Positions 1 through 17,593 of a DNA stretch of 17,593 nucleotides are shown here, piece by piece. The stretch is from assembly GCA_964419615.1 (NCBI GenBank), contig CAYQPU010000034.1, forward strand, positions 1 to 17,593. The letters are read 5' to 3'. Below the pieces are notes generated by a model that was not told the origin of the DNA, did not search any database, and saw nothing but the letters and a program-made list of their open reading frames with translations. The DNA is from an uncultured Methanosarcinales archaeon (GTDB lineage: Archaea > Nanobdellota > Nanobdellia > Woesearchaeales > JAGVZT01). Within the stretch, counting starts at the first letter, position 1. The number at the start of each line of letters is the position of its first letter. Both the position numbers and the translations under genes were made by a program.

Positions 1-51
1 CTTTGGATTATATAATCCTAAAGATTTTTAAGTATTAGATAATCATAAAAG

Positions 52-66
52 CTTATAAATTTTGTC
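52..66 (-). promoter_or_regulatory. Possible BRE/TATA for a transcript running off the left edge
   Basis: The minus strand reads GACAAAA-TTTATAAG downstream of the ackA stop. The target gene is outside the window and the region is AT-rich, so a chance match is possible. Confidence 0.3.
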
Positions 67-95
67 AATAAGAGCACTTTTAAGTGGTATTTAAT

Positions 96-1232
96 TCATT
101 TAATTAACTCAACAGCTTCTTTTGCAATCTGCAATTCCTCATTTGTAGGAATCACTAAAACCTCAACCTTAGAATTCTCAGCAGAAATATTCACCTCATT
201 TTTCTTATTCTTTTTCTCATCAATCACAACTCCAAGCCCAGTTAAGTATTCACAGACCTTACTTCTCACATAATAAGCATTCTCACCAATCCCTCCAGTA
301 AAAACAATCGCATCAACAGAACCTAAAACACCAGTATATGCTCCAACATACTCAACAATTCTATAGCAAAACATATCTAAGGCAAGTTTGGCCTTGTTAT
401 CCTTTTTGCTTTTCTTAAAAACACTTCTTAGATCAGATAAACCACAAATTCCCTTTAAACCAGATTCATGATTAAGACTCCACACAATCTTATTAACATC
501 ATTTCCGGTTTTATCAGCTAGGAATGAAACAACACCTGCATCAATATCCCCTGACCTGGTTCCCATAATCAAGCCTTGCAGTGGAGTAAAGCCCATTGAG
601 GTATCAATAGACTTGCCGTCTTTAACAGCAGTAATGGAAGCACCATTACCCAAGTGACAAGTTATAATATTCTTACCCTTACCTATGATCTTATCAGCTT
701 TATTTGCAACATACTTATGACTAGTGCCATGAAAACCGTACTTTCTAATCCTATATCTCTTGTAATACTCATAAGGAATACCATAAAGATAAGCCTCTTT
801 TGGAATTGTGCTATGAAATGCTGTATCAAAAACAGCAACTTGCTTGGTGTGAGGCATTAACTTTCTGCAAGCCATAATGCCTTCTAGATTTGGGGGATTA
901 TGAAGTGGAGCTAAATCCGCAAGTTCTTTGATATTTTCAATTACTTTATCATTAATCAATGTAGCTTTTTTGTAAAACTCTCCGCCATGAACAACTCTAT
1001 GACCCACAACATTAATTTCATCTAGCCTGCAATAATCAATAATGACTTCCACACAGCATTGAATAGCATGATGGTGATCTTCAATTTTTTCTTTTTTCTT
1101 TTTTCCATTAACAATATGTAGGCATCTATCAAGACCAATACCATCAACATGGCCATTAACAATAACCTCTTTACTATCAAATAATTTATATCTAACAGAA
1201 CTTGAACCTGAATTAATCACCAACACCTTCAT
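96..1232 (-). CDS. ackA: Acetate kinase
   Basis: 378 aa with the family motifs VLVINSGSSS, GHRVVHGG, APLHNP, VFDTAFH, YGFHGTSH, CHLGNGAS, MGFTPLQGLIMGTRSG, FTGGIGEN and IPTNEELQIA. A Shine-Dalgarno AGGTGA overlaps the upstream TAA. Confidence 0.97.
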   Translation of the reverse strand: MKVLVINSGSSSVRYKLFDSKEVIVNGHVDGIGLDRCLHIVNGKKKKEKIEDHHHAIQCCVEVIIDYCRLDEINVVGHRVVHGGEFYKKATLINDKVIENIKELADLAPLHNPPNLEGIMACRKLMPHTKQVAVFDTAFHSTIPKEAYLYGIPYEYYKRYRIRKYGFHGTSHKYVANKADKIIGKGKNIITCHLGNGASITAVKDGKSIDTSMGFTPLQGLIMGTRSGDIDAGVVSFLADKTGNDVNKIVWSLNHESGLKGICGLSDLRSVFKKSKKDNKAKLALDMFCYRIVEYVGAYTGVLGSVDAIVFTGGIGENAYYVRSKVCEYLTGLGVVIDEKKNKKNEVNISAENSKVEVLVIPTNEELQIAKEAVELIK

Positions 1233-1241
1233 TTTTTCACC

Positions 1242-2099
1242 TTATATTGATAAAAGTATTATCCCCACAATAATACCCAAAATACCTATATCTTGAATAA
1301 TATGTAACCTTTCCTTTAAAAAAACTTTCGCTAAAATCACAGTAACTGCAGGATATGAAGCAGCAACTGGAGCTACAATAACAGCATCAAGTACATTTAA
1401 ACCATAGCCAAATGCCAAAAAAGCAATGATCCCAATAATACCTATTATACTGAGTTCTCGAATAGGATCTCTCTTTGATAATTTTACATCCTGTTTTATT
1501 ATTAAGATAATTGCAAAAGATAAGATTATGACTAGTACTTGTGCAATCAAAGCTGACCAAAACCAGCCATCAGTTCTTGCTAATGATACATACAATGAAT
1601 TTGCAATACCCCAGCAAAGTGCTGCAAGTGTAGCATATTTTAAGCTTCTAACCACTTCTTTTCTTTTCAGGTGTTTTTTTTCTTTGGTGATTGATACAAT
1701 AATTAAACTAAAAATGATAAGTGCAACTGCCACACTGTTTACCAGATTTAAAGTCTCTCCTAAAAAAAACAAAGAAAAACCTACTATCAGAACTGGCCAC
1801 ATTGAAGACACTGGAACCACAATTGATACTTTTCCAACCTTTAGACCTTTAATTAATGCCAAATTTCCAAACAAGTAACCAAAAGCAACCACAACGTAAG
1901 TGAGCATGTTCTGATTTGATGGAATATGAAATCCAGTCATAAATAAGGTCATAATAATTAAAGGAATAGTACCAAATAAATTAAACCAAAAGTACATCTT
2001 TAAAGGGTTTAATTTCTTTGCAGCTAAAGAACACACATAATCAGATACTCCCCAACAAATCATACTAACAATTCCATAAATAATTCCAAGTTCAATCAT
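1242..2099 (-). CDS. EamA/DMT-family transporter (two EamA repeats, about 10 TM helices)
   Basis: 285 aa and highly hydrophobic. The repeated pattern is 'ICWGV...GKVSIVVPVSSMWPVLIVGFSLFFLGETL' and 'LCWGI...AVIVAPVAASYPAVTVILAKVFLKERL'. It has an ATGA overlap with pta. Confidence 0.9.
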   Translation of the reverse strand: MIELGIIYGIVSMICWGVSDYVCSLAAKKLNPLKMYFWFNLFGTIPLIIMTLFMTGFHIPSNQNMLTYVVVAFGYLFGNLALIKGLKVGKVSIVVPVSSMWPVLIVGFSLFFLGETLNLVNSVAVALIIFSLIIVSITKEKKHLKRKEVVRSLKYATLAALCWGIANSLYVSLARTDGWFWSALIAQVLVIILSFAIILIIKQDVKLSKRDPIRELSIIGIIGIIAFLAFGYGLNVLDAVIVAPVAASYPAVTVILAKVFLKERLHIIQDIGILGIIVGIILLSI

Positions 2100-3040
2100 T
2101 GCGCCTCAACAACAGTTATTGCAGTCACATCAACAATGTCCTGCACACTACAGCCTCGACTCAAATCATTAACCGGTTTTTTTAGACCCTGTAATATAGG
2201 ACCAACTGCCTTAAACTTTCCAAGCCTTTCAACCAATTTATAAGCCATATTCCCACTATTTAAATCTGGGAAAACCAAAACATTTGCATCACCTTGGATT
2301 ATGCTGTCAGGACATTTAATCTGAGCAACTTTTGGAACAATAGCAGCATCCACTTGCATCTCACCCTCAATAATTAAATCAGGATATCTGTCTTTAACAA
2401 TCTTAGTTGCTTCCCTTACTTTATCTACCATTGGATGTTTTGCAGAACCCATTGTAGAAAAACTAAGCATTGCAACCTTTGGTTCAATCCCAAACTTTTT
2501 TGCAGTATTTGCACTATCAATAGCAATGTCAGCCAAATCCTTTGCATCTGGATTAATAGTAATAGCACAATCCGCAAACAACAAGATCCTATCATCATAC
2601 ATCATCAAAAACAATCCTGACACTTTGTGGAACTTCTCATGTGTCTTAATAATTTGAAGAGCAGGAATAACTGTTTTAGCTGTTGAATGAGTACAGCCGC
2701 TAACCAAACCGTCAGCATCCCCCATATAAACCATCATAGTTCCAAAATAACATGGATCTTTAAGCAACTCTTTAGCTTTCTCAATAGTCATCCCCTTGTA
2801 TTTTCTAACTTCAACTAGCTTTTCTGCATACAAATCCATCTTTTCAAAATAATTTGGATCAACAACCTCAACCCCTTCAATCTGTTCACTAACCTGTCCG
2901 ACCATAACAGGTTTTGCAATACCTTTTTCAACAATAATCTTAACAGCGTCAATTACTCTTTGCTCTTCACCCTCACAAAACACCACTCTCTTAGGATCAG
3001 CCTTAGCCTTTTCAAAAATACTATTCATAAATTCTTCCAT
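2096..3040 (-). CDS. pta: Phosphate acetyltransferase (short, stand-alone form)
   Basis: 314 aa with motifs EGEEQRV, FADCAITINP, KVAMLSFSTMGSA, EGEMQVDAA, ANVLVFPDLNSGNMAYKL and GPILQGLKKPVNDLSRGCS. Shine-Dalgarno AGGTGA lies 4 nt before the ATG, and ackA is two genes downstream. Confidence 0.95.
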   Translation of the reverse strand: MEEFMNSIFEKAKADPKRVVFCEGEEQRVIDAVKIIVEKGIAKPVMVGQVSEQIEGVEVVDPNYFEKMDLYAEKLVEVRKYKGMTIEKAKELLKDPCYFGTMMVYMGDADGLVSGCTHSTAKTVIPALQIIKTHEKFHKVSGLFLMMYDDRILLFADCAITINPDAKDLADIAIDSANTAKKFGIEPKVAMLSFSTMGSAKHPMVDKVREATKIVKDRYPDLIIEGEMQVDAAIVPKVAQIKCPDSIIQGDANVLVFPDLNSGNMAYKLVERLGKFKAVGPILQGLKKPVNDLSRGCSVQDIVDVTAITVVEAQ

Positions 3041-3072
3041 GAAATCACCTAACAGAATTAATTAATAGAGAT

Positions 3073-3087
3073 TATTTAAAGTTTACT
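3073..3087 (-). promoter_or_regulatory. Archaeal BRE + TATA box for the pta-EamA-ackA operon
   Basis: The minus strand reads AGTAAAC-TTTAAATA, with the TATA ending 33 nt before the pta ATG. This predicts a short leader that just includes the Shine-Dalgarno. Confidence 0.6.
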
Positions 3088-3120
3088 GTAGAAAAGAGTA
3101 TTAAAACAAACAAGTTTAAC

Positions 3121-3127
3121 AGAAAAA
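3121..3127 (-). terminator. Possible oligo-T terminator after the orphan gene
   Basis: TTTTTCT follows the TGA directly, ahead of further T-rich sequence. The tract is short. Confidence 0.3.
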
Positions 3128-3577
3128 TCAATTGGTCATGTGGTAGCCAATAAACACTGCATTCAAGTCTAGAAAATGCATGTCTCCATTTGAATCCAAA
3201 GGTTGGTAACAAGTATTTCTTGCATTTCCATCTTTTGTTGTCCAAGACCGTAAAAAATCAAAACTTTGATCTTTAACATGTTTGCCTTGGTGAATCCATC
3301 TTTCTTTGGTTCCAACAATATGTGTATAGTTATAATCCTTTAAAACTAGGAATTTAGCACCACTCTTAACAACATCATTAATAACTGAATCAGTAGCAAG
3401 TTGCAAAGCAGTTTTAACATCTGTTCTTTGTTTGTCCGCATAATGTTCTTGTGCTTCAATACTTATGCCTTTACCCAAAAAAATATCTTTGTCAGTAAAA
3501 CTAACTTGTTTGGATTCCAAACCCAAGTCATTTAAAGCTTCATCCAAGGAAACATAGACCTTTGTTTTGCATGTCAT
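3128..3577 (-). CDS. Hypothetical soluble protein (149 aa from the second ATG; ORF track starts at 3598), possibly a YbjQ/UPF0145-like fold
   Basis: Clean ORF with its own BRE/TATA. The TATA ends 2 nt before the 3598 ATG but 23 nt before the 3577 ATG, so 3577 is the likelier start. The fold idea rests on a weak pattern only. Confidence 0.7.
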   Translation of the reverse strand: MTCKTKVYVSLDEALNDLGLESKQVSFTDKDIFLGKGISIEAQEHYADKQRTDVKTALQLATDSVINDVVKSGAKFLVLKDYNYTHIVGTKERWIHQGKHVKDQSFDFLRSWTTKDGNARNTCYQPLDSNGDMHFLDLNAVFIGYHMTN

Positions 3578-3600
3578 GTAGTATTGAGAATTCCTCATTT

Positions 3601-3615
3601 TATATAAATCTTTCC
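3601..3615 (-). promoter_or_regulatory. Archaeal BRE + TATA box for the orphan gene (leaderless transcript predicted)
   Basis: The minus strand reads GGAAAGA-TTTATATA, placing the TATA at -31 to -24 relative to the A of the ATG at 3577. Confidence 0.65.
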
Positions 3616-3660
3616 GATAATTACTACTGCACAGTAAAATACTAGATAAATAAAACGATA

Positions 3661-3675
3661 AATAAAAAAAAAGAA
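3661..3675 (-). terminator. Oligo-T terminator closing the four-gene surface-protein operon
   Basis: The minus strand reads TTC-TTTTTTTTT-ATT (a T9 run), starting a few nt after the TAG at 3681, as expected for an archaeal intrinsic terminator. Confidence 0.6.
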
Positions 3676-3680
3676 TCCAC

Positions 3681-4097
3681 CTACCAAATCCTTCTTAAAA
3701 TAACATCCATTTTTCCTTCATAAAAACCATGTTCAGTATTTCTTGGGACATATACTTCAAGCTTAACTGGTTTATGTTCACCAGCATCTAAATAAAAATT
3801 ATAATCCGAAACGTTAATCCATTTTGAAAATTCACCATACATTCTAATTGTTACTTCAACAGGAATGGTATTATTATTCGTAACAAGAAATTCTCTGTTC
3901 CCATAACCTGGACTGGTCACCATACCAAAATGCATTGCATCTACGTCAGTATTAAGTCCAATATGTTCTCCAACTTTAAGATCCATTGGTATAGCTGTTG
4001 CTTCAACAACAATAAAATAAGAATAAAAAATTGAAGTCAAAGCTACACAAACGAGTGCCGTTGAAATTGCAATAATTAAAAAGGCTTTGTTCTCCAT
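3681..4097 (-). CDS. N-terminally anchored exported protein with a single Ig-like beta-sandwich (candidate minor fibre subunit)
   Basis: 138 aa with a hydrophobic segment at about residues 6-30, then alternating beta-strands, a DAMHFG motif and a C-terminal 'GFYEGKMDVIL' strand. It has a TAATG overlap with the upstream gene. Confidence 0.8.
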   Translation of the reverse strand: MENKAFLIIAISTALVCVALTSIFYSYFIVVEATAIPMDLKVGEHIGLNTDVDAMHFGMVTSPGYGNREFLVTNNNTIPVEVTIRMYGEFSKWINVSDYNFYLDAGEHKPVKLEVYVPRNTEHGFYEGKMDVILRRIW

Positions 4098-5230
4098 TAT
4101 TTTCTCTTTCTAATAAACAATATAATAATCAGTATTAATAACAATGCAATCACAATACTAAGTCCAACAACAGCCATCATTGCTGTATCCATTCCTGTTG
4201 GTTCTTCAACCTCTTGCTTTGATTCTTCTATAATATCCACAACAGATATAATTCCATCTTCTTTTGTAAACTGTTCAGCGTAATGCAATACAATTTCAAT
4301 TGGGTATTCATCTAATTCAAGTCCAGATGCATCATAATGTGCAGTAAACCTTTTTTGTTCCCAACCGTGCATAACATAACTTGGAGTTCTTTCAGTTGTG
4401 CCATTGATAGTTACGGTTGCATACACATTGTCAATAGCTGAATTCCATTGACTCTCCACATCAATGAACACTTTGTTAATTTTCCCCCTCTGTAAAACCC
4501 TGGTGTAATTTGCAATGCCCATATAAAGATGACCTATTCTAAAACGTTTTTTAACACCAATAACATTCCCACCATCATAACTCACATTACCAACAGCCAT
4601 GTATGGTCCTGACATCATATCAATAGTCCCCATAGTCATTGGAAATTTTTCAATAACCTTTGAAGGAATGGCTTTTGTTTCAGAGTCAAATGTTTTAATT
4701 AGTTGATTATCATCTTCATCATAAACTTTTACTTTTGCCCAAACTGTATTAAGATCAGTAGTTCCTAAGTTATTAACAAGTACTTCAAAATTAACATCCT
4801 CCCCTTGATTAACACTTGGTGCACTAAGTTTCATCTCAGCATAAACTCCTGGATACGGTGCTTGGATAAGAATAGGTGTGTGTATCTCAGCTACACCACC
4901 AACCATATTTTCATCCTCAGGAATTTCTAGTGCAACAAACTCAATTCCATTTTGACCCGGTTTGGGCATAGTTTCAGGCAAATTAAGAATTAATCGTACT
5001 GTTCTGGCTCCCTTACCTGGAGCAGGATCTTCTAAGGTGATGTATGGATCAAGTTCAGCACCAATGAATGAAATATTAATTATTTTTGCTCCCCAAACAT
5101 TAAATGTTAATGTCTTTTGCATGTTAGGTTCAAAATCAAACCTATAATAAGCTGGAGCAACAGAAAGAGCACAAACTTGTTGAATAAATAATAAGAAAAA
5201 AACTACACCAACAATCTTCCCTCTTTTCAT
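4097..5230 (-). CDS. Secreted multi-beta-sandwich protein with a C-terminal membrane anchor (CARDB/Ig-like middle domain; candidate chaperone-like component)
   Basis: 377 aa. Signal peptide MKRGKIVGVVFFLLFIQQVCA, three beta-rich segments including 'VNQGEDVNFEVLVNNLGTTDL', and a C-terminal TM followed by RKRK. Confidence 0.8.
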   Translation of the reverse strand: MKRGKIVGVVFFLLFIQQVCALSVAPAYYRFDFEPNMQKTLTFNVWGAKIINISFIGAELDPYITLEDPAPGKGARTVRLILNLPETMPKPGQNGIEFVALEIPEDENMVGGVAEIHTPILIQAPYPGVYAEMKLSAPSVNQGEDVNFEVLVNNLGTTDLNTVWAKVKVYDEDDNQLIKTFDSETKAIPSKVIEKFPMTMGTIDMMSGPYMAVGNVSYDGGNVIGVKKRFRIGHLYMGIANYTRVLQRGKINKVFIDVESQWNSAIDNVYATVTINGTTERTPSYVMHGWEQKRFTAHYDASGLELDEYPIEIVLHYAEQFTKEDGIISVVDIIEESKQEVEEPTGMDTAMMAVVGLSIVIALLLILIIILFIRKRK

Positions 5231-5248
5231 TTCAAGATACCTAATCAG

Positions 5249-5965
5249 TTACCAACCGCCACCAGTCAGATATGTTGTTGCTGTTGCAGTGATTGTACAT
5301 GTTTGCTGACCTTCACCAGCATAAATAGTATCGTAGGGGATTGTTAAATTCAGATGAAGATTTAATGAATCATTAGTATCATCAAATACTAACCCTGGTG
5401 GTGCACAAACCCAAAACATACTTGTGTTAACAGTTGTCCAGTTTTCTGCCGGGAAAGCAACACTCTGAGTGTTAGAAAGGTTTACACATGAACCCGATTC
5501 ATTCTCTTCCATATTAAATCTAAACTCTTCTTCTAAAGAAGCTCCTCCACCAACATAAGCACTGGCATTAACATCAAAAGTTAAATTAATGGTCATGTTA
5601 TTTGTACCATCATTTTCAATTTCCAAACTTGTTAGGTTAGCAGCAATACTAAAATTAATACATCTATCCTGTCCATCTCTTATTCCTCCACCACTCCCCG
5701 AAGCTAATGAGCAGTTAGTGTTTCCTCCAGTTGTATTAACCATACCTGTTCCAAAATCAAGTGTGTCAATGGAAAATCTAATTGATGCTGTAGAAACAAT
5801 CTCAACTGTTGCGGTTGCAGTTTCAGTATCCAGAGCATAACCTAAAATGTCTGGGACACCTACTTTTGCTAATCTGCTTAAACTGATAATTGTGCCAACA
5901 AGTGATACAACAACTGCAATAATTAAAACCGCAGCCAGTGTTTTATTTGATACCTCTTGAGCCAT
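5249..5965 (-). CDS. Exported, acidic surface glycoprotein with an N-terminal hydrophobic segment (candidate major fibre subunit)
   Basis: 238 aa with a TM at about residues 10-29, 13 N-x-S/T sequons after the TM, 5 Cys and a DTLDFG motif. Strong Shine-Dalgarno AAGGAGG and a TAATG overlap with the upstream gene. Confidence 0.85.
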   Translation of the reverse strand: MAQEVSNKTLAAVLIIAVVVSLVGTIISLSRLAKVGVPDILGYALDTETATATVEIVSTASIRFSIDTLDFGTGMVNTTGGNTNCSLASGSGGGIRDGQDRCINFSIAANLTSLEIENDGTNNMTINLTFDVNASAYVGGGASLEEEFRFNMEENESGSCVNLSNTQSVAFPAENWTTVNTSMFWVCAPPGLVFDDTNDSLNLHLNLTIPYDTIYAGEGQQTCTITATATTYLTGGGW

Positions 5966-6174
5966 TATGTATCCTCCTTTATACTCTCTAATTCAGGTGA
6001 GATCTCCGGCTTAAGTATGGTGATTGCAGCAGAAGCCTGTGTTTGTTGTGGAACCTCACTTATACGTGCACTAGTAGATTCATCGAAAACTATCCATGTT
6101 CCTAGAACCGACATAACTATAATTAAAACAAGAATAACAAGTATCACTTTCTTTGGTATATCTTGACCAATCAT
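5965..6174 (-). CDS. Small single-TM protein (69 aa), first gene of the surface operon
   Basis: It follows a canonical promoter, its stop overlaps the next ATG (TAATG), and its TM region aligns without gaps to the N-terminus of the 238-aa neighbour. Confidence 0.75.
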   Translation of the reverse strand: MIGQDIPKKVILVILVLIIVMSVLGTWIVFDESTSARISEVPQQTQASAAITILKPEISPELESIKEDT

Positions 6175-6214
6175 TCTGTCGACCCTTTTTCTTTGTTAAT
6201 CTGTGCAACTAATA

Positions 6215-6229
6215 TATATAAACTTTTCG
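6215..6229 (-). promoter_or_regulatory. Archaeal BRE + TATA box for the four-gene surface operon
   Basis: The minus strand reads CGAAAAG-TTTATATA, a near-consensus BRE directly before a consensus TATA, which ends 41 nt before the ATG at 6174. Confidence 0.75.
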
Positions 6230-6448
6230 TTTATTTTTATATGTAAATATATTCTTTTTCTCCTTTTTTGTGCACAAATCATTATTTATACTGGTTATTT
6301 ACTATAAAATGACATTCCCATATATAAAAGAATGCAACCACTTTAAAGTAGATATGTGTTTTTAATATATAGTCACCTGCAATAATGATATTAGATTTTT
6401 TGGCAGCTTCCTAATACTAAACCTCACAAATAATAATCGAGTTTTGGT

Positions 6449-7225
6449 TTAGTATATCTTCAATGCTTTTCTAAGTACTGTACTAAACACAAGTGAAAAA
6501 ACAAAATATATTGCAAACCAGCCAGGATAATATCCAAAAGCATTAAATTTTCCAAGTGGTCTTGTTTGCTGCAAATCAACACTAATTTCCTTAATGTTAC
6601 TATCACTACCAATACCATCTCCCATTGGAATAATAAAAAACAGCTTCCTTTGTTTTTCAAGTTTAGGATTATTATTACCTTCACCAACCAAAATGTTTAG
6701 TTTGTATTCCTCATTGCCATACTGATAATTAAGTTCATGACTCCCTTCCTTGCCTGTTAATGTCCATGAGACAGATTGGCCTTCAATCACTTGGACTGAG
6801 TTATCAAGCAGCTCCAACCCTTCAGAAACTTTAAGAGTAATATCACCTGGTGCAACACTCTCAAACTTAACAGTTGAAGTAAACTCTTGGCCTGGCATAA
6901 GTTGAGCATAAGCAACAGTTGAACCAAGCCAATTAAAGACCATGAAAATAGGAATCAATGTAATAAGCATAATCTTCATTGTTTGAGGAAGTATCTCCAT
7001 GGAAAGTTCCATAGACTTTTTCTGCATCTTCATCATCTTATCTGGATTATCCTTGTACTTTTTCATATCCTCTCTCATCTTCTTTTGTTGATCTTGGATT
7101 GACTTCATCTTTTTTTGATCAGTAACCAATTTCCAAGTAAACATACTAAACAAAGAAACAAGCAGAGCAACAACTCCAATAACTACCACAGAAGGTAACG
7201 CTAAAAAACTTGTAACTAAACTCAT
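6449..7225 (-). CDS. DUF106 / EMC3-TMCO1-like Oxa1-superfamily membrane insertase with an inserted extracellular beta-domain
   Basis: 258 aa arranged as TM1, a Met/Lys/Gln-rich coiled coil (DQKKMKSIQDQQKKMREDMKK), TM2 (MLITLIPIFMVFNWL) and a terminal TM3 (GWFAIYFVFSLVFSTVLRK). It sits in the usual position after secY and has Shine-Dalgarno GAGGTG. Confidence 0.88.
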   Translation of the reverse strand: MSLVTSFLALPSVVVIGVVALLVSLFSMFTWKLVTDQKKMKSIQDQQKKMREDMKKYKDNPDKMMKMQKKSMELSMEILPQTMKIMLITLIPIFMVFNWLGSTVAYAQLMPGQEFTSTVKFESVAPGDITLKVSEGLELLDNSVQVIEGQSVSWTLTGKEGSHELNYQYGNEEYKLNILVGEGNNNPKLEKQRKLFFIIPMGDGIGSDSNIKEISVDLQQTRPLGKFNAFGYYPGWFAIYFVFSLVFSTVLRKALKIY

Positions 7226-7247
7226 ACTACACCACCTCTTATATTTT

Positions 7248-8660
7248 CTATACTTTTACAAACTTACGCAAAGCAGGATGCATATCCATCATATGCTGTT
7301 TTGCAATCTCTTCATACAACTTGTAAATAATCATAACAGCAAGCAAAATACCTGTTCCTCTTGAAAGAGCTCCCATTAAATCAGCAATTCCTGCCAAAAA
7401 TCCAACAAAAATTGCACCCATTACTGTTAAGGGCATAATGTATCTGCTTAATATTCTTTCTAAAATCCTTTCATCTTTTCTAAAACCAGGAATGTGTAAA
7501 CCTGAAGACATCATATTTTTTGCCTGACTTCTTGCATCCATTCCAGATGTTTGAACCCAGAATAAGGAGAATAGTACAGAACCACCTATCATAAATAACA
7601 TATAAACAAGAGCATGTGATATATCTGGCCAAGTCATACTTGATGTAACAATCTTTTGCATCATATTTGGCGCGGCAAGCCATGAAACAAGACCTGTCGA
7701 AGGAGTATTACCAACAAAGGTTCCGAGAATAGGTCGACCCCAATTTTGCAGTAACCTAGCCCACAACTGAAGATTGGCCATAAATGCAGAAACTAAAATA
7801 ACTGGAATGTTACTTGTGTAAATAAAATTCAATGGCCATCTAATGCCTTGACCTCTAACTCTTCCAAAACTAAGTGGAATTTCAATTTTCATAGCTTGAC
7901 CATAAATGGAAATTGCAAACACGATAACTGTCGCTAGTATTGCAGTCAATGCAACCATAACACTAGTTAGACCTTGACTTCCTTGTGGTAGGAAATAAAA
8001 TATTTGAAGAAGCCTACCAATCGGCTCTTCTCCTGATTGGAAAAACAAATGACCACTGGATGAAAACGGACTTAACAAACTCAAAAATATTGCTTTAGAT
8101 ACACCAGCTGCAATAAACAAGCTAATACCTGAACCAAAGCCCCATTTACTAATAACCTCATCCATAAACATAATTAAAAAGCCGCCAATAAACAACTGTA
8201 CAACAAGTAAAACTTGTACTATAAAGTATTGCTGAGTTCCTGCCATACTAGCGGCCGGTGTAAGTCCTCCCATAAATACATAAATAATACCCTCAAAAAT
8301 TATAAAAAATATTGACATCGCTTTCTGCAGCCCTTGGTAAAATGCCTTATCATCTGGTTTACTTAAGTCTAATTTTAACAAACCTGCACCAGTCAATAAT
8401 TGTAATACAATAGATGCGGTTACGATTGGACCAATACCAAGTGAAATTAAACTTCCAAATGAAGCACCGAGAATAATCTCAAGTTGTTCAAACCGAAACT
8501 GATTAGCTTGATCAAGTCCAAACAAAGGAATCATTCCTAAAATAAAGAATAGAACTAATGTGATAGCTGTCCATTTTAGCTTTTCCTTAAAAGGTAACCT
8601 CTTTTGTGTTGGTCCCTTAACTTCAGGAAGATTCAAAAGTATTTTCTTAATTAAAGACAT
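7248..8660 (-). CDS. secY: Preprotein translocase subunit SecY (Sec61-alpha)
   Basis: Archaeal SecY motifs LGIGPIVTASIVLQLL, DEVISKWGFGSGISLFIAAGV, PLNFIYTSNIPVIL and GTGILLAV. The start is set at ATG 8660 because GAGGAG precedes it; the ORF track uses GTG 8666. Confidence 0.98.
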   Translation of the reverse strand: MSLIKKILLNLPEVKGPTQKRLPFKEKLKWTAITLVLFFILGMIPLFGLDQANQFRFEQLEIILGASFGSLISLGIGPIVTASIVLQLLTGAGLLKLDLSKPDDKAFYQGLQKAMSIFFIIFEGIIYVFMGGLTPAASMAGTQQYFIVQVLLVVQLFIGGFLIMFMDEVISKWGFGSGISLFIAAGVSKAIFLSLLSPFSSSGHLFFQSGEEPIGRLLQIFYFLPQGSQGLTSVMVALTAILATVIVFAISIYGQAMKIEIPLSFGRVRGQGIRWPLNFIYTSNIPVILVSAFMANLQLWARLLQNWGRPILGTFVGNTPSTGLVSWLAAPNMMQKIVTSSMTWPDISHALVYMLFMIGGSVLFSLFWVQTSGMDARSQAKNMMSSGLHIPGFRKDERILERILSRYIMPLTVMGAIFVGFLAGIADLMGALSRGTGILLAVMIIYKLYEEIAKQHMMDMHPALRKFVKV

Positions 8661-8662
8661 TC

Positions 8663-9121
8663 TCACTCCTCGGTTGAAGCCAAAGCTTCTTTTGGAAGAA
8701 TTACTTCTCCTCCGGCTTTGTTAATTTTTTCAACAGCACTTTTTGAGGCACTGCTTGCAGTAATCTTAAACTTCTTAGTAACCTTTCCACTACCAAGCAG
8801 CTTATCATAACCTAATTCCTTTAAATTAACAACAATAAATCCACTCTTTTCTTTTAAATCGAATTTTGTGGATATTCCCTTTTCAATATCAGAAACATTA
8901 ATTGATCTTACATTCTTCCTTTTTTTAATTTTAAAACCATACTTTCCCAAGTATTTTGTATTTTTCCAAATTGAGGGTTTATTTTGTTCTCCTCTCTTAC
9001 CTCTACCAGCGTTTCCTCTTCCGCCTCTGCTTCCAGCTCCTCTATGTTTTTTCTTTGAACCCCAGCCATGAGTACCACTACCTCGCTGTCTAACAACCTT
9101 TTTCCTTCTTCTAATAACCAT
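8663..9121 (-). CDS. rpl15: 50S ribosomal protein L15 (uL15)
   Basis: Motifs RGSGTHGWG, HRGAGSRGGRGNAG, LGYDKLLGSG and ASKSAVEKINKAGG. The ATG at 9121 overlaps the rpl30 stop (TGATG); the ORF track uses TTG 9124. Confidence 0.96.
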   Translation of the reverse strand: MVIRRRKKVVRQRGSGTHGWGSKKKHRGAGSRGGRGNAGRGKRGEQNKPSIWKNTKYLGKYGFKIKKRKNVRSINVSDIEKGISTKFDLKEKSGFIVVNLKELGYDKLLGSGKVTKKFKITASSASKSAVEKINKAGGEVILPKEALASTEE

Positions 9122-9552
9122 CAAATCATCCTCTTGATTAAATCATTAATTTTTTTGCCTCTATCTCCAAGAGAGCCACCTTGCTTAAAACTTTTCTTAA
9201 TACCCATTCTTTCAAAACCACCCTTTGGCGGATCTAATCTAAAACAAGGCATGTACTTTTTTTTGTTAAACTCAAAATACTTGGACTTATACTCAATTAA
9301 GCCTTTTGAATCTTTAACTCTGCCTTTGTAAGGCTTTGCCTTTTTTTCAACCAATAATTTTAAAGTATCATCATCAATCTCACCAAATGTAACAAAATCC
9401 TTGACTTTCTTGATCATTCCAGCCATACTTGGATTATTATCCACCACAGCGCAGCTGTGAGTTCTAACAATGTTCAGCATCTCCATTGTAGTCTTAACAT
9501 CTCTTCTAAGACCTACTCTTCCTCTTAACCGTACAACTGCTAATTTACTCAT
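9121..9552 (-). CDS. rpl30: 50S ribosomal protein L30 (uL30, long archaeal form)
   Basis: Motifs LAVVRLRG, GMIKKVKDFVTFGEI, FRLDPPKGGF and GSLGDRGKKINDLIKRMI. It lies between S5 and L15. Confidence 0.96.
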   Translation of the reverse strand: MSKLAVVRLRGRVGLRRDVKTTMEMLNIVRTHSCAVVDNNPSMAGMIKKVKDFVTFGEIDDDTLKLLVEKKAKPYKGRVKDSKGLIEYKSKYFEFNKKKYMPCFRLDPPKGGFERMGIKKSFKQGGSLGDRGKKINDLIKRMI

Positions 9553-10459
9553 CTTTCTTTACCTTTCCTTCCAGGATACCAAGTAATTTGTAATGATCTT
9601 CTTGGACTCTTGTACTCATCAACTTCTTTAAAGCAGTTAAACAAGCTTTCATTAAATTAACCTTAGTCTGAGTCTGTCCAATAGTATGTGAATAAACATC
9701 TTTTATTCCAGCAAGTTCTAAAATTCGCTGGCATTCTTTTTCAGCAACAAGACCGGCACCTTTAGGAGCAGGCATTAATTTAATCTTTACAGAACCAACC
9801 TTGCCTTCAACTGCAAATGGAATTGAGTGAGGCTCTTTGCATCCGCATTCCCAACTTCCACATCCTCTTCTTATCTTAATTAGATTCAGCTTTGCTCTCC
9901 TAAATGCTTTTTCTCTGGCTGGAACTGTTTCTTTAGCTTTTCCCTTACCAATTCCAACATAACCATTTCTATTTCCAATAACTGCAAAAGTAGCAAATGA
10001 TGGTTTGTTTCCTTCAGGAGTCTTTTTCTGAGTTTGTCTGAAAACTCTTCTCTTTCCTCCACCAAATTTACCTTTAGCTTGACCTGCAAGCAATAAATCC
10101 TGCTCAAGATCCGGCATTAGAGCATCAATAATCTCAGGCTCCATAATTTTTATTCCTTTATCAATAATTTGATCAATATTATCTATTTCACTGGATTTAA
10201 CTTTTTTACCAAGACTAGTTCTCGGCTTCCAAGCCTCTTTGTCAAATTCTCTTTTTTCTTTTCTATCTGGTCCTCTTCCAGACCTTTTACCTCTTGGTTT
10301 GTTTCTGGATTTAGTACTAGGTGAATCTGCTTTCTTCTGTTTTGGACTATCTTTAACAACCTTTTTTTCACTAGCCTCTGGTTTCTTGGTTGCTAATTCA
10401 GCAGGAGTTTCCTTGGCTTTGGTTTCTTTGTTAGGAGTTTTTATCTCTTCTTTACTCAT
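9545..10459 (-). CDS. rps5: 30S ribosomal protein S5 (uS5) with a long N-terminal extension
   Basis: Motifs WKPRTSLG, GNRNGYVGIGKGKAKE, RRGCGSWECGC, MPAPKGAGLVA and LAGIKDV. Confidence 0.97.
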   Translation of the reverse strand: MSKEEIKTPNKETKAKETPAELATKKPEASEKKVVKDSPKQKKADSPSTKSRNKPRGKRSGRGPDRKEKREFDKEAWKPRTSLGKKVKSSEIDNIDQIIDKGIKIMEPEIIDALMPDLEQDLLLAGQAKGKFGGGKRRVFRQTQKKTPEGNKPSFATFAVIGNRNGYVGIGKGKAKETVPAREKAFRRAKLNLIKIRRGCGSWECGCKEPHSIPFAVEGKVGSVKIKLMPAPKGAGLVAEKECQRILELAGIKDVYSHTIGQTQTKVNLMKACLTALKKLMSTRVQEDHYKLLGILEGKVKKDE

Positions 10460-11010
10460 TTTATATCCTCAATCTTCTTTTTAACTAATTTGAAATGCTT
10501 CTCAATATCTTTTGGATCAAGTTTATTTTTTGCATACTTTGAAAAAACATCTGGATTACTTTTTGCATACTCTGCAATATGTTTACCATTAATCCTTTCT
10601 TCAGGTGGGAAAATTTCTTTCGAATGAGCAATTTTCATGCCACCATCAACAGCTCCCTTTAACAGGGCATAAATTCTTGAACCTTTGCTACTCTTAAAAT
10701 CACCAATATCTAAAACAGCTTCTTTTTTCTTTGATTTCTTAGCAATTAAAAAACCAACAAGATATGCAGCTGGAATATTTCCTCGATTACCTTTCCATCC
10801 AAGTTTTTCAAGTTCTTTGGAATGTGCACTACAAATTAATTTATCCCCGCTAGGTTCATACTTAACAACCTGTGCAAGAATATTTTTAGATGAAGGTCTA
10901 ACAACTAATCTTGGCAAGGCAGACTTAACTAACTTCAGTCTATTATGATAATTAGTTTTCCCTTGCCTTTTCCTTCTAAAATCTATTGTAAATGTTTTAT
11001 GCCTTCTCAT
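10456..11010 (-). CDS. rpl18: 50S ribosomal protein L18 (uL18, archaeal type)
   Basis: Motifs RRKRQGKTNYHNRL, PRLVVRPS, NIPAAYLVG, ALLKGAVDGG and ERINGKHIAEYA. Confidence 0.96.
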   Translation of the reverse strand: MRRHKTFTIDFRRKRQGKTNYHNRLKLVKSALPRLVVRPSSKNILAQVVKYEPSGDKLICSAHSKELEKLGWKGNRGNIPAAYLVGFLIAKKSKKKEAVLDIGDFKSSKGSRIYALLKGAVDGGMKIAHSKEIFPPEERINGKHIAEYAKSNPDVFSKYAKNKLDPKDIEKHFKLVKKKIEDIK

Positions 11011-11452
11011 TTTTTGCTAATTTATTCTCCTCAATATAAAGTTTGATATGTCTTTTGCTTCTGAAAAACCCTCCTTTGACCTTTCCATAAAGCATTCTAT
11101 AATCCTTTCTTGCGATAATTTCCTTATCTCTAAGTTCTTTAAGGAATCTTCTCATGATCCTAACCTTATTAATCCATTTCCTCTTTTTTGAAAGTCTGGC
11201 AGTCTTCTTCCCTTTCTTACTTCCTTCGCCGCTCTTTCTTCCCTTTCTTTTTTGAACAAGAATCTTTCTTGCCCTTCCTCTTGAAGTTGAATTGGATGGC
11301 TTTTTCATAATAGCATGATCCTTTATTAGTTGTCTAATATCAAACTTAGTGATTGCTTCACCAATCTCATCCAATCTACCTGGATTAAACCACACCTTCT
11401 TTGGTGAACACTTCATTACATCTGCAGCCAATCTTTTTCTTGATCTTAACAT
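10997..11452 (-). CDS. rpl19e: 50S ribosomal protein L19e (eL19)
   Basis: Motifs KRLAADVMKC, KVWFNP, AITKFDIRQLI, GEGSKKG and LYGKVKGGFFRS. Confidence 0.97.
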   Translation of the reverse strand: MLRSRKRLAADVMKCSPKKVWFNPGRLDEIGEAITKFDIRQLIKDHAIMKKPSNSTSRGRARKILVQKRKGRKSGEGSKKGKKTARLSKKRKWINKVRIMRRFLKELRDKEIIARKDYRMLYGKVKGGFFRSKRHIKLYIEENKLAKNEKA

Positions 11453-11461
11453 TCTAACTCC

Positions 11462-12070
11462 TTACCTTTTTTTTGTCAAAAGCTTATCTTGTTCCTTTTT
11501 CTGCTTGTCTTTTATTTCTTTTTCAGTCTCAGGTTTTTTCTCATCAGAGTCCTTTTTTACCATATCTTCAATAGAATCCGACTTCGCAGACTTTTTCTTT
11601 TCTTTCTCAATCTTTGCCTTTTCCTTTTTCTCTTTATCAAGCTTTTTTGCTTTTGAAGCTTTAATATCCTTTTTAGCATCTTCCAAATATCCCTTTGGAT
11701 CAACTAAGTTTGCAAATGTAAATCCTTTATCCAAAGCTTCCTTTACAATCTCAAGCTTTTTTCTACGACCAATTTTTGAAATAATAATGGCATGTTTTTT
11801 TGGATCAAGCTCTTGTAGTGAAGCTAGGTTTGCTACATTTACCAACTCTTGCCCAGATCGATGTAAACCTCTAACTTCTTTAGGTCCTCTCCATCCTGCA
11901 TCAACACATCTTCTATAACCCCTGAACTTGTGCCTCATCTTTGAATGTAAACCTTTTGGCTTTCTCCATTTTTTCTCAAGCCGTTTCATCTTATGAGCAT
12001 CTTGTCTAATAAACTCAGGTTTCTTTTTTCTGATTGTTTCCCTGATCTTTAGTAATTTTTCTTTATCCAT
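11462..12070 (-). CDS. rpl32e: 50S ribosomal protein L32e (eL32) with a Lys/Glu-rich C-terminal extension
   Basis: Motifs KKPEFIRQD, KWRKPKGLHSKMR and GPKEVRGLHRSG. It lies between L6 and L19e. Confidence 0.96.
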   Translation of the reverse strand: MDKEKLLKIRETIRKKKPEFIRQDAHKMKRLEKKWRKPKGLHSKMRHKFRGYRRCVDAGWRGPKEVRGLHRSGQELVNVANLASLQELDPKKHAIIISKIGRRKKLEIVKEALDKGFTFANLVDPKGYLEDAKKDIKASKAKKLDKEKKEKAKIEKEKKKSAKSDSIEDMVKKDSDEKKPETEKEIKDKQKKEQDKLLTKKR

Positions 12071-12071
12071 T

Positions 12072-12608
12072 TTATTTAGCCTTTAGAGTTATGTAAATTC
12101 CATCTTGGAAAATTCTGTGATCATATTTTGTTCTCTTTGTTAATTGTTCAATAGAAGCTGCTGTTTGTCCTGCAAGATCCTTATCAATTGACTTAACTTC
12201 AACCTCATCTCCTTGCACTTTGACATCAACACCATCCCTTAGTTTAAGCACTCTTGGAATCTTTTCTCCAAAAAAGTTTTTAACAATAAATTCTTTATTA
12301 TTAACGCTAACATTCATAGGGAAATGCCCTGAACATATCTTGAGTTTGTACACATATTCATCTTGTACACCTCTAACCATGTTATTAATATGAGCATTGA
12401 AAGTGCCAATAAACATCTTCTCTCTTTTGCTTGCTTTTTTTGCGAAAATTCTAACTTTACCATCTTTAACTTCAATAGTAACTCTTGGATTAAGCAACTT
12501 TTTTTCAAGTTTGCCCTTTGGACCTTCAACTACGACAATATCATGATCAGTCTGCACTTTGACAGCCTCAGGCAGTTCAATGATTTCTTCAATAATATCA
12601 GCTTTCAT
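12072..12608 (-). CDS. rpl6: 50S ribosomal protein L6 (uL6)
   Basis: Motifs VVEGPKGKL, HINNMVRGV, SGHFPMNV, NFFGEK, AGQTAASIEQ and RIFQDGIYI. The start is ATG 12608, just after the rps8 stop. Confidence 0.97.
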   Translation of the reverse strand: MKADIIEEIIELPEAVKVQTDHDIVVVEGPKGKLEKKLLNPRVTIEVKDGKVRIFAKKASKREKMFIGTFNAHINNMVRGVQDEYVYKLKICSGHFPMNVSVNNKEFIVKNFFGEKIPRVLKLRDGVDVKVQGDEVEVKSIDKDLAGQTAASIEQLTKRTKYDHRIFQDGIYITLKAK

Positions 12609-12609
12609 C

Positions 12610-13002
12610 CTAGTAACAATAGGCAAATAACCTTCCTCCAAGTTTCTTTTTCTTTGCTTCTTTGTGAGTCATAATTCCTTGAGTTGTTGAAACAATTATG
12701 ATCCCAAAATCCTTTGCAGTCAGATACCGTTTTTCAAATTTCTCAAATTCAGTATTCTTAACTGAAAATCTTGGTTTTACAACACCACATTTGTTAATCC
12801 TATTAATTAATGCAACAGTAAGGTAATTACCTCTGTTTGTTTTCTCTTCTTTGAATTCCCCAATGTAATGATTATCCTTCATTAATTCCAACACTCTCTT
12901 AATAATCTTAGAGCTCGGGCTAACCATAATCTCTTTTTTTCCAACCTTCTCAGCATTAAGAATGCTACTCATCACATTTGCTAACGGATCGTTTAATACC
13001 AT
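12610..13002 (-). CDS. rps8: 30S ribosomal protein S8 (uS8)
   Basis: Motifs [40 protein letters not shown] and GGRLFAYCY. An alternative ATG at 13008 overlaps the rps14 stop. Confidence 0.97.
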
Positions 13003-13007
13003 ATTCA

Positions 13008-13238
13008 TCAACTATATTTTTTAAACCCAATTTTCTGGGCTATTTCTCTAAAACAGTGCCTGCATAAATTCAGACCATACTTTCCAACATGCCCCCCAAT
13101 TCTCTGGCACCTTCTGCATCTTCTGTTTACCAAACCACAATTTCTCTTTTTTGGTTGGTTGTGTTTTAGAAACTTAGCAAGCTTTACTGGCTTGTTCTTC
13201 AATTGCTTAAACACTTTCTTGTGATCACTTACAGTCAT
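13008..13238 (-). CDS. rps14: 30S ribosomal protein S14 (uS14, zinc-ribbon type) with an N-terminal extension
   Basis: Pattern CRRC...[15 protein letters not shown]...GFKKY. It lies between L5 and S8. Confidence 0.96.
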
Positions 13239-13747
13239 TCTATATCAACCTCAATCTTAAACTTATTTTTCATAAAATCTATTGCGTCTTGCTTTTGAAC
13301 TAAGTGGGCTTTCCCTACTTTTGCCTTAAGCAATTTTCTTTTTTTAACTCTAAATCCTGCTCTTTGTAAAGTAACACAAACTTGCAGGCCAATAACACCT
13401 ATGTCTGGATCATATCTCATACCTGGAACATCAACATACTCTACTAAACCAAAATTAACATTACCATGTTCATCAAAACAGTTTGGTTTTAACTTATTTT
13501 CAACAGCTTCTAATAATCTTTTTAGTAAATCTTCTGCATCTTTTTTCCTGACTGTAACTTTACATCCAACTGGAAGTCCTGGCCGAACACCCCAGGTCGG
13601 AATTCTCTTGCTTGAGATGCTCTTAATTGGCTTTCTACCTGTAATATTTTTTAAAAGCACAAGAGCTTTTGATAATTTATCCTGGTCTTTTCCTGTACCC
13701 ATATTTAGGGTAACCTTCTCAATCCTTACTTCTTTCATCTTATTCAT
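13235..13747 (-). CDS. rpl5: 50S ribosomal protein L5 (uL5)
   Basis: Motifs [48 protein letters not shown] and RAGFRV. Confidence 0.97.
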
Positions 13748-14439
13748 TTCAGCATCAATATACTAGGCTTTTTAGAGCCGATTATGAGCACATTCTTTTT
13801 TGAAGTTTCATGGACTTCTCCAGCTTGGGATTTATACAAAACAATCCTATCTTCAACCTTATCAACAACTCCATGATCTCCAATGTGTCTTCCACCAGTT
13901 AAAAACACATAAGCACCTTTCTCTAACTTAAAATGCTCCTTAACTTTTTGAGATGGAAGCTCAATAAGCAAAGTCTCTCCTGGTTTAAATGAATCTTTTT
14001 TAACCAAAATATTATAACCGTTAGATAGATTCACCTGTAACTTACTACCTTTCAATACAGTCTTACCAGTTATTTTGCATGGCTTAAATGTACTTTCTTC
14101 TTTCTTTATTTCATTTAATGTCAGATAACCTTTCCTATCAATAAGCATCCTGTAATATTTATTGATCTTTGGAATAGATAACACGTCCATCAAACCAACT
14201 GGAAACTTAACATCATTTCTAACCTTACCATCAACCAAAGCCTCTCCATTACATAATAGATACTTCACTTCTTTGGTGTTCTTAGCAAGACCAAGAACAT
14301 CCCTTAACATAACATTAAGTGGCATACATCTCTCAATTCTATGTGGTCCTGGATTTGGTTTAGTTATGAATTTAGTTGTTTTTCTCTTAACTTTCCAGCT
14401 TCTTGGAGCTGTCAACCTTTTCATATGTGATTTTCCCAT
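13744..14439 (-). CDS. rps4e: 30S ribosomal protein S4e (eS4)
   Basis: Motifs HMKRLTAPRSW, PNPGPH, VDGKVRNDVKFPVGLMDV and TGGRHIG. Confidence 0.97.
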   Translation of the reverse strand: MGKSHMKRLTAPRSWKVKRKTTKFITKPNPGPHRIERCMPLNVMLRDVLGLAKNTKEVKYLLCNGEALVDGKVRNDVKFPVGLMDVLSIPKINKYYRMLIDRKGYLTLNEIKKEESTFKPCKITGKTVLKGSKLQVNLSNGYNILVKKDSFKPGETLLIELPSQKVKEHFKLEKGAYVFLTGGRHIGDHGVVDKVEDRIVLYKSQAGEVHETSKKNVLIIGSKKPSILMLK

Positions 14440-14441
14440 TC

Positions 14442-14822
14442 TTATTTCCTCTTAATGGCCTCTGACCTTTTCTTATCTGAACTATCAAGTTCAATAATCA
14501 TTAATTTTGAAGGATGAATTGGATAAAAGGCTTTAGTGCCATCTTTTTTTGTTGTCTCAGCACCTCGGACATAAACCTTTGTTCTCTTGGAGTCAACTCT
14601 TTCAACCTTCCCAACATGCCCTTTATACTGACCTCTCATAATCGTAACTTTATCATTCTTCCTGACTGCAACCGCTCTCTTTCCATGTTTTTTACGAAGT
14701 TCTTTTGACAAATGTGCTCCTAAAAACTTATGTTTAATATGAAGTGGTGCTCTTGTTCTAAACAAGTTCTGCTTTCTTTTTTGCTTACTTGCTTTCCAAG
14801 TACTTGAAAATTTTATTCTCAT
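14442..14822 (-). CDS. rpl24: 50S ribosomal protein L24 (uL24, archaeal type)
   Basis: Motifs KQKRKQ, APLHIKHK, HLSKELRKKHG, VRKNDKVTIMRG and PIHPSKLMIIEL. The start is ATG 14822, with an ATGA overlap with the rpl14 stop. Confidence 0.96.
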   Translation of the reverse strand: MRIKFSSTWKASKQKRKQNLFRTRAPLHIKHKFLGAHLSKELRKKHGKRAVAVRKNDKVTIMRGQYKGHVGKVERVDSKRTKVYVRGAETTKKDGTKAFYPIHPSKLMIIELDSSDKKRSEAIKRK

Positions 14823-15220
14823 ATGATCATCCTCGCAACCTTTGCAACAGCCGGCCATCTTTCACAAGCCTCTTTTGCAATTGGACCTTTGAAAATAGTT
14901 CCTTTTGGATTACCTTTCTCATCTTTTAAAACAACTGCTGCATTATCTTCAAACTTAATTCTTGAACCATCTGGTCTTCTGTACTCTTTTCTTTGTCTAA
15001 CAATAACAGCTAACACAACTTTCTTTCTCATATCAGGTTTTCCTGCCTTAACAGAAGCTAAAACCATATCACCAATACCAGCTGATGGAATCCTACCCTT
15101 AACAGTCTTAGACCCTTTAACACCAAAGACTCTTAGCAGTTTTGCTCCAGAGTTATCACAGGTTGGAACAATGCTTCCTGCACACAGTCCTTTAGTTATA
15201 TTGGCCTTAACTGCTTTCAT
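14819..15220 (-). CDS. rpl14: 50S ribosomal protein L14 (uL14)
   Basis: Motifs DNSGAK, AGIGDMVLASVKAG, AVIVRQRK, FEDNAAV and KGPIAKE. Shine-Dalgarno GGAGGT. Confidence 0.97.
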   Translation of the reverse strand: MKAVKANITKGLCAGSIVPTCDNSGAKLLRVFGVKGSKTVKGRIPSAGIGDMVLASVKAGKPDMRKKVVLAVIVRQRKEYRRPDGSRIKFEDNAAVVLKDEKGNPKGTIFKGPIAKEACERWPAVAKVARMII

Positions 15221-15512
15221 TTAATACCTCCACCACTGCAAAATGCTTTCTCTTACTTAATGGTCTAGTCTCCTTAACTTTGACCAGATCGCCAGGTTTT
15301 GAACCAATGCACGGTGAATTATGAGCAAGAATCTTTGTTCTTCTCCTTTCATATCTCTCATATTTTTTAACATAATATTTTCTATCAATAACTACTGTAA
15401 CAGTTTTGTGTGCCTTAGCACTAGTTACTTTTCCAAGCAAAGCTCTTCCACGCAGTTTTGTTTTGCCATGAAATGGACAATAATTATCCTCGCATTTTTT
15501 TTCTTTTACCAT
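15207..15512 (-). CDS. rps17: 30S ribosomal protein S17 (uS17, archaeal type)
   Basis: Motifs CEDNYCPFHG, KYERYERRRTKILAH and GDLVKVKETRPLSKRKHF. The start is ATG 15512, right after the Rpp29 stop. Confidence 0.97.
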   Translation of the reverse strand: MVKEKKCEDNYCPFHGKTKLRGRALLGKVTSAKAHKTVTVVIDRKYYVKKYERYERRRTKILAHNSPCIGSKPGDLVKVKETRPLSKRKHFAVVEVLNESS

Positions 15513-15513
15513 T

Positions 15514-15780
15514 TTAAATCGGACTTTTTTTGATACGGTCATGAGGTCTTTTGGCAAAGTGCCTTCCCTCAATCTTTACACTTTGTTTCCCAATCTTGAA
15601 TTCAAAAGCATAAGTTTGCTTTACCAAATTTTTTCTTCCAAGCTTAGTCTTCAGCACAACCATATTCTTAGTTTCATCAATAATCTTGCCTTCAAATGCA
15701 ACATTATCTTTGAGGCTGGTTGCCACTGTATTCCTACCTATAAGCTCGCCCTTAAGCAGCTGTTCAACGGCTTTCATCAT
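15514..15780 (-). CDS. rnp1: Ribonuclease P protein subunit p29 (Rpp29/Pop4)
   Basis: Motifs ELIG, EGKIIDETKNM, FEF, IEGRHFAKRPHDRIKK. It occupies the conserved position between SUI1 and S17. Confidence 0.92.
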   Translation of the reverse strand: MMKAVEQLLKGELIGRNTVATSLKDNVAFEGKIIDETKNMVVLKTKLGRKNLVKQTYAFEFKIGKQSVKIEGRHFAKRPHDRIKKSPI

Positions 15781-16085
15781 CCCATATCAATCGTGTCGGG
15801 CAAAAAGCCCATCTTGACGAGATATTCTTTGATTTGGTTTTTGTGATTTCCTTGTAGCTCAATTATTCCGCCTTTCACTGTGCCACCACAAGCAAATTTG
15901 GACTTCAACTGTTTTGTTAAATCTTTAATGTCGATTTCCCGTTGGTCAATCCCACTAATGATTGTGTACAGTTTTCCGTACTTTTTTTTGGTTGTTCTAA
16001 CACTGATTCTTTGCGTTTCTTTGGCTATTGTTTCACAAACACACAAGTCGCTGGGTAACCCGCAAACTTGGCAAATTTCGCTCAT
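15777..16085 (-). CDS. sui1: Translation initiation factor SUI1 / aIF1
   Basis: Motifs KKKYGKLYTIISG and LKSKFACGGTVKGGIIELQGNH, plus the N-terminal CxxCGLPxxLCxC. Confidence 0.95.
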   Translation of the reverse strand: MSEICQVCGLPSDLCVCETIAKETQRISVRTTKKKYGKLYTIISGIDQREIDIKDLTKQLKSKFACGGTVKGGIIELQGNHKNQIKEYLVKMGFLPDTIDMG

Positions 16086-16297
16086 ACTTTTTTGTCCTCT
16101 CCTCCTTGTTTTTCATTAAGTAATGTGTAAGCCCGAGCAATCATCTTTTTTGTTTCCTTGATTAATCCAGGACTTTTTGGAGTAGTACCTGTAGCTACTT
16201 GGGCATTTAACTTGATAAGTTCCATTCTGGATTCACTTATCCTTTCCTTTAGTTGAGCTGGACTCATCGCCCTTAGCTCCTTCATTATCTTGCTCAT
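16082..16297 (-). CDS. rpl29: 50S ribosomal protein L29 (uL29)
   Basis: Pattern KELRAMS..QLKERI.E.RMEL, then PGLIKETKKMIARAYTLL. It follows S3. Confidence 0.92.
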   Translation of the reverse strand: MSKIMKELRAMSPAQLKERISESRMELIKLNAQVATGTTPKSPGLIKETKKMIARAYTLLNEKQGGEDKKV

Positions 16298-17060
16298 CTT
16301 TATCTTCTTTTATTTTCCTAACTTTTTTAGTCTTTTTTTCAGCCTTAGGTTTCTTACTTTCTTTAGGTTTTGTTTTAGCCTTCTTCTTTGTCTTTTTTGC
16401 AGCCTTTGTCTCTTCTTCTTTTTGTTCTGGCTCATCAAATTCTTCTTCTTCTTTGATCAGTTCAGAACTTAAAACCGTAATCTTGTCCGGTAATTTGATA
16501 TCTGGCGGCATAATACTAACCTTAACTCCAATTACACCTGATTTTAATCCAGCCACTGCTCCAGCTTTCTTAACACCTGAAATACTAATCTCCCCACATT
16601 TTTTTAAATAACCAGCATAAACTCTCCATGATCTAGCTCTAGCACTTGGTAATTTTCCAGATAAAATAATCTCCACGCCCAAAGCCCCAGCTTTAATGAC
16701 ATTATCCATTGTTCGGTGCATTACAGCCTTAAATCTTTGAGGTCCAAACCTTTCAAGGCTAAGTGCAATCATCTCTGCAACAATATTAGCATCAAGATAA
16801 ATATTCTCAACCTCCCCAACTTCAATTTGTGGATTTTCCAAACCGAAAGTACTCTTAAGTGCAGTTGTTAAATCTCTAATATTTTGTCCTTGTCGTCCAA
16901 CAACTAACCCTGGCCTGGACGCATAAACAATAATTTTTTCACCTAAAGGTGTTCTTTGAACAACAGTATTAGAGTGTCCGCTTCTTCTAACTTTTCCAGC
17001 TACAAATTCTTTTATCTGAAACTCTTTGATCTTTTGTTCAACAATATCTCTCTCGATCAC
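16233..17060 (-). CDS. rps3: 30S ribosomal protein S3 (uS3) with a long charged C-terminal tail
   Basis: Motifs RTPLGEKI, RPGLVVGRQG, FGLENPQIEV, GALGVEIILSGK and GVIGVKVSIMPP. The GTG start overlaps the rpl22 stop. Confidence 0.97.
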   Translation of the reverse strand: MIERDIVEQKIKEFQIKEFVAGKVRRSGHSNTVVQRTPLGEKIIVYASRPGLVVGRQGQNIRDLTTALKSTFGLENPQIEVGEVENIYLDANIVAEMIALSLERFGPQRFKAVMHRTMDNVIKAGALGVEIILSGKLPSARARSWRVYAGYLKKCGEISISGVKKAGAVAGLKSGVIGVKVSIMPPDIKLPDKITVLSSELIKEEEEFDEPEQKEEETKAAKKTKKKAKTKPKESKKPKAEKKTKKVRKIKEDKDEQDNEGAKGDESSSTKGKDK

Positions 17061-17551
17061 TTTTCTGCACCTTTTGTTTTAATTTTACTAGGTTTTTTAA
17101 CAACCTTCTTTTTCTGTTCTTTTTCTTCTAAGACAACCTCAACATGACTTCTTTTCATTTTTCTGCCACGGTGTCTTCCATAATGCCAAGGTCTTGCAGC
17201 AGTATGTACACAAATATGCTTTATGAATAAATCATCTGCATTCAAACCTTTGTTTTCAGCATTTACAATCGCACCATTAACAACACTCAAAATTTCTTTA
17301 CAGGTCTTAACTGGATACCTTCCAGGACCAATCTTTGTTTTGTGAGCTAAATCTCTATGAAATTTTTTATAAGGAACTGGTTTTTTCATATCAATAACTT
17401 GTTTAAGCATAACAACAGCAGTATTTGCTTTCTTTCCTCTAATCATATCACAAACTTCCTTTGAATGCTTTGCAGATACACCTATTGAAATACCAACAGC
17501 CTTTGCTGTTTTTTCCTTATCCAATTTGTTAATTGCGTATTTGTACTTCAT
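17057..17551 (-). CDS. rpl22: 50S ribosomal protein L22 (uL22, archaeal type)
   Basis: Motifs SAKHSKEVCDMIRG, GRYPVKTC, NAENKGL and SHVEVVL. Confidence 0.96.
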   Translation of the reverse strand: MKYKYAINKLDKEKTAKAVGISIGVSAKHSKEVCDMIRGKKANTAVVMLKQVIDMKKPVPYKKFHRDLAHKTKIGPGRYPVKTCKEILSVVNGAIVNAENKGLNADDLFIKHICVHTAARPWHYGRHRGRKMKRSHVEVVLEEKEQKKKVVKKPSKIKTKGAEK

Positions 17552-17593
17552 TTATTTTGCACCAACATGTGATGTAGATCTTGTAGCTCCAAT
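17552..17593 (-). CDS. rps19: 30S ribosomal protein S19 (uS19), 3' end only
   Basis: The edge fragment translates as IGATRSTSHVGAK*, matching the archaeal S19 C-terminal GIGATRSS motif. The stop abuts the rpl22 ATG. Confidence 0.85.
   Translation of the reverse strand: MGATRSTSHVGAK

Follow-up and report, generated by a model that had tools for sequence, protein, structure and literature searches.

On balance, we lean towards reading the four-gene operon on the minus strand of the window (the whole stretch of 17,593 nucleotides analyzed here) as the candidate core of an archaeal surface pilus that is not of type IV and that would be put together, with the aid of a chaperone, by strand exchange at the cytoplasmic membrane, in the manner of the Elr/WxL and Pam pili. 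More tentatively, and with rather more doubt than belief, it may be regarded as the first archaeal chaperone-assisted donor-strand-exchange pilus, distantly tied to WxL pili through a WxLIP-like membrane-anchored chaperone, in which a membrane-anchored strand-only base would replace sortase anchoring; found in about half of the sampled Nanoarchaeota/Woesearchaeota genomes, it would be one of the main means by which these archaea hold on to hosts or surfaces. No report of an archaeal chaperone-assisted strand-exchange pilus was found in the literature and, to that extent, the system is undescribed, as a preliminary description of this DNA had proposed; its bacterial counterparts, Elr/WxL and Pam, however, were described in 2026. 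The DPANN-like archaeon supposed in the same description agrees with the closest homologues, which are publicly named 'Candidatus Woesearchaeota', tiny archaea of the symbiont type.

The operon comprises four co-directional, compactly arranged ORFs encoding proteins of 69, 238, 377 and 138 aa (p69, p238, p377 and p138; Table 1), with ATAATG overlaps at 5965 and 4097 and an 18-nt gap between p238 and p377 (between 5249 and 5230). Together with a promoter-like box and a T9 run, these features, all of them seen in the sequence, bear out the self-contained unit initially recognized. The promoter-like block CGAAAA-N-TTTATATATAT is almost invariant in a genome of the same genus (G001), as is the stretch AAAAAGGGT-N-GACA-N-AATG ahead of the start codon, and the remainder of the promoter spacer has diverged between the window and that genome.

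Table 1. Features of the operon, with nucleotide positions numbered along the window and residues along each protein.
Feature	Position (nt)	Residues (aa)	Strand	Remarks
BRE/TATA-like promoter box, candidate	~6213-6229		-	AAAAGTTTATATATAT; about 40-55 nt upstream of p69 start codon
p69	5965-6174		-	ORF, 69 aa
p69 strand QASAAITIL	6013-6039	46-54	-	family pattern G-x-V-x-L-x-I; two copies in many homologues
p238	5249-5965		-	ORF, 238 aa
p238 leader and helix		3-32	-	conserved; followed by linker, T-G-x-A site and alternating strand
p238 LGYA, candidate signal peptidase I site	5834-5845	41-44	-	family consensus [IL]-T-G-x-A
p238 TATATVEIV, candidate N-terminal donor strand	5795-5821	49-57	-	conserved, pattern G-x-A-x-L-x-I
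p238 beta-sandwich		61-231	-	four near-invariant Cys, 14 N-x-S/T sequons
p377	4097-5230		-	ORF, 377 aa
p377 parts		1-21; 23-124; 131-233; 237-331	-	Sec signal peptide; D1 (ASH-like); D2 (CARDB-like); D3; D1-D3 Ig-like domains
p377 C-terminus		349-376	-	TM helix, then RKRK tail
p138	3681-4097		-	ORF, 138 aa
T9 run, candidate archaeal oligo-T terminator	3664-3672		-	9 nt past p138 stop codon

A survey of gene neighbourhoods found the order p69-p238-p377-p138 again in 20 further genomes of the order, as expected of a conserved module; in most syntenic loci p69 lies upstream of p238, and p138 is kept at the 3' end. The p238 family occurs in 101 of 201 sampled genomes of the phylum and comprises 2379 cluster representatives, annotated only as 'hypothetical'. 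Of 151 genomes sampled from the order, 95 contain the p377 family, as do all 32 p238-bearing genomes common to both samples. As first stated for the operon itself, no usher, ATPase or peptidase is encoded in it, and the same is true of the syntenic loci of its relatives; lacking an usher-like gene in the window operon and in these loci, the module does not class as a chaperone-usher pilus.

The candidate major subunit, p238, has no Pfam family (no match at E<=1), and its density of 5.9 sequons per 100 aa compares with 0-1.4 for the proteins encoded nearby. AlphaFold (AF2) models the monomer with a pLDDT of 88.4 and confirms the N-terminal helix and beta-sandwich read from the sequence. In a fold search of 48,161 PDB chains the best four matches were TLP-1b (Z 6.9, 143 residues), the Hyper2 tube (6.7), CanA (6.5) and AbpA (6.1), all of them donor-strand fibre subunits and all weak, Z < 8 being the range that the search tool classes as a common arrangement. 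TasA, Csu, Fim/Pap and thread subunits follow (Z 5.2-5.7), ASH/MSP Ig domains are nearly equal (Z 5.3-5.8), and Foldseek returned a similar kind of match list. At the sequence level, the p238 profile matched neither TasA nor AbpA among PDB sequences; the named cluster nearest to p238 in the ESM Atlas is WxL (score 0.80), which is a lead only. With its donor-strand layout and with donor-strand fibres as its top, though weak, structural matches, p238 continues to look like the fibre subunit that it was initially taken for.

The alternating strand of p238 is homologous to that of p69 (hhalign) and lies outside any sheet in the AF2 monomer (DSSP). It is probably the mature N-terminus after a predicted cleavage at T-G-x-A, because the divergent homologues of p238 possess an ordinary short Sec signal peptide that ends exactly at the aligned T-G-x-A position and yet retain the strand (for example L085 615-1226, in which ...TNVMA is followed by ATDDATITL). 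The motif is near-invariant among the 150 p238 family sequences (T41 in 132, G42 in 146 and A44 in 116), and two archaeal signal peptidase I homologues are encoded in the genome. Counting against cleavage, T-G-x-A lies about 12 residues past the hydrophobic core, a long distance for signal peptidase I, and the helix appears more strongly conserved than would be expected of a mere signal peptide. Since the comparative evidence favours cleavage at T-G-x-A, the description of p238 as membrane-tethered is probably wrong for the mature protein.

In p69, a candidate membrane-anchored base or nucleator that would donate a strand, an N-terminal membrane helix is followed by a linker and a short strand, with no folded body. 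Residues D5, I6 and W27 are invariant in the family alignment, and p69 aligns with the first 65 columns of the p238 family (hhalign probability 96.9, E 1.4e-10); it thus equals the N-terminal module of p238 without the body, in line with its earlier reading as an anchor plus strand. The T-G-x-A motif is absent from p69, and so is LPxTG, its anchor being the N-terminal TM helix; a TIGR01167 (LPxTG) search gave only E 0.13, on p377. The strand after the TM helix that had been ascribed to three of the proteins is clear and conserved in p69 and p238, but much less so in p138.

Relatives of p238 are numerous, with up to 11 p238-profile matches per genome and with tandem paralogues (three in genome G003). 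Proteins of 426-1389 aa that resemble tip adhesins and end in a p238-like domain adjoin p377 paralogues, every adhesin-type gene being paired with its own, and one such protein with a complete N-terminus (L011) has an ordinary signal peptide. The genome studied here itself encodes a 346-aa protein with a C-terminal p238-like domain.

These observations also bear on the possibility, which we consider unlikely, that the operon specifies a static membrane-anchored surface complex and not a fibre. In such a complex p238 would keep its helix, or would be released as a monomer with its own strand folded back, and would form on the membrane a glycoprotein coat or adhesin holder with p69, p377 and p138; any strand complementation would serve only to join neighbouring partners, much as WxL/Csc proteins were formerly read as 'cell-surface complexes'. 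Although all four proteins contain a membrane helix, and p238 and p69 show strong conservation of their leader and helix that extends to the polar residues S21, G24 and T25 and suggests a lasting membrane role, the divergent homologues of p238 have exchanged this helix for a cleavable signal peptide without losing the strand. Similarly, residues 51-60 of p238 reach a pLDDT of 90 in the AF2 monomer, suggesting that the strand region may pack in cis, and the weak fold matches of p238 would suit a static complex, but a protein made only of a helix and one or two strands, such as p69, is hard to explain without strand donation, and tandem p238 paralogues together with adhesins carrying a C-terminal p238-like domain suit the logic of a shaft and a tip.

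The candidate membrane-anchored chaperone of the preferred pilus reading is p377, for which the AF2 model (pLDDT 91.5) confirms the signal peptide, beta-domains (three in number) and C-terminal helix deduced at the outset. The best match spanning its domains D1-D2 is the Enterococcus faecium WxLIP chain 9i1y_A (Z 12.0 over 204 residues, rmsd 10.8, model residues 20-234 to chain residues 3-263), single CARDB-like domains of unrelated enzymes giving Z 11-12.7. The p377 of the window does not reach Pfam PF11797 (WxLIP_HBD), which is matched by a paralogue on another contig of the same genome (C40; 33.7 bits against a cut-off of 28.9); at E<=1e-3, 10 of 81 genomes sampled from the order contain PF11797, with three above the cut-off and nine inside p377-family ORFs. 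The p377 family profiles gave no sequence match to the WxLIP chain, PF06030 (WxLIP_PGBD/DUF916) has no match in the genome even at E<=10, and D1 is ASH-like instead of DUF916. The WxLIP-like architecture and structure of p377, together with PF11797 in some of its paralogues, are in keeping with the WxL-partner-like protein originally suggested.

The last gene of the operon encodes an N-terminal TM helix and one ASH/MSP/PapD-like Ig domain and, judged by sequence, p138 is a stand-alone copy of p377 domain 1 (hhalign probability 91.7, E 7.9e-7). Against PDB sequences its family profile found CFAP74, FAP65 and Hydin at E about 3e-5, and PapD-like PF14874 reached only E 0.11 on p138. Because it is homologous to p377 domain 1 and to ASH/MSP/PapD-like Ig domains, p138 is not the pilin or minor subunit that had been envisaged; it may possibly be a second chaperone-like or platform protein. 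The D-x-[LM]-x-F-G motifs pointed out previously are indeed present in p238 (DTLDFG, aa 67-72) and p138 (DAMHFG, aa 53-58), but they are not a Csu/WxL signature: that assignment was rejected, the motif being the ordinary first strand of ASH-type Ig domains.

Removing the chaperone from the scheme would give a matrix fibre of the TasA/AbpA type, in which p238 would self-polymerise extracellularly and p377 would be an AbpB/TapA-like anchor or nucleator; we regard this as improbable. Signal peptidase I cleavage exposes an N-terminal donor strand in TasA/TapA of Bacillus, AbpA/AbpB (PMC9245690) and the CanA cannulae (PMC12518558), and these fibres are described as chaperone-free, unlike the candidate system. 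Their subunits share a jelly-roll or beta-sandwich with p238 (fold matches Z 5.5-6.5), CanA, AbpA and TasA being among its best matches, and no chaperone has been identified for the donor-strand fibres known from archaea. The Pyrobaculum gene pair is laid out like p238-p377: behind the AbpA subunit gene lies that of AbpB, whose 410 aa comprise a signal peptide and three domains rich in beta structure (PMC9245690), and in both cases the subunit gene thus precedes one that encodes about 400 aa with three beta domains. However, p377 looks WxLIP-like over two domains and has PF11797 in some of its paralogues, the presence of one p377 paralogue per adhesin-type gene fits a chaperone per substrate class better than a single anchor, an anchor or nucleator is already supplied by p69, and Pfam TasA (PF12389) is not among the p238 family hits. 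In addition, a C-terminal membrane helix like that of p377 does not figure in the available description of AbpB (PMC9245690), nor do counterparts of p69 or p138 in the available descriptions of the TasA, AbpA and CanA systems.

Least probable of all, and in our view very improbable, is a divergent type IV pilin-like set in which the pilin-type N-terminal helix shared by p69, p238 and their relatives would form the filament core, assembled by a PilB/PilC-type machine encoded elsewhere: although a short polar leader and a conserved helix of about 22 residues are common to proteins with differing C-terminal parts, and the genome carries genes for three T2SSE-type ATPases, for T2SSF proteins and for two A24 peptidase homologues, the non-type-IV character assigned at first is in keeping with the lack of a [KR]-[GA] class III cleavage motif before the helix in 150 p238 family sequences (the pre-helix residue is T in 103, S in 18, A in 13 and V in 8, where class III signals have G/A, and putative pilins in a T2SSE/T2SSF locus of the same genome show K-K-G followed by L), with the linker of about 25 residues between helix and sandwich, with the ordinary Sec signal peptides of some p238 homologues, with the absence of an ATPase or platform gene from the window and from about 30 syntenic loci, and with a globular fold that resembles donor-strand subunits and not pilin alpha-beta rolls. 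The T2SSE/T2SSF-type genes are located on contigs C8, C18 and C25, elsewhere in the genome.

In the chaperone-assisted pilus that we favour, p238 would cross the membrane through Sec, become heavily N-glycosylated and be processed by signal peptidase I behind T-G-x-A, and its N-terminal strand would thereby be freed. The free strand of each incoming p238 would displace the chaperone from the previous subunit, and the fibre would therefore grow from its base. Adhesins with a C-terminal p238-like domain, having no donor strand, would initiate the fibre and finally occupy its tip, while p69, uncleaved, would plug its strand into the last subunit, tying the fibre to the membrane and taking the place of the bacterial sortase/LPxTG anchor. 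This scheme gives p138 no part, a point that counts against it. Such a fibre would likely be used for attachment to hosts or surfaces.

The Elr/WxL pilus of Enterococcus faecalis and other Bacillota is composed of ElrD/ElrC pilins, an ElrA tip and an ElrB base, with ElrE as its WxLIP chaperone (10.64898/2026.10.17.759780; for WxLIP, PMC10599100), and the system is stated to be confined to Bacillota (10.64898/2026.10.17.759780). As in the operon, where p238 is the candidate pilin, the pilin gene adjoins one whose product combines Ig-like domains with a signal peptide and a C-terminal TM helix. The two also have in common an N-terminal strand of small-to-large alternating residues, a small anchored strand-only protein (ElrB, as compared with p69), adhesins in which a variable payload is joined to a pilin domain at the C-terminus, and the presence of several operons or paralogues in one genome. 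In contrast, the host here is an archaeon, p377 has three domains versus two in WxLIP, the candidate pilin p238 bears a signal helix that is long and conserved, p138 is an additional TM-anchored protein with a single Ig domain, and the candidate base has an N-terminal TM helix as its anchor, LPxTG, sortase and peptidoglycan being absent. The strand motif reads G-x-A-x-L-x-I, as against [ST]-x-[GA]-x-[VI]-x-F in Elr/WxL, and the WxL domain by which Elr/WxL pilins are recognized (PF13731) was found in none of 150 p238 family members at E<=0.01 and nowhere in the genome at E<=10. The Pam pilus of Candidate Phyla Radiation bacteria is built from PamA/B/E pilins, a PamT tip and a PamR base with the chaperones PamC/PamD, which have a C-terminal TM helix (PMC13278184). 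By description only, it resembles the proposed pilus as an outer-membrane-free donor-strand pilus of an ultrasmall episymbiont, with chaperones anchored in the cytoplasmic membrane via a C-terminal helix and with two chaperone-like proteins plus a membrane-anchored terminator per operon; it differs in its two-domain pilins with an internal linker strand and in its FimC/PapD-like, two-domain chaperones (PMC13278184). By sequence criteria the operon does not belong to the Elr/WxL system.

Among archaea, the threads of Sulfolobus acidocaldarius (subunit Saci_0406, putative cap Saci_0405) are glycosylated donor-strand fibres, independent of prepilin peptidase, whose subunit has a signal peptidase I site and in which an adjoining gene supplies a strand donor without acceptor site (PMC9715654), much as is proposed for the operon. 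They nevertheless match the fold of p238 only weakly (Z 5.2, rmsd 9.2) and use isopeptide bonds, and no chaperone-like gene was identified in their cluster (PMC9715654). The Fim, Pap and Csu pili are built on the same logic: their pilin is Ig-like and extended at the N-terminus, their chaperone is likewise Ig-like, their adhesin ends in a pilin domain, and a terminator completes the set. Fold matches to p238 include FimG, PapK and CsuA/B (Z 5.4-5.7), and p138 and p377 D1 give weak PapD-like/ASH matches. Unlike these pili, the operon is associated with no usher or outer membrane and its candidate chaperone is membrane-anchored, and no kinship with classical chaperone-usher pili was detected at the sequence level.

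DPANN archaea are believed to spend their lives fixed to other cells, by molecules of which little is known. The design of a chaperone-assisted, strand-linked pilus is so far shown only in bacteria, and the module reported here is small, self-contained and very common. If it does encode a fibre, membrane-anchored chaperones combined with strand exchange would be a general solution for building pili without an outer membrane, common to Bacillota (Elr/WxL), CPR bacteria (Pam) and archaea, and the claim that the WxL-type system is confined to Bacillota would need revision. An archaeal chaperone-dependent fibre would likewise join the chaperone-free threads, bundling pili and cannulae, and p238, p69, p377 and the adhesins that end in a p238-like domain would become concrete targets in the search for host-attachment factors of uncultured symbionts.

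We lean towards reading the four-gene operon, which encodes proteins of 69, 238, 377 and 138 aa (p69, p238, p377 and p138), as the determinant of a chaperone-assisted donor-strand fibre. The genome from which it comes (1.48 Mb, 99% complete) has its closest public homologues under the name 'Candidatus Woesearchaeota archaeon', and the window is AT-rich (~34% GC), with all genes on the minus strand. The gene layout of the preliminary description was borne out, both in the four ORFs and in their spacing, with ATAATG overlaps at 5965 and 4097, 18 nt separating the second gene from the third, and a terminal T9 run. The BRE/TATA element it had proposed likewise corresponds to a TATA-like box; this box and the stretch that precedes the start codon are nearly unchanged in the same-genus genome G001, whereas the spacer around them diverges. 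A second upstream block (T-A-A-A-G-T-G-N-T-T-G-C-A-T-T-C-T-T-T-T-A-T-A-T-A-T), nearly invariant in the same comparison, could be another promoter or regulator site.

Coordinates of the operon, its surroundings and related loci
Feature	Location	Strand	Remarks
Acetate kinase	window 96-1232	-	Pfam
EamA transporter	window, between Pta and acetate kinase	-	Pfam
Phosphate acetyltransferase (Pta)	window 2096-3040	-	Pfam
156-aa ORF	window 3128-3598	-	just downstream of operon; no family; own TATA-like upstream sequence
T9 run	window 3664-3672		
p138	window 3681-4097	-	138 aa
p377	window 4097-5230	-	377 aa
p238	window 5249-5965	-	238 aa
p69	window 5965-6174	-	69 aa
TATA-like box	window ~6213-6229	-	
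Second upstream block	window ~6320-6355	-	
EMC3/TMCO1 (DUF106, Oxa1-type) insertase	window 6449-7225	-	directly downstream of SecY
Ribosomal-protein/SecY block	window, upstream of operon	-	
Protein with C-terminal p238-like domain	L092 5780-6820 (own genome, contig C14)		346 aa
Conserved pair, small protein and 690-940-aa protein	L029 8041-11129 (own genome, contig C36); L011 11778-14848; L013 2351-5403		
Polytopic membrane protein	L060 3077-5212 (own genome, contig C40)		711 aa; divergent beside next entry
Stand-alone p377 paralogue	L060 5437-6573 (own genome, contig C40)		
Expanded locus	L011 5059-11383 (G003, contig C5)		
Divergent p238 homologue	L085 615-1226		Sec signal peptide

Among the flanking genes, the insertase (258 aa) is 69% identical in G001; its Pfam profile covers only aa 8-110, and the protein shows an apparent beta-rich insertion of ~120 residues with a weak PKD-like match at aa 142-173. 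It adjoins the fibre operon only within this genus, and a functional linkage of the operon to SecY/DUF106 was dropped, the neighbourhood being confined to the genus. At the position of the 156-aa ORF, G001 carries a different gene, a 395-aa ORF on the opposite strand. The window also places a bacterial-type acetate kinase and phosphate acetyltransferase (96-3040, minus strand) in an archaeal genome.

In a survey of relatives' loci by tblastn/BLASTP and HMM, 20 further genomes showed the gene order p69-p238-p377-p138; nearly all of them belong to different genera and families of the order, so that the co-occurrence of the four genes withstood a check of neighbourhood conservation. Since only the same-genus genome retains SecY/DUF106 beside the operon, the module is self-contained. 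Variants exist: G012 has the order p377-p69-p238-p138, and the expanded locus of G003 consists of an adhesin-type gene and a p377 paralogue followed by three p238 genes, two identical p69 genes, a second p377 and one p138. Eleven p238-profile matches occur in a single genome, G187. Within the order, 95 of 151 genomes match the p377 profile; within the phylum, 101 of 201 match the p238 profile, some of them from other orders of the class. All 32 p238-positive genomes common to both samples are also p377-positive, and among the p238-negative genomes of both samples four (G065, G023, G059 and G024) are p377-negative, in G073 p377 lies right at a contig start and G037 gives a weak p377 match only; these figures are counts and not statistics, because related genomes are not independent. 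Unpublished genomes enter one genome tally (G006) and the p377 tally of 151 (G127 and G138); alignment A6 (35 rows) includes locus L045 of G138, which is also among the syntenic loci, and no conclusion depends on unpublished genomes. At E<=1e-3 the p238 family numbers 2,379 representatives of 50%-identity clusters, the named members of which are all 'hypothetical' and carry no Pfam domain.

Pfam and NCBIfam searches returned no significant match for p69, p238 or p377. The p238 family opens with [DE]-[IV]-S-N-[KR]-T-L-A and a 22-residue helix in which S21, G24 and T25 are conserved, followed by a variable linker and the motif [IL]-T-G-x-A (LGYA, aa 41-44, in the window), in which G42 is present in 146 of 150 sequences and A44 in 116 of 150. 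After this motif comes an alternating strand (T-G-T-A-x-L-T-I in the family, TATATVEIV at aa 49-57 in the window), with S-I-x-F ... I-D-F-G-x-G-x-V-N downstream; the family also has four near-invariant cysteines and a C-terminal strand of consensus T-x-T-A-T-G-T. In the window's p238 the N-x-S/T sequons number 14, a density of 5.9 per 100 aa where neighbouring proteins have 0-1.4. Divergent homologues without the long conserved helix bear an ordinary Sec signal peptide, the end of which coincides exactly with the aligned T-G-x-A position (...TNVMA↓ATDDATITL in L085, ...ITGMA↓T and ...LTGHA↓T in others), and for this reason T-G-x-A is best read as a putative signal peptidase I site; the source genome encodes two signal peptidase I homologues. 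Cleavage there would leave the conserved strand a few residues from the mature N-terminus, where TasA, AbpA, thread, WxL and chaperone-usher subunits also have a strand. A SipW/TasA-type signal motif (G-T-x-A-x-F-S-D-T-E-T-S) suspected in p238 and p69 was dropped, as no NCBIfam or Pfam model supports it. Pfam matches among 150 p238 relatives are scattered and weak (NPCBM_assoc in four, DUF4402 in two), the p238 profile finds only a chance lectin match (E 0.22) among PDB sequences, and a search of homologous proteins found no longer forms of p238, which is weak evidence.

In the AlphaFold2 model of p238 (150 relatives, pLDDT 88.4), a helix (6-35) and a less confident linker (36-50) precede a beta-sandwich (61-231), and the strand at 49-57 lies outside every sheet of the monomer. 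The structural comparison proposed in the preliminary description was upheld in part. In a Foldseek-independent search of 48,161 chains the first four ranks are all donor-strand fibre subunits, namely TLP-1b (Z 6.9, 143 residues aligned), the Hyper2 tube (Z 6.7, 139 residues), the cannula protein CanA (Z 6.5, 141 residues) and AbpA (Z 6.1, 123 residues), followed by ASH/MSP Ig domains, FimG and PapK (Z 5.3-5.8), TasA (5.5), Csu (5.4) and the thread subunit (5.2); every one of these scores is below 8, a range where a common arrangement can be the cause. With Foldseek no PDB match reached E<=0.001, although CanA, TLP-1b, CsuA/B and TasA head the list of weak matches, and in the ESM Atlas the nearest named cluster is WxL (score 0.80, a lead only). 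The modelled likeness of p238 to donor-strand subunits is thus a consistent lead and not proof, and a static surface complex, in which the four proteins would form no fibre, is an appreciable if unlikely alternative.

The p69 family has invariant D5, I6 and W27 and no folded body; its helix is joined by a variable linker to a strand G-x-V-x-L-x-I, which is doubled in many homologues. It aligns with columns 9-65 of the p238 family, from leader to strand (hhalign prob 96.9, E 1.4e-10), and it lacks T-G-x-A; p69 is accordingly a membrane-anchored copy of the p238 strand. The p138 gene product had been taken for a minor subunit. Its family profile instead matches the ASH-type Ig domains of CFAP74, FAP65 and Hydin (E ~3e-5), Pfam gives weak PapD-like/ASH matches, and hhalign pairs it with the first Ig-like domain (D1) of p377 (prob 91.7, E 7.9e-7); its similarity to p238, which extends from the helix past the D-F-G motif into the following strands, is marginal (prob 70). 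From these matches we conclude that p138 is the chaperone-like domain in stand-alone form, anchored at its N-terminus, and not a minor pilin. We also conclude that D-x-[LM]-x-F-G, previously seen as a Csu/WxL signature, is what first strands of this Ig class usually carry.

The p377 model (35 relatives, pLDDT 91.5) comprises a signal peptide, three Ig-like domains (D1, 23-124; D2, 131-233; D3, 237-331) and a helix (349-376) that is set off from D3 by a disordered spacer and followed by a basic tail. Foldseek mostly returns generic tandem Ig/ASH proteins, Hydin and CFAP among them, and its best 50 matches include no chaperone-usher chaperone. A wide structural search gave, as the best match spanning D1 and D2, the Enterococcus faecium WxL partner protein WxLIP (9i1y_A, Z 12.0, 204 residues, rmsd 10.8; model 20-234 on chain 3-263), but single CARDB-like enzyme domains score as high. 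WxLIP_HBD (PF11797, formerly DUF3324) exceeds its cut-off in an own-genome p377 paralogue on contig C40 (33.7 bits, E 4e-8); at E<=1e-3 it matches 10 of 81 genomes of the order, nine of the matches falling within D2 or D3 of p377-family ORFs, and among 14 control genomes Lactococcus lactis alone. The window's own p377 lies below the reach of PF11797 in the Pfam search, PF06030 (DUF916) and PF13731 (WxL) have no match in the whole source genome even at E<=10, and p377 profiles A3 and A8, the latter built from PF11797-positive members, retrieve no WxLIP chain from PDB sequences, only the PF1109 CARDB domain (E ~0.01-0.05). The 711-aa protein encoded on contig C40 belongs to no clear Pfam family and resembles the genome's T2SSF-type proteins only faintly (E 0.39 and 0.64). 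A chaperone-free fibre of the TasA type, in which p377 would have no part as chaperone, seems improbable to us. A type IV-like system is more doubtful still, and its earlier dismissal stands, given that the residue before the p238 helix is T, S, A or V and not G/A, that the small proteins beside the genome's own T2SSE/T2SSF locus start with K-K-G↓L, that no syntenic locus has an ATPase or platform gene and that p238 homologues with Sec signal peptides exist.

Further candidate parts of the chaperone-assisted fibre lie outside the window. Directly upstream of p377 paralogues, relatives encode tip-adhesin-like proteins of 426-1389 aa, the C-terminal 110-160 residues of which match the p238 profile, an architecture shared with chaperone-usher and WxL tip adhesins. 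Some have recognisable N-terminal domains, such as Laminin_G_3 in a 1214-aa L013 protein, and the 587-aa L011 protein, complete at its N-terminus, starts with an ordinary signal peptide. In the own-genome example on contig C14, a hydrophobic segment at the N-terminus and an unknown domain of 150 aa precede the C-terminal p238-like domain (profile positions 53-211, E 4.6e-16); no p377 gene lies beside it. A larger membrane protein (690-940 aa) adjoins the module in eight of the 16 loci first examined and lies on contig C36 in the own genome; the chain begins with a helix and G-x-x-x-A, continues through a strand-like segment and a Big_9 Ig ectodomain, and closes with a second helix and a helical tail in the cytoplasm. 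In four loci, the own genome included, its gene stands beside that of a small cytoplasmic protein. This partner has 89-108 aa and the motif F-G-Y-A-L-K-G-R ... G-R-N-N.

Pam pili of CPR bacteria have C-terminally anchored chaperones and a membrane-anchored terminator (2026 preprint, PMC13278184), and no chaperone is identified for archaeal threads (PMC9715654), AbpA/AbpB bundling pili (PMC9245690) or cannulae (PMC12518558); we found no paper on such a chaperone-assisted system in DPANN archaea. Enterococcus WxL clusters build a pilus in which ElrD polymerises by donor-strand exchange, with the membrane-anchored DUF916/DUF3324 protein ElrE as chaperone (for WxLIP, PMC10599100), ElrA, with its C-terminal WxL domain, as tip and the small LPxTG protein ElrB as base, the system having been detected in Bacillota only (October 2026 preprint, 10.64898/2026.10.17.759780). 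The archaeal parts map one-to-one on this bacterial scheme: p238 would be the shaft, p69 the strand-only membrane base, p377 the membrane-anchored chaperone and the proteins with a C-terminal p238-like domain the tips. Distant homology of p377 to the WxL-pilus chaperone is possible. Because the archaeal system falls outside the sequence definition of the WxL pilus, we file it as one that works like a WxL pilus and not as a member.
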